Of a stretch of 64,000 bases of DNA, positions 1-64,000 are shown piece after piece. The notes below the pieces were generated by a model that saw only the letters and a program-made list of their open reading frames with translations, did not search any database and was not told the DNA's origin. The translations under genes and the position numbers were made by a program. Every line of letters begins with the position of its first letter. Positions within the stretch are counted from its first letter, which is position 1. Source of the stretch: an uncultured Alphaproteobacteria bacterium (lineage in GTDB: Bacteria; Pseudomonadota; Alphaproteobacteria; Rs-D84); the NCBI GenBank assembly GCA_905234185.1, contig CAJOGC010000002.1, forward strand, positions 103,949-167,948, read 5' to 3'.

Positions 1-1212
1 GTCCAGGGTGGCGATACAAATATGATTGTTTCTGGGAAATCTGGCAATCAATACATATTTTATTTGCGGGCCGAACCGACTAATTCGTCCGAAATCACCT
101 ATTCCCAGGTAGAGATTATAATGGACGGCAACGCAACTTTGCCTGGTGCGATTGGTACGACCCCGGCACCATCTGGCGGAATGTCATCTGTATTTAAGAA
201 GTCCAGATCTGCTTCCAACACAGTTGGTGTTGATGGTGAAGATTTTGGTTGGATAAAATCTATGAAAATCGACCCATCCGAATTCCGGTTTGATTTGGAT
301 ATATTTGTTCCGAACCCGGACGATTATGTAATTGCCCCGGAACGCGTGTGGCATGATCGCATATTCACATATATTGACTTTGGGGACAAAGTTATCGCGA
401 TGACCCAACGTCCGGTTGTTTCATTACTGGTCGAAGGTGGCGAATCCCCGGTCGGGTTCCGTACCGACGGCCAAGATGGACGTTTGCTGATTGTCGAGGC
501 GGTTGGTGACATGGTTTTGCGCAGTGGTCAACGCATCGTTTGCATTAAAAAACGTGAAAAACCGTTCCTTATCGCCGACACGAACAGTGTTATGGCCCTG
601 GCCGAGGCTAATGTCGCACAATCTATGATGTCGGGTCAATCATTAAACAATATGGCTTATGGCTATGATATGGCGGCGATAAACAGCGCGGGCATAAATT
701 ATACCGGAACGCCGGTTATGGTTGGCAATACAGCCAACACTGCAACCACTGGCTATTACATGCCGGCCGGCTTTATCGCAGGCCAGGCTTATCCACAACC
801 AACACAAAATGTTGGCACATCATCTGGCGCGGTGACAATGATGCCGACCGAACGCGTGACCGCTGGTTCGTATTTGCCCCAATCCAATATTCCAATTATT
901 TCCAGCAACCAAAGCGGTGTTGCCGTTGAATTGAAGTCCGATACTTCGGTAAAGGCGTTGGACGATTACTGGGTTGGATTATTAGCAAAATTTAGTGGTG
1001 AAAATGGCCAAGGATTATTAACCCCATACAAAGACAAAGTGTTCTTTGCGGTTGATGAACAAGGTGTAGGCGATTTGGGTTCCGGCGCAACAACGGCACG
1101 TCTGTATCGTTTGCGTATCGGGCCAATGGCTGATATTGATGCGGCACAAAAATTGTGCGACCAATTGTTAAAATTCAGTGGCGCCAGTTGCAATGTCGTC
1201 AGAATACAGTAA
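1..1212 (+). CDS. virB9: VirB9/TrbG-like type IV secretion outer-membrane core protein, 5'-partial (reading frame is open to the window edge), with a C-terminal SPOR-like extension
   Basis: The central segment VWHDRIFTYIDFGDKVIAMTQRPVVSLLVEGGESPVGFRTDGQDGRLLIVEAVGDMVLRSGQRIVCIKKR matches the VirB9 C-terminal beta domain pattern from memory. The last ~80 aa (YWVGLLAKFSG...LYRLRIGPMADIDAAQKLCDQLLKFSGASCNVVRI) look like a SPOR peptidoglycan-binding domain. A virB10-like gene follows immediately. Confidence 0.5.
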   Translation, partial: VQGGDTNMIVSGKSGNQYIFYLRAEPTNSSEITYSQVEIIMDGNATLPGAIGTTPAPSGGMSSVFKKSRSASNTVGVDGEDFGWIKSMKIDPSEFRFDLDIFVPNPDDYVIAPERVWHDRIFTYIDFGDKVIAMTQRPVVSLLVEGGESPVGFRTDGQDGRLLIVEAVGDMVLRSGQRIVCIKKREKPFLIADTNSVMALAEANVAQSMMSGQSLNNMAYGYDMAAINSAGINYTGTPVMVGNTANTATTGYYMPAGFIAGQAYPQPTQNVGTSSGAVTMMPTERVTAGSYLPQSNIPIISSNQSGVAVELKSDTSVKALDDYWVGLLAKFSGENGQGLLTPYKDKVFFAVDEQGVGDLGSGATTARLYRLRIGPMADIDAAQKLCDQLLKFSGASCNVVRIQ

Positions 1213-1221
1213 TTATTTTGG

Positions 1222-3621
1222 GTGCGGATTAATATGAGTAAACTTGGCGAACAATTTTCAGAACTGCGCAAATCAACACCAAAATATGTCCAGTGGTTAT
1301 TGCTGGCCGCGGCACTTGTTATCGTTTTAATTTTGTTGACTTTGCTTATGACGGGGCCAAAAAATAAAACGGCCCGGTCTGCCCAAAAATCTATGGACGA
1401 AACGCCTATCGAAGTTCGTATGATTACGATAAATGCCGACAACCAAGAAGTTTCTGTTGATAAAATCGATTGGGCCAATGTGATTGTCGGTGAGAAAAAG
1501 AGTACCACGATAACAATCAAAACAAATGCACCGACACGCGTATCTATGACCCAGAACAAGAATATTGTTGGGTTTTCTGCACAAACCACATGTACGGATG
1601 CGACCGTTATAAATGCAAAACTATCATGCAATATATATCTTAAATTCGAACCGACAACCGCCATGTCTCCGGAAACAGTGACATTGTCTGTTTATTGGCG
1701 CGCTGAAAACGACCCCGAAACAATGAATAACACGAAAAAGATTTCTGTCGTTTTGGGTGCCACCGCACCGGTCGTGCGACCTGAACCACAACCAATTGTC
1801 GAACCAGAACCGCTGTTTTCCGACGATTATGACGAACTTGACGATTATGATGAATATGATGACAATGTCGAACCACACCCAACAATTCGTGCGGAAATAG
1901 AATCAATTGCGCCGGCGTTGCCGTTCAATTCCGATATCGTGGAACCCGCACCCGTTGTGGAACGACCATCTGAATCTTGTTCTGATTTTGCCTTTCCGGG
2001 GTATGGTCCAAATGGAAATCAAATTGGCTGGATAAAACCCGAACGCGGCGGATATTATTTTCATCCTTTCTCGGACAAAGATTGTAAAAATGCAACGGGA
2101 ATCTATAACCCGGCAACCGGTGTTATTACCGATATCAGCGGCAATGGAACACGTATCGGAACCGATGCCGAACATATTGGGTATGCGGCCATAAATGATG
2201 GCGCATTGCCGGCACTAAATCCGGCCCCGCGTAGCGCAAGAACCGCATCTAATACCACGGTTTCTTCGACCAATGTTCCTATTGCTGGCATGGGCAAGGT
2301 TATTGTAAAGAAGGAACCAGATGTTGAATTTGCCTCCAGCGGCACAGACACCGTCACAAATACAGTTGCTTACGATCGCACCTTTATATTGCGTCAATAC
2401 AAACCTATTCCGGCGACAATCGTTTCCGATGTTCGTGCCGACCCATCGTTATACAAGCAGGGAAATACACTGCCTGTACGGGCGACGGTTGATCGCAATG
2501 TATATTCCGATAATGGACGCACTGTTATTATCCCGGCGGGGACAATGTTGTTGGGGTATCTGACCGGCACCATGCCCGGACCATATACGGCTATTGGTCG
2601 GATGGAGGTTAATTGGTATCAATTTGTTTTACCAAATGGTGTTGAGTTTAATTTCAGTGGTGCCAATGATCCGTTTTCTGGCGATGCCCAGGGGCGTGTC
2701 GGCGTTCCTGGTCGTGGCAGCACCGATTATTTGGAACAATTTGTTATGCCAATGTTAACGGCAATTGTGCCGGCGGCGGTGAATATGATTGCCCCGGTTG
2801 CCGACAAATTCGTTAATCAAATTGATTTGGACAATAATACAGTTGTACAAAGCGGAACAGTGCGATCGTCTGAATTGGCAAAGAACGAGATTATCACCGC
2901 ATGGAACCAAGTTGCCCAGAAATTATTGGTTGATATGATGGATAACACCGTGCCACCATTTACAATTCCGGCGGGGACCCGTATCACTGTTTATTCACCG
3001 GCTGATTTACAAGTCACGTGTGGCGCCCCAGGTACCAGTAATAAAAAGTGTGCCGTTGCTAAATACAGCGACGCAAAACGCCAATTGTGGAAAAATAGTG
3101 CCGAACCAGATTACTATGACGGTTCATGGGTGGGCCAGGCGCGTTCGTTCAATCTGGAACAATATTGCACAACAGACACTAATAATTTAAGGCGCGCATT
3201 ACCATACAGCGATGTTGGGGCTGAATTACAAAAACTTGGTTATTCATACAGCACGCTTGTTGCGTATTGCCAGGCAAGTAATTACCAGGCGATAAATAAT
3301 GCGCGTCAGGATGCCATTTATCAAAACCAACAAAACCCAAACAACAAAAACAGTGTTGCAAACGCCACCGCCCAGGGGACCAAAACATATAATGAACAGG
3401 TTCTTGGATTGAAATACAATGACGATGGTTCTATTAAGAATCCGTATCAGTCGGAAAAGAAACCAGAATCACAACAACCGACTAATGTCATCACATGTGA
3501 TGATGGTTTGGCACCGGACCAATACGGGTGTTGCACGGGTGAAATATACACAGATATGGGCGAACAGGGTTTCAATTGCTGTCCCCAATCTGGTGGCGAT
3601 TGTTTCCCGCCGATTTTGTGA
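1222..3621 (+). CDS. virB10: VirB10/TrbI-family (DotG-like) type IV secretion protein, 799 aa, with a ~230-aa Cys-rich C-terminal extension
   Basis: An N-terminal TM helix is followed by a Pro-rich acidic linker (PEPQPIVEPEP, DDYDELDDYDEYDD). The C-terminal barrel region carries VIIPAGTMLLGY...WYQFVLPNGVEFNFSGANDPFSGDAQGRVGVPGRGSTDYLEQF...IPAGTRITV, which is typical of the VirB10/TrbI signature. The tail has about 7 Cys in its last 45 aa. A GTG start lies at 1222 and an alternative ATG at 1234. Confidence 0.6.
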   Translation: MRINMSKLGEQFSELRKSTPKYVQWLLLAAALVIVLILLTLLMTGPKNKTARSAQKSMDETPIEVRMITINADNQEVSVDKIDWANVIVGEKKSTTITIKTNAPTRVSMTQNKNIVGFSAQTTCTDATVINAKLSCNIYLKFEPTTAMSPETVTLSVYWRAENDPETMNNTKKISVVLGATAPVVRPEPQPIVEPEPLFSDDYDELDDYDEYDDNVEPHPTIRAEIESIAPALPFNSDIVEPAPVVERPSESCSDFAFPGYGPNGNQIGWIKPERGGYYFHPFSDKDCKNATGIYNPATGVITDISGNGTRIGTDAEHIGYAAINDGALPALNPAPRSARTASNTTVSSTNVPIAGMGKVIVKKEPDVEFASSGTDTVTNTVAYDRTFILRQYKPIPATIVSDVRADPSLYKQGNTLPVRATVDRNVYSDNGRTVIIPAGTMLLGYLTGTMPGPYTAIGRMEVNWYQFVLPNGVEFNFSGANDPFSGDAQGRVGVPGRGSTDYLEQFVMPMLTAIVPAAVNMIAPVADKFVNQIDLDNNTVVQSGTVRSSELAKNEIITAWNQVAQKLLVDMMDNTVPPFTIPAGTRITVYSPADLQVTCGAPGTSNKKCAVAKYSDAKRQLWKNSAEPDYYDGSWVGQARSFNLEQYCTTDTNNLRRALPYSDVGAELQKLGYSYSTLVAYCQASNYQAINNARQDAIYQNQQNPNNKNSVANATAQGTKTYNEQVLGLKYNDDGSIKNPYQSEKKPESQQPTNVITCDDGLAPDQYGCCTGEIYTDMGEQGFNCCPQSGGDCFPPIL

Positions 3622-3644
3622 TATCACAAAAATTATAGAGACAT

Positions 3645-3671
3645 AAAAACCCACATGCGTGGGTTTTTTTT
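3645..3671 (+). terminator. Rho-independent terminator after the virB10-like gene
   Basis: aaaaacccacatgcgtgggttttttttat: a GC stem followed by a T run. Confidence 0.6.
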
Positions 3672-3923
3672 ATCGGAAAAAGAGGTTGAAAATGAACACA
3701 TCTTGAACCATATATGTGTACAACAATACGTGCGTGCTTTTCATGCGCGCATTTTATTTATCGCAAAACAGCATGTTTTTGCGATTCGTACATCAAAAGA
3801 AAAATTATTAAAACGAATCGAAAAACCGATTCGCACTTCAATCAAAAGTTGTAGTGTTTAATATTATTCTTATTAAGCCCTATAACACAATTGTAACCAT
3901 TTTATAAAACAATGGAGAAATAA

Positions 3924-4268
3924 ATGACACAAACACAAACTGCATACACACCCGAAAAATTCCAGAACGCCGAACAACTATGGTTTTGGTTTCTATATTC
4001 TAAATCTGTTCAGAATGACTATACACGCCGGCGCGAAACCGCCACACGCCGAGTATGTGAATTACTTGATGTAGAAGCACTGATAACAAAACTATATCTG
4101 TGCGGCAAAATAACCGATGAACAATTGGTCGTTATGAAAAAGTTTGGCGATCGCCGGCGTGCCCCACATCAATATATCTGGGCTGAAAATCGTGCCGCCG
4201 CTTTATGGCGATGCGCAATGGAAACAATCGAATCAGCCGCACGCGATCGCGGTTGGATTAATAAATAA
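3924..4268 (+). CDS. hypothetical protein (114 aa)
   Basis: Clean ORF with upstream AGGAG-like ggagaaataaATG. I recognise no family. Confidence 0.4.
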   Translation: MTQTQTAYTPEKFQNAEQLWFWFLYSKSVQNDYTRRRETATRRVCELLDVEALITKLYLCGKITDEQLVVMKKFGDRRRAPHQYIWAENRAAALWRCAMETIESAARDRGWINK

Positions 4269-4287
4269 AACAAGATAGAGGTAAAAA

Positions 4288-4629
4288 ATGATTATCATTG
4301 CATTTTCTGGTAAAACATCGAAATTATTACCACAAATATTCTGCAACCATTTTCGCCATTGTGCACCCATAGTACCCCACGGAAACAAATTGATCATGTA
4401 TCAATTTACCACCAGGAATAATATTGCAACAATCGAATTAAAGAATCGCGATATTGCAATATTGCGCGCACACGGTTGGCAATTTGTCTATATTCCGACC
4501 GATATACAACATGATTTCAATCCCGAGCGCGCATATTCATGTGTCGATTTATCAAAACGCGCCATTGGTATTAATAATCTATTTATACAAACACCATATA
4601 TGCTTTATAAATACATTGCACCACAATAA
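4288..4629 (+). CDS. hypothetical protein (113 aa)
   Basis: ORF tightly following the previous one. I recognise no family. Confidence 0.35.
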   Translation: MIIIAFSGKTSKLLPQIFCNHFRHCAPIVPHGNKLIMYQFTTRNNIATIELKNRDIAILRAHGWQFVYIPTDIQHDFNPERAYSCVDLSKRAIGINNLFIQTPYMLYKYIAPQ

Positions 4630-4654
4630 AAAATGCCCGAACGGGCATTTTTTA
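4628..4654. terminator. bidirectional Rho-independent terminator between convergent genes
   Basis: aaaaaatgcccgaacgggcatttttt. Confidence 0.55.
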
Positions 4655-6217
4655 CTTTTCCATTTTATGTTTAATTATGTACATCTGGGCAATACCAAAC
4701 AGATTTGATACCGTCCAATAAAGTACTAACCCCGCCGGCATCCATGCAAACATAATTGTAAATATAATCGGCATCCAACGCATAGCACGTTGGGTCTGGG
4801 CGGCGACATCGTTTTTATCAGTGGATTTTGTTGCACCAGATTGCAAACGTTGTTGCAACCACATACTTGCCCCCATCAGTATTGGCAATATAAAATATGG
4901 GTCCATTACTGCCAAGTCGGAAATCCAAAGGAAGTGCGCATTACGCATCTGGACCGAAATCAATAATGCTTTATACAACGCAAAGAAAATCGGAATCTGA
5001 ATCAGCATCGGCAAACACCCAGACATAGGCGAAGTTTTATGCGTCTGGTACAGTTTCATTATTTCAATCTGCATACGTTGTTTATCATTCGCATAAAGTT
5101 TCTGTATGCGTTGCATTTCCGGCTGCATTTTCTGCATCGCCGCCATTGATGTGTATGATTTGCGCGTTAATGGCCACAGTGCAAGGCGCAACAAGATTGT
5201 CATTATAATGATCGCAACGCCATAATTCATAACAATCGAATTGATTGTATTTATCAGCCATAACATAGGCATTGCCAAGAACCAGAACCATCCATAATCA
5301 ACTGTTTTATCAATCCCTGGAATCTGGCTCGATGCAACTTTCAACACAGAACTGTCACGGGGACCGGCATACAGCAATGTCTTTATGTTTGCCTTTTCGC
5401 CCGCCACCACATTCACCGCGCGCGCATTAACATCAGATTGATACAAATCACCATATTTCTGGGCACGAATCGTTTGATCGGGCGCATCCACATCAACAAC
5501 CGTTTCCCAGTATTGGTCAACAAACCCCATAAAACCGTTTACCGTTGTATATGCACGCGGTTTCTTGGCCAACACGCGCCAGTCATCATGTTCAACATCA
5601 CCGTTGGCATATACAACCAAGCCGGTATAAACACCCGCGGACGACATTGTATTATTTTCACGTTGAATCCGTGCATATGGAGTAAATGAAAAGTCTTTTT
5701 TTGTATTATTTTTAATCTCGTCATCAATGGTTATAACATAATTATCAATCGCAACGGTTCTGTTGAAAATTACACCGTCCGCATTGCGCCAAGTATATTT
5801 ATCGCCATCGGCTTTCCATACCGTATCGGCGGTTGGCGCAGTTGTTCCAACACCAACGACACCTATTTCGGCATATGCATTTTCACCAGACAATAATTTG
5901 ACCGTTTCATTGCTATTGGAATTGGCCTTGAAATCACGCAAATCAATGTCCGATATACGCAATCCTTGGACATTGGCAGTCATTTTATCAGATGATATTT
6001 CATACGATGGAACATTTGATACATCAACGACCGCAACGGGTGCATCATCAACTGTGACCGTTTTAGTTTGCTTGCCAAACATCACACCAATTGCCCACCA
6101 AGCGGCCATAAACACAATGAACCACCACAAAAAACCACCAATACCACCACGTTTTTTAGTTTGATTCGCGTTCCACGCGGCAAACCCTGAATTATTATTG
6201 TCCAGATATTTAACCAT
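4652..6217 (-). CDS. yidC: membrane protein insertase YidC
   Basis: 521 aa. An N-terminal TM is followed by a large periplasmic domain and a C-terminal 5-TM region with characteristic YidC motifs (PMLWL..., GCLPMLIQIPIFFALY). Confidence 0.85.
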   Translation of the reverse strand: MVKYLDNNNSGFAAWNANQTKKRGGIGGFLWWFIVFMAAWWAIGVMFGKQTKTVTVDDAPVAVVDVSNVPSYEISSDKMTANVQGLRISDIDLRDFKANSNSNETVKLLSGENAYAEIGVVGVGTTAPTADTVWKADGDKYTWRNADGVIFNRTVAIDNYVITIDDEIKNNTKKDFSFTPYARIQRENNTMSSAGVYTGLVVYANGDVEHDDWRVLAKKPRAYTTVNGFMGFVDQYWETVVDVDAPDQTIRAQKYGDLYQSDVNARAVNVVAGEKANIKTLLYAGPRDSSVLKVASSQIPGIDKTVDYGWFWFLAMPMLWLINTINSIVMNYGVAIIIMTILLRLALWPLTRKSYTSMAAMQKMQPEMQRIQKLYANDKQRMQIEIMKLYQTHKTSPMSGCLPMLIQIPIFFALYKALLISVQMRNAHFLWISDLAVMDPYFILPILMGASMWLQQRLQSGATKSTDKNDVAAQTQRAMRWMPIIFTIMFAWMPAGLVLYWTVSNLFGIAQMYIIKHKMEK

Positions 6218-6225
6218 TTTTCATC

Positions 6226-6756
6226 CTATTGTTTATTTGCGCGCATACAACGACGACGCGCCAAAATCCAATTCAAAATATATAAACCAACACCGACACA
6301 AATAAATATGTCCGCAACATTAAATGCCGGCCAATGTGCCCCACCAATATGAAAGTCCAAAAAATCCACCACGGCGCCAAAACGCATACGGTCAATTAAA
6401 TTGCCCAATGCCCCACCAACAATGAACGCCAACGGCAATCGTTCATAACTTTGCGCACGATAAAACAAGTAATATGAAATTGCCCCGATTACAAATGCGG
6501 TCAAAACAATTATGATAATCGGCGCGGCTTCGCCCAATGCACGAAACAATGAAAACGAAGTTCCAGGATTCCAAGTAAACACAACATTAAAGAAATCTGT
6601 CACATGCGACATTAAATATGGTACCGGAATTAATTGCCACGCAGGTGCAAACATCGGAACACGACCCGTAATAAGGTTTATCAATACACCCTTGGTTAAC
6701 TGATCCAGCAATATGATTGCTAAAATAATCAACAGATATCTGAAAATCTTTTTCAT
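6226..6756 (-). CDS. lspA: lipoprotein signal peptidase II
   Basis: Carries [11 protein letters not shown] and [38 protein letters not shown] motifs. The start is adjusted to the internal ATG (MKKIFRYLL); the track ORF extends to 6813. Confidence 0.8.
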
Positions 6757-6843
6757 TTGCGCCCTTTTCAATTCGATGATTTTCAATATAGCAATCTGGG
6801 CAATTAAAATCAAATAAAATGTCCCATCATCTGGGACATTTTA

Positions 6844-8562
6844 TTATTCAGATAATTTTACGGAATCATCCAAACATGCATAATCATTTTCACGTAATTC
6901 ATTTAACACACTGTGTATTTTTGTATCGGGCATTCCCATATGACGCAACGCCCGACAACCCAATACAGCGGCTGTTTCAATCGTTTCTGGTAATGCATTA
7001 CATGCACCGTACTTACGCAAAGTCTTGCAATCAGCCAGATTACGCGCACGTGCAAATATTTTGACACGCGGCGCAATAGATTTGACAGTCAACAATGCAT
7101 CTTTGGCGGTTTCCGCATTATCCAGCGCGACAATCACCGCCGCTGTTTTACGCGGATGCAAACCAAAATTGCGCAACACATCGGCATTTTTACAATTACC
7201 GAATACAACATTATAACCCTTTTCACGGCCACGCACGATTGCGTTTACATCCATATCAATCGCAACATATGGGACACAGTTTTGTTCCATTAATTTAGAA
7301 ACAATCTGACCGACACGTCCAAATCCCAATACAATAACTTTTGGTGCGATTTCCAAACCAGATCTGTCCAGACTACGTGGACGATATGCGGCAAAAATCC
7401 ACCCACGGCGGCGCAGGAAATCGTACATCGCCAACAACATTGGCGTTGTCATAATAGACAGTATTATGGTTGCCGTTAAAACTTCGGAACTGGTTGCCGG
7501 GATTGCGTTTATTCCCGCAGTTTTCATCGTCTGCAACATCAACAACCCAAATTCGCCCCCCTGGGACAGCATCAACGCCATAAACACCGCGTCCGGCACC
7601 AACATGCCACGCACGCGCGACACCATGAACAGCGCCATGAATTTTATAAATACCAAACCGCCCAAACCAACCAAGATATATTTCCATTTCATTAACAACA
7701 ACGGCACATTTAAGCCCATGCCAAGCGCGATAAAGAAAAATGCCAGGAATAACATCGAATACGGACTTATTTCCGCACTGATTTGATGGCGATAAATTGT
7801 TTCCGACATTAACATACCGGCCAAGAACGCGCCCAGGCCAACCGGCAACCCCATCATATCTAAAACCGTCGCCCAAATAACGATATTCAGCATAACGGTT
7901 AACAATAATGCTTCGCGACTTTTCAATTTCACAACACGTTTTAACAGCGGATTCAATATAAACCGACCAACAATTACAACCGATATAATCAACAGCAACG
8001 ATAACACCGCAACATCGATTGCCGTCGCACCAAAATTAAATGATTTGCCTGCAAACACCGGCAACATGGCTAAAATAGGAATCGACAATAAATCTTGGAA
8101 CAATAAAATAGAAAACGATTGATTTCCGACATTAGTATTTAATTCGTTTCTGTCTGACAATAATTGTAAATCTTCGGATGTACTGGACATCGCCAAAATC
8201 AGCGCAACCATAATACACCCCAACACCGACCAACGCGTAATACCAAACAATATCGGAAATAACATTACCGCAACGGTCAATACCTGGGACGCACCAAGCC
8301 CAAATATCGTTTTGCGCATAGACCACAGGCGGCTCATATTAATTTCCAAACCAATATTGAACCACAAAAACAAAATGCCCATATCACCCAGTAATTGCCA
8401 GGTTTGATTCATTTCAAAAAGGTTTAATCCAAACGGCCCCGACAAAATACCCGCTGCTAAAAACGCAACCAATGCCCCAATACGTGCGGCGCGCAGGAAG
8501 CATACCAACACAAACAAAATCCCAAAAAATATTAAAAACGATAATGGCATATCTCTCTCCAA
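6844..8562 (-). CDS. Kef-type (CPA2) K+/H+ antiporter with C-terminal TrkA-N (NAD-binding) domain
   Basis: Polytopic N-terminal transporter region plus a C-terminal VIVLGFGRVGQIVSKLM Rossmann motif. Confidence 0.75.
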   Translation of the reverse strand: MERDMPLSFLIFFGILFVLVCFLRAARIGALVAFLAAGILSGPFGLNLFEMNQTWQLLGDMGILFLWFNIGLEINMSRLWSMRKTIFGLGASQVLTVAVMLFPILFGITRWSVLGCIMVALILAMSSTSEDLQLLSDRNELNTNVGNQSFSILLFQDLLSIPILAMLPVFAGKSFNFGATAIDVAVLSLLLIISVVIVGRFILNPLLKRVVKLKSREALLLTVMLNIVIWATVLDMMGLPVGLGAFLAGMLMSETIYRHQISAEISPYSMLFLAFFFIALGMGLNVPLLLMKWKYILVGLGGLVFIKFMALFMVSRVRGMLVPDAVFMALMLSQGGEFGLLMLQTMKTAGINAIPATSSEVLTATIILSIMTTPMLLAMYDFLRRRGWIFAAYRPRSLDRSGLEIAPKVIVLGFGRVGQIVSKLMEQNCVPYVAIDMDVNAIVRGREKGYNVVFGNCKNADVLRNFGLHPRKTAAVIVALDNAETAKDALLTVKSIAPRVKIFARARNLADCKTLRKYGACNALPETIETAAVLGCRALRHMGMPDTKIHSVLNELRENDYACLDDSVKLSE

Positions 8563-8573
8563 TTATTGATTAA

Positions 8574-9416
8574 TTATACCACACTCTTGGCAATTTTTAC
8601 AAATGTTTCAGGTGTTAATTCCTGGGCTCGTTCGGTTCCCGACAACCCAAATTGCTTCCAATCCATACCCGGCATAATTCCGCGTATCATTTTGCGACGC
8701 TGGCCGAAAAGTTTTGCGGTTATATTTTCTATTTTTGATAAATCGCCAATCTGTTTCATCTTTTCCGCATTCGGAATAATTTGCACAACCGCACTTTCAA
8801 CCTTTGGTCGCGGGACAAAAGCGGTCGACGGCACACCAAACAATATTTTTGCATCCGCAATTAACGATGTTAACACCGACAAGCGACCATATTGCGCGTC
8901 ACCAGGCTTTGCAACAATGCGTTGTGCAACCTCGCGCTGGAACATTAGTGTCATAGAATTTATGATTTCTGATTTATGATTTCTGATTTGTTCATAGGAT
9001 AAGTGCAACCAATTTAATAATAATTCCGTCCCCACATTATATGGCAGGTTCGCGCAAATCGCATATTCCGTCACCCCCAGCGCACCAAAATCTACTTTCA
9101 GCGCATCATCATAAATTACTTCCAAGCGACCATTGGACGCATCAATAACCCGCGACAAAATTGGTGCGGTTGTTTTATCTTTTTCAATCGCAATAACACG
9201 TGGTGCACCCGCCAACAGCAATGCGCGGGTTAACCCCGCGGGGCCTGGTCCAACCTCTATCACTGGAATCTTTTTAATATTCGGCACGCTGCGTGCAATC
9301 CGTCCAGTCAGATTTAAATCAAACAAGAAATTCTGTCCGAATTGCTTTTTCGGTTCCAAACCACATTCGCGCATCATTTCGGATACGGGTGGCAAAGATT
9401 CTATTTTCATCGTCAT
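8574..9416 (-). CDS. rsmA: 16S rRNA (adenine1518/1519-N6)-dimethyltransferase RsmA/KsgA
   Basis: FGQNFLFDLNLTGRIA and VIEVGPGPAGLTRALL SAM-binding motifs. Confidence 0.85.
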   Translation of the reverse strand: MTMKIESLPPVSEMMRECGLEPKKQFGQNFLFDLNLTGRIARSVPNIKKIPVIEVGPGPAGLTRALLLAGAPRVIAIEKDKTTAPILSRVIDASNGRLEVIYDDALKVDFGALGVTEYAICANLPYNVGTELLLNWLHLSYEQIRNHKSEIINSMTLMFQREVAQRIVAKPGDAQYGRLSVLTSLIADAKILFGVPSTAFVPRPKVESAVVQIIPNAEKMKQIGDLSKIENITAKLFGQRRKMIRGIMPGMDWKQFGLSGTERAQELTPETFVKIAKSVV

Positions 9417-10006
9417 AATGGCCGCCGCCCCCCAAATGCCAATGATAACGTTCCGTCATCGATATAGTCTAAATCACCGCCCAACGGCACACCGGATGCC
9501 AATTCGGAAAACCGAACACCACCACCAATCACCGACATAATATAGTGCTGGGTCGTTTTACCCTCTACCGTATTTGGTAATGCAAAAATAATTTCCGTAA
9601 TATTTTCTTTTTTTATACGGTCGGACAAATTTGCAATATTCAAATCGTCCGGCATTGTCCCCGCCGTTCCGGAAATCAGCCCGCCAATAATATGGTACCG
9701 CCCATGAAACACAGATGATTTTTCCAGTGTCCAAACATCGCCCATATCGCGCACGACACACAGCCCGCCATTGGCACGCGACGTGTCACGACAAAATTCA
9801 CACACACCCACACTTTTATCGGTTAAACAGCCACATATATTGCACGGAACAACATTTTCGGTCGCGTCCAGAATAGCCGCCGCCAGGTTTTCCGCCCGCC
9901 CATCACGCGTCTGTAACAATGACAACACAATTCGCACAGCCGCGCGATTTCCCACGCGCGGCAACTTTGCAAATTGTTTGATTAATTTTTCTATTTTTTG
10001 GTTCAT
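9413..10006 (-). CDS. recR: recombination protein RecR
   Basis: C4 zinc finger (CNICGCLTDKSVGVCEFC) and Toprim region (GLCVVRDMGDVWTLE). Overlaps rsmA by 4 nt. Confidence 0.85.
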   Translation of the reverse strand: MNQKIEKLIKQFAKLPRVGNRAAVRIVLSLLQTRDGRAENLAAAILDATENVVPCNICGCLTDKSVGVCEFCRDTSRANGGLCVVRDMGDVWTLEKSSVFHGRYHIIGGLISGTAGTMPDDLNIANLSDRIKKENITEIIFALPNTVEGKTTQHYIMSVIGGGVRFSELASGVPLGGDLDYIDDGTLSLAFGGRRPL

Positions 10007-10016
10007 ACGCTATCCA

Positions 10017-11183
10017 TCAATGAAACACATAGCAATCGATTCCGTTCGCGGTCGCGGTCGCTTTTAACGACTGCGCCGCGCTTTCCGTCAGCCCATATGC
10101 ACGCACACGGAACAGTCCACTTGGCGCAGTTTCGATAATTGGTGTTGCGCCAGTCACACGTTGAACGGTCGCAATCATTTTTGATGCGGCATCGCGCGAT
10201 GAAAACGCCCCGAATTGAACCCCTGGACCACTGTGCGATGCGGTTGGCACATGATTTGTTGCCGCATGATATGCCCCCGCAAAAGTGTTCACCGCTGTTG
10301 CGCTTTCATAATTTTGATTCTGTTGTTGTGGTTTGCTTTCTACTGGTGTTGCCACTGGGGTTTCACGCACAACCATTGCCGGTGCCGGATTTTTTTCAAC
10401 CATTGCGAAACCACGATTCAGCAAATTTGTTGCCACCGCGGCACGTACATCTTTGTTTTCCGCCCCCAAAACAACCGCCATAAGATGTTTATCACCACGT
10501 CGCGCGGTTGCAACCAATGAATATTTTGATTTATTTGTGTATCCGGTTTTCATACCATCACAGCCCGGGAAAGATCCCAACAAACGATTTCCATTGGTAT
10601 ATGTTTTACCACCATACGTCCATGTTTTGATTCCAAAATACTTCCAATATTGCGGGAAATGTTTATACACCGCCATCGACACCAACGCAATATCACGCGC
10701 CGTTGATAAATGGTCATCATCCGGCAGGCCCGAACTGTTTTCAAAATTAGTCCGCGACAGCCCTATTTCGCGTGCGACACGCGTCATCAGGGACGCAAAA
10801 TTGCCCTCTTTGCCACCTTTCAGATTTTCCGCCAACACGCGTGCGATATCGTTCGCACTGTGCACCGCGACCGCCTTGATCGCATCTTCTACTGTAATTT
10901 TGGAACCCGCCGGAATACCAAGTTTTACCGGTTCCGCATTCGCCGCCGCATTGGACACAATCAGATAGTCATCCAAATGCAACCGCCCATGTTCCAACGC
11001 ATCAAACGTCAGATACAGCGTCATAATTTTTGTTAAACTTGCCGGATAGTTCAAATCAGTTGCGTTTTCCGAATACAGAACCCGCCCCGAATCCATATCG
11101 GCGACCATTGCCGCGCGGTAATTTGCCGCGTGTGCAATCGATGCTATAAACAGCATCGGTAAAATAAGAAATCTTCCCTTCAT
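10017..11183 (-). CDS. D-alanyl-D-alanine carboxypeptidase (PBP5 family) with C-terminal SPOR domain
   Basis: Signal peptide, an SLTKIMT active-site serine motif, and a C-terminal GVQFGAFSSRDAASKM...LFRVRAYGL SPOR-type repeat. Confidence 0.8.
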   Translation of the reverse strand: MKGRFLILPMLFIASIAHAANYRAAMVADMDSGRVLYSENATDLNYPASLTKIMTLYLTFDALEHGRLHLDDYLIVSNAAANAEPVKLGIPAGSKITVEDAIKAVAVHSANDIARVLAENLKGGKEGNFASLMTRVAREIGLSRTNFENSSGLPDDDHLSTARDIALVSMAVYKHFPQYWKYFGIKTWTYGGKTYTNGNRLLGSFPGCDGMKTGYTNKSKYSLVATARRGDKHLMAVVLGAENKDVRAAVATNLLNRGFAMVEKNPAPAMVVRETPVATPVESKPQQQNQNYESATAVNTFAGAYHAATNHVPTASHSGPGVQFGAFSSRDAASKMIATVQRVTGATPIIETAPSGLFRVRAYGLTESAAQSLKATATANGIDCYVFH

Positions 11184-11278
11184 AGCAATTAAAGTTTAGT
11201 AAAATTTTAGTGCGTGGGTCAATAGAGAAATAGAAAACTTTATTTGATTATTATTGCACAATCCTTATAATTTATGCC

Positions 11279-12961
11279 ATGAAACAAAAGTCATACATTA
11301 TTGACGATAAACAACTGATGTCCGAATGGGACTGGGATGCCAATGTTGGTTTAGATCCGAAAACATTAACCCGTGGATCAAATAAAAAGGCATGGTGGGT
11401 ATGTTCGGTATGTGGGCATAAATGGTGTGCCGATATACATCATAGAGCCGTAAGAAAACAAGGTTGTTTAAACTGCCGATATGTATATAAAAAACAACTT
11501 GCTTCTATTTTGTCTGAAACACATCCAAAAGTCCTTAAATACTGGGATTTTTCAAAAAATAAATTGATAACCCCCGAAATTGTCAGCCAGAATTCGCGTA
11601 AAAGCGTTTGGTGGCATTGTCCAGATTGTGGCCATGAATGGGAAGAAAAAATAAAAAATCAGGTTAAAAAATTAGTTTGGTGCCCACATTGTAAGAAGGG
11701 AATTAAAGATTTGGCTTCTGTGGAACCAGAACTTGCAAAAGAATGGCATAAAACAAAAAATACTGATGCCCCAGAACATATTTCGTATGCTTCTAACAAA
11801 TATGCATGGTGGAAATGCCAAAAGTGTGGTTACGAATGGAAAGCCAGAATAGCCAACAGGTCAATATTGAAACGGGGGTGTCCTTGTTGTTCTGGTGGTG
11901 CGGTTGTCGTCGGAATAAACGATTTAAAAACAAAGTTTCCGCATATAGCAAAAGAATGGCACCCTACAAAAAACGGTGAACTTTTACCAGAACAAGTCAC
12001 TTCTGGTACAAGAAAGAAAGTTTGGTGGCAATGCCCACTGGGACACGAATACCAAGCAACGGTAGGACACAGGACATCACAAAATGGCACAGGGTGTCCA
12101 ATATGTTATTCAGGACGTCAAACATCATTCGCTGAACAGGCTGTATTCTTTTATGTAAAACAATTATATCCCGACGCACTAAGCAGGTATAAGGCAGACT
12201 TTTTGGGAAAATTTGAATTGGATATTTATATCCCATCAATCAAATATGCGATAGAATACGATGGTGAAGCATGGCATAAAGCGAATAAATTAGAACGCGA
12301 AAAACGAAAGTATCAATTGTGCAAACAGAACGGCATCACATTACTCAGATTACGAGAAAAGGAACCAGAACATGATGCTGAAGTGGCAGATGATATAATT
12401 TGTGTGAAAAATCTATACGAACACAGAAATCTTGAAATGGTATTAAGACGGTTATTGGTGAAATTGAACCCGCAATCGGTAATGCCTGACAACTTTGTTA
12501 ATTTGGCCAGGGATAATCATAAAATCTTGGAATATAAAAAATCGGCCATATCAGAATCATTGATGTCCGTCAGACCAGATATTGCGATGGAATGGCATCC
12601 AACAAAAAATGGTAACCTGTTACCAAGTATGTTTAAAGCAGGTTCTGAACATAAAGTATGGTGGATTTGTCCAAAGTGTGCCACCGAATATCAAACAAGT
12701 ATTGCTCATAGAACAGATAAAAAGGTTCCAACAGGATGCCCAAAGTGTGGCAAAGAGCGAAGTGACTTAGCGAAAAGTGTCGCTGTAAATATGTTAGATT
12801 TGAAAACGAAAAAAGTATTAAAAACATTCGTTTCTGTATCAGATGCATCAAGGCAAATGAAAATCAATTTATCTAACATATGTATGGCTTGCAAAGGCCA
12901 ACGCAACCAAGCTGGTGGGTACGGTTGGGAATATAATTTAAAAATATGCAAAAGAAAATAA
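11279..12961 (+). CDS. zinc-ribbon-repeat / PD-(D/E)xK (DUF559-like) / NUMOD1 composite protein (homing-endonuclease-like), 560 aa
   Basis: Five WW-x-C-x2-C-x-H-x-W...C-x2-C treble-clef repeats. The central block FELDIYIPSIKYAIEYDGEAWH...GITLLRLRE matches the DUF559/Vsr-like nuclease core. The C-terminal block VSVSDASRQMKINLSNICMACKGQRNQAGGYGWEY matches the NUMOD1 pattern. Confidence 0.6.
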   Translation: MKQKSYIIDDKQLMSEWDWDANVGLDPKTLTRGSNKKAWWVCSVCGHKWCADIHHRAVRKQGCLNCRYVYKKQLASILSETHPKVLKYWDFSKNKLITPEIVSQNSRKSVWWHCPDCGHEWEEKIKNQVKKLVWCPHCKKGIKDLASVEPELAKEWHKTKNTDAPEHISYASNKYAWWKCQKCGYEWKARIANRSILKRGCPCCSGGAVVVGINDLKTKFPHIAKEWHPTKNGELLPEQVTSGTRKKVWWQCPLGHEYQATVGHRTSQNGTGCPICYSGRQTSFAEQAVFFYVKQLYPDALSRYKADFLGKFELDIYIPSIKYAIEYDGEAWHKANKLEREKRKYQLCKQNGITLLRLREKEPEHDAEVADDIICVKNLYEHRNLEMVLRRLLVKLNPQSVMPDNFVNLARDNHKILEYKKSAISESLMSVRPDIAMEWHPTKNGNLLPSMFKAGSEHKVWWICPKCATEYQTSIAHRTDKKVPTGCPKCGKERSDLAKSVAVNMLDLKTKKVLKTFVSVSDASRQMKINLSNICMACKGQRNQAGGYGWEYNLKICKRK

Positions 12962-13052
12962 AAAACACCGGTGTTCTTGTCTCGGCGTAGTCGCGGCATC
13001 GCTGTGCGATGACGGACGAAGACGGATGCCGGTGTTTTTTTTGTATTTTTTT
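12962..13052. terminator. terminator-like hairpin (aaaaaacaccgg...ccggtgttttttt) interrupted by a ~55-bp insertion in the loop
   Basis: The arms caccggtg/gccggtg are flanked by an A run and a T run. The loop contains an extra palindromic sequence (gcatcgctgtgcgatgac). Confidence 0.45.
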
Positions 13053-13056
13053 ACAC

Positions 13057-13467
13057 CTATTCTACCAAATGCGCATCCAGAAACATTGATTGCGACAGGG
13101 CGTTAAAGAAGTTCTGATATGCGGCTGGGGCGGTTATTTCATGCAAACCTGCCGATGCATTGGCACGAACCAACATTTGCTTTTTACCAGATGGACGAAC
13201 CGAAACAGTCATCTTGGAATTATTGGTGAATGATGTCCCGCTGACCGTCCCCAGTGTTTCATCTGCACGATCAATAATGAAACCCAAATCTTGCATTGTG
13301 GAAATCACACTGCGCAGCACCATTTTTTTATCCGATGTGTCAAACATACGCGATTGATAATTGCGCGTCGCCACCTGAGAATTAGCGGTTCCCAAAACAC
13401 TTTGACTGGTTGTCATACAACCGGTTAATAATGTTAACCCGAAAATCGCAATAAATATTTTCTTCAT
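13057..13467 (-). CDS. lipoprotein, paralog of the next gene
   Basis: Lipobox LLTGC. The C-terminal motif YQNFFNALSQSMFLDAHLVE is shared with the next gene. Strong SD (agggggg). Confidence 0.6.
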   Translation of the reverse strand: MKKIFIAIFGLTLLTGCMTTSQSVLGTANSQVATRNYQSRMFDTSDKKMVLRSVISTMQDLGFIIDRADETLGTVSGTSFTNNSKMTVSVRPSGKKQMLVRANASAGLHEITAPAAYQNFFNALSQSMFLDAHLVE

Positions 13468-13477
13468 ATATAACCCC

Positions 13478-13993
13478 CTATATTTCATGCGCGGTCAAGA
13501 ATAACGACTGGCTTAACTTATCAAAGAATTCGCGATATGTTTTTTGATCTGTTATCTTTTCGTTACGCGTTTCATGCATATTATTTGTCACCGCGCGTGC
13601 GAAAGTTATGCGGACATTGTATCCTTTGGACTCTTTACTTTTTGTTGATACCAATGTTGTGTAAATCTTTTGTTCGGTATCGTAAACAGGTTGGGTATCA
13701 CTCATTGCCGCCAGCAATATTATTGCCGCCTTGGCACCGGTGGAACTGGCCTCGCGATTTTTATATGCAGTAATAAGGCCCAGTTTTGTTTCTGTTTCGT
13801 CCAGCGTAAAGCCTAAATCTTGCAATACACCGGCGGACGCGGCCAGAATTGTTTCTTCTTTATCCGTTTCAAACCGCATGGTTTCCATTTGACGACGGGC
13901 CAGATAGTCGCTGTCCAATTGATAATAGTTATCATACGACACACAACCAGACAAACCGAATACGCACAAAAAAATCGCGATTAGCCGTTTCAT
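13478..13993 (-). CDS. lipoprotein, paralog of the previous gene
   Basis: Lipobox GLSGC. Shares the QDLGF core and the C-terminal YREFFDKLSQSLFLTAHEI with the previous gene. Confidence 0.6.
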   Translation of the reverse strand: MKRLIAIFLCVFGLSGCVSYDNYYQLDSDYLARRQMETMRFETDKEETILAASAGVLQDLGFTLDETETKLGLITAYKNREASSTGAKAAIILLAAMSDTQPVYDTEQKIYTTLVSTKSKESKGYNVRITFARAVTNNMHETRNEKITDQKTYREFFDKLSQSLFLTAHEI

Positions 13994-14003
13994 TTACGCC
14001 CTA

Positions 14004-14384
14004 TTAAAATGTTGATGTCCGATATGCAAAGTCGCGAACGCGATTGTCTTCGTCAAACTTTACAATAATGGTCAATGTGCGTTGGTTGCTTGATGCTTTG
14101 GCACTTTCCGCGCCCGCTATCAATAACCACACACCGGAACTGGATTTAGAAACATTGCTGGACACGCGGTCATACACCCATGTTTCGCGACGTTTATCGT
14201 CGGTTGTCACCATGTTTGGCGACCCCAGAACCTCAACCACTTCGGCGGATGTCATACCAACCTTTATTTCACGTTGTGCCTTTGCAACCGTCATTTGTTC
14301 TTCGCGAATCGGGTCCGTTCCCGTTGTGCACGCGGTTAATAGTGGTGTGGTTGCTAAACAAATTGCCAATAATACTTTTTTCAT
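14004..14384 (-). CDS. BamE/SmpA-OmlA-like outer-membrane lipoprotein
   Basis: Lipobox LLTAC, a KVGMTSAEVVEVLGSPN motif typical of BamE, ~126 aa. Confidence 0.5.
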   Translation of the reverse strand: MKKVLLAICLATTPLLTACTTGTDPIREEQMTVAKAQREIKVGMTSAEVVEVLGSPNMVTTDDKRRETWVYDRVSSNVSKSSSGVWLLIAGAESAKASSNQRTLTIIVKFDEDNRVRDFAYRTSTF

Positions 14385-14438
14385 ATATATCTCCTTTTGT
14401 GTTTTTGATTATATAATTTTAGATAAATAAAGCAAATG

Positions 14439-15824
14439 TTAATCCAGTGTTCTTAAACTTATTTTTTCATCATCGACAATCACCAGTTTACCGGTGTGAA
14501 TACCGAATCGGCGGGCGGAATTAAACCCGTCGCGCATACCAAATAACTGTGTATCAAACAACGATGAAACGCCACGCAATAAACATAATTGATTTGCAAC
14601 CATACTGTCATTACATACCGCGATGATTGGAATATCGGGCTTGCGACAAGAAATCTGAATCGTCGCATCTGTATCACGCGCAAAAACAACAATCGCCGAC
14701 GCATGATTTAAAAACGCCATTGACGACACCGAACGTGACCAATCGTTTTGCGGCACGTTATCAACACGCGACCAATCATATGGATTCGCAATTGTGTCGG
14801 AATCCGAAAAAGTCAAAATGCGCGCCATTGTTTCGACTGTATTAACCGGATTTACACCAACGGTTGTTTCTTCACTGGTCATTGCCGAATCGGCGCGCAG
14901 ATATGCCGTGTTCGCAACATCCGATATTTCCGCACGGGTTGGAAAATCACTTTCCACCATCGATGCCAGCATTTGCGTCGCGATTATTACCGGTTTATTC
15001 ATCATGCGACAAACACGAATTATTTTGCGAGTGATTGCCGGCACTTGCTCATACGGAACCTCTACCGCTAAATCGCCACGCGCAATCATAATACCGTCGG
15101 ACACCGACACAATTTCATCAATGCGTTCCACCGCATTTGGACGTTCAATCTTCGCAATAATTTTTATCGGGTATGCAGTGCGTCGCGCAATGAAGTCACG
15201 CACAAACGCAATGTCGGACGCCCGTTGCACAAACGATATTGCAACATAGTCCGGCCGTTTTGTGATTGCGTATTCTAAATCTTCCCGGTCCTTTGCGGTT
15301 AAAACAGATGTTGTAATTTCCGTATCCGGCAAATTAAATCCGCGTCGCGACCATATTTCCGTTCCACGAACGACGGTTGCAACGACTTTGTGTTTAGAAA
15401 CCGATTCCACACGCATTTCAATCTTGCCATCATTCAACAAAATGCGGTCATCAACATTAAGTGATTTTAGAACATCGTTGTCCGGCAAATAAACACGTTT
15501 TGAATTGCCCGGTGTTGGGTCATCATCAAATGTGAAACGCCCACCAACCTTTAATGGATAATGTTCATCAGTTTCAAAATCACCAATGCGATGTTTTGGT
15601 CCCTGAATATCAACGATTACACCAACTGGTTTTTGTAATTCAGTCGCAACATCACGAATTAAATCAATCTTGTGTCCCTGGACACGTCCGGTATCATGGC
15701 TAAAATTAATACGAAAAACATCGGCACCCGCCACAACCATATCGCGTATGGTTTTGCGTGTGTCGCTGTTTGGTCCAATAGACGCGACTATTTTAGTAAA
15801 ATTATACACTCCCTCAGACGACAT
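14439..15824 (-). CDS. pyk: pyruvate kinase
   Basis: KIVASIGPNSD...FRINFSHD...KIENPNAVE-type motifs. The start is placed at MSSEGVYNF; the track ORF (to 16229) carries a spurious N-terminal extension. Confidence 0.85.
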   Translation of the reverse strand: MSSEGVYNFTKIVASIGPNSDTRKTIRDMVVAGADVFRINFSHDTGRVQGHKIDLIRDVATELQKPVGVIVDIQGPKHRIGDFETDEHYPLKVGGRFTFDDDPTPGNSKRVYLPDNDVLKSLNVDDRILLNDGKIEMRVESVSKHKVVATVVRGTEIWSRRGFNLPDTEITTSVLTAKDREDLEYAITKRPDYVAISFVQRASDIAFVRDFIARRTAYPIKIIAKIERPNAVERIDEIVSVSDGIMIARGDLAVEVPYEQVPAITRKIIRVCRMMNKPVIIATQMLASMVESDFPTRAEISDVANTAYLRADSAMTSEETTVGVNPVNTVETMARILTFSDSDTIANPYDWSRVDNVPQNDWSRSVSSMAFLNHASAIVVFARDTDATIQISCRKPDIPIIAVCNDSMVANQLCLLRGVSSLFDTQLFGMRDGFNSARRFGIHTGKLVIVDDEKISLRTLD

Positions 15825-15897
15825 TGATTTTTCTTTGTCTTGATTTTTCGATTTTATGATATAACATATTGCCATAACATAACAAGGGGAAAAATAC

Positions 15898-16146
15898 ATG
15901 AAAAACGCAAACCATGGTGCAATTGATAACGCACAGTTAATCAGCATTATCGAACGAATCGAAAAATTAAACGAAGAAACCGCCGCAATCGCCGCCGATA
16001 TCAAGGAAGTGTACAGCGAGGCCAAGTCCGCCGGTTTCGATCCAAAATATATTCGCCAAATGATACGTTTGCGTAAAATGGATCCAGACGAACTGGACGA
16101 AGCGGACGAATTAACACAAATGTATCGTTCTGCATTGGGGTTATAA
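15898..16146 (+). CDS. gapR: GapR (DUF2312) nucleoid-associated protein
   Basis: Collinear with Caulobacter GapR (IERIEKLNEE...ADIKEVYSEAKSAGFDPKYIRQMIRLRK). This is a lineage marker for alphaproteobacteria. Confidence 0.8.
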   Translation: MKNANHGAIDNAQLISIIERIEKLNEETAAIAADIKEVYSEAKSAGFDPKYIRQMIRLRKMDPDELDEADELTQMYRSALGL

Positions 16147-16460
16147 TGAAACGTTTTACAAAACGTGTTGAAGATTTTACATGCGCACATTGTGGCGCAA
16201 ATGTTTCGGGCAATGGATACACAAACCATTGCCCGAAATGCTTATATTCACGTCATGTTGATAATACACCGGGCGACCGCGCGTCGAATTGCGGTGGAAT
16301 GATGGCACCAATAAGTATTGAAAAGTCGGGAAACGATTTTATCATTACGCACCGCTGTGAAAAATGTGGCAAAACAATTCGCCAACACACCGCCGAAAAT
16401 GACGACATGGACACAATAATTTCCATTTCCACCAACGATTCGTTTGTGTTTGGAAAATAA
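16146..16460 (+). CDS. RNHCP-domain protein
   Basis: YTNHCPKCL motif and Cys clusters. The start overlaps the gapR stop (TAATG). Confidence 0.6.
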   Translation: MKRFTKRVEDFTCAHCGANVSGNGYTNHCPKCLYSRHVDNTPGDRASNCGGMMAPISIEKSGNDFIITHRCEKCGKTIRQHTAENDDMDTIISISTNDSFVFGK

Positions 16461-16471
16461 GCACAATTTTC

Positions 16472-16508
16472 TAAAAAAAAACACCGGCAAACGCCGGTGT
16501 TTTTTTAT
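16472..16508. terminator. bidirectional Rho-independent terminator
   Basis: aaaaaaaaacaccggcaaacgccggtgttttttt between convergent genes. Confidence 0.65.
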
Positions 16509-16879
16509 TCCCAATAGTCATCATAATAATCCGTTTTGGTTGTTTTTTTCTTCATAACAGGGGTTGTTTTTTGTTTCGTTTTCTTCTTTTTTTCCGTATA
16601 TGCAAATTTCCATTGTTTATAACTTAATGGTGTTTTTCCTTGTTTATCACAATTTACTAAATATTTTCTGTATTTTTCTCGTTGATTTTTACGCTTTTTG
16701 TTTTCTTGTTTTCCATATTCTATACCAATAGATAGCATTGTTATTGCGAATATTACCGCAATATAACCAATAGATAATATTATCCAAAACAAAGAACGAA
16801 TGACAACATCATCTAAACTGGCAAAAGCAGGAAAAGAGCAAGTTAAAAATAAAGACACAAAAAAGATGATTTTTTTCAT
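16505..16879 (-). CDS. hypothetical membrane protein with Lys-rich tail
   Basis: Signal peptide or TM, a second TM, a basic C-terminus. The start overlaps the upstream gene (ATGA). Confidence 0.4.
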   Translation of the reverse strand: MKKIIFFVSLFLTCSFPAFASLDDVVIRSLFWIILSIGYIAVIFAITMLSIGIEYGKQENKKRKNQREKYRKYLVNCDKQGKTPLSYKQWKFAYTEKKKKTKQKTTPVMKKKTTKTDYYDDYWE

Positions 16880-16893
16880 TTTCTTTTCCTCTT

Positions 16894-17169
16894 TCATTCA
16901 TCTAATAGATCATTTAAAATCTCTATCGCCATTTTTCCGAATCTGGCGCCATTGAAAGAAACTTTATTACTTAATACATTTGCTTGCAGTTGATGTCTTA
17001 GAGCTCTGATACTGTCCTTGCTTGGGATAGTATTAAAATAATTGTTTATTATATAATTAAAGAATTCTTGACTTTGGGCATGTGTTATTTGGTTTGCCAC
17101 AAACCGTACGTTTGATTTACCGCCCATAGAAAAATAAATCCCTTTTACGATATCATCTAGTATGAACAT
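16894..17169 (-). CDS. hypothetical protein (start adjusted to the internal ATG with an AAGGGG SD)
   Basis: ORF with good SD. The R220 repeat lies about 50 bp upstream. Confidence 0.4.
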   Translation of the reverse strand: MFILDDIVKGIYFSMGGKSNVRFVANQITHAQSQEFFNYIINNYFNTIPSKDSIRALRHQLQANVLSNKVSFNGARFGKMAIEILNDLLDE

Positions 17170-17218
17170 TATCAGCCCCTTGGTGTATATTTTATAAAAA
17201 ACAAAACCGCCCAAGAAA

Positions 17219-17414
17219 GAGCGGTCGGGGAGTTAGAAAATCAGTTAAGTATGACTCCGCGGTCTTTAGATATACACACGCGGCTCCCCAACCATAGGTC
17301 AGGGATGATTACGGTGCAAAAACACCGAAACATCATTTTAACGATGCTTTCGCACCGACTTAACAGGACTTTCTACAGCCCGAACCCAATCTCTTGGATT
17401 CATTTCTTATTATA
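17219..17414. repeat. R220 repeat, copy 1 (about 200 bp; a second copy is at 26794-26992)
   Basis: Shared blocks cggtcgggg.gtt.gaaaatca, gattacgg...caccg, cccgaacc and gattcatttcttattata. Hairpin arms 17223-17232 and 17284-17293 show a compensatory base change relative to copy 2. Confidence 0.6.
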
Positions 17415-17489
17415 CCTTATTTATGCCTAATTGCAAACAGATTGATTTATCATTGCGAGGGAGCATAGCGACCGCGGCAATCCATAAAA

Positions 17490-17616
17490 ACTACCCCGCC
17501 ACTTCGTGACACCCCTTCGCTCGCGAAGGGGATTTTACTTTCTGGAATCATAGCATAAATCCCCTTCACTGTGTGAAGGGGTGGATTGCGAACGTTAGTG
17601 AGAAAGACGGGGTAGT
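17490..17616. mobile_element. MITE family 1, copy 1 (terminal inverted repeat actaccccg...cggggtagt, two internal ccccttc...gaagggg hairpins)
   Basis: The ends are exact reverse complements. The internal tctggaatcata core is shared with the copies at 25702-25834 and 27028-27088. Confidence 0.65.
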
Positions 17617-17618
17617 CC

Positions 17619-17785
17619 CCTGCCCCCTTGTGGGGCGGGATAGATTTATTTACGAACAAAGTGAGTTAATAAATCTTGGGTGGGGGAATTATAGGCGTTC
17701 TGTTTGCCCCCACCCAAGAGTCGCTAGTTCACATACGTTCACAAGCCGACTCTGTCCCGCCCCGCACGCTTTGCGCGGGGGCAGG
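17619..17785. mobile_element. MITE family 2: empty derivative of the DUF559 element (left and right ~70-80-bp TIRs separated by a 19-bp spacer)
   Basis: Left arm ctgcccccttgtggggcgggatag...cttgggtggggg. The right arm gcccccacccaagagtcgctagttcac...ctgtcccgcccc...gggggcagg is the reverse complement of the left TIR of the element at 39430-39983. Confidence 0.65.
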
Positions 17786-17789
17786 TCAA

Positions 17790-19364
17790 TTAATGCTTGT
17801 GTTTCTTTGCTGCGGCGATGAATGCGTTAAACATCGGGTGGCCGGTGTATGGGCTGCTTTGGAACTCTGGATGGAATTGTCCGGCAATAAAGAACGGATG
17901 GTTTTTCAATTCCACTATTTCCGGCAGGCGTCCGTCGGGACTGCGTCCCGAAATTATCATGCCCGCGTCCGCGAATTGCTTTTCGTATTCTATATTCATC
18001 TCGTACCGATGACGGTGCCGTTCCGAAATATGTTCCGCGCCCCAAATACTGTGCGCCAGTGTCCCCGGCGTAATGTCGCACGGATACGCGCCCAATCGCA
18101 ATGTTCCCCCCATATTTTTCGAATCGTGATCTGCCATAATGCCAATCACTGGGGTGCAATTCTTGTTAAACTCGGTCGAATCGGCATCCGCAATGCCCAA
18201 AACATTACGCGCAAATTCAATGACGGCAACCTGCATCCCCAGGCATATACCCATATATGGCACGCCGTTTTCACGCGCATAACCCGCCGCGGCAATTTTA
18301 CCCGCGACCCCGCGCGAACCGAACCCGCCGGGCACCAAGATTCCGTCAACATCGCTACACGTTTCCGGTGTGAATTCTTCGGCATTTATCTTTTTAATCT
18401 TTACATGCACATTGTTTTGGATGCCGGCGTGAAACAGTGCCTCGTTCAGCGATTTATACGCATCCGGCACATGAAAGTATTTTCCCACCATGCCGATTGT
18501 GACCGTCGGCAAATCCGCATCCAGGTAATGTTCAATCCGCCGAAACCTGTCCATATTGCCCGCGGCGTTTGGCAAACCAAAATGGTCGGCAATTATATCA
18601 AAGACATGTTGTGCGTCATATGCCAATGGAATCTTGTAAATATTATCAACATCAATGCCACTAATTACATTCTGCGCCGGCAAATTACAGAACATACCGA
18701 TTTTTGCGCGTTCATCCGGTTCCAACATGCGCGGTGTTCGCACGATTAGCATATCTGCCTGAATCCCGTTTTCAAGTAAGTTCCGCACCGACATTTGTGT
18801 TGGTTTTGTCTTTAATTCGCCACTTTTTTCCAAATATGGTGCCAATGTTAAATGAATAAACATAACATTGCGGCGACCAACATCGTTCGCAAATTGACGG
18901 ATTGATTCCAAAAATATCTTGCCCTCGATATCGCCCACCGTTCCGCCGATTTCACAGACAACGAAATCAGTATCGGTTGGTGCGGAAATATATTCTTTTA
19001 TCTTATTACTGACGTGCGGAATCATTTGCACTGTCGCGCCCAGATAATCGCCGCGTCGTTCCGCATTTAGAACATCCCAATATATGCGCCCACCAGACAC
19101 AGAATCGGCGCGACCCAATTTTGCACCCAAAAACCGTTCGTAATATCCCAGATCCAAGTCCGTTTCAAAACCGTCGTTTGTCACATAAACCTCGCCATGC
19201 TGAAACGGGGACATTGTGCCCGGGTCTATATTCAAATAAGGGTCAAATTTTCGCGCATGAACGGTATATCCGCGCGATTGTAAAAGGGCGCCACAACTTG
19301 CCGCCGCGACGCCCTTGCCTAAACTGGAAACCACACCACCGGTAATGAATATATATTTCGCCAT
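17790..19364 (-). CDS. pyrG: CTP synthase
   Basis: N-terminal synthetase domain (IFITGGVVSSLGKG) and C-terminal glutamine amidotransferase domain (GICLGMQ). Confidence 0.9.
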   Translation of the reverse strand: MAKYIFITGGVVSSLGKGVAAASCGALLQSRGYTVHARKFDPYLNIDPGTMSPFQHGEVYVTNDGFETDLDLGYYERFLGAKLGRADSVSGGRIYWDVLNAERRGDYLGATVQMIPHVSNKIKEYISAPTDTDFVVCEIGGTVGDIEGKIFLESIRQFANDVGRRNVMFIHLTLAPYLEKSGELKTKPTQMSVRNLLENGIQADMLIVRTPRMLEPDERAKIGMFCNLPAQNVISGIDVDNIYKIPLAYDAQHVFDIIADHFGLPNAAGNMDRFRRIEHYLDADLPTVTIGMVGKYFHVPDAYKSLNEALFHAGIQNNVHVKIKKINAEEFTPETCSDVDGILVPGGFGSRGVAGKIAAAGYARENGVPYMGICLGMQVAVIEFARNVLGIADADSTEFNKNCTPVIGIMADHDSKNMGGTLRLGAYPCDITPGTLAHSIWGAEHISERHRHRYEMNIEYEKQFADAGMIISGRSPDGRLPEIVELKNHPFFIAGQFHPEFQSSPYTGHPMFNAFIAAAKKHKH

Positions 19365-19444
19365 AAGAACACCTTTCCTTATGGACTTTTATCATAGGAA
19401 AAATATCGTTGCGATGCAATCAAATAAAATCCTATACTGGAACT

Positions 19445-21376
19445 ATGAATGAAACATTGGAAAATCAACGGCCTAATCTGTTTTTGTGGGTGCCATTTGT
19501 AATGGCGGCGGGGGCGGCGTTATATTTTTCGTGTTCGCATGAACCGAAACTGCCGTTTTGTTGGTTGTTTGCTATTATTACATTTTGCGCCGCGGCGTTT
19601 TTGCGCACGCCAATCATTATTCGCGGAATATTACTTTTTGTTTTTGGTTTTTGTTATGCGAACGCTTACACAAATATGCTTGATACACCAATTATGCCAC
19701 GCGACATGCACGATATAAGTATTACTGGTCGCATTACGGCAATTGACCATACACCCGACAAAGCCAGAATTTTTATTCGTGTGCCAAACCCAGTCCTTAA
19801 TATAAAAGCGAATGGCGATTCAATTGTTCGTGTTTCTGTTGAACTGGATACTGTTCCGAAACCAGGCGACATAATATCAACAACCGCGACACTGTTCACG
19901 CCAACCCCACCAGACATATATGGCGGGTTCGACTTTGCACGATGGGCATATTTCAACGGAATTACCGCGACGGGATATGCGGACAATATAACAATATCAT
20001 CGAACGGCACAACAAATAATATTCGTGATTGGTTGCACAATAAATCAGATTCCATATTAGTGGACAGTTTAGTACTGGGGTATAAAAACACTTTACCAAA
20101 GGCGGAACGCGCAACTTGGGTGTCCGCCGGTGTCGGACACATTTGGTCAATAAGTGGTTTTCATATGACATTAATCGGTGGTTGGCTGTTTGCGATTTTC
20201 TATTTTATATTTCGTTGCATACCGTCCGTTGTTCGTCGCATACCGGCACGACACATTGCGGCAATATTCGCATGGATTGGCGTTATGATTTATTTATTCG
20301 TATCAGGCATGGGGGTTGCAACAATTCGCGCCTTTTTAATGGCAACGTTATTAATGGTCGCCGCGATTATGGGACGGTCCGCTTTTTCATTACGCAATGT
20401 ATGCTTGGTGTTTTGTTTAATATTTTTGATAAACCCATATTATGTGATGACCGCCGGTTTTCAATTATCGTTTTCCGCAATATTCGGATTGGTATGGTTT
20501 TGGACCGTGGTTAACCCAAAACTGCCTGAAAATAGAATATTGCGCACATTGTGCACCGCTGTTTTGACAGCGACAATCGCATCACTTTTTACTGCACCAT
20601 TTGTCGCATTGCATTTTTATTCGGTACCATTATACAGCATTATTGGCAACCTGGTCTTGTTACCAATATTTTCATTTGTAATAATGCCGCTGGTAATAAT
20701 TGGATCACTGCTTGCATTATTTAATGTTTATTTTCCATTACATATCGCGGATTATGCTTACCATTGGGCGCTGGACATTGCGAATCACATATCACATTTG
20801 CCGTTTGCAACAATGACACCGGCACATGTTTCCAACACTGCAATTTGTTTTATCGTTTTTGGCATGATGTGCATCGTTTTTGTTCGCCCGGTCCGGCTAA
20901 AGATTAATTATATTCTAGGTGCAATTTTTATCTTAATCGGCACAATTATTGTTGCCGCAACCCCACGACCTGTTTTCTTTGCGACACCGGATCACGAACT
21001 GGTTGGTGTTGTACAAAATGGTGAAATATTATTTAACAAATCACGCGCATCAAACCACTATTTTGCATTTGATATATGGAAACATTTAACCAACAGCGAT
21101 ATAAATACACAAAACAATCGTGCAAAACATAATCGCGGATTGTATATCTTTGAAACGCCGAAATATAAAATTGCATATATACAGAAATTCACAGCATTAC
21201 AAAATAACATCGCTAAACTTTGCGACGATGAAAATATAGATTTTATAGTTTCATATCTGGAAATAAATGGCGACCGTTGTGCAAACAAGATTTTGCATGG
21301 TGGTTTTACAATTTATGAAAACGGGAAAATTATTTATGTACCGACATCTCGTCGTTGGAATAATCTGCACCAATAA
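19445..21376 (+). CDS. comEC: ComEC/Rec2-family DNA internalization membrane protein
   Basis: DUF4131-like N-terminal region plus a competence domain (WVSAGVGHIWSISGFHMTLIGG). Polytopic. The start is placed at the ATG at 19445; the track begins at a TTG at 19409. Confidence 0.7.
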   Translation: MNETLENQRPNLFLWVPFVMAAGAALYFSCSHEPKLPFCWLFAIITFCAAAFLRTPIIIRGILLFVFGFCYANAYTNMLDTPIMPRDMHDISITGRITAIDHTPDKARIFIRVPNPVLNIKANGDSIVRVSVELDTVPKPGDIISTTATLFTPTPPDIYGGFDFARWAYFNGITATGYADNITISSNGTTNNIRDWLHNKSDSILVDSLVLGYKNTLPKAERATWVSAGVGHIWSISGFHMTLIGGWLFAIFYFIFRCIPSVVRRIPARHIAAIFAWIGVMIYLFVSGMGVATIRAFLMATLLMVAAIMGRSAFSLRNVCLVFCLIFLINPYYVMTAGFQLSFSAIFGLVWFWTVVNPKLPENRILRTLCTAVLTATIASLFTAPFVALHFYSVPLYSIIGNLVLLPIFSFVIMPLVIIGSLLALFNVYFPLHIADYAYHWALDIANHISHLPFATMTPAHVSNTAICFIVFGMMCIVFVRPVRLKINYILGAIFILIGTIIVAATPRPVFFATPDHELVGVVQNGEILFNKSRASNHYFAFDIWKHLTNSDINTQNNRAKHNRGLYIFETPKYKIAYIQKFTALQNNIAKLCDDENIDFIVSYLEINGDRCANKILHGGFTIYENGKIIYVPTSRRWNNLHQ

Positions 21377-22088
21377 AATACAGACCCGATGCCGGTGCGG
21401 TCGGTCCCGCCGCACTACGATTTTTCGCTTTCAGAACCTTTTCAATATCATATGGTTTACCAATACCAATTTCAACCAGTGTTCCAACCATATTACGAAC
21501 CATGTGATGCAAAAATGACCGCGCAGAAAATTCAAAAATAATTTCATCGCCACGACGCGTGATTTTACATTCGTCCAATGTTTTTATTGGGGACTTTGCC
21601 TGACACTCCGATGCGCGAAAACTTGAAAAATCATGTTTACCAATTAACTTTGCGCCCGCGCGTTTCATTGCCGCAACATTTAATTTACGTGGCACCCACC
21701 AAACACGATTTTTATCCAGCACCGGCATTGCCGAACGATTCAGCACGATATAAATGTAATGTCGTTTGATACAATCAAACCGTGCATTAAAATTGTTTGC
21801 AGCAACTTCACAATCCAAAACCGACACCGGCTTATTCACCAAGTAGAAGTTCAAAGCACGCATAACCGTATTCGCGTCCCGCTTACCTTTTAAATCAAAG
21901 TGCGCAACCATTGCAATCGCATGAACCCCTGCATCGGTCCGCCCCGCGCCAACAATATCGGGGCGTTCACCACAAAATGCAAAAATTGCATCGGACAGAA
22001 TTGATTGCACAGACGGCCCCTGGCGGTTTTCCTGCCACCCTATTAAATCTGTACCATCGTATTCCAAGATTACTTTATATCGTGTCAT
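21330..22088 (-). CDS. truA: tRNA pseudouridine(38-40) synthase
   Basis: RYKVILEYDGTDLIGWQ and GAGRTDAGVHA catalytic Asp motif. Confidence 0.85.
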   Translation of the reverse strand: MTRYKVILEYDGTDLIGWQENRQGPSVQSILSDAIFAFCGERPDIVGAGRTDAGVHAIAMVAHFDLKGKRDANTVMRALNFYLVNKPVSVLDCEVAANNFNARFDCIKRHYIYIVLNRSAMPVLDKNRVWWVPRKLNVAAMKRAGAKLIGKHDFSSFRASECQAKSPIKTLDECKITRRGDEIIFEFSARSFLHHMVRNMVGTLVEIGIGKPYDIEKVLKAKNRSAAGPTAPASGLYFIGADYSNDEMSVHK

Positions 22089-22312
22089 CTTTGGCCATTA
22101 TAGTATTCGCATTTACTGCACCTCATTCGTTGCAGAAATTTTAGATCTATCTGATACTTAGCAGACAACTTGTATATATCACATGTTGAACATTTGTCGC
22201 CAAAACATGATAGACACGGACAAATAGCACCATTTGAACCATTTAATAAATTTGCGTATTCTTCCGCTGTTGCATTGCGACAAAACTGCAAACAATCAAA
22301 ACTTTTTGACAT
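22085..22312 (-). CDS. Cys-rich small protein (75 aa, 10 Cys), hypothetical
   Basis: Tightly packed between fmt and truA on the same strand. Cx2C/CxC clusters. Confidence 0.4.
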   Translation of the reverse strand: MSKSFDCLQFCRNATAEEYANLLNGSNGAICPCLSCFGDKCSTCDIYKLSAKYQIDLKFLQRMRCSKCEYYNGQR

Positions 22313-22329
22313 TCTTAATTCCCGCGGCT

Positions 22330-22611
22330 TTATCTTAATTTACCATTCTTTTTATATTGCGCCATACATTTAACACACCTGTCGCCACCGCCATATATCA
22401 GCCAATCTGGGTAATCACAATTTTTACAAAGAATTTTACTTGTTGCACCACAAGTAAGACATTTACACGCACCCGTGCCATATGCGATATAGGCTTCCCC
22501 ATTTTGTGGTTCATGATAAAATGGTTTTAGTGGGTCACCATTAAATTCAGATTCACAGACCCATTTCCCTTGATACGCACACCAAAAATCACGTCCTATG
22601 TCCAAACTCAT
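22330..22611 (-). CDS. Cys-rich small protein (93 aa, 9 Cys), hypothetical
   Basis: Starts 4 nt after the fmt stop. CKCLTCG, CKNC and CVKC clusters. Confidence 0.4.
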   Translation of the reverse strand: MSLDIGRDFWCAYQGKWVCESEFNGDPLKPFYHEPQNGEAYIAYGTGACKCLTCGATSKILCKNCDYPDWLIYGGGDRCVKCMAQYKKNGKLR

Positions 22612-22614
22612 TTT

Positions 22615-23451
22615 TTATTCCCCTATCTTTACTTCTGCGCCATGCAGACCATTTACAAAACTTTTCCAATCCATCGGTTTTTTACCGGCTGGCTGGACGG
22701 TTAATATTCTCAACTCGCCATTATCTACTTTGGTTTCCAAAATCTTGGCATCGATGCCGTTTATCTTTGTCCGACCGGCCCCCAGTGCACGAATCTGGTT
22801 GTGAATTGCACGCGCGTCGCGCGACCAATCAATAATTTCATCGTCACCCGTAAATTTACGCGTAAATGTTGCATCGCCTGTCTGTGCCACTGGTTTATAT
22901 TTTTCCGGCGTGTCCAGGTATTCAACCAACATTTTTGCGCCGATTTCCGAAACGCGTTTTTCCACTGTTTCGTTGGTGTCGTTTTCATCGATTTCAAATG
23001 GGGTTCGCATAAGGATTGGTCCCGCATCCATTTCCGCGACCAGTTGCATTAAACACACCGCACTTTCCGTATCGCCATTATAAATCGCCGTGCGTATTGG
23101 TGACGGGCCACGATATTTTGGTAAATCACTTGGGTGAATATTAATAATTGGTGCGGAATTTAATACATTATCACAAAGAATCACGCCATAGGAAACAACC
23201 ACAACCATATCTATTTTTGATTTCTGATTTTCGATTTCTGATTGTAATTCATCATATTGTTTTATTGATGTAAAAACACGCAACCCATGTTCGTTTGCCC
23301 ATAAATGCACTGGCGACGGGGTTAATACCTGTTTGCGTCCAACTGGTTTTGGCGCGCGCGTAAATACCGCGACAATTTCATGCCCCGATAAACACACCGC
23401 TTCAAAGATTGGAACAACAAAATCATTTGTTCCCATTAATATCAGTTTCAT
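22615..23451 (-). CDS. fmt: methionyl-tRNA formyltransferase
   Basis: N-terminal formyltransferase fold (ILMGTNDFVVPIFEAV...VVVSYG) downstream of def. The start overlaps the def stop. Confidence 0.8.
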   Translation of the reverse strand: MKLILMGTNDFVVPIFEAVCLSGHEIVAVFTRAPKPVGRKQVLTPSPVHLWANEHGLRVFTSIKQYDELQSEIENQKSKIDMVVVVSYGVILCDNVLNSAPIINIHPSDLPKYRGPSPIRTAIYNGDTESAVCLMQLVAEMDAGPILMRTPFEIDENDTNETVEKRVSEIGAKMLVEYLDTPEKYKPVAQTGDATFTRKFTGDDEIIDWSRDARAIHNQIRALGAGRTKINGIDAKILETKVDNGELRILTVQPAGKKPMDWKSFVNGLHGAEVKIGE

Positions 23452-23951
23452 TTTTTATGCTTCCGTACCTTGCGCATAACCATTTCGCGTTTTACCGGCG
23501 AAAGGTAATCTATAAATAGTATCCCGTCCAAATGATCCGTTTCATGTTGCACGATTCGTGCGGGCAACCCCGACATATGTGCCGCCATTTGTTTCCCATT
23601 TTCGTCCATCCATTCAACATCCACAGACGATGGTCGCGTCACATCGGCAAAGACCGGCAAATCATCGGGGCCCAATACCGACAGACACCCTTCCTCCATA
23701 GAAACGACATCATCACTTTTCATAACAATTTTTGGATTAATCATTTTGAATATTTCTTCGGTATCTGGGTTCATCATAACCAGGAATCTTTTTGTAATAT
23801 TAACCTGGGGCGCGGCAAGTCCAACGCCATTTTGTTCGCGCATCATTTGTACCATTTCGTCCATGGCACGCAAAATATCGGGGGTTATTTCACCCACGGG
23901 CGCGCATTTTTCACGCAGAACCAAATCGCCACAAAGTTTCATTTGCAACAT
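23448..23951 (-). CDS. def: peptide deformylase
   Basis: GVGLAAPQV, EGCLS and QHETDHLDG motifs. Confidence 0.9.
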   Translation of the reverse strand: MLQMKLCGDLVLREKCAPVGEITPDILRAMDEMVQMMREQNGVGLAAPQVNITKRFLVMMNPDTEEIFKMINPKIVMKSDDVVSMEEGCLSVLGPDDLPVFADVTRPSSVDVEWMDENGKQMAAHMSGLPARIVQHETDHLDGILFIDYLSPVKREMVMRKVRKHKK

Positions 23952-23993
23952 TTATAAAACCTCTTATAATGAATGATAGCAAAGGATTACCAA

Positions 23994-24863
23994 ATGACAA
24001 CCTATATTTTAATATTGCTTGGATTAATTGTAATTATGCTGCTTATCCTGCTTTTTCGCCGTCCAACGGTGGATATTTCGGGTCTGCGCGAAGACAATGC
24101 CCGTCTGCGTGAACGCTTGGCGGAACGCCTGGGCGCACTGTCGCAAAACGCAATTGAATTAAAGAACATCAGTGCCGATATCGCGAATTTCAAAAATATA
24201 CTTATGGGCAACAAACAGGCGCGTGGAACATTTGGTGAACGTCAGTTGGCGGATATTGTGACCGACATTATGCCACCAGAAACCTATGATTTTCAGCACG
24301 TTTTGCCAACCGGCGTTCGTCCCGATTGCATTATTCGCCTGCCGTATCCGCCGGGGGATATGATTATTGACAGCAAGTTTCCACTGGAATCATACAACCG
24401 CATGGTCGCGGGCGATGACGGTGCCAAGAAGCAATTTGAATTAGATGTTCGTAAGCATATTGATGCAATTGGCGAAAAATACATTATTTCCGGCACAACT
24501 GCGGAATCGGCGATGATGTTTATTGCATCGGAATCTATATTTGAATCATTGCACCGCGATTTTCCGGCGACGATTGACTATGCCGCGCGTCGTAAAGTAT
24601 TCATTGTTTCGCCATCAACATTATGGGCGACATTGAACACAATTCGTGCGGTATTATCCGACATAAAAATCAAACGCGTTGCCGCCCAGATAAAAAAAGA
24701 ATTGGAATACTTGATTGCTGATCTGGACCGTCTGTCTAAACGCGCGGGGGCAATTGATCAACATTTCGCATCGGCGCAAAAAGACCTTGATGAATTACAA
24801 ACATCTATTGGAAAAATTGCACCGCGCGCCGAAAAGATTCGCGAACTTGATTTCGGGGAATAA
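23994..24863 (+). CDS. rmuC: DNA recombination protein RmuC
   Basis: N-terminal TM, coiled coil and C-terminal RmuC nuclease-like region (PDCIIRLP...DSKFPLE). Start at the ATG with an AAGGA SD. Confidence 0.7.
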   Translation: MTTYILILLGLIVIMLLILLFRRPTVDISGLREDNARLRERLAERLGALSQNAIELKNISADIANFKNILMGNKQARGTFGERQLADIVTDIMPPETYDFQHVLPTGVRPDCIIRLPYPPGDMIIDSKFPLESYNRMVAGDDGAKKQFELDVRKHIDAIGEKYIISGTTAESAMMFIASESIFESLHRDFPATIDYAARRKVFIVSPSTLWATLNTIRAVLSDIKIKRVAAQIKKELEYLIADLDRLSKRAGAIDQHFASAQKDLDELQTSIGKIAPRAEKIRELDFGE

Positions 24864-24865
24864 CC

Positions 24866-25010
24866 GCAATGTCATCCCCGCGCAGGCGGGGATCCACTGC
24901 GCCGCAGGCACTATAAATTTGTCACTGCGCGGCAATGGATACCGGCCTTCGCCGGTATGACCCAAAGAGTGGATTGTCATTGCGAACAATGCGAAACAAT
25001 CCAGTATTTT
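24866..25010. repeat. cluster of short palindromic repeat modules (RPE-like)
   Basis: Hairpins atccccgcgcaggcggggat and ataccggccttcgccggtat. The module tgtcattgcgaacaatgcgaaacaatcc resembles cattgcgagggagcatagcgaccgcggcaatcc at 17448-17482, and tgtcatccccgcg resembles 27104-27125. Confidence 0.5.
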
Positions 25011-25621
25011 TATTTCTCAATTCGACAACCAGTTTTTCGGTCAATCCACACCTGTTCACCGGCCAATTTCATTATCGGCATATCGGACGAACTGTCGGAA
25101 TAGGAACGCACCACAACCGGCGCAACTTTATTTTTCTGGGCCCATTTGTTTAATGCAACAACTTTATTTTTGTTATAGCACAGAAAATGATATTTCCATG
25201 GGTATTTCGCATACATTTCGGAACAAATAACATCGTCAAATTCCATGTCCGCCACCAATGGCCGCAACAGGTAATTTGGCGATGCCGAAATTAATAAAAC
25301 AATGTTTCCCGCCGCGCGTTCTGCGGCAACCCTTTCCGCCGCCCACCCAAAGCGATTTAATTTGTGTTGTTTGATGAAACCGGGGCCCAGGCGTTTAACC
25401 ATTTTTGCATTGATAAAACGACGTCCTATCTCTCGCCACCACTTTGCGTTTGGTGCAAAATGCCGAAACGACATTCCGAACGCGGTCAATGGCAAAAACA
25501 GCCACGCACGAAAACTGTGCCGAAAACAGTATTTACCAAATTCATAATTTGCATCGTGCGCCGACAACGTCCCATCAAAGTCAAAAATAACAACATTAAC
25601 TTTCTTTGCTTTACTTGGCAT
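25010..25621 (-). CDS. HAD-superfamily hydrolase
   Basis: Motif I VVIFDFDGTL near the N-terminus. The start is adjusted to MPSKAKK. Confidence 0.6.
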   Translation of the reverse strand: MPSKAKKVNVVIFDFDGTLSAHDANYEFGKYCFRHSFRAWLFLPLTAFGMSFRHFAPNAKWWREIGRRFINAKMVKRLGPGFIKQHKLNRFGWAAERVAAERAAGNIVLLISASPNYLLRPLVADMEFDDVICSEMYAKYPWKYHFLCYNKNKVVALNKWAQKNKVAPVVVRSYSDSSSDMPIMKLAGEQVWIDRKTGCRIEK

Positions 25622-25701
25622 TTCGTGCTCCTTTACTTCTACGATTATAACAATATTTCGCACAACAGCAAATCTAAAAAACACCGACGCCCGCCGTCAC
25701 C

Positions 25702-25834
25702 ACTACCCCGCCTCGTTCCACTCGGCACCCTTTCACTGGAGTGAAGGGGAATTAAATTATCTGGAATCATATACCAGGTAATAAAAAATCCCCTTCATTG
25801 TATGAAGGGGTGGACGCGTAGCGGACGGGGTAGT
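25702..25834. mobile_element. MITE family 1, copy 2
   Basis: actaccccgcc...tctggaatcatata...ccccttcattgtatgaagggg...gacggggtagt. The TIRs are reverse complements. Confidence 0.65.
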
Positions 25835-25883
25835 GATGAACCAGAGTGTAGCATTCCCCCTTTAACGAATACAACAAATTGGA

Positions 25884-26768
25884 TTATTCATCCACACCGT
25901 AAATAAAATCGCCTGTGCCGGAATTACCATAAAACTTCTGTCCAACAACATCCCACATGCCATTTGCCGGAACCGTATAATTACCAATCACCATACCGGC
26001 GGGGACCGGAATAAAGTGTCCCAACAAAGTATCACCATTATATATCACAACATCATACCAATTCATCGTTCGTGACCAATATTCATCCCACCACGAACCA
26101 AAAACAATTGTATCTTCACCAGTTGCGACATAATTAATATCAAATGTTTGTTTAGTTCGTTCTTTGAATTGTGCACATGTTAAATCAGGAAAAACACGTA
26201 ATAATCTTGGGGCCCTATTATTCAACGACACTATACCACTGCTATAAGTTATGTAATTTGTCCCCAAAACGTTAGGGAAGGCACTACTACTGGCAAAAAA
26301 CATTGCGCGGTCTTCATAGCCTCTTGGTGGCGTTTCTATGTGTCTGTATCCAACTGTAAAAACGACCCTGCTGGAATCCAACCAATTTACACCTGTATCT
26401 ATATTATTTAAATACCCGTTTGTTACATCGTTTTGTATTTTCAAATACACATCGTCGTCCGCACCAACCAGACAATCACCAACAAACCAATGATGCCCCA
26501 CGTGTGTCTTGGTGCCAATGCATGCACTGTATACAGCATTATCATACATAACATGCAATGTATTTGTCAGATTTTTTCGAACCATTGGTATATGATAAAC
26601 ACTGCCGTTATCGGTCATTATATTAAAAGATGGCATTCCGAACTTTTCAGCATGTGCCGGTATGGACGCATTACCAATGCGCAATGCATAGCCCCAACAA
26701 ATTGTTGGTGCCAATATCAATAAAAATATTACTAATATTTTTCTCAACCCCGAATTCCCCAACCGCAA
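25884..26768 (-). CDS. secreted hypothetical protein (294 aa) with signal peptide
   Basis: Has a hydrophobic N-terminus with an ...ICWGYA cleavage-like site and is rich in Tyr/Asn/Gly. Repeats flank it on both sides. The start codon is uncertain (TTG). Confidence 0.5.
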   Translation of the reverse strand: MRLGNSGLRKILVIFLLILAPTICWGYALRIGNASIPAHAEKFGMPSFNIMTDNGSVYHIPMVRKNLTNTLHVMYDNAVYSACIGTKTHVGHHWFVGDCLVGADDDVYLKIQNDVTNGYLNNIDTGVNWLDSSRVVFTVGYRHIETPPRGYEDRAMFFASSSAFPNVLGTNYITYSSGIVSLNNRAPRLLRVFPDLTCAQFKERTKQTFDINYVATGEDTIVFGSWWDEYWSRTMNWYDVVIYNGDTLLGHFIPVPAGMVIGNYTVPANGMWDVVGQKFYGNSGTGDFIYGVDE

Positions 26769-26793
26769 AAAATAACCGTCAATCTGTGGACTG

Positions 26794-26992
26794 ACGGTCG
26801 GGGTGTTCGAAAATCATATACAACAATGACCCTGTGATTTTTACACCACAGCACCCCGACCTTTTATATCGGGGTTTGGTAACGACACAAATGCGTATGA
26901 TTTCTTAAGCGATTACGGACGCACTTGCACCGGTTGTATATGGGCTTTCGACGGCCCCGAACCTGTGCCACCACAGATTCATTTCTTATTAT
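26794..26992. repeat. R220 repeat, copy 2
   Basis: See copy 1. Hairpin arms ggtcggggtg (26797-26806) and caccccgacc (26852-26861). Confidence 0.6.
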
Positions 26993-27027
26993 AAAACATT
27001 TGGTATATTTTATGCAATATTAAAAAC

Positions 27028-27088
27028 ACTACCCCGTCACTTCGTGACACCCCTTCGCACGGCAAAGGGGATTTTTAGTATCTGGAAT
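27028..27088. mobile_element. MITE family 1, truncated copy 3 (left half only)
   Basis: actaccccgtcacttcgtgacaccccttcgcacggcaaaggggatttttagtatctggaat, then diverges into a tgtcatccctgcgatggatggga module. Confidence 0.5.
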
Positions 27089-27251
27089 ATGATTCCATAG
27101 AACTGTCATCCCTGCGATGGATGGGAATTATTACTTTTTCAATTTATCGGTTATTTTATTACGCAGGATTCCCCATACTGTTTGATAGATCTTGTGTAAG
27201 AGTATATGATGAATAACCCCATAAAAAATACCAGCATTTGCCGGTATTTTT

Positions 27252-27710
27252 TTATTTTTGTAATTCACGGCGGATGGCCATCAGGGTTTTTCCGATTCTG
27301 TTTTCGCCACTGCCGATTCCAAACCCACATTTATAGCAAACTGGGCATGCTTTTATCAAAATCGCATCGCCGGTACTTTTTAACAATTCTGCCGCGTCTG
27401 CATTTTGTTGAAACTTTGCATGCAATGCGTTTTCCATAATTTCAAATTTACGTTTATCAAAGTCCGCGCGACGATTGACTTTATATTCCGGTGTTTTTGT
27501 TATCAGACGGGCATCATCGGCATTTTTCATATTCAAAATCACATCAAAACGCGGGTCCGATGCGTAAAACTTCATTGCCTGGTAATAATGTTCCGCGGAC
27601 GGAAATACAAAATCGCGTCCATCAACATTCATTTTTATTGGGAACGATGCCAACGGTGATAAAAACCAGTATTCGCCCACTGGCGCACAAAATCGTATTT
27701 CCGTTGCCAT
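27252..27710 (-). CDS. NADAR-domain (YbiA-like) N-glycosidase family protein
   Basis: FPSAEHYYQAMKF...KFQQN...LLKSTGDAILIKACP...GFGIGSGENRIGKTLMAIR matches the DUF1768/NADAR pattern. Confidence 0.65.
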   Translation of the reverse strand: MATEIRFCAPVGEYWFLSPLASFPIKMNVDGRDFVFPSAEHYYQAMKFYASDPRFDVILNMKNADDARLITKTPEYKVNRRADFDKRKFEIMENALHAKFQQNADAAELLKSTGDAILIKACPVCYKCGFGIGSGENRIGKTLMAIRRELQK

Positions 27711-27711
27711 A

Positions 27712-30700
27712 TTATTTCTTTCCTGTTATTTTATTACGCAGGTTTTCCATCACCACGAATAATGCCGGGGTTAATGTAAATGTCCAAACCATGGATGCCA
27801 ACATACCGCCAATCAAAACCGCCGCCATTGCGATTTTCATATCGTCACCACCGAACAACTGGGGTGCCATACCGGCCGCGACAGCGATTGATGTCATCAA
27901 AACCATATTCTTGCGTCCGGTTAATTCGGTCCACAGTGCTTCGGCAACCGACGCACCGGCACGAATACGATTAATCGCCGGTTCCAACACCAAAATACTG
28001 TTATTAACCACTAAACCCACCAACATAACAAACGCCAACATAGCCCCAACATTCATTGATGCGCCCGAAATAAACAACATTAAAAACACACCCGCAAAAC
28101 TGGTTATAATTGCCGTTGAAATGGTTAACGGATGAATCAGCGAATTTAAAATCGCCGCCAATAACATAAATGTTAATAGCGCAGCAAGTAAGAATGCCTG
28201 GCCTATTTCACTGGTCGAATCGCTTTGGGTTTCCGACATCCCGCCAAATTCATATGTGTACCCCGGTTGCCAATCCATATTTTTCAATACTTTTTCAATT
28301 TTTGCCTGGACCGGTCCCAAAGTGGATTTGCCAAGGTTAATATCGATTTCGGTAATTCTGTTTTTATCCAAACGACGAATATCCGGTGTTGCGGGTGCTA
28401 TTTCACGACGCCCCAGTTGCGACAGTGCAACCATACCTTTGTTTGAATTAACGTATACAACATCAAATAAATTTTGTGTTTTAAACGGTTTTGCAAATTC
28501 CAAAATTATCGGATATTCGTTCCCGTGTTCTTTATACTTATATGTATCATTTCCATACAGCGCATAACGCAACACGGTTCCTGCATACGAATTTTTTACG
28601 CCCCAAAAGTCCATTTTATCGGCATCGGGTATAAAACGAACCTCGTTTGCGGGTTTCTGTTGCGCAAGTACCGCCGATTGAATTTCCTCTATTTTATTTA
28701 TTTCCGCAATGATTTGATTTGCATAGTCTTCACGAATGTCATCGTTTTCACCATAGACATTTAATACAATATCGCTGGATATACTGGACATAGACATACC
28801 CGCACGAATTTGTATTTCCGCATCAACAATATCTTTCAGCATTGGCAACATTTCCTGGGCCAATTTTTTATCGGATTTGAAACGTTTTGATTTATCAATT
28901 AATTCGACACGCATGGTTATGTTCTGCAGCCCTTGGTCGCCAATTTTTGCGGTTAATGATTTTACCTCTGGCAAATCGGATAACCGTTGTTCAATCGCAT
29001 TTGTGATTTCCAGCGACTTTTCATATGTCGCCCCCATTGGGGCACGCGCGGTAATTGTAATTTCATTTACATCAGTTGCCGGCGAAAATTCGTTTCCAAC
29101 AAATCGCATCAAAAATGTCGATGCAATCAATACTAAAAACGCAAGTCCAACAACACGTCCCGCGTGCGCCATTTGATATTCAAACCACCGGCGCAACCAT
29201 GACGATTTTCGTTCTGTCTTTTTAGCGGCCGCTTCTTTGCGTGCAATTTCGCGTTTGTTTTCATCGGTTAATCGCAGGAATTTTGCAATCATCATTGGGG
29301 TTAATGTAAAACTAAATATCAACGACAGTACGGTTAAATACACAACTGTCAAACCAAACTGAATCATAAATTTACCAACAATACCGCCCATAAATGCCAA
29401 CGGTAAAAACACCACAACATTCGTCCCAACCCCAGCCAGAACGGATACAGCAACATTTTTCGTACCGTCGATTGCGGCAGTTTCTGAATCTTTGCCGGCA
29501 CGCATTTCTTGCAATGCGGATTCAATCAAAATAATGGCGTTTGATACCAGTGTCCCCAATGCCGACGAATATGCCAACAATGTCATCGCATTGATTGTAA
29601 AACCACTGGCATACATAAATTCAAACCCCGCAAACAATGATGCCGGAATTACAACACCCGCGATAACGGTGGAACGCCAATTTCGCGTAAACGCCAACAA
29701 CACCAAAATTGTGAATACAACACCAAGAATAATTCCGTTAATCGTGTCGTTTGTATCGTTTAAAATCTCGGTCGAGGCATCGGAAATAATTTCCATCTCT
29801 GCATTTTCATTTGGGAAATGCACCGCAAAATCCGCATTTAATTCCGGCAATTTTTTACGCAGTGCACGGGAAATTTTGATCGCATTACCATCATTCGCTT
29901 TTTCCACAGAAGCAATAACCACATCTGTATTATTATAGCGCGCGCCCTTTTCAATATCGCGCGCCGCATCGGTGACGGATGCAACATCTGACAATCTGAA
30001 ACGGATGCCTTCGTTTGTCGTTATTGGCAAATCTGCGATTTCATCAACAGATGAAAATTCACCGATAAAGCGCACATTTTGTGATGTCGCGCTGTATTCG
30101 ATTTTACCACCCGGCACATTTAAATTTTTATTCCCCAGCGCCGTTAAAACATCCATTATCGTGACACCATGCGCCGCCAACAAATCAGGATCCATCGCGA
30201 CACGAATTGCACGTTCACGACCACCAAATGTAGAAACCTTGGCCACACCATCAATCGCGGTAATTTTGTTCGCCAAAACATCATCAATGTATTGATTAAT
30301 ATCCGTCGCCGATGGGCCACGCAAAACTATATCAACCACCGCCTGTTGCAATGGGTTCATTTTTTCCACAACCGGCTGTTTCAAGTCATCTGGAAATTCA
30401 GACGCCAAAGCGTCTATTTTCGTTTTAACTTCGGCTGCTTTATCATTTGCATCAACCCCCAGGTTGAATTCGGTCATGATATAACCGCCGTTTTCAAAAA
30501 TACGCGAAGTAATATGTTTTATACCCGGCACTTCGGATATGGCATCTTCGGCGCGTTTAATAACCTGGGACTCTATTTCATCACTTGACGCACCGGGATA
30601 CACAAATGTTGCCGTAACCATCGGAAAATCCAGCGACGGCGTACGTTCAATGTTCATTTTAGGATATGCAACCACCCCCAGCAACACCCAAACCAAAACG

Positions 30701-30744
30701 AACATCAATGTGGTAATCGGACGACGAACAAAGAACTTTAACAT
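27712..30744 (-). CDS. RND efflux transporter permease (AcrB/HAE1 family)
   Basis: 1010 aa, 12-TM architecture with two large periplasmic loops. The N-terminal MLKFFVRRPITTLMFVLVWVLLGV is typical. Confidence 0.9.
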   Translation of the reverse strand: MLKFFVRRPITTLMFVLVWVLLGVVAYPKMNIERTPSLDFPMVTATFVYPGASSDEIESQVIKRAEDAISEVPGIKHITSRIFENGGYIMTEFNLGVDANDKAAEVKTKIDALASEFPDDLKQPVVEKMNPLQQAVVDIVLRGPSATDINQYIDDVLANKITAIDGVAKVSTFGGRERAIRVAMDPDLLAAHGVTIMDVLTALGNKNLNVPGGKIEYSATSQNVRFIGEFSSVDEIADLPITTNEGIRFRLSDVASVTDAARDIEKGARYNNTDVVIASVEKANDGNAIKISRALRKKLPELNADFAVHFPNENAEMEIISDASTEILNDTNDTINGIILGVVFTILVLLAFTRNWRSTVIAGVVIPASLFAGFEFMYASGFTINAMTLLAYSSALGTLVSNAIILIESALQEMRAGKDSETAAIDGTKNVAVSVLAGVGTNVVVFLPLAFMGGIVGKFMIQFGLTVVYLTVLSLIFSFTLTPMMIAKFLRLTDENKREIARKEAAAKKTERKSSWLRRWFEYQMAHAGRVVGLAFLVLIASTFLMRFVGNEFSPATDVNEITITARAPMGATYEKSLEITNAIEQRLSDLPEVKSLTAKIGDQGLQNITMRVELIDKSKRFKSDKKLAQEMLPMLKDIVDAEIQIRAGMSMSSISSDIVLNVYGENDDIREDYANQIIAEINKIEEIQSAVLAQQKPANEVRFIPDADKMDFWGVKNSYAGTVLRYALYGNDTYKYKEHGNEYPIILEFAKPFKTQNLFDVVYVNSNKGMVALSQLGRREIAPATPDIRRLDKNRITEIDINLGKSTLGPVQAKIEKVLKNMDWQPGYTYEFGGMSETQSDSTSEIGQAFLLAALLTFMLLAAILNSLIHPLTISTAIITSFAGVFLMLFISGASMNVGAMLAFVMLVGLVVNNSILVLEPAINRIRAGASVAEALWTELTGRKNMVLMTSIAVAAGMAPQLFGGDDMKIAMAAVLIGGMLASMVWTFTLTPALFVVMENLRNKITGKK

Positions 30745-30753
30745 TTTTTACCC

Positions 30754-31371
30754 TTACTTTATAACCCTTACTAAATCACCATCGGCAATGTGCGATGTAA
30801 TAATAATGTCACCATCGGACACACCCGTTATCATTGTGTGTTCACCATCGCCGCGCACAATATCAATTGAAACAGCATGCGCCACCCCATCGCGCACAAC
30901 GAACACTGTCCCATTTTTAACCGCATCCGTCGGAATATAAAAACCATTTTCGCGAATCTCGACAGTATGCGCGCCATTTGTTGCACCACGTGTACGCACA
31001 ATATGCATACCCGTATCCAGATCCAGCGATGTCGACACAGATACTACTTCGCCGCCACCTGTAATTTTTTGGCCTGGTTTAAACCGTGCGACACGCATGC
31101 CGGAAACATAGCCCCGATTATCATTCACAAATAATGGTTCGTAAATAATACCATCTGACTTTTGGGCGCTCATAACACTTACCGGCACACCATGCAGTTC
31201 CGAATCGCGTGCCATATTGAATACGGATTTATAATGCTCTACGCCGAACGCAACGAAGCGATATATTACCAATATTATAAACATCGCGCCACCAATCTGC
31301 ATCACGATATGATTACGACGATGCGAGTCCATATTCTTAATTTTTACTATTAACTTTTTCATATTATTCAC
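30754..31371 (-). CDS. RND efflux periplasmic adaptor (membrane fusion protein), unusually short (205 aa)
   Basis: N-terminal TM anchor followed directly by beta-barrel/membrane-proximal-like sequence (VARFKPGQKITGGGEVVSV...). Lies between tolC-like and acrB-like genes with overlapping boundaries. Confidence 0.55.
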   Translation of the reverse strand: MNNMKKLIVKIKNMDSHRRNHIVMQIGGAMFIILVIYRFVAFGVEHYKSVFNMARDSELHGVPVSVMSAQKSDGIIYEPLFVNDNRGYVSGMRVARFKPGQKITGGGEVVSVSTSLDLDTGMHIVRTRGATNGAHTVEIRENGFYIPTDAVKNGTVFVVRDGVAHAVSIDIVRGDGEHTMITGVSDGDIIITSHIADGDLVRVIK

Positions 31372-32707
31372 CCAATTTTTTCACGGATTCTGCCGCCATT
31401 AAAATTTGATATTTAGAGTTAAGCAATGCTATATCTAATTGATACAGACCGGACGAAGCTTCGGCTAATTCAATAGCGGATGTTTGACCGGCGATAAAAC
31501 GTTGACGCGAAAAATCGTATGCACGCGCCGCCAAATCACGCGCATTTTGCAATGTTGTCAAATTACTGCGCAAATGGTCATATTGTAAAACAGCAGTATT
31601 ATATTTTTCGGTTGTGATTTTTTTCGACTTGTCTAAATCTTGGCGCACAGCTTCGGCATTCATGGCATCGACCGTGGCGTTTGCCCGATTCAGCCCACCG
31701 GAAAAAATCGGAACCTGTAATGCCAGCCCCCAATACGCCGACTGATTACCCTTTTTATCAAACAATTCACTGCTGGCATTTCCAATACTGGTATAACTGT
31801 ACGATGCGGTGGCCGCCAGTGTCGGCAACGCACCATCGCGTTTAGACCGCGCAGATTTTTCATACATACGAATTTGCTGATTCAGAATGTCCCATTCGGG
31901 GGTATTTGTTAATGGTTTTGCATTTAAATTCGCGAAATCTTTTGGGAATTCCGTGGTAAGATTTATTTCCGCATCCGCATCGATTCCCGCCAAAATTTTA
32001 AGCATACGATACGCCGTATCACGATTGAATTGCGCATTTGACAGTTGTATTTCTTTGGTTGCAATATCAGATTCAATTTTTACCAAGTTTCCACGACTGG
32101 CGCGCCCCGCCGATGCCAAATTACGACGCGCATCACGTGCAGACTTTAAGTCTTGTTCGGAAATTTTCACAATTTCATCGGTCATTTTCGCGGTCCAATA
32201 CAGGTCAACCGCGCTATATTTAACCTCTCGACGGACCAATTCGCGGTTTGTTTCGGACATTTTAACGGCACTGCGAACAGATTCAACCGCGTTACCAATT
32301 TTACCGAATGTATAAATAGGCTGTGTTAATGTTAAACCCGCCATTAAAATATTATCGGGCATTTCAATTTGTGTGACCGGACCTTCTGCCTGCATCAATT
32401 GTCCAACCAACCCGCCCAATTGTGGGGGCAATTGCATATTCATAGAACCACTGAACGGATGCGCAACATCAACAAGGTTCATGTATGTCGCCGACCCCTC
32501 TAATGTAAACCAACGATTGGCATTCGCAGCATCCAACGAAGCCTGGGCTTTCTTAATATTTGCGTCGGCCTTTTTAACATCTTGGGATTCCGCCAAAATT
32601 TTAGCAACCACATCGTCCAACGACAATTCTGTTGCAAGGACCGGCGTTCCGGTCATAGCCAACAATACGGCAAATAAAACATGCGTAAATTTTCGCATTT
32701 TATGCAA
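31364..32707 (-). CDS. TolC-family outer-membrane efflux protein
   Basis: Signal peptide and two coiled-coil repeat halves typical of outer membrane factor (OMF) proteins. Confidence 0.75.
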   Translation of the reverse strand: MHKMRKFTHVLFAVLLAMTGTPVLATELSLDDVVAKILAESQDVKKADANIKKAQASLDAANANRWFTLEGSATYMNLVDVAHPFSGSMNMQLPPQLGGLVGQLMQAEGPVTQIEMPDNILMAGLTLTQPIYTFGKIGNAVESVRSAVKMSETNRELVRREVKYSAVDLYWTAKMTDEIVKISEQDLKSARDARRNLASAGRASRGNLVKIESDIATKEIQLSNAQFNRDTAYRMLKILAGIDADAEINLTTEFPKDFANLNAKPLTNTPEWDILNQQIRMYEKSARSKRDGALPTLAATASYSYTSIGNASSELFDKKGNQSAYWGLALQVPIFSGGLNRANATVDAMNAEAVRQDLDKSKKITTEKYNTAVLQYDHLRSNLTTLQNARDLAARAYDFSRQRFIAGQTSAIELAEASSGLYQLDIALLNSKYQILMAAESVKKLGE

Positions 32708-33143
32708 CCTCCATATTCGATAAAACCTTGTTGATTGTCGTCATGGCATCGGTTAATTTCTTTTCGTCTTCGCGGGAAAGTTTTGCGAAAACCGTGCTGA
32801 TATTATTCTCGAAATCGGCAATCATATTACGCGCAACATCGGCACCAGCGGGGGTGACGCTGTACCAAGTATTGCGGCGATCTTTTGCATCCACCTCGCG
32901 CAGGACCAAACCTTTGGCCTCCAGGTTTTTGAATGTTGCACACAAATTTGGTGTGGTTGTAAATTCGCGATATGCAATATCTTTCAACAGTGCGCGTCCC
33001 CCAAGGTAAAGCCGCACCAAAACACTCATTTGCGAACGCGTATATTCCATATTTTTTATCATTTTGGACTTCATACGGTCCATCAACCGATCCATTATCG
33101 TCATATTTTCTTCGATTAAACGAATAAATTCTTTGCGCGCCAT
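32700..33143 (-). CDS. MarR-family transcriptional regulator
   Basis: Winged-HTH pattern (TRSQMSVLVRLYLGGRALLKDIA...LEAKGLVLREVDAKDRRNTWYSVTPAG). The start is adjusted to the ATG at 33143 (track start TTG at 33308). Confidence 0.7.
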   Translation of the reverse strand: MARKEFIRLIEENMTIMDRLMDRMKSKMIKNMEYTRSQMSVLVRLYLGGRALLKDIAYREFTTTPNLCATFKNLEAKGLVLREVDAKDRRNTWYSVTPAGADVARNMIADFENNISTVFAKLSREDEKKLTDAMTTINKVLSNMEVA

Positions 33144-33274
33144 TTTATCCCCCTTTTTATCAAAAAACACCGGTAAATGATTTAAATCGCCAATCATTAT
33201 ATGTTTTAACAAAATTATTTCAAGCCCTATTTTTGAAAAAATTCGCATTTTTTGAGCCGGACGGAAAAATATTA

Positions 33275-33302
33275 TTGCAAAACGAACAAAGAATATTATA
33301 AT
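33275..33302 (+). promoter_or_regulatory. consensus sigma-70 promoter (TTGCAA-16-TATAAT) upstream of the tRNA-Gln unit
   Basis: ttgcaa at 33275-33280, tataat at 33297-33302. The predicted TSS lies a few nt before the duplicated tRNA 5' fragment at 33315. Confidence 0.55.
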
Positions 33303-33314
33303 TTGCAATACCTT

Positions 33315-33400
33315 TGGGGTGTCGTTCCGTTTCCTCGGCTAACGCCTCGCCCGGAATGACAACGACTATGTCATGTGGATATAGTTCGTTCCAAGTTCAC
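33315..33400 (+). mobile_element. miniature insertion element at the tRNA-Gln 5' end: 11-nt copy of tRNA nt 1-11 (tggggtgtcgt) plus a ~75-bp insert
   Basis: The insert tccgtttcctcggctaacgcctcgcccggaatgacaacgac... is homologous to the insert upstream of tRNA-Glu. It is followed by the intact tRNA. Confidence 0.6.
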
Positions 33401-33474
33401 TGGGGTGTCGTCTAATGGTAGGACAAGAGATTTTGGTTCTCTTTATCATGGTTCGAATCCGTGCGCCCCAACCA
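33401..33474 (+). tRNA. tRNA-Gln (anticodon TTG)
   Basis: Cloverleaf: acceptor TGGGGTG/CGCCCCA, anticodon loop TTTTGGT, T-loop TTCGAAT, encoded CCA. Confidence 0.85.
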
Positions 33475-33638
33475 AAAATTCAACCGGCATTTTTGCCGGT
33501 TTAATTTTTGATCGCGCACGGATCGGTCAGAGTGCCAACGGCACGCATGACCAATACGAGAATACACAATTAGAAAAATCTTAAAAAATCGACGGATGGA
33601 GATTTTTTTGATTTTGATTATTGCGTATCGAGGCAGCG

Positions 33639-33656
33639 GCGCCCCAACCAAAAATT
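33639..33656 (+). repeat. 18-bp direct repeat of the tRNA-Gln 3' end (gcgccccaaccaaaaatt; first copy 33463-33480)
   Basis: The match is exact. Each copy is followed by a hairpin terminator (33481-33510 and 33657-33684). This is an att-like footprint. Confidence 0.55.
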
Positions 33657-33697
33657 AAAACCGCCCATCTGGGCGGTTTATTTTATTGTGTCGACAA

Positions 33698-34261
33698 TTA
33701 TAACCATTCACCTGCCCAGGTTTTCAATTCTTCGACGGGTACATGAATATCGAAGCGAGCACCATTCACAACATTGGCATTCGGTATAATTTCATGAATA
33801 CTTGTTGCGGCTTCGTCGGTTGTTGGGGTGCTGCCCGATGTTGCGAACGGAACAATCGTTTTACCTGTGAAATCATAACTTTCCACGAATGTATCGATTA
33901 TGGACGGTTCACGACCCCACCAAATTGGAAAGCCCAGGAATATAACATCGTATTGTTCAATATTATCGATTGTGTTTGCGATTGCGGGACGGCTGCCGCG
34001 ATCAGCCATTTCAACAGATGCACGGCTTTCTTTGTTGCGATAATCCAAATCTGCTTCTGTATATACTGTTTCTGGTTCAATCGCGAACACATCGGCATTA
34101 ATCGCGTTTGCTAAACGGTCGGCAACCGCCGCGGTATTGCCAGTCGCACTGAAATACGCAACCAGTACTTTATTTTGTGTCGCGTTTGATTTTCCCGAAA
34201 ACACCCAGATTATCGCAAAAATCGCCACAACCGCCGATACTATATATAAAAGTTTTTTCAT
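33698..34261 (-). CDS. flavodoxin-family protein with N-terminal membrane anchor/signal
   Basis: KVLVAYFSATGNTAAVADRLA FMN-binding P-loop-like motif and flavodoxin-like fold signature. Confidence 0.65.
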   Translation of the reverse strand: MKKLLYIVSAVVAIFAIIWVFSGKSNATQNKVLVAYFSATGNTAAVADRLANAINADVFAIEPETVYTEADLDYRNKESRASVEMADRGSRPAIANTIDNIEQYDVIFLGFPIWWGREPSIIDTFVESYDFTGKTIVPFATSGSTPTTDEAATSIHEIIPNANVVNGARFDIHVPVEELKTWAGEWL

Positions 34262-34329
34262 TGTTTCTCCTTTTGTTTTTGTTCAATTTGTTTATAGCAA
34301 ATAAATCATAACCCATACAAGAAAAAACA

Positions 34330-34358
34330 TTGCAACCAGTAATAATTATGTCTAGAAT
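34330..34358 (+). promoter_or_regulatory. sigma-70 promoter (TTGCAA-17-TAGAAT) upstream of the tRNA-Glu unit
   Basis: ttgcaa at 34330-34335, tagaat at 34353-34358, about 10 nt before the first duplicated tRNA 5' fragment. Confidence 0.5.
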
Positions 34359-34368
34359 ATTGCCACAC

Positions 34369-34498
34369 GGTCCCATCGTTCCGTTCCCTCGCTCCGCTCG
34401 CCCGGAATGACAACGACGACGGGACGATAGACGGTCCCATCGTTCCGTTCCCTCGCTCCGCTCGCCCGGAATGACAACGACGACGGGACGACATAGAC
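34369..34498 (+). mobile_element. two tandem copies of (11-nt tRNA-Glu 5' fragment ggtcccatcgt plus ~54-bp insert) immediately upstream of tRNA-Glu
   Basis: Copies at 34369-34432 and 34433-34498 differ by a 2-nt indel. The insert tccgttccctcgctccgctcgcccggaatgacaacgacgacgggacga contains the palindrome tcgcccg...cgggacga. Confidence 0.65.
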
Positions 34499-34573
34499 GG
34501 TCCCATCGTCTAGCGGTTAGGACATCGGATTCTCATTCCGGTAACATGGGTTCGATTCCCATTGGGACTGCCA
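34499..34573 (+). tRNA. tRNA-Glu (anticodon CTC)
   Basis: Cloverleaf: acceptor GGTCCCA/TGGGACT, D-loop AGCGGTTA, anticodon loop TTCTCAT, T-loop TTCGATT, encoded CCA. Architecture resembles E. coli tRNA-Glu. Confidence 0.85.
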
Positions 34574-34635
34574 AATTTTGTTATTATGCACAATTAAGAA
34601 ATTTGAATATCATATTTTTGTAATGTAATTTTTAT

Positions 34636-34667
34636 AAAAAACACCGGTAAAAGCCGGCGTTTTTTTA
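34636..34667. terminator. hairpin terminator aaaaaacaccggtaaaagccggcgttttttt (identical copy at 35241-35271)
   Basis: The two copies are perfect 30-nt direct repeats flanking gene 34665-35228. Confidence 0.6.
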
Positions 34668-35228
34668 CCTTTTTGGCGTTACAAAATAAATATCCGCTAC
34701 ACGTGGCGGGATTTCGATATTTTTTGAATCATAAATATACTTTTCCCCGGCTTTTTTTATCGCTATTTCACCAATACCGACTCCGGTTTCATTTTTACCA
34801 CGACTATCGTTTTGATGTGGATAACGCGTACTGTCAATAACACGCATTTGAAAACTATCCATATCACAACGCATAATTTTATCAACAAACATACAGTGCC
34901 CATTACCATCGGGAAACACCACAACTAAAATACAATTTTCTGTGGGTTGATTGGTGAATTGCCAATACTTAAAATCATCTGCGTGTTCATGTATAAACGC
35001 AAAGTCTTTACAAAACAGGCGATTTATCTTTATAAAATTATGTTTTCGCAGAAACGCACGCACTTCGACCAATGCGCGTTTATACCCCGATTGTTCAAGA
35101 CACCAATAAACAAAACCACTGCAATCCATATAAAAAAATCGTCGATCATCAATCAAATCTATTCGATTATCATGACTGTATTCAGATTGAAAATCATTGG
35201 TCAAAAATTTTTTGATAAAATCGTTCAT
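34665..35228 (-). CDS. hypothetical protein with possible papain-like (NlpC/P60-type) Cys/His arrangement
   Basis: YMDCSGFVYWCL (candidate catalytic Cys) and GNGHCMFV (candidate His). The start is adjusted to MNDFIKKF. Identical terminator hairpins flank the gene. Confidence 0.35.
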   Translation of the reverse strand: MNDFIKKFLTNDFQSEYSHDNRIDLIDDRRFFYMDCSGFVYWCLEQSGYKRALVEVRAFLRKHNFIKINRLFCKDFAFIHEHADDFKYWQFTNQPTENCILVVVFPDGNGHCMFVDKIMRCDMDSFQMRVIDSTRYPHQNDSRGKNETGVGIGEIAIKKAGEKYIYDSKNIEIPPRVADIYFVTPKR

Positions 35229-35276
35229 TTTATATTCCCAAAAAAACACCGGTAAAAGCCGGCGTTTTTTCATTTA

Positions 35277-35651
35277 TTATTCCAGAATCGCTTTTGCCTG
35301 TTGCAAATAACTTATTGCGACCGCAATTGCGTCTGTATCGATATTGGCACCCGACCGTATTGGTTCCGCCGGTGCAACGGGCTTTGGTTTAACCGCGCGA
35401 ACTTCGGCACTTAATTCGCCGTCATGTATCATTTTTTTTACGCCATTGATTGTCATACCGCGGTCATACAATAGCGATTTTATTGTTTCCAACTTGGTAA
35501 CCGTTTCTGGCCGATAATAACGACGGCCACCCGCGCCCGTTGTTGGACGAATTGCGGTTGGAAATTGCTTTTCCCAATAGCGCAGGGTATGTGCCGGCAC
35601 AGACAGACGTTTTGCAACTTCATTTATCGAAACAAAATATTCTTTGTCCAT
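35277..35651 (-). CDS. MerR-family HTH transcriptional regulator
   Basis: INEVAKRLSVPAHTLRYWEKQF helix-turn-helix. Lies immediately downstream of gyrA. Confidence 0.55.
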   Translation of the reverse strand: MDKEYFVSINEVAKRLSVPAHTLRYWEKQFPTAIRPTTGAGGRRYYRPETVTKLETIKSLLYDRGMTINGVKKMIHDGELSAEVRAVKPKPVAPAEPIRSGANIDTDAIAVAISYLQQAKAILE

Positions 35652-35666
35652 GTCGGCCCCCATATG

Positions 35667-38414
35667 TTATTCTGCAACTGGTTCACTTGGTGCATCCGCT
35701 GTGGCTTCGTCTGTCGATTCTTCTTCGTGTTCGATTGAAATCGCAGACATAACCCGTTCATTTTCCGCCGTACGGAACAGTGTCACGCCCGCCGTTGCGC
35801 GGCCCGCAATACGAACATCCGCAACCGGGGTACGAATAATCTTGCCGCCGTCCGTCACCATGATTATGTCGTGATTATCGTCAACCGGGAACGAACCCGC
35901 CACCGCGGTATTTTTACCCCCCAGTTTAATGTTCGCAAATCCCGAACCGCCACGGTGCGTAATACGATATTCATATGACGATGTACGTTTTCCAAATCCA
36001 TTTTCAGAAATCGTCAAAATGAATTGTTCGTTTGCCGCCAGCTCGGCCATCTTGGCATCGTCCAGCACCAAATCTGTTGTCTCTTCTTCGGCATCTGCTT
36101 CTTCTTCGATACCGGTTGCGGCACGACGTGCGGCACGACTCTGTTTAATATATGCGGCACGCACTGCGGAATCTGTTTCACCATGGTTCAGCATTGCCAT
36201 ACCGATAATACGATCATCCTTGGCCAATGTTAATCCACGAACACCCGTTGAATTACGTCCCGCAAAGATACGAATTTCGTTCACCGGGAATCGAATGCAG
36301 CGCCCACGATATGTCGCCAAGAACACATCTTGGTCTTCGGTGCACGGCAGAACGGAAATCAAACTTTCGCCGTCGTCCAATTTCATTGCAATCTTTCCGT
36401 TTGCACGGATTGAATCAAAGTCCGACATACGATTACGACGCACCGTCCCGGACGAAGTCGCAAACATAAGGAAGTGCTCTTTACCGCTTTCGGCAACACG
36501 TTGCACTTCTTCTTCGGAAACAGGCAAAATTGCGGTAATTGTTTCGCCCGCCTCTAACGGCAACAGGTTCACCAACGGACGCCCCTTGGCCGCCGCCGCG
36601 GCTTCGGGTAATTTATATGTTTTCAATTTATAGCATAAGCCCTTGGAACTAAAGAACAACAACGGTGTGTGTGTATTTGCAACGAACACCTGGACCACAT
36701 AGTCGTCGTCCTTGGTCGTCATGGCATTGCGTCCCTTGCCCCCGCGTTTTTGTGCACGATATGTATCCAGCGCAACACGTTTGATATAGCCTGTATTCGA
36801 CACTGTCACAACCATATCTTCGCGTGCAATCAAATCTTCCATATCAATGTCGATTTCCGCATCAGAAATTTCGGTTCTGCGCTTTGATGACCAGTTATCA
36901 CGTTCGTCTATCGTCTCTTCGCGAATAATTTGAACGATACGCGCATGACTGCCCAAAATATCTAACAAATCTTTAATCTGGGCACCCAAGTCAACCAAGT
37001 CACTGTGAATCTTGTCGCGTTCCAAACCGGTCAAACGGTGTAATTGCAATTCCAGAATTGCGCGCGCCTGATCTTCGGACATGCGGAACATACCGTTTTC
37101 ATATTCGGTATTTGGATCATCAATTAACTTAATATAACTTTCGATATCCGCCGCGTGCCAAGTACGAGAAACCAACTGTTCACGGGCAACATCGGGATTT
37201 GGACTTGATTTAATAAGTTCGATAACTTCGTCCAGATTGCCAACCGCAACGGTTAAACCCAACAAAGTGTGTGCACGATTACGCGCCTTGTTCAAATCGA
37301 AAATAGTTCTACGACGAATAACCTCTATACGAAAATCAATGAACGCATCCAACACGCCACGAATATTGAACAACATCGGGCGACCACGATTCAACGCCAT
37401 TAAATTCACTGGGAAATTCGTCTGCATTTCAGTGTATTGGAACAACTGATTCAGCACGACATCCGGAATTGCGTCGCGTTTTAATTCGATAACAACACGC
37501 AGACCTTCCTTGGACGATTCATCACGAATTTCGGCAATACCCTCTATTCTTTTATCCTTGGCCAGTTCCGCAATTTTGATAATCATTTGCGATTTATTAA
37601 CCTGGTACGGAATTTCATCAACAACAATCGCCGGATGATCGTGGAAAGTTTCCATATGTGTTTTTGCACGAACGATAATTGATCCACGACCCGTTGTGTG
37701 CGCCTTGTACGCGCCGCTGCGCCCCATAATAACAGCACCAGTCGGGAAGTCCGGTCCTGGAATAATTTCAAACAATTCATCATCGGAAATATTCGAGTTA
37801 TCCAAAATTGCTAAAATACCATTACACAATTCGCCCAAATTGTATGTCGGAACATTTGTCGCCATACCAACGGCAATACCAGAACCACCGTTTACCAAGA
37901 AGTTTGGAAACTTGGTCGGCAAAACAACCGGTTCTTGTAAAGTGCCGTCAAAGTTCGGTTGCCAATCAACGGTATCTTTATCTAAATCGTCCATCATTGA
38001 CGCGCCAAGTTTTGACAGGCGCGCTTCGGTATAACGCATGGCCGCCGCTTTATCCCCGTCGCGCGAACCGAAATTACCCTGACCCTGGACCAGCATTTCA
38101 CCCATGGAAAAATCCTGACCCATACGGACCATAGCCTCGTATATAGAACTGTCGCCATGCGGGTGATATTTACCCATAACATCACCGACAATACGTGCCG
38201 ATTTAACCGTTGCACGTGTCGCCGGCGCAACATCATTCATAACATACAAAATGCGGCGATGCACCGGTTTACAGCCGTCGCGAACATCCGGCAACGCACG
38301 ATCAACAATAACCGACATTGCGTAATCCAGAAAACTTGTTCGCATTTCATGTTCCAATGAAGATTGTGGAACTTTTATTTCGTTTATTTCGTTTGTTTCG
38401 ATAATTTCAGACAT
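35667..38414 (-). CDS. gyrA: DNA gyrase subunit A
   Basis: [29 protein letters not shown] with the AAMRYTE active-site region and C-terminal beta-pinwheel repeats. The start is adjusted to MSEIIETNE. Confidence 0.9.
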
Positions 38415-38496
38415 CCTTAGATTCCCTTGTTTTTTAGCATATAAAGCATAGCAAAATTTTGTCGCACGGGTCAAGACATAAAGCCTAAAAATTACA

Positions 38497-38524
38497 TTGA
38501 CAAACCACATTTTTGTAATACAAT
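38497..38524 (+). promoter_or_regulatory. near-consensus sigma-70 promoter (TTGACA-16-TACAAT) upstream of rpmH
   Basis: ttgaca at 38497-38502, tacaat at 38519-38524. Confidence 0.55.
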
Positions 38525-38553
38525 AAACCGCAGAATTCAGGGAAAAACATAAA

Positions 38554-38667
38554 ATGAATGCAACAAAAAGTTTATTTTTACCGTTGTGGCAGTTTTTTGC
38601 CGCGGTTTTTGTGTATTATTTAATACTGGAAGCGTTAAAGAAAGTTGGATTAATAAAATCTAAATAA
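38554..38667 (+). CDS. possible small hydrophobic leader ORF (37 aa) between the promoter and rpmH
   Basis: [37 protein letters not shown]. It is below the ORF-track length cutoff and the evidence is weak. Confidence 0.2.
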
Positions 38668-38722
38668 AAAGGTTGCGTTTTATAAAAACCTGTGATTAAA
38701 TAGGTGCGCAAAAGGATTTAGT

Positions 38723-38875
38723 TATGGCAACAAAAAGAACATATCAACCGTCAAAAACACGCCGTGTAAAGACACACGGGTTCCGTGAAAAAATGGCAAC
38801 GAAAAGCGGCCGCGATGTTTTGAATCGTCGTCGGGCGAAGGGTCGCGCACGCATTGCCGTTTCCGCGGTTAACTA
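38723..38875 (+). CDS. rpmH: 50S ribosomal protein L34
   Basis: [50 protein letters not shown] matches the conserved L34 sequence. It is not in the ORF track because it is 50 aa. Confidence 0.9.
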
Positions 38876-38905
38876 ATACGGTAAAACCCAAAACGGTTTT
38901 TATAA

Positions 38906-38978
38906 AAAATCCGGCAATCGCCGGTTTTTTATTTATAATAAAATCTTAAAATAAATGGGGCAAATGCCCCATTTCCAA
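38906..38978. terminator. two hairpin terminators (aaaaaatccggcaatcgccggtttttt and aaatggggcaaatgccccattt)
   Basis: GC stems with T and A runs between rpmH (+) and the convergent minus-strand gene. Confidence 0.6.
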
Positions 38979-38979
38979 T

Positions 38980-39309
38980 TTATTTCTGATTTTTCTCACC
39001 AGCCAACAAAGCCAGTGTTTTTTTATCTTGCGCACTCAGCTGTTTACTAACCTTGTTGCTTCCATCGCAGCGAACACGCAACGCTGTAGCGATTTCATCA
39101 AAATCTTTATCTCCCACCGCGATTTCTTCGCCACCAATTTTCAACCAACGTCCATAGCCACTGTCCCAATCATTAAAAATTTCTATCATAACACGGCCCG
39201 TCGGCGATGTCAGAGTCATCTCTTCATCCCCCATACGCGCGAATCTCTTGGGTGTGTTTTCCGGATTTTTTATTTCGGTAATAATCTGCCCTTTTACATA
39301 TGGATTCAT
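38980..39309 (-). CDS. hypothetical protein (109 aa from the ATG with an AAGGAG SD)
   Basis: Strong SD. I recognise no family. Confidence 0.4.
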   Translation of the reverse strand: MNPYVKGQIITEIKNPENTPKRFARMGDEEMTLTSPTGRVMIEIFNDWDSGYGRWLKIGGEEIAVGDKDFDEIATALRVRCDGSNKVSKQLSAQDKKTLALLAGEKNQK

Positions 39310-39429
39310 AATAAAACTCCTTTGATAATTCACTATATTTACGGAAATAATTGTATCACAAAAAACATAATAATCAAACAAAAACGGATAGGGTTGTTGG
39401 CAGGTATAAAAAAACGCGTAGCGTTTTCG

Positions 39430-39983
39430 CCTGCCCCCATTTTGTGGGGCGGGACAGAGTCGGCTTATGAACGCAGTGAATTAGCGACTCTTGGGTGGGG
39501 GCATTATTTTCCCCATCGCGACACAAAAAATTCATTAAAATCCAAATGTTCGTTTATACACATGTGCAATGTATCAACAACCGTTTTCATACCTTGTTTC
39601 GTTAATTCTGCATTTGCAACACGAATAACTTTATAGCCCTGTGATTCTATAAACTCTGTGCGCTTGTTGTCGTATTCAATATTTTCTGCGTGTTGGTTGC
39701 CATCAAGTTCAATAACCAATTTCAATTCATTACACACAAAATCAACATAATATGGACCAAACGGTTGTTGCCGGCGGAACTTTACCCCCAGTTTGTTATT
39801 ATTAATTTGATACCAGAATTTGCGTTCTGGGTCAGACATATTTTTACGCAGGTTTTTTGCACGAATAATGTTTGCTGGGTGATTTGTCATAATACAATTT
39901 TACCCCCACCCAAGATTTTCATCAACATTAAAAATGTTGTGAAAATCTGTCCCGCCCCACACGCACAATGTGCGCGGGGGCAG
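39430..39983. mobile_element. compact TIR-bounded element carrying a single DUF559 endonuclease gene
   Basis: Left TIR cctgccccc...gtggggcgggacagagtcggcttatgaacgcagtgaattagcgactcttgggtggggg (39430-39502). The right TIR (39902-39983) is its reverse complement with a variable internal palindrome. The ORF fills the interior. Confidence 0.65.
39504..39890 (-). CDS. DUF559 (Vsr-like PD-(D/E)xK) endonuclease-domain protein, 128 aa
   Basis: PERKFWYQI...FGPYYVDFVCNELKLVIELDGNQH...DNKRTEFIESQGYKVIRV is the canonical DUF559 core. Confidence 0.7.
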   Translation of the reverse strand: MTNHPANIIRAKNLRKNMSDPERKFWYQINNNKLGVKFRRQQPFGPYYVDFVCNELKLVIELDGNQHAENIEYDNKRTEFIESQGYKVIRVANAELTKQGMKTVVDTLHMCINEHLDFNEFFVSRWGK

Positions 39984-40010
39984 GTGAAAAATGCACCAAA
40001 CGGCGCATTT

Positions 40011-40742
40011 TTATTCCCTTTTTGCCCAACGACAAATTACAATCGCGTGGTCGGCGGAATCGGTGCGGATTTTGTGATAAGATGTATTGCCGTCTATTTT
40101 AACATCAACAAATACTTCCGGGGTTTCTGGATTTATTTCTTTCTTATAGTTTAATTCAATACCACACAATTTATGTTCATTGCGATATACATACCCAACA
40201 CTTTCCGTTGCCCATACCGCATAAACCGCATTGTTAATATGCTGATTCACATCGATATCATCGAAACGGCATTTCATAATATGTGTCTTTTCCGCATCAA
40301 AATCGGGAAACTTATCAAATGTCCGATTAAACGCGCGTTCGTTCACCAAAATATCCGCCGGCAATTTATCTTCCAATAACACAGGACGCCGACGTTCCAT
40401 ATCAATCAAAACCCACTGGGACGTCGCGCGAACCATTAACCGATTATCAGACCCACGAATTTCAAAATCGCGCACCGTACGCAAAGCGTCCGATATCGAC
40501 GGCCATGTGGTAAATTGTAATTCCTCGTTCTCGTGTGGCAATTCAACGATATCCACCAAATAATGCGTCACCACCCACGCCAAATTGTTTTCCAACAAGA
40601 ATGTGCGCCCAACGCCTAACAATTCCGCATGCGTGTCCGCCATTGATTGCAATTCGTTCATCAAAATAAGTGGACGAACATTGCCATAGCGGTCACATTG
40701 ATACGCCTGCAACTTTCTAATCTCGGTGTATTTGTCCGCCAT
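40011..40742 (-). CDS. acyl-ACP thioesterase
   Basis: Tandem hotdog fold (PF01643-like), e.g. NELQSMADTHAELLG...WVVTHYLVDIV. Confidence 0.65.
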   Translation of the reverse strand: MADKYTEIRKLQAYQCDRYGNVRPLILMNELQSMADTHAELLGVGRTFLLENNLAWVVTHYLVDIVELPHENEELQFTTWPSISDALRTVRDFEIRGSDNRLMVRATSQWVLIDMERRRPVLLEDKLPADILVNERAFNRTFDKFPDFDAEKTHIMKCRFDDIDVNQHINNAVYAVWATESVGYVYRNEHKLCGIELNYKKEINPETPEVFVDVKIDGNTSYHKIRTDSADHAIVICRWAKRE

Positions 40743-43147
40743 TATTTTTCCCCGTTATTTTCGGCAACAACAAAATCAACAGAATCGCCCAAAACAATTT
40801 CATTCGCACGCGCGGCGGATTTAATTACACCATGCAAGACAGACGGCGTGTCACTTGGAATCGTCAATGTTTCCAACTTTGCACCGTTACCAACCTTGCG
40901 TTCTGTGCGCAGGCCACGCACCGTTTTCAGAATATCCAGTGCAATCTGCATTTCAGAAACGTCCGTTTCACGTGCCGCGTCCACTTCCGGATACGCGGTT
41001 AAGTGTAATGTTTCGCCACCTTCGACATCTTTGTAAATTTTTTGCCATAATTCCTCGGTAATGAACGGTATGAACGGTGCATACAAACCAATTATGCTGC
41101 GCAACACTTCCCACAATGTCCACTGTGCTGCTAATTTCGATTCCGCACTGTATTTTTCCGGCGACCAAAATCTATCTTTGATAAACTCCAGATACTGATC
41201 ACAGAATATATCCCAGAAGAATGTATCAATCGCCACCCGGGAATTATAGTTATCATATTTATCAAGATTCCGACGCGTTTCCACAATCGTCTTATTCAAT
41301 TCAGACAACACCCAACGATCTTCAACGAAACGATTTTCAATTTCGATTTTCTGTGACGCACGCGGATCAAAATCTTCCAAATTCATCAAAACATAGCGCG
41401 ACGCATTCCACAACTTGGTTAACAATTTAGAACCACGTTTTACTTCATCATCACTGTATCTTAAATCGGTTCCAATTGGCGCGGTTGCAACCCAATAACG
41501 CAACGCATCAGTTCCGAATTTTTCAACCGTCGTTAATGGGTCAACACCGTTGCCCTTGGTCTTGGACATCTTTTGTCCCTTGGAATCACGAACAAGCCCA
41601 TGAAAATTCACTGTTTTGAACGGCACATCGCCCATAACATAGATACCCATCATAATCATACGCGCAACCCAAAAGAAAATAATATCGGCCGCGGTGTACA
41701 ATAAATCGGTTGGATAATATTTCTTTAATTCGGGTGTCACATCTGGCCAACCCAATGTTGAAAATGGCCACAGTCCAGACGAAAACCATGTATCCAAAAC
41801 ATCTGGATCGCGGTTCAGTTTTTTACCGCCTGATTGTTTAATCGCCTCTTCTTCGGTTTCGGCGACATACACATTACCATCCGCATCATACCAGGCCGGT
41901 ATATGGTGTCCCCACCACAATTGCCGCGATATTGCCCATGGACGAATTTCACGCATCCATGCCATAAACAGGTTGTAACGATGTTCTGGCATAAACTTTA
42001 TCTTGCCCTCTTCTACCGCTTTGATAGCAGGCTTGGCTAACTTTTCTGCATCAACGAACCATTGATCCGACAACCACGGTTCAACAACCACCCCGCCACG
42101 TTCGGAATATGGTGTTGGAATAATTTTATCTTCGACCTTGACCAACAATCCAGCCGCTTCAATATCCGCCATAACCGCCGCGCGCGCATCGTATCTATCC
42201 ATACCCCAATATTTTTCGGGGACCGGCGCGCTTGACACCATTTTCGCGGTTGGTGTTAAAATACAAACCGGGGTCAAATTGTGACGCAGGCCAACCTCAT
42301 AGTCATCAAAGTCGTGCGCCGGTGTAATTTTCACCGCACCGGTTCCTTTTTCCGGGTCGGCATGAACATCACCGATAATCGGAATTTCTATATCGGTCAG
42401 CGGAATAATCGCCCGCTTCCCGATTAAATGTTTCAATTTTTCATTTTCTGGATGAACCGCAATTGCCTGATCACCAAAAAGTGTTTCCGGGCGCGTTGTT
42501 GCAATTTCAACAAAGCCACCGTCAACCAATGGATAGTTGAAATAATAAAACTTGCCGTGTTCTTCGCGCGTTTCAACCTCTAAATCAGAAACCGATGTTT
42601 GTTGTTTCGGGCACCAATTCACCATGCGTTTTGCACGATAAATTAACCCCTCAGAATACATTTGGACGAACAGTTTTGTGACCGCACGCGACAACCCATC
42701 GTCCATTGTAAACCGTTCGCGTTTCCACACCGGCGTCACACCCAAAATATGCAACTGATTTATAATCTGGCCACCCTTGTCATTTTTCCATTTCCACGCA
42801 ATATCTAATTTTTCATCGACCGATAAACTGTGTGGGTTAATGCCGCGCTTGGACAAATCGCGTTCCACCAATAACTGTGTTGCAATTGATGCATGGTCGG
42901 TTCCGGGTTGCCATAAAACATCATATCCGCACATACGTTTATAGCGGCAAACTATATCGCTCAAAACATTATCCAGCGCATGCCCCATATGCAGATTTCC
43001 CGTCACATTTGGTGGCGGCATCATCATACAGAACGACTTTTTAGCCGATTTCACATCATTTGCCCAAAAATCGTTGCTATCCCAGAATTCCTGGATTCTG
43101 GTTTCAATTTCGCGCGGACTGATATTTTTACCCAATTCTATTTTCAT
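40742..43147 (-). CDS. valS: valine--tRNA ligase (short form, 801 aa)
   Basis: HMGH-type motif (NVTGNLHMGHAL) and KMSKT motif (GQKMSKTKGNGVDP). An editing domain is present. There is no long C-terminal coiled coil. Confidence 0.85.
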   Translation of the reverse strand: MKIELGKNISPREIETRIQEFWDSNDFWANDVKSAKKSFCMMMPPPNVTGNLHMGHALDNVLSDIVCRYKRMCGYDVLWQPGTDHASIATQLLVERDLSKRGINPHSLSVDEKLDIAWKWKNDKGGQIINQLHILGVTPVWKRERFTMDDGLSRAVTKLFVQMYSEGLIYRAKRMVNWCPKQQTSVSDLEVETREEHGKFYYFNYPLVDGGFVEIATTRPETLFGDQAIAVHPENEKLKHLIGKRAIIPLTDIEIPIIGDVHADPEKGTGAVKITPAHDFDDYEVGLRHNLTPVCILTPTAKMVSSAPVPEKYWGMDRYDARAAVMADIEAAGLLVKVEDKIIPTPYSERGGVVVEPWLSDQWFVDAEKLAKPAIKAVEEGKIKFMPEHRYNLFMAWMREIRPWAISRQLWWGHHIPAWYDADGNVYVAETEEEAIKQSGGKKLNRDPDVLDTWFSSGLWPFSTLGWPDVTPELKKYYPTDLLYTAADIIFFWVARMIMMGIYVMGDVPFKTVNFHGLVRDSKGQKMSKTKGNGVDPLTTVEKFGTDALRYWVATAPIGTDLRYSDDEVKRGSKLLTKLWNASRYVLMNLEDFDPRASQKIEIENRFVEDRWVLSELNKTIVETRRNLDKYDNYNSRVAIDTFFWDIFCDQYLEFIKDRFWSPEKYSAESKLAAQWTLWEVLRSIIGLYAPFIPFITEELWQKIYKDVEGGETLHLTAYPEVDAARETDVSEMQIALDILKTVRGLRTERKVGNGAKLETLTIPSDTPSVLHGVIKSAARANEIVLGDSVDFVVAENNGEK

Positions 43148-43276
43148 GTTTTGACCCCGATATTGCGATACACTTAACCGCCCAATCTTAGCATATTAAA
43201 ATCAGATTTCAAGCATACAAAATACGCCCCAAACAAACCATTGACAAAGTATAATTATGTGTCAAAATTGCTTTTA

Positions 43277-43693
43277 ATGACATCGAATGATATTATTTTG
43301 CTAAAATATTTTGCGACAACGGAAAACATTTCCGTGCATTATTTTGATGGTGGCAAGTATTATGAAATTCCTGTGGCCGCCTGTTTGTTTGATGACGGGG
43401 ATAATCCATCGGATGACTTTGACGACTGTATTGATATGATTGTTGCTTGTTGGTATGTAATGCAAATGGGAATACCCTTTATTCGTTGTGAAATAGGATC
43501 CAAAACATCTAATTCAACCATAGAGCAAATTTACATTCCATTGGATCCGGCCCGTCGTGATAAACATCAACGCGAAATAATGTCATTGTTAAACGCATGT
43601 TCTAAACGCGTCATAGCGATGGAAATGGCACGTAATAAATACGCAATTACAACCGCATTGGAATCTGCAAACGCAAACAAACAATACAGCTAG
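43277..43693 (+). CDS. hypothetical small acidic protein, paralog of gene 44146-44652
   Basis: Shares ISVHYFDGGKYYEIP and LLNACSKRVIAMEMARNKY with VSVYHDYDGQKTTYSIP and LMRKCSDKIIAQEQAAQKY of the third gene. The start is adjusted to the ATG; the track ORF starts at a TTG at 43241. Confidence 0.45.
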   Translation: MTSNDIILLKYFATTENISVHYFDGGKYYEIPVAACLFDDGDNPSDDFDDCIDMIVACWYVMQMGIPFIRCEIGSKTSNSTIEQIYIPLDPARRDKHQREIMSLLNACSKRVIAMEMARNKYAITTALESANANKQYS

Positions 43694-43706
43694 AAAAGGT
43701 CCCCGA

Positions 43707-44129
43707 ATGAGAAAAATTGTATATCAAAACATTATGAAACTTATCAAAGAAAACCATTCGTCTGCTAGACAAACGCTACATGGTACAAGATATGTATTGC
43801 GTGGCGAATATGGCACCACGATTCTTAGTTTATATCGCGACCCCTATAAAATTAAATTATTTATAAATGATGTTTTATTTGCATCTGAATCATTGAAAAA
43901 GCGCGTAATGCCGTTTGATCAAACATATGAGCATCTTCAACAACTATACAAAATTGAACGTGCATTAAAAGGTGAACCAACACAATATGCGATTGCACCC
44001 AACTTTTCTGCCAAATGTCGTGCTCGTTGTGGTGCGACCCCAAAACAAACCGGTGAATTACACCTTGCATGGTCTAAATCATGCAAAATAAACTATGTAA
44101 TGTATGACGCACTGGGCAACAGCCGTTAA
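43707..44129 (+). CDS. hypothetical protein (140 aa)
   Basis: Middle gene of the three-gene cluster. Basic, with a Cys pair CRARCG. Confidence 0.4.
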   Translation: MRKIVYQNIMKLIKENHSSARQTLHGTRYVLRGEYGTTILSLYRDPYKIKLFINDVLFASESLKKRVMPFDQTYEHLQQLYKIERALKGEPTQYAIAPNFSAKCRARCGATPKQTGELHLAWSKSCKINYVMYDALGNSR

Positions 44130-44145
44130 TAAAAAAGCATCCGTT

Positions 44146-44652
44146 ATGAACAAACCATTAAAAAACTATTTACAAAGAATAATAAAAAACGAATATGTTT
44201 CTGTATATCATGACTATGATGGTCAAAAAACTACATATTCTATTCCATATAACGCATCGCTTGCACCACGATCGGTAAGGTTGACATTGATTCGCGCGCT
44301 GGGGTTGGACTATGACGATGATTTTGATGAAAACAATCCGCAAGACATAGACAAAATGTCATACAACCTGATTGCGGACGAAACCCCATTGTTTTCGTTA
44401 ACATCCGATCATTATATAAACAATCGTGGCACTCTTATGACCCACTATATTTTGGACTTTGATGGTCAGGTACTTACCGAAAAATCCTATAAGTCGGATA
44501 AATTAAGCGGGAAAAATCCGCTAATCCAATTAATGCGCAAATGTTCCGACAAAATAATAGCCCAGGAACAGGCCGCCCAAAAATACAAAATGGAAAAAAT
44601 GTTTGTATCAACAAATATATTTACACAGAATGTGCAACACGACAGAATGTGA
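44146..44652 (+). CDS. hypothetical small acidic protein, paralog of gene 43277-43693
   Basis: See above. Acidic stretch DYDDDFDENNPQDIDK. Confidence 0.45.
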   Translation: MNKPLKNYLQRIIKNEYVSVYHDYDGQKTTYSIPYNASLAPRSVRLTLIRALGLDYDDDFDENNPQDIDKMSYNLIADETPLFSLTSDHYINNRGTLMTHYILDFDGQVLTEKSYKSDKLSGKNPLIQLMRKCSDKIIAQEQAAQKYKMEKMFVSTNIFTQNVQHDRM

Positions 44653-45352
44653 CCCCATATACCGCAACTGCGCCCGCATCCACCAACACACGTCGCAATT
44701 CGTTAAATGTCGCACCCGTTGTCATAACATCATCAACCAATAAAATTTTCTTGCCCTGGATTTTATCGGGTTTACACACGGTAAAAACATTACGAATATT
44801 TCGTGCGCGTTGGGCACTGGTTTTATGTCCCATATTTTCACGATATTCGCGCGACACAGAATCTAAATCCATTTTTACACCAAACACATGTGCAATTGGG
44901 CGCGCCAGTAATGTCGCCTGGTTATATCCACGTTGGAACAATCTGCGCCGTGCAAGTGGAACCGGCATAACTATATCAGGTTCTATATCGACATCACGCA
45001 ACGCCCAAATCATCGCACGCGACATAAAACGTGCATACTGAATGTGTCCCGCATGTTTATATGGCAACATCGCCGCACGTGATGCATCATCATATACACA
45101 TGCCGACCGAATTAAATCCAATTCACATTTTCCAGACGCGCATGTTGGACACATCATATTTGGCCCCATATCAAAACTGGACGCAAACGGGAAACCACAA
45201 TGAATACATTTTGCACCATCAATCCAATTAAACGATGCCCAACAATCAACACATAATTCACCATGCGTTTCGACATGCGCATTACACAACGGACACGATG
45301 GTGGAAAAATAAAATCTATTAAATCCTGCAAATACCGGCGCCCAGATTTCAT
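44621..45352 (-). CDS. comF: ComF-family phosphoribosyltransferase-domain protein
   Basis: N-terminal double zinc ribbon (CPLC...CVDC...CIHCG) and C-terminal PRTase motif ILLVDDVMTTGAT. Confidence 0.75.
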   Translation of the reverse strand: MKSGRRYLQDLIDFIFPPSCPLCNAHVETHGELCVDCWASFNWIDGAKCIHCGFPFASSFDMGPNMMCPTCASGKCELDLIRSACVYDDASRAAMLPYKHAGHIQYARFMSRAMIWALRDVDIEPDIVMPVPLARRRLFQRGYNQATLLARPIAHVFGVKMDLDSVSREYRENMGHKTSAQRARNIRNVFTVCKPDKIQGKKILLVDDVMTTGATFNELRRVLVDAGAVAVYGVTFCRVAHSV

Positions 45353-45359
45353 CGCGCAA

Positions 45360-46661
45360 TCACCAAGACATATTTTTATATGTTTTTCTGTTAACACTGT
45401 CGCCGAACATATTGCGTTGCTGTTGTGTCATTGATTCAAACTGCTCATTCGAAATAATCCGCAATACAAACGCATCTTCACTGCGTGACGACAACACCGG
45501 CAGCACCCGATGTTCTGCGACACCCGTATCGCGTAATACTTGTTCGATAATTGCCAATCTGCGTGCCGCCAACTTGCGGGCATCGGCATTGTTTGTCACA
45601 CTTTCTGGAATTGCAACCTGAATTGCGCGTTTCGGATTACTGACCACAATGGATGCATATTCGGTTAACAAAGTATAATTATCGCGTGACAACGCAGAGT
45701 CTTCATTACGGAAATGTATTTTTATTTCCAACGGACGAATACCACCCGATTCAGACAAATCACGAACGGCGGTAAATCCTTCTATATTTCTGGACATGTC
45801 ACTTGCCACATCGAAACGATCATCTATTTGGAAAGTTGAAAGATGTTTGTTTTCCGACAAAAATGTCTTACGAAATGCGCGACGCAATTCGGATGGTGAC
45901 ATTTTTGTCATATCATTACGAACCGAACTTATCGTCGGCGAAGTGTTTTTTTCGACGCTGCGCACAATAACATCGTTATTGTCCATCGGCACAACCAGGC
46001 GCGACAACTTTACCGGTGTACTCTGTACATTTTCTTTGCGCGATTCTTGGGCAATCGTATTATCATTTACAACCGGCATCATGGGTTCGGCAACAATCTG
46101 GGACGGACGCGCAATGATACTTTCATCGGCCCTGCGTTGTAATTCGGCAATCCGTGCAATTTGATTATCAAATTCACTTAAATTCCCATGCACAGCACCA
46201 GATTCATCATCACGCACCGCAACGGTGCGAACCGACATATTCATATCAAGGTTTTCTTCGGGTAAATCAAATTCTGGTGTTAACACCGAAAACTCTTCGG
46301 GGCTTGGCATACGCAACGGCATATCACTTTTTACCCACAAATCAGAACTGGGGCGATGCGGAATCAACACATCGGCAACATTTGCGATTTTTTCGCCCGC
46401 ATCAACAGATGGGCGCGTTGTACTTGCCGTGCGTGACGCAATATTTCGTGTATTTGTTTTTTGTGACGCCACGGCGGTCCGCCTTGTCACGGGGGCAACA
46501 GTGACGTTTGGCGCAACAGAAACGGGACCGTATCCCGATTCCCCAAACGCAGCACGTGCCGACACAGCAGTCGAAGCAACATTAACAACCGGTAAACGGG
46601 CATCCCCCCATGCGGGAATTACCACAAAAACCGCCAACAAAGACGCAGTAATTCGATGCAT
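45360..46661 (-). CDS. secreted hypothetical protein (433 aa) with possibly degenerate OmpA-like C-terminus
   Basis: Signal peptide, low-complexity Ser/Thr/Val-rich N-terminal half, and a conserved-looking C-terminal ~110 aa. Confidence 0.4.
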   Translation of the reverse strand: MHRITASLLAVFVVIPAWGDARLPVVNVASTAVSARAAFGESGYGPVSVAPNVTVAPVTRRTAVASQKTNTRNIASRTASTTRPSVDAGEKIANVADVLIPHRPSSDLWVKSDMPLRMPSPEEFSVLTPEFDLPEENLDMNMSVRTVAVRDDESGAVHGNLSEFDNQIARIAELQRRADESIIARPSQIVAEPMMPVVNDNTIAQESRKENVQSTPVKLSRLVVPMDNNDVIVRSVEKNTSPTISSVRNDMTKMSPSELRRAFRKTFLSENKHLSTFQIDDRFDVASDMSRNIEGFTAVRDLSESGGIRPLEIKIHFRNEDSALSRDNYTLLTEYASIVVSNPKRAIQVAIPESVTNNADARKLAARRLAIIEQVLRDTGVAEHRVLPVLSSRSEDAFVLRIISNEQFESMTQQQRNMFGDSVNRKTYKNMSW

Positions 46662-46733
46662 ATTCCTTTCCTTCCGATAATATCATAGAACAAATGACGA
46701 ATCGGGGGCAAGCACAAAATGCATCACTTTAAT

Positions 46734-47780
46734 TTATTTTTCGACCGCATCCGAAATTAATTCAACGGCCATGTTTTCCACACGCGATTTTTCCGCCATT
46801 TTCTTTAACCGTGACGGATTATCAAATAATTCGTCTAATGTGGCCGTTAACCATTTCTGCGTAAACTTGGACTGTTCTATTGCGAAACCACCGCCCAGGC
46901 GCGCGTATGACGCGGCATTTGCGGCCTGGTCCGGATTAATTCCCAATGGAACAATTATCGCCGGACGACCAATTGTTTCCAATTCAATAACGGTGCTGGC
47001 GCCACCACGCGAAATTACTAAATCAGAATCCGTGATTACACCCGCCATATCACGAATAAAAGACAAAACATTTGCGTGAATTTTATGTTTGGCATAAAAC
47101 ATCTGTAATTTTTCAACGTTTTCTGGCCGCGTCTGGTGCGTGACAAAAACCTTTTTATTTTTCATTGCGGCAACCGCGATTGGCACCACTTCATCTAATA
47201 TTTGTGCACCCAGCGAACCGCCGGTCACCAACAAATGCGACTTACCTGGCAATTTTGCGCCTGCACGTTCAATAAAATCACGGCGGACCGGCAAACCGGT
47301 ATAAATTATTTTTGCCGATGATTTTTTCGGCATACCGTCAACGGTCGGAAAACTGGTCATCAATGTTTTAACCCAACGCATAGTAAACTTATTCGCGCGA
47401 CCGATTGCCGCATTCTGTTCATGCAAAAATGTCGGAATATGCCAAACATGTGCGGCAAACACCGCCGGCACAGATGCATACCCACCGAACGCAACAACGC
47501 GACTGGGGCGCGAAAATATAAAACGCAATGTTAATGCAAATGCCGACACCGCGATTTTAAACAAAGCGAACATCTGTTGTGCTTTACTTTTTGCGCCAAC
47601 ACCCGATGCCCAGATATGAATTTTTTTTGCACCCGCCGGCATACCTTCACGCACCATTTTATCAACACGACCATCACACGAAATCGCAATTTTATGTCCA
47701 CGCGATGCTAATTCGCTGGCAACCGCTAACGCTGGATACACATGTCCACCCGTTCCACCCGTTGCAATAAGTATTTTCAT
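46734..47780 (-). CDS. murG: undecaprenyldiphospho-muramoylpentapeptide beta-N-acetylglucosaminyltransferase
   Basis: MKILIATGGTGGHVYPALAV glycosyltransferase family 28 N-terminal motif. dcw context. Confidence 0.85.
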   Translation of the reverse strand: MKILIATGGTGGHVYPALAVASELASRGHKIAISCDGRVDKMVREGMPAGAKKIHIWASGVGAKSKAQQMFALFKIAVSAFALTLRFIFSRPSRVVAFGGYASVPAVFAAHVWHIPTFLHEQNAAIGRANKFTMRWVKTLMTSFPTVDGMPKKSSAKIIYTGLPVRRDFIERAGAKLPGKSHLLVTGGSLGAQILDEVVPIAVAAMKNKKVFVTHQTRPENVEKLQMFYAKHKIHANVLSFIRDMAGVITDSDLVISRGGASTVIELETIGRPAIIVPLGINPDQAANAASYARLGGGFAIEQSKFTQKWLTATLDELFDNPSRLKKMAEKSRVENMAVELISDAVEK

Positions 47781-47798
47781 ATTCGTCTCCTGATATAT

Positions 47799-48968
47799 CT
47801 ATTTCCATTTATCTTCACGAATCAATGCCATCACCATACCAAACAGTAAACAATATGCAACAAACGAACTGCCCCCGTGTGATATGAATGGCAAAGTCAT
47901 CCCCTTGGCCGGCATAATACGCAAAGTCGATGCCAGGTTGATGCACACTTGGATACCAAACATCGCGGCCGTTCCAACAATTGCATTGGTGGTAAAATCG
48001 TCATGCGAATATTTCGATTGATGCAAAAGTCGCCAAAACACAAACCACAACAGAACAATAAGCCCGCAAGACAAAATTGCACCAAAGTTCTCGCATATTA
48101 CGGACAAAACAAAATCGCTTTCTGCCATCGGCAGATTTTCGACCACATGAGCCTTGTCCCCTGCGCCGGTCAGACCCCCATTACGAATCGCCCGCAACGC
48201 AAAACCTATTTGGCTGTGCGGATCAACCGGCGCAAAAAGTGCAAAGGTTCTTGACCGAACGTGTGGCAAAAACGCAACGCCCAATGCAAACAGTCCGCCA
48301 CCAATACCAATCATCGACGCAATCCATTTTCCGGGCAACCCCGCCAGAATTAACATCACAAATACCGTCCCCAGATAAAGCACCAGTGTACCAAAATCCG
48401 GATGCCAGAATTGAATTGCTAATATTACAATCAGTGGTGCTAAATACCATGCCCACGACCATGTTTTTACCTGGAACAATGTGCGCTTCAAGTTGAACAT
48501 GTCGCCCTTATACACCGAACGCATTTTTGCAATGAACCATGCGGTTATCATAACAAAACCGGGTTTCATTAAATCAGATGGCATAATATGTTGTGGCACA
48601 CCGGGCAACACAAACCAACGATAAGAATTATTTAGTTTATGCGGGAATAAAACAGTTCCTATTAACAATACAAAGAATACTATCAAATCCCCCCACGCCC
48701 ATCGCATAACATTTTTTTTATTGGTCATACTTATACCGATCATCATTGTAATGCCGACCAGATAATACGGAATCATACGAACAAAAAATTCATACCACTT
48801 TACTTTATGCGTCATATTTATTGTTCTTACGAACATCGCAGAACCACTGGATATAGCCATAATCATTGCGACCAATATCAATCCAAAAACCATAATCAGT
48901 AATTTACGGTCTATTTCGAAATACCAACTGGTTAATTTGCTTTCTTCGGTTCTGTTTATTCTGAACAT
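47799..48968 (-). CDS. ftsW: SEDS-family peptidoglycan glycosyltransferase FtsW
   Basis: 10-TM SEDS protein between mraY and murG. Confidence 0.75.
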   Translation of the reverse strand: MFRINRTEESKLTSWYFEIDRKLLIMVFGLILVAMIMAISSGSAMFVRTINMTHKVKWYEFFVRMIPYYLVGITMMIGISMTNKKNVMRWAWGDLIVFFVLLIGTVLFPHKLNNSYRWFVLPGVPQHIMPSDLMKPGFVMITAWFIAKMRSVYKGDMFNLKRTLFQVKTWSWAWYLAPLIVILAIQFWHPDFGTLVLYLGTVFVMLILAGLPGKWIASMIGIGGGLFALGVAFLPHVRSRTFALFAPVDPHSQIGFALRAIRNGGLTGAGDKAHVVENLPMAESDFVLSVICENFGAILSCGLIVLLWFVFWRLLHQSKYSHDDFTTNAIVGTAAMFGIQVCINLASTLRIMPAKGMTLPFISHGGSSFVAYCLLFGMVMALIREDKWK

Positions 48969-48987
48969 AACATTGTCCCATTATGAT

Positions 48988-50076
48988 TTATGCGAATTTC
49001 AATATTACCAACGCCAGACCAGCGAACATCACAGACAGGATAAAAAACCTGTCTACAATTTTTGTTTCGGTCCAACCCAGTTCTTCGAAATGGTGATGCA
49101 ATGGCGCACGACGAAATACCCGGCGCCCGGTTCCCGTGGCGATACGCGTTGCCTTGAACACCATAGTTTGTATAAACGATGACAGCAATATTAAAACCAT
49201 CATTCCCGCAGCAACCCCCATGATGATTTCAGATTTCAATAACATGGCGACCGTCCCCATAAAACCACCCAGGGCAAGCGAACCAACATCGCCCATGAAT
49301 ATAGACGCGGGTTTTGCATTAAACCACAAAAATCCCAAAACCGCGCCAAAGGTTGCCCCCAAGACAGCATACAAACCACTTGCTTCGGGCAAGAATATTA
49401 CCGTATCCATAAATCCGATTCGTGTTGCACCATATAACGCGACAACCAGAACAATTAATACCGGCATATAGAGTTTTGACAACATTCCATCCAACCCGTC
49501 GGTAATATTTGTTGCATTTGCGGAACCACAGATCACAAAATATGCGAACACATAATAAAGCAAACCCAACGGCCACGCAATCCACGAACCAAACGTCAAT
49601 GATAAATCGGGAACATATGCCGGCATCGTTTTATTTATAAGATACGCCAATATCACAACAAACACACCTTCGACAAACAATCGTGTCGATGGTTTAAGGC
49701 CATTTGCGGCCTTTACCGATTGCGAAGTGACCTTTTTATAATCATCGATAAAACCCAATGTTGCGAACATCACCAACGCCAACAATGCAACCCACCCAGT
49801 AGGATTATTCATGGGCATAAAAAGCACACTTGCAACTACTATTGCCAGCACGATTAGAATTCCGCCCATTGTCGGGGTTCCCGCCTTGGCCCGATGAGAT
49901 TCTGGGACATTTTCACTTATTGGCTGACCTTTCTTTTGCCATGTATGCATTGTGCGTATAAACGGGCGTCCGAACAACAACAATATCAAAAACGCCAGCC
50001 CAAAACCGCATGCAAATTGGGTCCAACCACTGGCAAAAAACATTGCGCCCCGCGCCAGAAAAAAATCAGTCAGCAT
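48988..50076 (-). CDS. mraY: phospho-N-acetylmuramoyl-pentapeptide transferase
   Basis: MraY motifs (NATNITDGLDG, FMGDVGSLALGG). Start at MLTDFF. Confidence 0.85.
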   Translation of the reverse strand: MLTDFFLARGAMFFASGWTQFACGFGLAFLILLLFGRPFIRTMHTWQKKGQPISENVPESHRAKAGTPTMGGILIVLAIVVASVLFMPMNNPTGWVALLALVMFATLGFIDDYKKVTSQSVKAANGLKPSTRLFVEGVFVVILAYLINKTMPAYVPDLSLTFGSWIAWPLGLLYYVFAYFVICGSANATNITDGLDGMLSKLYMPVLIVLVVALYGATRIGFMDTVIFLPEASGLYAVLGATFGAVLGFLWFNAKPASIFMGDVGSLALGGFMGTVAMLLKSEIIMGVAAGMMVLILLSSFIQTMVFKATRIATGTGRRVFRRAPLHHHFEELGWTETKIVDRFFILSVMFAGLALVILKFA

Positions 50077-50130
50077 AAAAATCTCCTTTCTATGCTGACA
50101 TTTTATCACAAAGTTTGTGGAAAATAAATC

Positions 50131-50430
50131 TTATTTACCACTACATTCGATAATTGTGTCATCGTCCAGAATCAGAGTCCAGTTTTCACCACGATTCCAC
50201 AAAACGACCACTGTATCATTTAATATTCCAGCAAATTTAGCACCAGACGCCGCAACAACATTGGATAATTCCAATTCATCACCGTTTATATTGGCCGTCA
50301 TCGTGTCACCATTTTCAGAAAACTGCATTTTAACATCGTATCCACCACACGTTTGGTGTTCGTCGCCGTTTCCACGATTGCATGCAACCAACATAAATGC
50401 ACACATGACACAAATTAGTATTTTTTTCAT
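50131..50430 (-). CDS. small lipoprotein, possibly MliC-like lysozyme inhibitor
   Basis: Lipobox LVAC, conserved Cys pair and ASGAKF (compare MliC SGSGARY). Confidence 0.35.
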   Translation of the reverse strand: MKKILICVMCAFMLVACNRGNGDEHQTCGGYDVKMQFSENGDTMTANINGDELELSNVVAASGAKFAGILNDTVVVLWNRGENWTLILDDDTIIECSGK

Positions 50431-50489
50431 AAAACCACCCCTTGAATCACTTTCTGGGGTATTATAGCACATTTTTTTGGAATATTAAA

Positions 50490-52529
50490 TTAAAATACAC
50501 CACCGACAACGGGACTGGTATCCATGGTGCCGCGATTTGGGGCCGGGTTTGGTTTCTGGCCGACTTTGAACGCTTCGGTAATGATGGTTCCATCTGGGTC
50601 AACGGATGCAGATGCCCCACTGCGTCGATTAACACGAACAAAACTTAATCCATCCGGCACAGGGAACGGCTGATTTTTTTCGTTTTCCAGCGCAACCCGC
50701 ATAAAGTCCGCGAACACACGTGCGGCCATATGGCTGCCAGCCCCCTTACCCAGCGGGGTTGGTGTATCATATCCCAGGTAAACCCCGGCAATCATGTTTT
50801 TGGAAAAACCGATAAACCATACATCTTTGACTTCGTTGGTGGTTCCGGTTTTGCCGGCAATAGTATGACCTTCGACACGCGCCTGGCGACCCGTTCCCCG
50901 TTCGACCGCGCCCTGTAATATTGAAACAATTTGATAAAGACTCTGGGCATCCGCCAATGGTTCAGATTCCGTATCGGTCTCTGGGGGCAACAAATCTGGC
51001 GACCATTCGACAATTTCGGTTTTGGTTCCATCAACGGTGCGCCCGTACCTGTCTTGGATATAATCCACCATTTGTGGCTTTATTTGATGTCCACCATTTA
51101 CAAATGCCGCATATCCCAGAACAAGTTTTTCCAGCGTTGTTTCGCCCGCGCCCAATGCCATTGCGATATTTACATTTTTCATGTTTTGTGGATAAACGCC
51201 GAATCGCTGGGCCATTTCGATGGCGTTTTCCGGACCAATTTGCTGGGCCAGACGCACAGTCGGTACATTACGCGATGTTTCCAACGACAACCGCAATGGA
51301 ATATCCCCAAGAAATTTCTTGTCATAATTTTCGGGTTTCCATTCCATACCACTTTCACGAATTCCTACAATTGGCGCGTCCAACAATAATGCTTCGGGCG
51401 ACATACCGCGCTCCAACGCGGCCAGATATACAAATGGTTTAATAGTACTGCCTATTTGGCGATACGCCTGGGTTGCACGATTAAATGAACTTTCGGCAAA
51501 GTTGCGGCCACCAGTCATGGCCAAGACGCGCCCTGTGTGTGGATTCATCGCTATAATAGCCCCCTGGATTTTATCGGTGCGTCCGGCATTATAAGCATCC
51601 AGTTCTTTGTTCAGTGCTTCGGCTGCGGCGCGTTGTAGTTTTGGGTCGATTGTTGTTTTTATGTATAATCCCTGGTTATACAGCACTTCACGCCCCAATT
51701 TATTTAACAATTGTCGCCGCACATCTTCGGCAAAATACTGGAATTCTGGGGCCATTTGTTCGGTAAACCCACTATTAATATTTAACTCTTCGGCAATGGC
51801 GGCATCGGCCTGGGGCTGGGTAATATATCCCTCCTCCAGCATACGGCGGATAACATAATTCCGGCGTTCAACCGCACGGTTGCGATCATTTGGTGCCTTT
51901 GGCAAAGATGCCAAAAACGCGCATTCCGCCAGCGATAATTCCGCCACCGGCTTGTTGAAATACATTAACGCCGCCGAACCGACACCATATGCGCGCGCGC
52001 CAAGGAATATTTCATTCATATACAATGTCAAAATATGTTTTTTGGAAAAAGTGCGTTCCAAACGTAATGCTAATATCGCCTCTTTTATTTTACGCGACAA
52101 ACTGCGTTCCGAAGTCAGGAAGAAATTTTTTGCCACCTGTTGCGTAATGGTTGATGCGCCCGAGAAATTCGTATTAAATCCCAACATGCGCGCCCCATTA
52201 TTAACGATCGCGCGGATTATCCCCTGGGCATCGATACCGGGGTGGGTCCAGAAATTCTGATCTTCGGCCGCGACAAACGCATTGACCAATTGAGACGGCA
52301 TATCATCAAAATCGATGAACACACGACGTTCTTCGGCATATTCTATTAACAACGAACCATCGGCCGCATAAAGCCGTGTTGCCACCGGTGGCGCATATGT
52401 CGCCAATTTGCGATAATCCGGCAAATCATTTCCATAAACAAATATCAGTGCTGCCAACGCAGCGATTCCAGCCGTAAAAGACCAAAATACAACATGCAAT
52501 AAAATACGCAGAATTTTTCTGAATTTCAT
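50490..52529 (-). CDS. class A penicillin-binding protein (PBP1A-like transglycosylase/transpeptidase)
   Basis: Glycosyltransferase family 51 motifs (AAEDQNFWTHPGID, RLERTFSKK) and transpeptidase SxxK/KTG region. Confidence 0.85.
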   Translation of the reverse strand: MKFRKILRILLHVVFWSFTAGIAALAALIFVYGNDLPDYRKLATYAPPVATRLYAADGSLLIEYAEERRVFIDFDDMPSQLVNAFVAAEDQNFWTHPGIDAQGIIRAIVNNGARMLGFNTNFSGASTITQQVAKNFFLTSERSLSRKIKEAILALRLERTFSKKHILTLYMNEIFLGARAYGVGSAALMYFNKPVAELSLAECAFLASLPKAPNDRNRAVERRNYVIRRMLEEGYITQPQADAAIAEELNINSGFTEQMAPEFQYFAEDVRRQLLNKLGREVLYNQGLYIKTTIDPKLQRAAAEALNKELDAYNAGRTDKIQGAIIAMNPHTGRVLAMTGGRNFAESSFNRATQAYRQIGSTIKPFVYLAALERGMSPEALLLDAPIVGIRESGMEWKPENYDKKFLGDIPLRLSLETSRNVPTVRLAQQIGPENAIEMAQRFGVYPQNMKNVNIAMALGAGETTLEKLVLGYAAFVNGGHQIKPQMVDYIQDRYGRTVDGTKTEIVEWSPDLLPPETDTESEPLADAQSLYQIVSILQGAVERGTGRQARVEGHTIAGKTGTTNEVKDVWFIGFSKNMIAGVYLGYDTPTPLGKGAGSHMAARVFADFMRVALENEKNQPFPVPDGLSFVRVNRRSGASASVDPDGTIITEAFKVGQKPNPAPNRGTMDTSPVVGGVF

Positions 52530-52574
52530 AACGAAATAATTTTAATACAACTAATTATGTATTGCAAATAAAAA

Positions 52575-52601
52575 CAAAAAAACGCCCAAACGGGCGATTT
52601 T
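52575..52601. terminator. Rho-independent terminator
   Basis: aaaaaaacgcccaaacgggcgatttt. Confidence 0.6.
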
Positions 52602-52625
52602 ACAAGCCACTTCAATAACAACAGC

Positions 52626-53342
52626 CTATAATTCAAAACGACCGTTCGTCGCGATTAAATCCGCACCCATTTCTATTTTACCGCCCGCTTCATGCACCAT
52701 TAACTCACCGGCGGCGATTTCCGCAAAATCCAGCGGTTCAGACACAAAACCATCAAACTTGCCCGATGCAACCCACGCCAAATCTAATGCCGGGCATCCC
52801 GTCCGACGAACATCACCAACCGTTTTGCGGTTATCGGTCGTGTTATACGCGACCGTCAAATCCGATTCGTCTGCAATATTTGACACACGAACACGCGATG
52901 AATGAAACGCCGAAAACGCATACGCACCATGGCCGCGTTCGGCATAATACAGCCGTTCATCTATTGGTGAATAAATCAATGCAATCTGGGTTTCGTCATT
53001 TGTCCGCAACGCCAAAGAGATTGCAAAATGTGGATTTGCACGAACAAAATTCGCCGCACCAGACAAAGCCAAAACAAATTCGTCACGACCATCACCGGCA
53101 TGCGACACATTAGGGGTAAGCAAACCCGCACTTGGGCGAACCAACATCAAATCAGACAAGATACTTTCTTCGATTCGCGCTTCTGCCTTGGCCACAAAAT
53201 CACGCGCCCCGCGCAACGATTGTTGCAAATTTTCCACTTCGCCAAAATCATGGCGCAAACCGGTTGCCGTGCGTTGCAACGCCATAAACATTTTGTTTAA
53301 TTCCGTTGAACCCTTAATCAGCAATTCCATTTGCGCCCCCAT
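52626..53342 (-). CDS. inositol monophosphatase (SuhB) family protein
   Basis: ISLALRTNDETQIALIYSPIDERLYYAERGHGAY and ALDLAWVASGKFDGFV...HEAGG IMPase-family motifs. Confidence 0.6.
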   Translation of the reverse strand: MGAQMELLIKGSTELNKMFMALQRTATGLRHDFGEVENLQQSLRGARDFVAKAEARIEESILSDLMLVRPSAGLLTPNVSHAGDGRDEFVLALSGAANFVRANPHFAISLALRTNDETQIALIYSPIDERLYYAERGHGAYAFSAFHSSRVRVSNIADESDLTVAYNTTDNRKTVGDVRRTGCPALDLAWVASGKFDGFVSEPLDFAEIAAGELMVHEAGGKIEMGADLIATNGRFEL

Positions 53343-53353
53343 AACCGGTTGGT

Positions 53354-53566
53354 TTAGAAATTAAATCCGGCAAATTTGCTCTTGAATTCCGCCGCGCGCT
53401 GACCCTTATCCCCGGCATTTGCACGTTGTCCGGTCCACGCAGAATGGTTCAAGTTATCGGTTGACAAAACCAAATCCTTCTTAACCGAAGAATACATTTT
53501 AACCGTTTTACCATCAGTCATTGTGACATTGATTTCATGGTATTCTGGATGAATTCCTTTTTTCAT
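53354..53566 (-). CDS. rpmE: 50S ribosomal protein L31
   Basis: MKKGIHPEYHEINVTMTDGKTVKMYSS... Confidence 0.75.
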   Translation of the reverse strand: MKKGIHPEYHEINVTMTDGKTVKMYSSVKKDLVLSTDNLNHSAWTGQRANAGDKGQRAAEFKSKFAGFNF

Positions 53567-53639
53567 ATTATAACCCTTTTGATTTTTTAGCCCCGTGATT
53601 ATACAAGGATTTTTCGATAAATCAAGCGATATTCGCTAA

Positions 53640-54149
53640 TTAATAGCGTCCGATACACCCTAAATAAGAATTACCGGTCGATTCGAGAATATTTATAAAC
53701 TGATTCTGATTTTTACCGGAAAACAGTGCCAAAATAGTTCCGGCATCTGTGGCCAGCATATCCGCCACCGTTGCGATGGACGAATTCATTTTCTTGAAAA
53801 ATCCACTGGCTGGGTATATTTCCGCGGCAAACAATTGATGACCACCACGCGTATTTGCGGAATTTTCCGCGCGGATAACCATCAGTTGACATTCCGGTGA
53901 AATAATAACTTTGTCCGTCACGACGGCACCGCCACCAAGCAATTCGCCCCACCAGCCCGTCGATTCGCAAAACACGGGATAGTACACGATCGCATCTGGG
54001 TTTGATTCGAATATAGAAGGCAAATCCAAATCCGTTGATATAACATCCGGCATTTCGCCCGTTGCGGTATTTATAACCTTGCGTGCCAACTGATATGTTG
54101 CATCACCATTTGTTTTGCGTGGCCAATAAAGAATCGGAAACTGCTTCAT
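53640..54149 (-). CDS. conserved hypothetical protein (169 aa)
   Basis: Clean ORF. I recognise no family. Confidence 0.4.
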   Translation of the reverse strand: MKQFPILYWPRKTNGDATYQLARKVINTATGEMPDVISTDLDLPSIFESNPDAIVYYPVFCESTGWWGELLGGGAVVTDKVIISPECQLMVIRAENSANTRGGHQLFAAEIYPASGFFKKMNSSIATVADMLATDAGTILALFSGKNQNQFINILESTGNSYLGCIGRY

Positions 54150-54217
54150 TGATGTGAATTATATCAGATTCGGAACACATAAAAAAGGGGCATATGTAAA
54201 ATAAAGCACTTGATTTT

Positions 54218-55504
54218 TTATTTTTTTATAACTTTCCAGAGTTTCTGCAGGTTTGCCCACGTCACTTCCAGGTTCTTTTTTGTCGTCTGATAGAATTTAT
54301 CCGATATTTTTACATTGAACAATGTTTCGATAAGTGCGGGAATAGATGTCATAAACATAGCGATAAATATCCCCATAAGGATGATTGTCACAATGCTGTC
54401 ATTACGCATCATCAATCCATCCATAAGAATTGTCGAATCGTTCTGTGCAAGTGCCGTCACTAATGCATTCGCCCCGCCCCAATCACCAAACATCGCGTCC
54501 AAGAACATTATTGCAAATGTCACAAATATACCAGTCAATGCCAGTCCCAATGTCCCCTTGACCACATCATCGATAATCGATTCGATATTTTTTCCACCAC
54601 CCGGCAATATTTTCCACCCATTAAATATCCATGCCAATAAGTTTAATGGCAACATTATCAAATCCAGTGATAAATTTATGAATATTTCCAAGAAAAAGAT
54701 GGGTATCGGCAATAATGCCGCAAAAAACAAAACCAGTATTAGTAATCCGCTAAAAAATATTAATACATTCGGGAAAATCGGAATATCCAGAATAATTTTG
54801 TGCATATACTTTTCATTAAATGCCATATTCAGCATCGTCCATCCCACCGCCATCCCAAGCCCGGTCATTTGATGAACAACCCCTAATTCACATGCCAGAT
54901 TATGACGCAACTTTGGTGAAAATGCCCCGCGCGACGCCGCATCCACAGACACAGATGCCGGATCCGCAATTGCGGTCGCAATGATACAATTATTAAATTC
55001 ATCATCGCCAACAACGATATGATTCATTGACATGCCTACATTAAATATCGGTTCTATTGCTATATCATTTATCATTCGTGGCAATGGCGCGACCAATAGC
55101 CCACAAACAACCGCTAATTTTATAACACGCACGCCAAAATCACCGGACAATGACCATGGTTCAATATTTTTTGCATTCATATAATTTGAAAGTAATTGCC
55201 ACGCAAACCAAATTGCCAAAAATGCCGCTGCAAACGGGATAATTACCGCACCAATCGCACTGTACACCCCCGGCAAAATATCAGACATCGTTCCAATTAC
55301 ATCCGAAAACATCTGGCACGACCAACATGTCGAAAAGAAATTAAGCGCGTCACTCATGTTAACCGGAACGGCCGTACGGTATATTGCAAACCCGGCTAAA
55401 ACGCCAACCCCTGCGATTGCGCCGACGACCCATGGTGCCACCGCCCCCGCCGCAAATGGCAAGAACGATAAAAACACTATCCAAAACTTTCTAAACCTAT
55501 TCAT
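54218..55504 (-). CDS. polytopic membrane protein, paralog A of the five-gene membrane-protein cluster (VirB6/TrbL-like, tentative)
   Basis: Signal-like N-terminus and multiple TM helices. Shared paralog motif LPLNLLAWIFNGW. Transcribed divergently from paralogs B-E. Confidence 0.45.
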   Translation of the reverse strand: MNRFRKFWIVFLSFLPFAAGAVAPWVVGAIAGVGVLAGFAIYRTAVPVNMSDALNFFSTCWSCQMFSDVIGTMSDILPGVYSAIGAVIIPFAAAFLAIWFAWQLLSNYMNAKNIEPWSLSGDFGVRVIKLAVVCGLLVAPLPRMINDIAIEPIFNVGMSMNHIVVGDDEFNNCIIATAIADPASVSVDAASRGAFSPKLRHNLACELGVVHQMTGLGMAVGWTMLNMAFNEKYMHKIILDIPIFPNVLIFFSGLLILVLFFAALLPIPIFFLEIFINLSLDLIMLPLNLLAWIFNGWKILPGGGKNIESIIDDVVKGTLGLALTGIFVTFAIMFLDAMFGDWGGANALVTALAQNDSTILMDGLMMRNDSIVTIILMGIFIAMFMTSIPALIETLFNVKISDKFYQTTKKNLEVTWANLQKLWKVIKK

Positions 55505-55516
55505 ATCATAATAAGT

Positions 55517-55544
55517 ATATCACATTTTGTCCCAAATGTGATAT
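55517..55544. promoter_or_regulatory. perfect 11-bp inverted repeat ATATCACATTT-N6-AAATGTGATAT in the divergent promoter region, overlapping a TATAAT -10 element
   Basis: Centered in the 74-bp intergenic region between paralog A (-) and paralogs B-E (+). The TATAAT hexamer lies at 55542-55547. Confidence 0.55.
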
Positions 55545-55578
55545 AATTGAAAAGATAAAAATGTAAACACGAGAGAGA

Positions 55579-64000: not shown

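What the first reader, a model, noticed from the sequence alone, without database searches (positions are those of the whole stretch)
39430..39983. Minimal mobile element: a lone DUF559 (Vsr-like PD-(D/E)xK) endonuclease gene bounded by ~75-bp terminal inverted repeats
The 128-aa ORF at 39504-39890 has the canonical DUF559 nuclease core. Imperfect inverted repeats of ~75-80 bp (cctgccccc...gtggggcgggacag...cttgggtggggg) flank it within 2-12 bp on both sides. Each repeat contains an internal palindrome. The same TIR pair occurs without any ORF at 17619-17785 as a MITE-like derivative.

This is the architecture of an autonomous element with a non-autonomous derivative. The only encoded protein is a DUF559 nuclease. 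Such proteins are normally annotated as orphan or accessory and are not described as the mobility protein of TIR elements. A larger protein in this window (11279-12961) also carries this nuclease domain, fused to DNA-binding modules.
Basis: seen in the sequence. Interest (0 to 1): 0.72.

Follow-up and report, generated by a model that had tools for sequence, protein, structure and literature searches.

The report
DUF559 nuclease gene inside triplex-motif repeats
A small Vsr-like (DUF559) nuclease gene sits between two inverted copies of a structured repeat that turns out to be a relative of the enigmatic BoxC/PIT/TMECO "triplex" repeats of E. coli, and the same gene-inside-repeats layout recurs in 77 of 80 unrelated DUF559 loci, which points to DUF559 as the long-missing partner protein of these repeats.

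Summary
A 128-aa DUF559 ORF (39504-39890, minus strand) lies between two inverted ~74-82-nt units (39430-39503 and 39903-39984). An ORF-less pair of the same units lies at 17619-17785.

Each unit has a C-block, a complementary G-block, a covarying hairpin, and a second mirror-image G-block. That is the block order of BoxC/PIT/TMECO potential intrastrand-triplex repeats, with a hairpin inserted in loop 2.

- In gut alphaproteobacterial MAGs the units are high-copy. Forward-to-reverse pairs are either 15-56 nt apart or about 400 nt apart, and the long spacing always holds the DUF559 gene.
- One genome has at least 5 copies of an element carrying one identical internal gene deletion, at different sites.
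- A relative has the window's site empty.
- Of 80 diverse metagenomic DUF559 loci, 77 carry such motifs next to the gene.
- E. coli ycjD also abuts TMECO copies.

I found no paper linking DUF559 to these repeats, and no other candidate mobility gene.

Best reading: a REP/RAYT-like selfish system in which DUF559 is the cognate nuclease. Cleavage and the mobility mechanism are inferred, not shown.

The parts
39430..39503 (+). Unit at the 3' side of the gene, reading forward on the + strand. Box1 is CCTGCCCCC (39430-39438) and the loop is 39439-39443. Box2 is GTGGGGCGGGACAG (39444-39457). Hairpin HP2 spans about 39456-39491. Box3 is CTTGGGTGGGGG (39490-39501).
39504..39890 (-). DUF559 (Vsr-like PD-(D/E)xK) nuclease gene, 128 aa. 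The motif D50...E61-x-D63...H67 is invariant among homologues.
   Evidence: Pfam hit. PDB 3hrl at E=1e-20. Alignments. AF2 model with pLDDT 88 and Foldseek hits to 3hrl, I-Bth0305I and Vsr.
39903..39984 (-). Unit at the 5' side of the gene, reading forward on the - strand. Box3 complement is 39903-39914 and HP2 is 39913-39948. Box2 complement is 39947-39960. An extra loop hairpin lies at 39961-39975. Box1 complement is 39976-39984.
39897..39925 (-). Promoter-like site TTGATG-17 nt-TAAAAT. It spans the inner edge of the upstream unit and ends 7 nt before the ATG. A second candidate, TTCACA-17-GAAAAT, lies at 39943-39915.
   Evidence: consensus scan only; function is inferred
39385..39429 (-). 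45 nt of extra inserted DNA beyond the unit on the gene's 3' side. It is absent from the empty site and includes a terminator-like hairpin (about 39405-39428, AAAACGC-TAC-GCGTTTTTTT on the - strand).
   Evidence: empty/filled alignment; sequence
39985..40012 (-). Terminator of the acyl-ACP thioesterase gene. Its T-tract is the apparent insertion point. TTTTT is present on both sides of the inserted DNA (39988-39992 and 39380-39384).
17619..17687 (+). Forward unit of the ORF-less dimer.
17706..17785 (-). Reverse unit of the ORF-less dimer. It ends 4 nt from the pyrG stop codon.

Best explanation
The locus is the protein-coding ('autonomous') copy of a family of selfish structured repeats. Their only dedicated protein is a DUF559 (Vsr-like PD-(D/E)xK) endonuclease. 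The relationship resembles that of a RAYT transposase to its REP/REPIN repeats.

**The repeat unit.** It is a BoxC/PIT/TMECO-type motif. A C-block pairs with a G-block to form hairpin HP1. A second G-block mirrors the first, so it can lie in the groove as a third strand or, alternatively, build a G-quadruplex. In this lineage a covarying hairpin, HP2, is inserted in loop 2.

**Forms of the repeat.** Two inverted units bracket the gene. Units without the gene (inverted pairs, single units, internal-deletion copies) are non-autonomous.

**Proposed mechanism (inferred).**
1. The nuclease, expressed from a promoter at the inner edge of the upstream unit, recognises the folded or duplex unit and nicks or cuts at or near the element ends.
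2. Host replication or repair then copies the segment into new sites, preferentially intergenic T-rich terminator regions.
3. Gene-less units are served in trans.

**What is shown:** the architecture, the structural constraint on the units, the exclusive and general gene-repeat association, multi-copy deletion derivatives, and an empty site.

**What is inferred:** that DUF559 binds or cleaves the units, and how copying occurs.
For: **Association within the family.**
- The repeat pattern alone retrieved at least 117 blocks from gut alphaproteobacterial MAGs.
- 22 of these carry the DUF559 gene, always 5-71 nt from a unit. Random placement would give 0.16 per gene, for a joint probability of about 1e-19.

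**Exclusive cargo.** The 67 consecutive forward-to-reverse unit pairs have spacers of 15-56 nt (59 pairs) or 284-423 nt (8 pairs, gene inside). Nothing lies in between or beyond these ranges.

**No alternative enzyme.** DUF559 is the only recurrent protein family near units in 783 kb.

**Copy-number ratio.** 212 units against 22 genes; for example, 66 units and 1 gene in the sampled parts of Gx485_bin8.

**Structural selection on the units.**
- The 9-bp outer stem of HP2 is 77-98% Watson-Crick over 153 distinct sequences.
- Positions 3-9 show 3-5 pair types each; for 8 of the 9 stem positions 0 of 1000 shuffles reach the observed pairing (31 of 1000 at the near-invariant G-C position 2).
- HP1 carries a conserved T.G mismatch in 66 of 76 distinct sequences.

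**Mobility as a unit.**
- MAG SIG46 has 3 full copies of about 690 bp.
- It also has at least 5 copies at different sites sharing the same 192-bp in-frame deletion of codons ~5-68.
- The gene lies in different genomic contexts in relatives.
- Relatives with 84%-identical neighbouring ORF109 have thioesterase, 96 nt, then ORF109 with no element. The window has about 602 bp more, inserted at the terminator T-tract.

**Generality.**
- 77 of 80 diverse metagenomic DUF559 loci have C/G/mirror-G motifs.
- There are 176 motifs against 4 in shuffled loci.
- Motif density within 200 nt of the gene is 20 times that of the rest of the same loci.
- 43 of 71 loci have a forward motif upstream and a reverse motif downstream.
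- Orthologous elements L148 and L210 differ by coordinated changes in all three blocks at both ends.

**E. coli.**
- TMECO #9 lies 168 bp from ycjD, and the ycjD stop codon lies inside a truncated TMECO.
- In an even sample of 60 genomes, ycjD+ genomes have a median of 21 TMECO-like places against 5 in ycjD- genomes.

**The protein looks active.**
- The catalytic motif is invariant.
- The fold matches 3hrl, the I-Bth0305I homing endonuclease and Vsr.
- A Caulobacter DUF559 protein causes DNA damage in vivo (PMC12907096).
Against: - No biochemical or genetic evidence shows that any DUF559 protein binds or cuts these units.
- A lone small PD-(D/E)xK nuclease has no known strand-transfer activity, so a complete transposition chemistry is missing.
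- No clear target-site duplication was found. There is only a TTTTT on both sides of one insertion, which may simply be the terminator T-run.
- Element ends are lineage-specific and extend beyond the units.
- In several genomes the gene lies between two whole dimers rather than inside one.
- E. coli lineages without ycjD still keep 2-20 TMECO copies. The ycjD/TMECO correlation rests on few independent phylogenetic events.
- Whole genomes could not be scanned, so a distant trans-acting transposase is not excluded.
Confidence: 0.5

Rival explanations
1. Homing-endonuclease reading. DUF559 is a free-standing homing endonuclease gene that parasitises the repeats. It cuts 'empty' inverted pairs of units in or near the spacer. 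Double-strand-break repair then uses an occupied pair as template and copies the gene, or a deleted version, between the units. The units serve as both recognition site and homology arms. The units themselves spread by some other, unknown means.
For: - The gene sits exactly where the 15-56-nt spacer of empty dimers lies.
- The closest characterised structural relatives include the homing endonuclease I-Bth0305I, and there are weak PHROG homing-endonuclease hits.
- Spread of an identical deletion derivative is also compatible with repair templated by a defective copy.
- A nuclease alone is sufficient for homing.
Against: - It leaves the proliferation of the units (116 in dimers, 82 solo) without any agent, and no other candidate gene was found.
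- In layout (b) the gene lies between two complete dimers, not inside one.
- The window's insertion is absent together with both units from the empty site. The gene therefore did not home into a pre-existing dimer there.
- E. coli lineages with ycjD have more TMECO copies, which homing does not predict.
Confidence: 0.27
2. Host-function reading. DUF559 is a housekeeping repair or structure-specific nuclease: a Vsr-like T:G mismatch enzyme, or a nuclease that resolves hairpin, triplex or G4 obstacles. The repeats accumulate around its gene for regulatory reasons or because the gene is retained where such structures exist. The gene is not the agent of repeat spread.
For: - DUF559 belongs to the Vsr clade.
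- Caulobacter VsrA (DUF559) is interpreted as a very-short-patch repair enzyme.
- HP1 carries a conserved T.G mismatch.
- The G-block next to the start codon and the reverse motif at the stop codon could serve as ribosome-binding site and terminator.
- In some MAGs the gene is single-copy and stably placed; P0017 occupies the same site in 23 contigs.
Against: - No cytosine methyltransferase neighbours the gene in the window.
- The gene is patchy: present or absent among close relatives and in 62% of E. coli genomes.
- It is multi-copy with decayed copies in SIG46 and sits in different contexts in relatives.
- A regulatory role does not explain why the same motifs occur in 10-fold excess far from the gene, nor why both ends co-evolve.
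Confidence: 0.15
3. Passenger reading. The units are ordinary MITEs mobilised by a conventional transposase encoded elsewhere in the genome. DUF559 is a passenger gene or sits in an insertion hot spot by chance.
For: - Element ends extend beyond the units and look like ordinary terminal inverted repeats in SIG46, TTACTNNGATAAATAAAAG....
- The window's intergenic site is a hot spot that holds a different palindromic element in L228.
- Whole genomes were not available.
Against: - The gene-motif association holds in 77 of 80 unrelated loci from many environments and lineages, with lineage-specific block sequences. Hitch-hiking with many different transposases would not produce this.
- No transposase family recurs near units.
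- Holder et al. found no transposase or integrase near any E. coli TMECO (PMC4666352).
Confidence: 0.05

Closest known systems
BoxC / PIT (potential intrastrand triplex) / TMECO repeats of E. coli and other Proteobacteria (Bachellier et al.; Hoyne, Maher et al. 2000; Holder et al. 2015, PMC4666352)
   Same: - Same block order: a C-block, a complementary G-block, then a mirror G-block (class II purine-motif triplex).
- Intergenic, and multi-copy (23 in MG1655).
- Often found as forward plus reverse inverted pairs 16-59 nt apart.
- A conserved single mismatch in the C/G hairpin.
- One E. coli copy abuts the DUF559 gene ycjD.
   Different: - The block sequences differ: CCTGCCCCC / GGGGCGGG / GGGTGGGGG against CCCTCNCCC / GGGNGAGGG / GGGNGAGGG.
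- Loop 2 is a 35-45-nt covarying hairpin instead of 3 nt, so the units fail the published consensus and the ITxF loop limit of 1-6 nt.
- The published work reports no associated gene and treats the repeats as a source of instability, not as mobile elements.
REP/REPIN repeats with their RAYT (Y1 HUH) transposases ('REPtrons')
   Same: - A low-copy nuclease gene flanked by inverted copies of a short structured repeat.
- The same repeat is dispersed at much higher copy number as singlets and inverted doublets.
- No target-site duplication.
- Hairpin structure conserved by compensatory changes.
   Different: - The protein is a Vsr-like PD-(D/E)xK nuclease, not an HUH Y1 transposase.
- The repeat has three blocks plus a hairpin, not a 20-40-bp palindrome with a GTAG/CGTC tag.
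- No chemistry for strand transfer is known for DUF559.
MITEs and their parent insertion sequences
   Same: Terminal inverted repeats, internal-deletion derivatives that amplify, intergenic insertion, and presence/absence polymorphism between relatives.
   Different: No DDE, HUH, serine or tyrosine transposase. No demonstrable target-site duplication. The terminal repeats are highly structured internally.
Free-standing homing endonuclease genes, e.g. the Vsr-like PD-(D/E)xK enzyme I-Bth0305I (PDB 3r3p)
   Same: A related catalytic fold (Foldseek E=1.3e-4), and a small selfish nuclease gene as the only cargo.
   Different: It is not in an intron or intein. It lacks the extra DNA-binding domains of I-Bth0305I. 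It is embedded in a dispersed repeat family rather than in a single conserved host gene.
Vsr very-short-patch repair endonuclease / Caulobacter VsrA (DUF559)
   Same: Same nuclease clade. HP1 contains a conserved T.G mismatch, which is the lesion Vsr recognises.
   Different: There is no linked cytosine methyltransferase. The gene is patchy and multi-copy, not housekeeping. T.G is not universal in the wider DUF559-associated motifs.

Membership tests
DUF559 (PF04480) / COG2852, YcjD-like | Significant match to the family profile over the whole domain | tested here: met
   117.6 bits against a cut-off of 20.6, profile positions 6-104 of 109. NCBIfam PRK09767 at E=4.6e-23 but below its equivalog cut-off.
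DUF559 (PF04480) / COG2852, YcjD-like | Vsr-like PD-(D/E)xK fold with the D...ExD...H catalytic motif | tested here: met
   D50, E61, D63 and H67 are invariant in 20- and 43-sequence alignments. AF2 model at pLDDT 88. Best PDB matches are 3hrl, 3r3p and 1vsr.
Vsr (very short patch repair) | Genetic linkage to a C5-cytosine methyltransferase | tested here: not met
   The neighbours are acyl-ACP thioesterase, valS, a 109-aa orphan ORF and rpmH.
Vsr (very short patch repair) | T:G mismatch-specific nicking | not testable with these tools
   The only related observation is a conserved T.G in HP1.
BoxC / PIT / TMECO | Three blocks in the order C-block, complementary G-block, mirror G-block, each at least 8 nt with at most 1 mismatch | tested here: met
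   A generic finder picks out exactly the 4 units in the 64-kb window, and TMECO #9 in the E. coli control region.
BoxC / PIT / TMECO | Published consensus CCCTCNCCC-N3-6-GGGNGAGGG-N3-GGGNGAGGG, or ITxF loops of 1-6 nt | tested here: not met
   The block sequences differ and loop 2 is about 35-45 nt.
BoxC / PIT / TMECO | Formation of an intrastrand triplex | not testable with these tools
   Secondary-structure folding leaves box3 single-stranded. The interruptions of the three blocks are in register (G/C/T). A G-quadruplex is an alternative.
MITE / insertion sequence | Terminal inverted repeats | tested here: met
MITE / insertion sequence | Target-site duplication | tested here: inconclusive
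   TTTTT is present on both sides of the one insertion that has an empty-site comparison, but it lies within a terminator T-run. No duplication is evident in SIG46 copies.
MITE / insertion sequence | A recognised transposase (DDE, HUH, serine, tyrosine, DEDD) | tested here: not met
   The only ORF is DUF559. No transposase-like recurrent family lies near units.
REPtron (REP + RAYT) | Y1 HUH transposase flanked by its REPs | tested here: not met
   The flanked gene is DUF559. The layout is analogous only.
Known structured RNA (Rfam) | Match to an Rfam covariance model | tested here: not met
   No hit at gathering threshold in the window apart from 2 tRNAs. The only hit at E<=1 is a chance mir-76 match at E=0.84.

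The most novel reading that the evidence does not exclude
DUF559 (COG2852, YcjD-like; about 21,600 clusters at 50% identity) is, as a family, the cognate endonuclease of BoxC/PIT/TMECO-type triplex-forming repeats. Together they would form a previously unrecognised, widespread class of bacterial selfish elements. The nuclease would recognise a non-B DNA fold (hairpin plus third strand, or G4) at the element ends and drive copying of gene-bearing and gene-less units. This would explain the origin and spread of E. coli BoxC repeats and assign a function to YcjD.
Probability: 0.45. Interest if true: 0.92.

Novelty: categorically new. Interest (0 to 1): 0.86.

Why it matters
- BoxC/PIT/TMECO repeats have been known since the 1990s. 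They form triplexes in vitro and are linked to genome instability. The authors who studied them looked for mobility genes and found none (PMC4666352), so the repeats have had no known origin or partner protein.
- DUF559 is a very large family of unknown function and includes E. coli YcjD. It is currently read, when read at all, as a Vsr-like repair enzyme.
- A specific, general physical link between the two turns both questions into direct experiments: does YcjD or DUF559 bind or cut the folded repeat, and does it move it?
- If confirmed, this would add a new type of repeat/nuclease selfish system alongside REP/RAYT, built on a PD-(D/E)xK nuclease and possibly on recognition of non-B DNA.
- A practical point: these units break metagenome assemblies. 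Many contigs here end inside them.

Tried and rejected
1. **Known RNA family.** Rfam gave nothing at gathering threshold or at E<=1. G.T pairs are rare (3% or less) in the covarying stem, and loops are often GCGNAGC, so a DNA-level structure is more likely than an RNA.
2. **Strain-level presence/absence.** Exact-protein look-ups of pyrG and the thioesterase returned only the same genome or strain, with both repeats present.
3. **First empty-site attempt.** Thioesterase homologues at 88-90% identity lacked the element but also lacked ORF109, or carried another gene, so this was not a clean comparison. The clean one came from ORF109 homologues.
4. **Automated search for empty sites among the fetched loci.** It found only repeat-rich nested arrays in SIG46, KV104 and KG228.
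5. **E. coli empty site.** ycjD- strains carry the eefRABCD island instead, so there is no clean junction.
6. **T.G mismatch as the universal recognition feature.** It is conserved in this lineage but is not general across DUF559-associated motifs. I keep it only as a sub-hypothesis.
7. **Defence-system membership.** Only marginal PADLOC hits.
8. **Viral contigs.** No units.
9. **Literature.** 25 papers mention DUF559 and 13 mention YcjD. None links them to repeats.
10. **Not done.** I did not build a covariance model. Anchored stem counts and the generic motif finder made it unnecessary.

Full report
**1. The observation**

- A 128-aa ORF on the minus strand (39504-39890) is a clear DUF559 protein: Pfam E=3e-34, 117.6 bits against a cut-off of 20.6.
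- It is flanked by two units in inverted orientation, 39430-39503 and 39903-39984.
- A gene-less pair of the same units lies at 17619-17785, about 18-20 nt apart.
- The conserved boxes occur 4-5 times in the window against about 0.2 expected, and 0 of 100 shuffles reach that count.

**2. Anatomy of a unit**

Read 5' to 3' on its G-rich strand, a unit has these parts:
- box1, CCTGCCCCC
- a variable loop of 2-17 nt, sometimes itself a small hairpin
- box2, GTGGGGCGGGA(C/T)AG
- a hairpin of about 30-40 nt, HP2
- box3, CTTGGGTGGGGG

Box1 pairs with box2 to form HP1.

HP2 is under structural selection. Its outer stem of 9 bp is 77-98% Watson-Crick over 153 distinct sequences. Positions 3-9 show three to five pair types each. 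For 8 of the 9 stem positions none of 1000 partner shuffles reaches the observed pairing; position 2, a near-invariant G-C pair, is the exception at 31 of 1000.

Several features point to a DNA-level structure rather than an RNA. G.T pairs are rare (3% or less). A T.T mismatch at position 10 is conserved in 113 of 153 sequences. Loops are often GCGNAGC or CTTG. Rfam has no match.

HP1 is invariant in sequence and has a T.G mismatch in 66 of 76 distinct versions. Single-strand DNA folding gives HP1 plus HP2 and leaves box3 unpaired.

**3. Distribution and association within the lineage**

The window is identical to ENA ERZ28573687 scaffold_50, an uncultured AT-rich alphaproteobacterium.

Almost all come from gut Alphaproteobacteria MAGs: Ca. 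Enterousia, termite-gut 'Rickettsiales', and rumen or human-gut MAGs.

In these 783 kb I found 212 units. Of these, 116 are in forward-plus-reverse dimers, 14 flank a gene, and 82 are solo or in other arrangements.

Consecutive forward-to-reverse pairs are 15-56 nt apart (59 cases) or 284-423 nt apart (8 cases). Nothing lies between or beyond those ranges, and the long class always contains the DUF559 gene.

All 22 DUF559 genes in these repeat-selected blocks lie 5-71 nt from a unit. Random placement gives 0.16 each, for a product of about 1e-19.

Clustering all ORFs of 90 aa or more shows DUF559 as the only recurrent family adjacent to units. The runner-up is its own antisense frame.

Three layouts occur:
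- (a) unit, gene, inverted unit, as in the window
- (b) a whole dimer, a promoter-like stretch, the gene, then another whole dimer
- (c) a longer element whose inverted repeat extends about 60 nt beyond box1

**4. Evidence that the element moves as a unit**

Close homologues sit in different contexts. The 97% homologue is at the window's site. The 80% homologue is next to RNase T and UvrD. The 70% homologue is next to pnp and ybaB.

In MAG SIG46 the element is about 690 bp. Three full copies and at least five copies at different chromosomal sites are present in the sampled blocks. Those five copies share the same 192-bp in-frame deletion of codons ~5-68. A defective copy that has multiplied implies copying from end to end with the protein, if any, supplied in trans.

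An empty site exists for the window's own insertion. Relatives whose neighbouring 109-aa ORF is 84% identical have thioesterase, 96 nt, then ORF109 with no units and no DUF559. The alignment places about 602 bp of extra DNA at the T-tract of the thioesterase terminator, with TTTTT on both sides. This may be a 5-bp duplication or just the T-run.

The inserted DNA includes 45 nt beyond the unit on the gene's 3' side, with a terminator-like hairpin. The element ends are therefore not exactly the unit ends. A more distant relative carries a different palindromic repeat at the same spot. Other relatives lack ORF109 as well, or carry another gene there. The site is a hot spot.

**5. What the units are**

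The order C-block, complementary G-block, mirror G-block is that of the BoxC/PIT/TMECO repeats. The published consensus is CCCTCNCCC-N3-6-GGGNGAGGG-N3-GGGNGAGGG. There are 23 copies in E. coli MG1655, and five pairs are in inverted configuration. The repeats form a triplex in vitro. No transposase or integrase was ever found nearby (PMC4666352).

In the window's units the single interruptions of the three blocks are in register: G in box1, C in box2, T in box3. Once HP2 closes, only three linker nucleotides remain between box2 and box3, which equals TMECO's loop 2. HP2 therefore looks like an insertion into loop 2.

A generic three-block finder is very specific. It returns only the four units in the 64-kb window, and only TMECO #9 in a 12-kb E. 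coli control.

**6. Generalisation**

E. coli's DUF559 gene ycjD (1351407-1351760) has TMECO #9 (1351204-1351239) 168 bp downstream. Its stop codon lies inside a truncated type-B TMECO. A duplicated fragment of its 3' end lies between the two.

I then fetched 80 diverse DUF559 loci from JGI metagenomes, selected by protein only, at 37-83% identity.
- 77 carry three-block motifs.
- There are 176 motifs against 4 in shuffled loci.
- Density within 200 nt of the gene is 20 times that of the rest of the same loci.
- 43 of 71 loci with both flanks have a forward motif upstream and a reverse motif downstream.
- The start codon usually follows the forward motif within -2 to +12 nt, and the ORF usually reads through the reverse motif.
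- Block sequences differ by lineage but stay mutually consistent.
- The orthologous elements L148 and L210 differ by coordinated changes in all three blocks at both ends.

In E. coli, ycjD is present in 3378 of 5426 complete genomes. In an evenly spread sample of 60 genomes, ycjD+ genomes have 14-29 other TMECO-like places (median 21). ycjD- genomes have 2-20 (median 5). Mann-Whitney gives p=5e-10, but this is not corrected for phylogeny. ycjD presence follows phylogroups (PMC12817139), so this counts as suggestive only.

**7. The protein**

D50, E61, D63 and H67 and several basic residues are invariant.

The sequence matches PDB 3hrl at E=1e-20. An AF2 model (pLDDT 88) matches 3hrl, the I-Bth0305I homing-endonuclease domain, PvuRts1I and Vsr.

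The family has about 21,600 representatives at 50% identity clustering.

A Caulobacter DUF559 protein causes an SOS response in vivo (PMC12907096), so these proteins can be active nucleases.

No methyltransferase is linked to the gene here.

**8. Interpretation**

The evidence best fits a REP/RAYT-like selfish system. DUF559 would be the cognate nuclease of a structured, BoxC/PIT-type repeat, and gene-less units would be served in trans.

The main rival is a homing-endonuclease gene that lives inside paired repeats. It explains the gene's position but not the spread of units. It also does not explain why the empty site lacks the units too.

A host repair role, or hitch-hiking with an unseen transposase, is less likely but not excluded.

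The architecture, structural selection, association, amplification of a defective copy and the empty site are shown. Binding, cleavage and the copying mechanism are inferred.

**9. Novelty**

I found no paper connecting DUF559 or YcjD with BoxC/PIT/TMECO or with any repeat. The TMECO study explicitly reports finding no mobility gene.

The repeats as such are known, and so is the protein family as such. The link between them, and hence this kind of element, appears to be new.

Noticed in passing
window 17486-17612, 25700-25835, 27024-27102; also L123 about 4660-4730, L117 and L228 1790-1930: A second palindromic repeat family of about 135 nt. Its ends are CACTACCCCG...CGGGGTAGTG, with internal CCCCTTC...GAAGGGG hairpins. 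One copy lies directly beside the ORF-less dimer. Two inverted partial copies bracket a 294-aa ORF with no Pfam hit (25884-26768). A member occupies the window's DUF559 insertion site in a relative (L228).
   Followed up: partly
window 34367-34491 and 33346-33366: A perfect tandem duplication of a 64-nt sequence (ACGGTCCCATCGTTCCGTTCCCTCGCTCCGCTCGCCCGGAATGACAACGACGACGGGACGA) lies just upstream of tRNA-Glu (34499-34573). A partial copy lies upstream of tRNA-Gln (33401-33474). Related 'gtcattc...' motifs appear in several related loci (L005, L015, L071).
   Followed up: no
window 11279-12961 (+): A 560-aa protein with five DUF4379 treble-clef zinc fingers, a DUF2726/MTES_1575 nuclease core and NUMOD DNA-binding modules. 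Its best PHROG matches are phage HNH/homing endonucleases (E=4e-42). It looks like a free-standing homing-endonuclease-like gene in a bacterial chromosome. No units flank it.
   Followed up: partly
window 38980-39309 (-): A 109-aa orphan ORF next to the element, with no Pfam or NCBIfam hit. Only four homologue clusters exist in 5.8 billion proteins. It is present or absent among close relatives independently of the DUF559 element.
   Followed up: partly
L143 (E. coli NC_000913) 7196-7425 = 1351195-1351424: E. coli ycjD ends inside a truncated type-B TMECO. It is followed by a duplicated fragment of its own 3' end (L143 7319-7370) and by TMECO #9. In E. coli the last residues of YcjD (SPSP) are encoded by the repeat; in the metagenomic loci the ORF reads through the reverse motif in 46 of 63.
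   Followed up: yes
L061-L124 (MAG SIG46), L113, L117, L120, L123: These genomes contain dense nested arrays of at least three or four different repeat families next to the DUF559 elements, for example GTGGTTAGTGTAAGTG... and CAAAGAGCAATTAATG.... Many metagenome contigs end inside units, so the repeats fragment assemblies.
   Followed up: partly
L018, L033 (BNTP01, 'Bacteroidia bacterium MS495-25') and L058 ('Acutalibacteraceae'): Units, and in L033 a DUF559 gene, of the alphaproteobacterial type occur in contigs binned to unrelated phyla. This is either mis-binning or horizontal transfer.
   Followed up: no

Follow-up and report, generated by a model that had tools for sequence, protein, structure and literature searches.

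A short intergenic region that carries a perfect inverted repeat across a -10 box, between genes that are read away from each other, raises the question of what the symmetry is for. An earlier note on this locus had taken the repeat to be the operator of a dimeric repressor that places the genes on both sides under one control. We examined the repeat in the window (the whole stretch of DNA that was analyzed, 64,000 nucleotides) and in related loci, and asked whether such an operator, an RNA or DNA structure, a trace of past rearrangement, or the promoters themselves best account for it.

A perfect inverted repeat between gene A and the B-C-D-E operon

The genes that flank the repeat, and the parts of the repeat itself, are as follows:

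54218–55504, minus strand: gene A, encoding a 428-aa polytopic membrane protein
55579–60765, plus strand: the B-C-D-E operon, with 4-nt overlaps between successive genes
55579–56817, plus strand: gene B
56814–58025, plus strand: gene C
58022–59458, plus strand: gene D
59455–60765, plus strand: gene E
55517–55527: left arm of the repeat, ATATCACATTT (12 bp when T55516 is included)
55528–55533: spacer, TGTCCC
55534–55544: right arm of the repeat, AAATGTGATAT (12 bp when A55545 is included)

Direct reading of the sequence bore out the description of the repeat that had been given before: ATATCACATTT-TGTCCC-AAATGTGATAT at 55517–55544 is a perfect 11-bp inverted repeat with a 6-nt spacer, and its arms reach 12 bp once T55516 and A55545 are counted. 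Its location was also as claimed, in the 74-bp divergent gap (55505–55578) that has gene A to the left on the minus strand and gene B to the right on the plus strand, and the right arm does overlap a TATAAT hexamer (55542–55547) that is well placed for B-E. Weaker symmetry extends beyond the dyad, to arms of 29 nt with 76% complementarity. Folded as single-stranded DNA, the A/B gap formed a 12-bp stem at -9 kcal/mol, compared with -2.9 ± 1.5 kcal/mol for shuffled sequences (z = -4.2), and none of 200 shuffles folded equally well. No second copy of the dyad was found in the 64-kb window with up to three mismatches allowed. By our own estimate, about 0.6 perfect 11-bp inverted repeats with spacers of up to 40 nt would arise by chance per 64 kb; a lone repeat of this kind is thus not very improbable, and it is because of its conservation, described below, that we regard the dyad as functional.

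Each arm reads as a predicted extended -10 promoter

A consensus scan of the plus strand returned ATCACA-17 bp-TATAAT preceded by TG, with 10 of 12 matches, and the minus strand returned ATCACA-17 bp-TATACT preceded by TG, which is the mirror image of the former within the dyad. The plus-strand reading of the right arm together with three more bases is TGTGATATAAT, while the left arm read on the minus strand is TGTGATATACT, and both fit the extended -10 or “-16 region” form TRTGnTATAAT. The predicted elements are:

55537–55547, plus strand: predicted extended -10 of B-E, TGTG-A-TATAAT (TRTG, one free base, then the hexamer at 55542–55547)
55514–55524, minus strand: predicted extended -10 of gene A, TGTG-A-TATACT (hexamer from 55519 to 55514)
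55519–55524, plus strand: -35-like ATCACA of the B-E promoter, 17 bp upstream of TATAAT
55537–55542, minus strand: -35-like ATCACA of the gene A promoter, 17 bp upstream of TATACT
55571–55578, plus strand: purine-rich, Shine-Dalgarno-like run GAGAGAGA preceding the ATG of B

The reading that we favor, at a probability of about 70%, is that the palindrome consists of two overlapping divergent promoters of the sigma-70 extended -10 type, one for each gene set. Each arm, AAA-TGTG-A-TATA, would supply an AT-rich stretch near -18, a TRTG/TGn motif and the first bases of a -10 hexamer. The right arm, as TGTGATATAAT, would fire rightwards into B-C-D-E from a predicted start near 55553–55555, giving a leader of about 25 nt that includes a Shine-Dalgarno sequence, and the left arm, as TGTGATATACT on the other strand, would fire leftwards into gene A from a start predicted at 55504–55508, which is 0–3 nt from the ATG. 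TGTGAT read on the complementary strand becomes ATCACA, four of whose six positions agree with TTGACA, and each arm therefore also gives a -35-like hexamer to the opposite promoter, and the 6-nt gap between the arms sets this hexamer exactly 17 bp from the opposite -10. Promoter logic alone therefore accounts for the sequence, the length and the spacing of the dyad, whose symmetry would be a by-product of one promoter consensus mirrored on itself rather than a recognition site for a protein dimer.

Each arm is completed by an AAA at -18 to -20. As AT-rich spacer sequence at about -18 stimulates promoters and compensates for weak -35 elements (PMC12825309), this part of each arm is accounted for as well. 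Because the two RNA polymerase sites overlap almost completely, the A and B-E transcription units would be physically coupled, and two polymerases probably compete for the overlapping sites.

This arrangement may be compared with strict bidirectional promoters, in which a -10 element is shared and the starts lie 10, 18 or 23 bp apart (Warman/Grainger, PMC12825309). The A/B pair resembles them in having a pseudo-symmetric sequence, two divergent transcripts, and footprints that cannot both be occupied. It differs from them in that there are two -10 hexamers, 22 bp apart (55514–55519 and 55542–55547), in that the predicted starts are about 47–50 bp apart, and in that each -10 region doubles as the -35 of the other promoter. 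By analogy, the A/B pair may show the kinds of competition that bidirectional promoters are described as having.

The same promoter form precedes other genes

The pattern TRTGnTAWAMT matched five times in 64 kb, each time immediately upstream of a gene start, the five genes being the one at 6844–8562, mraY, mliC, A and B. The related TGATATAAT was also present upstream of a gene for a 169-aa protein, and apart from those of A and B, none of these sites is palindromic. The mliC promoter has the same AT-rich feature as the arms of the dyad (AAAAAAATGTGCTATAAT). Judging from these occurrences, the TRTGnTATAAT form is the ordinary promoter of this organism.

As a side observation, the TGTGnTAWAAT promoters at 8573–8583, 50100–50110 and 50461–50471 (all on the minus strand), which lie upstream of the 6844–8562 gene, mraY and mliC, bear on the annotation of these three genes. 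The starts given by their longest open reading frames are probably too far upstream, and translation of the three more likely begins at MPLSF..., MLTDFF... and MKKILIC..., respectively.

The gene for the 169-aa protein served as a control:

53640–54149, minus strand: gene for the 169-aa protein, downstream of A and with its own promoter
54158–54166, minus strand: TGATATAAT, the promoter of this gene, within 54150–54217

Its promoter is one-directional and non-palindromic, and CCGAATCTGATATAATTC is at least 95% conserved. This indicates that promoters of the genus normally have about 18–20 invariant nt around the -10 element, and so the A/B block of about 47 bp is what two adjacent promoters of this kind would give. 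The hexamer of the 169-aa gene lies exactly 8 nt from the ATG in 76 of 76 loci, with no Shine-Dalgarno sequence, which is a leaderless layout. The protein itself has a median identity of about 77% across species, and it had no Pfam, NCBIfam or PDB match.

Gene A shares with the 169-aa gene, and with leaderless mRNAs in general, a -10 hexamer placed 7–9 nt before an invariant ATG and the lack of a Shine-Dalgarno sequence. Its start codon was ATG in 80 of 80 species, with a conserved beginning, MN(R/W/K)(L/F)KKFW, and the distance from the minus-strand hexamer to this ATG was 7 nt in 22 species and 8 nt in 47 (69 of 80 together). Neither a Shine-Dalgarno sequence nor any other purine-rich run was found before gene A across the species loci. 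Because the ATG follows the minus-strand -10 so closely, the gene A mRNA is apparently leaderless or nearly so; in the window itself, the gap is 9 nt, which suggests a leader of 2–3 nt and hence a transcript that would not be strictly leaderless. The ATG of B is preceded in most species by GAGAGA, GGGGG or GGGA runs. We also observed TATAAT 7–8 nt before an ATG at 11279 (plus strand) and at 21330–22088 (minus strand), where one gene encodes a 560-aa protein and the other a protein that is TruA-like by eye. This organism may have many leaderless starts.

Conservation of the dyad across Candidatus Enterousia

For comparison, we used 80 species loci, one genome per species, which had been retrieved by protein similarity alone and in which B was 55–82% identical. 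The homologues of B came from uncultured gut and rumen Alphaproteobacteria, and many of the retrieved loci were named Candidatus Enterousia. Together with the window these made 81 sequences, and per-column conservation was calculated from the 76 that aligned without gaps. Every one of the 80 species loci had the dyad block in the corresponding place, within the following region:

55513–55559: genus-wide conserved block holding both promoters (76 ungapped loci)

The pattern of the 76 sequences was AA[G]TATA[Y]CA[Y]ATTTTG-nnnn-AAAT[R]TGATATAATTGA. Upstream of B, TGATATAATTGA, which includes the TATAAT at 55542–55547, was found in 81 of 81 sequences, and A-n-TATA was found upstream of gene A in just as many. 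The dyad is a genuine, functional element that has been kept throughout the genus, although it is of an ordinary kind.

Conservation was not evenly shared between the arms. Among the 76 ungapped sequences, left-arm position 55520 was T in 58 and C in 18, and position 55523 was C in 30 and T in 46, with all other left-arm positions invariant. The partners of these two positions in the right arm were A in 76 of 76 sequences (55541) and G in 71 with A in five (55538), and the rest of the right arm was essentially invariant. Within the spacer, the TG at 55528–55529 was conserved while the central four positions (55530–55533) varied freely, at 0.4–0.95 bits. As a result the dyad was perfect in 26 of the 81 sequences and imperfect in 55, 42 sequences having one mismatch and 13 having two. 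The spacer was 6 nt long in 76 of the 81 sequences, 7 nt in four and 5 nt in one; a promoter pair that needs 17 bp from -35 to -10 would hold this spacing fixed just as an operator would.

When changes were placed on the tree of protein B, at least 10 were needed at 55520 and at least 14 at 55523, compared with none at 55541 and three at 55538 in the opposite arm. Compensation was almost absent: of the 46 ungapped species with T55523, 41 lacked A55538, and none of the 18 with C55520 had a change at 55541. The two left-arm positions that vary are the R and the n of the minus-strand TRTGn, and only these two vary on the left, with the TG of the extended -10 invariant on both strands. The minus-strand hexamer was TATACT in 67 of the 81 sequences, TATAAT in eight and TATAGT in six, so that it varied at hexamer position 5 only (55515), while its T-A-T-A and its final T were invariant. 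The bases that vary (R, n and hexamer position 5) are those that the promoter consensus leaves free, which fits the promoter reading. In this respect both arms match sigma-70/sigma-A promoters of the extended -10 (TGn)/TRTGnTATAAT class, in which the hexamer position that varies here is the weakly constrained one. Compared with extended -10 promoters of model organisms, the flanks in Enterousia are far more conserved, and the sigma factor here is predicted from sequence.

The -35-like hexamers also differed in their conservation. The ATCACA of the B-E promoter (55519–55524) was poorly conserved at hexamer positions 2 and 5, and a consensus extended -10 would be expected to make this -35 element dispensable. 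The ATCACA of the gene A promoter (55537–55542) was nearly invariant, the exception being 55538, which was A in five of 76 sequences. After the fact, the right arm could be read as frozen at 55538 and 55541 because the weaker TATACT promoter would need them as positions 2 and 5 of its -35. The invariance of the AAAT/ATTT tracts and of the TG at 55528–55529 exceeds the usual constraint on a promoter spacer, and it is explained only partly by the AT-rich effect at -18 and the double promoter use.

One clade (L061, L066, L068 and L078) had a 1-bp insertion in the right arm, upstream of B (AAATTGTG). In these four loci the minus-strand hexamer was the consensus TATAAT, lying 10 nt from the ATG of A. 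The L068 record (CAVGNU010000001.1) is titled “Bacteroides fragilis” in GTDB, yet it carries the alphaproteobacterial A/B locus, and it is probably a mislabeled or contaminated bin.

The same pattern of substitutions bears on a structural role, in which the inverted repeat would control stability, termination or translation by forming a hairpin in an RNA leader or a cruciform in DNA. The 12-bp stem, its -9 kcal/mol and its z of -4.2 speak for such a structure, and the left-arm C-to-T change would keep a G-U pair in plus-strand RNA. The T-to-C change at 55520, however, produces a C-A mismatch in 18 species with nothing to compensate for it, and, given the predicted starts, both arms would not be found together in either transcript. 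For the dyad to fall in a leader of A, transcription would have to begin further upstream; the one promoter-like site there, at 55840–55812 inside B, is not conserved, TATAAT being present there in three of 81 sequences. The dyad, moreover, has no T-tract and lies between gene starts rather than gene ends, and it has no Rfam match: a search of 55200–55900 gave nothing at E ≤ 1, and the whole window at the gathering threshold gave two tRNAs only. We consider a structural role to be very improbable, more so than any other explanation discussed here.

The operator reading and the search for a regulator

The reading of the earlier note would be that the dyad, besides holding the promoters, is bound at its two arms by a dimeric transcription factor, under which the two promoters are repressed or co-regulated. 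Several features of the dyad are of the kind that this would produce. Perfect arms of 11–12 bp around a variable 4-bp center recall classical contacted half-sites with an uncontacted core; the dyad overlaps both predicted -10 elements; its spacing is fixed in 76 of 81 species; and the AAAT/ATTT tracts are invariant beyond what a promoter spacer usually needs. In addition, the right-arm G-to-A change is accompanied in all five species that have it by a matching T on the left, although this is not significant (naive p of about 0.08, about three origins).

Palindromic repressor operators that overlap a -10 at divergent genes are known from layouts of the tetR/tetA type. The A/B dyad is like these in lying in a short divergent gap and in overlapping -10 hexamers, but it is unlike them in that no regulator gene is adjacent, the arms are asymmetrically conserved, and their sequence is the promoter consensus. 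The asymmetry of constraint between the half-sites, with 55 of 81 dyads imperfect, runs against recognition by a dimer, as does the fact that 1-bp insertions or deletions between the arms are tolerated in five species. The arm sequence is a general promoter motif that is found elsewhere without any dyad. No DNA-binding gene lies within the conserved neighborhood, and the whole 64 kb has two regulators only, a MarR, which adjoins an efflux operon, and a MerR at a distance of about 20 kb. That the host genomes are merely 0.75–1.0 Mb also counts against this reading (PMC12306168).

Further copies of the dyad, which a shared operator might have shown, were absent from the window and from 90 loci (about 0.7 Mb of related loci). 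Degenerate dyads were in no excess over shuffled sequences (two observed and 1.8 expected; 18 observed and 13.6 expected), and half-sites were not enriched in the window (eight observed and 4.6 expected), with the exact half-site at 20789 lying inside a coding region. A metagenome scan for the dyad returned 55 matches, of which 29 were the same A/B junction; the other 26 were on unrelated AT-rich contigs that had no homologue of A or B, such as L137 (beside an L33 gene and an ATPase), L123 and L098. The scan thus offered no sign of further sites. Recurrence at unrelated loci as part of a repeat element, which the earlier note had named as the result that would speak against its reading, was looked for and not seen. 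A dispersed repeat of the REP/MITE kind was likewise rejected, there being one copy per locus, always at the A/B junction.

Known classes of binding site were also compared. CRP/FNR-type sites have the form TGTGA-N6-TCACA, with AAATGTGA as the consensus half-site, and the right arm does contain AAATGTGA, identical to the CRP consensus half-site. The half-sites here, unlike those of CRP/FNR, face outward (TCACA-N12-TGTGA), with no properly oriented partner 6 bp away, and we rejected a CRP-like site on account of this everted orientation. We rejected an operator of the MerR spacer type as well, as both predicted promoter spacers are 17 bp rather than 19–20 bp. Comparison by eye with a DnaA box, a Fur box, an IHF site and a CtrA site gave no convincing match.

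From this, we regard regulation by a dimeric factor on top of the promoters as unlikely. The claim of a dimeric repressor operator is left unsupported by the general nature of the arm motif, the asymmetric conservation, the shifts in arm spacing, and the lack of both a second copy and a regulator gene in the conserved neighborhood. The wider claim that the two gene sets are under one control holds insofar as they share a transcription-control element, but no repressor is needed for it. A further reading, in which the dyad is more than two promoters and acts as a symmetric switch, seems to us more doubtful still; either a factor or two RNA polymerases that strictly exclude each other would then decide how much of the putatively VirB6-like protein A is made relative to B-E. 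If true, gut symbionts with genomes of about 0.75–1.0 Mb would have in this switch a compact means of controlling a type IV secretion membrane module specific to their lineage, and the switch would have arisen when A flipped out of an ancestral five-gene operon.

Genes A-E and the origin of the divergent layout

The neighborhood of the dyad is conserved, in the order MraY, MliC, PBP1A, IMPase, L31, the 169-aa protein, A, the gap, B-C-D-E and UvrD. Enterousia, of the order Rs-D84, has reduced genomes of about 0.75–1.0 Mb (PMC12306168). The A-E proteins are about 400–480 aa long. They had been described as paralogs, and this shows only faintly at the sequence level: A and C matched at E = 1e-6, while the other pairs did not match significantly, and cross-matches from distant orthologues support a remote common origin of all five. 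Sequence searches of A-E against Pfam, NCBIfam and PDB were all negative, and the Pfam TrbL/VirB6 model gave no match even at E ≤ 10. A first AlphaFold model, built from 12 sequences, was too poor for use (pLDDT 50). In a later model of moderate confidence (pLDDT 60), the predicted fold of B was closest to TrwI/VirB6 and then to DotA, and B is thus predicted to resemble VirB6 in fold. A-E constitute a lineage-restricted, conserved five-gene set of polytopic membrane proteins.

Tandem VirB6 paralogues are a feature of the Rickettsiales vir homologue (rvh) type IV secretion system. The layout of A-E recalls them, and differs in the lack of a match to Pfam TrbL/VirB6. As a separate observation on type IV secretion genes in the window, the region 22–3621 encodes two homologues in succession, first one of VirB9 (CagX), which carries a SPOR domain at its C terminus, and then one of VirB10/TrbI, which at 799 aa is unusually long. 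Downstream of these are two small open reading frames and YidC; no VirB11 or VirD4 gene was seen there.

Two more distant loci, L146 (a MAG named “Rickettsiales bacterium”) and L147, contain one-to-one orthologues of A-E in a single co-directional row:

L146, 6649–13239: orthologues of A-E, co-directional, A the first gene
L147, 791–6591: orthologues of A-E, co-directional, A the first gene

Upstream of the first gene, these loci have an ordinary TATAAT and a Shine-Dalgarno sequence and no dyad. Comparison of the loci indicates that the five genes were ancestrally one operon, and since the distant relatives are co-directional and lack the dyad, the divergent layout and the palindrome would have arisen in the Enterousia lineage by inversion of A. 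The earlier idea that A-E act as a unit fits with such an ancestral operon, although what links them now would be a shared promoter region and not a repressor.

An inversion of this kind could in principle explain the symmetry by itself, as the remnant of an inverted duplication made when A and its promoter flipped out of an A-B-C-D-E operon, with no function beyond that of the promoters that were copied. The co-directional, dyad-free loci of the distant relatives agree with this, as does the weaker symmetry that reaches to 29-nt arms with 76% complementarity. Such a history is nonetheless compatible with the pair of divergent promoters rather than an alternative to it, and the invariance of the dyad across the genus shows present-day selection. 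That the symmetry is nothing but such a remnant is therefore, in our judgment, quite improbable, if slightly less so than a structural role.

The L146 locus also contains a repeat, present twice (6470–6550 and 10395–10470), that is resembled by a non-coding stretch of about 575 bp at 17215–17790 of the window. This stretch is full of GC-rich stem-loops, for example ccccttcgctcgcgaagggg and ccccttcactgtgtgaagggg, and had no Rfam match.

Implications

A repressor site is not the only possible reason for a perfect palindrome that covers a -10 box. In AT-rich bacteria with small genomes, a palindrome at -10 can arise from a strong extended -10 promoter that is mirrored, and this calls for caution when such repeats are read as operators. 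The A/B junction offers a clean, genus-wide case of an overlapping divergent pair in which the -10 regions would double as the -35 elements of the partner and one of the genes is apparently leaderless. A by-product of the analysis is the putatively VirB6-like, conserved five-gene set in Candidatus Enterousia, which may interest those who study type IV secretion in symbionts with reduced genomes.
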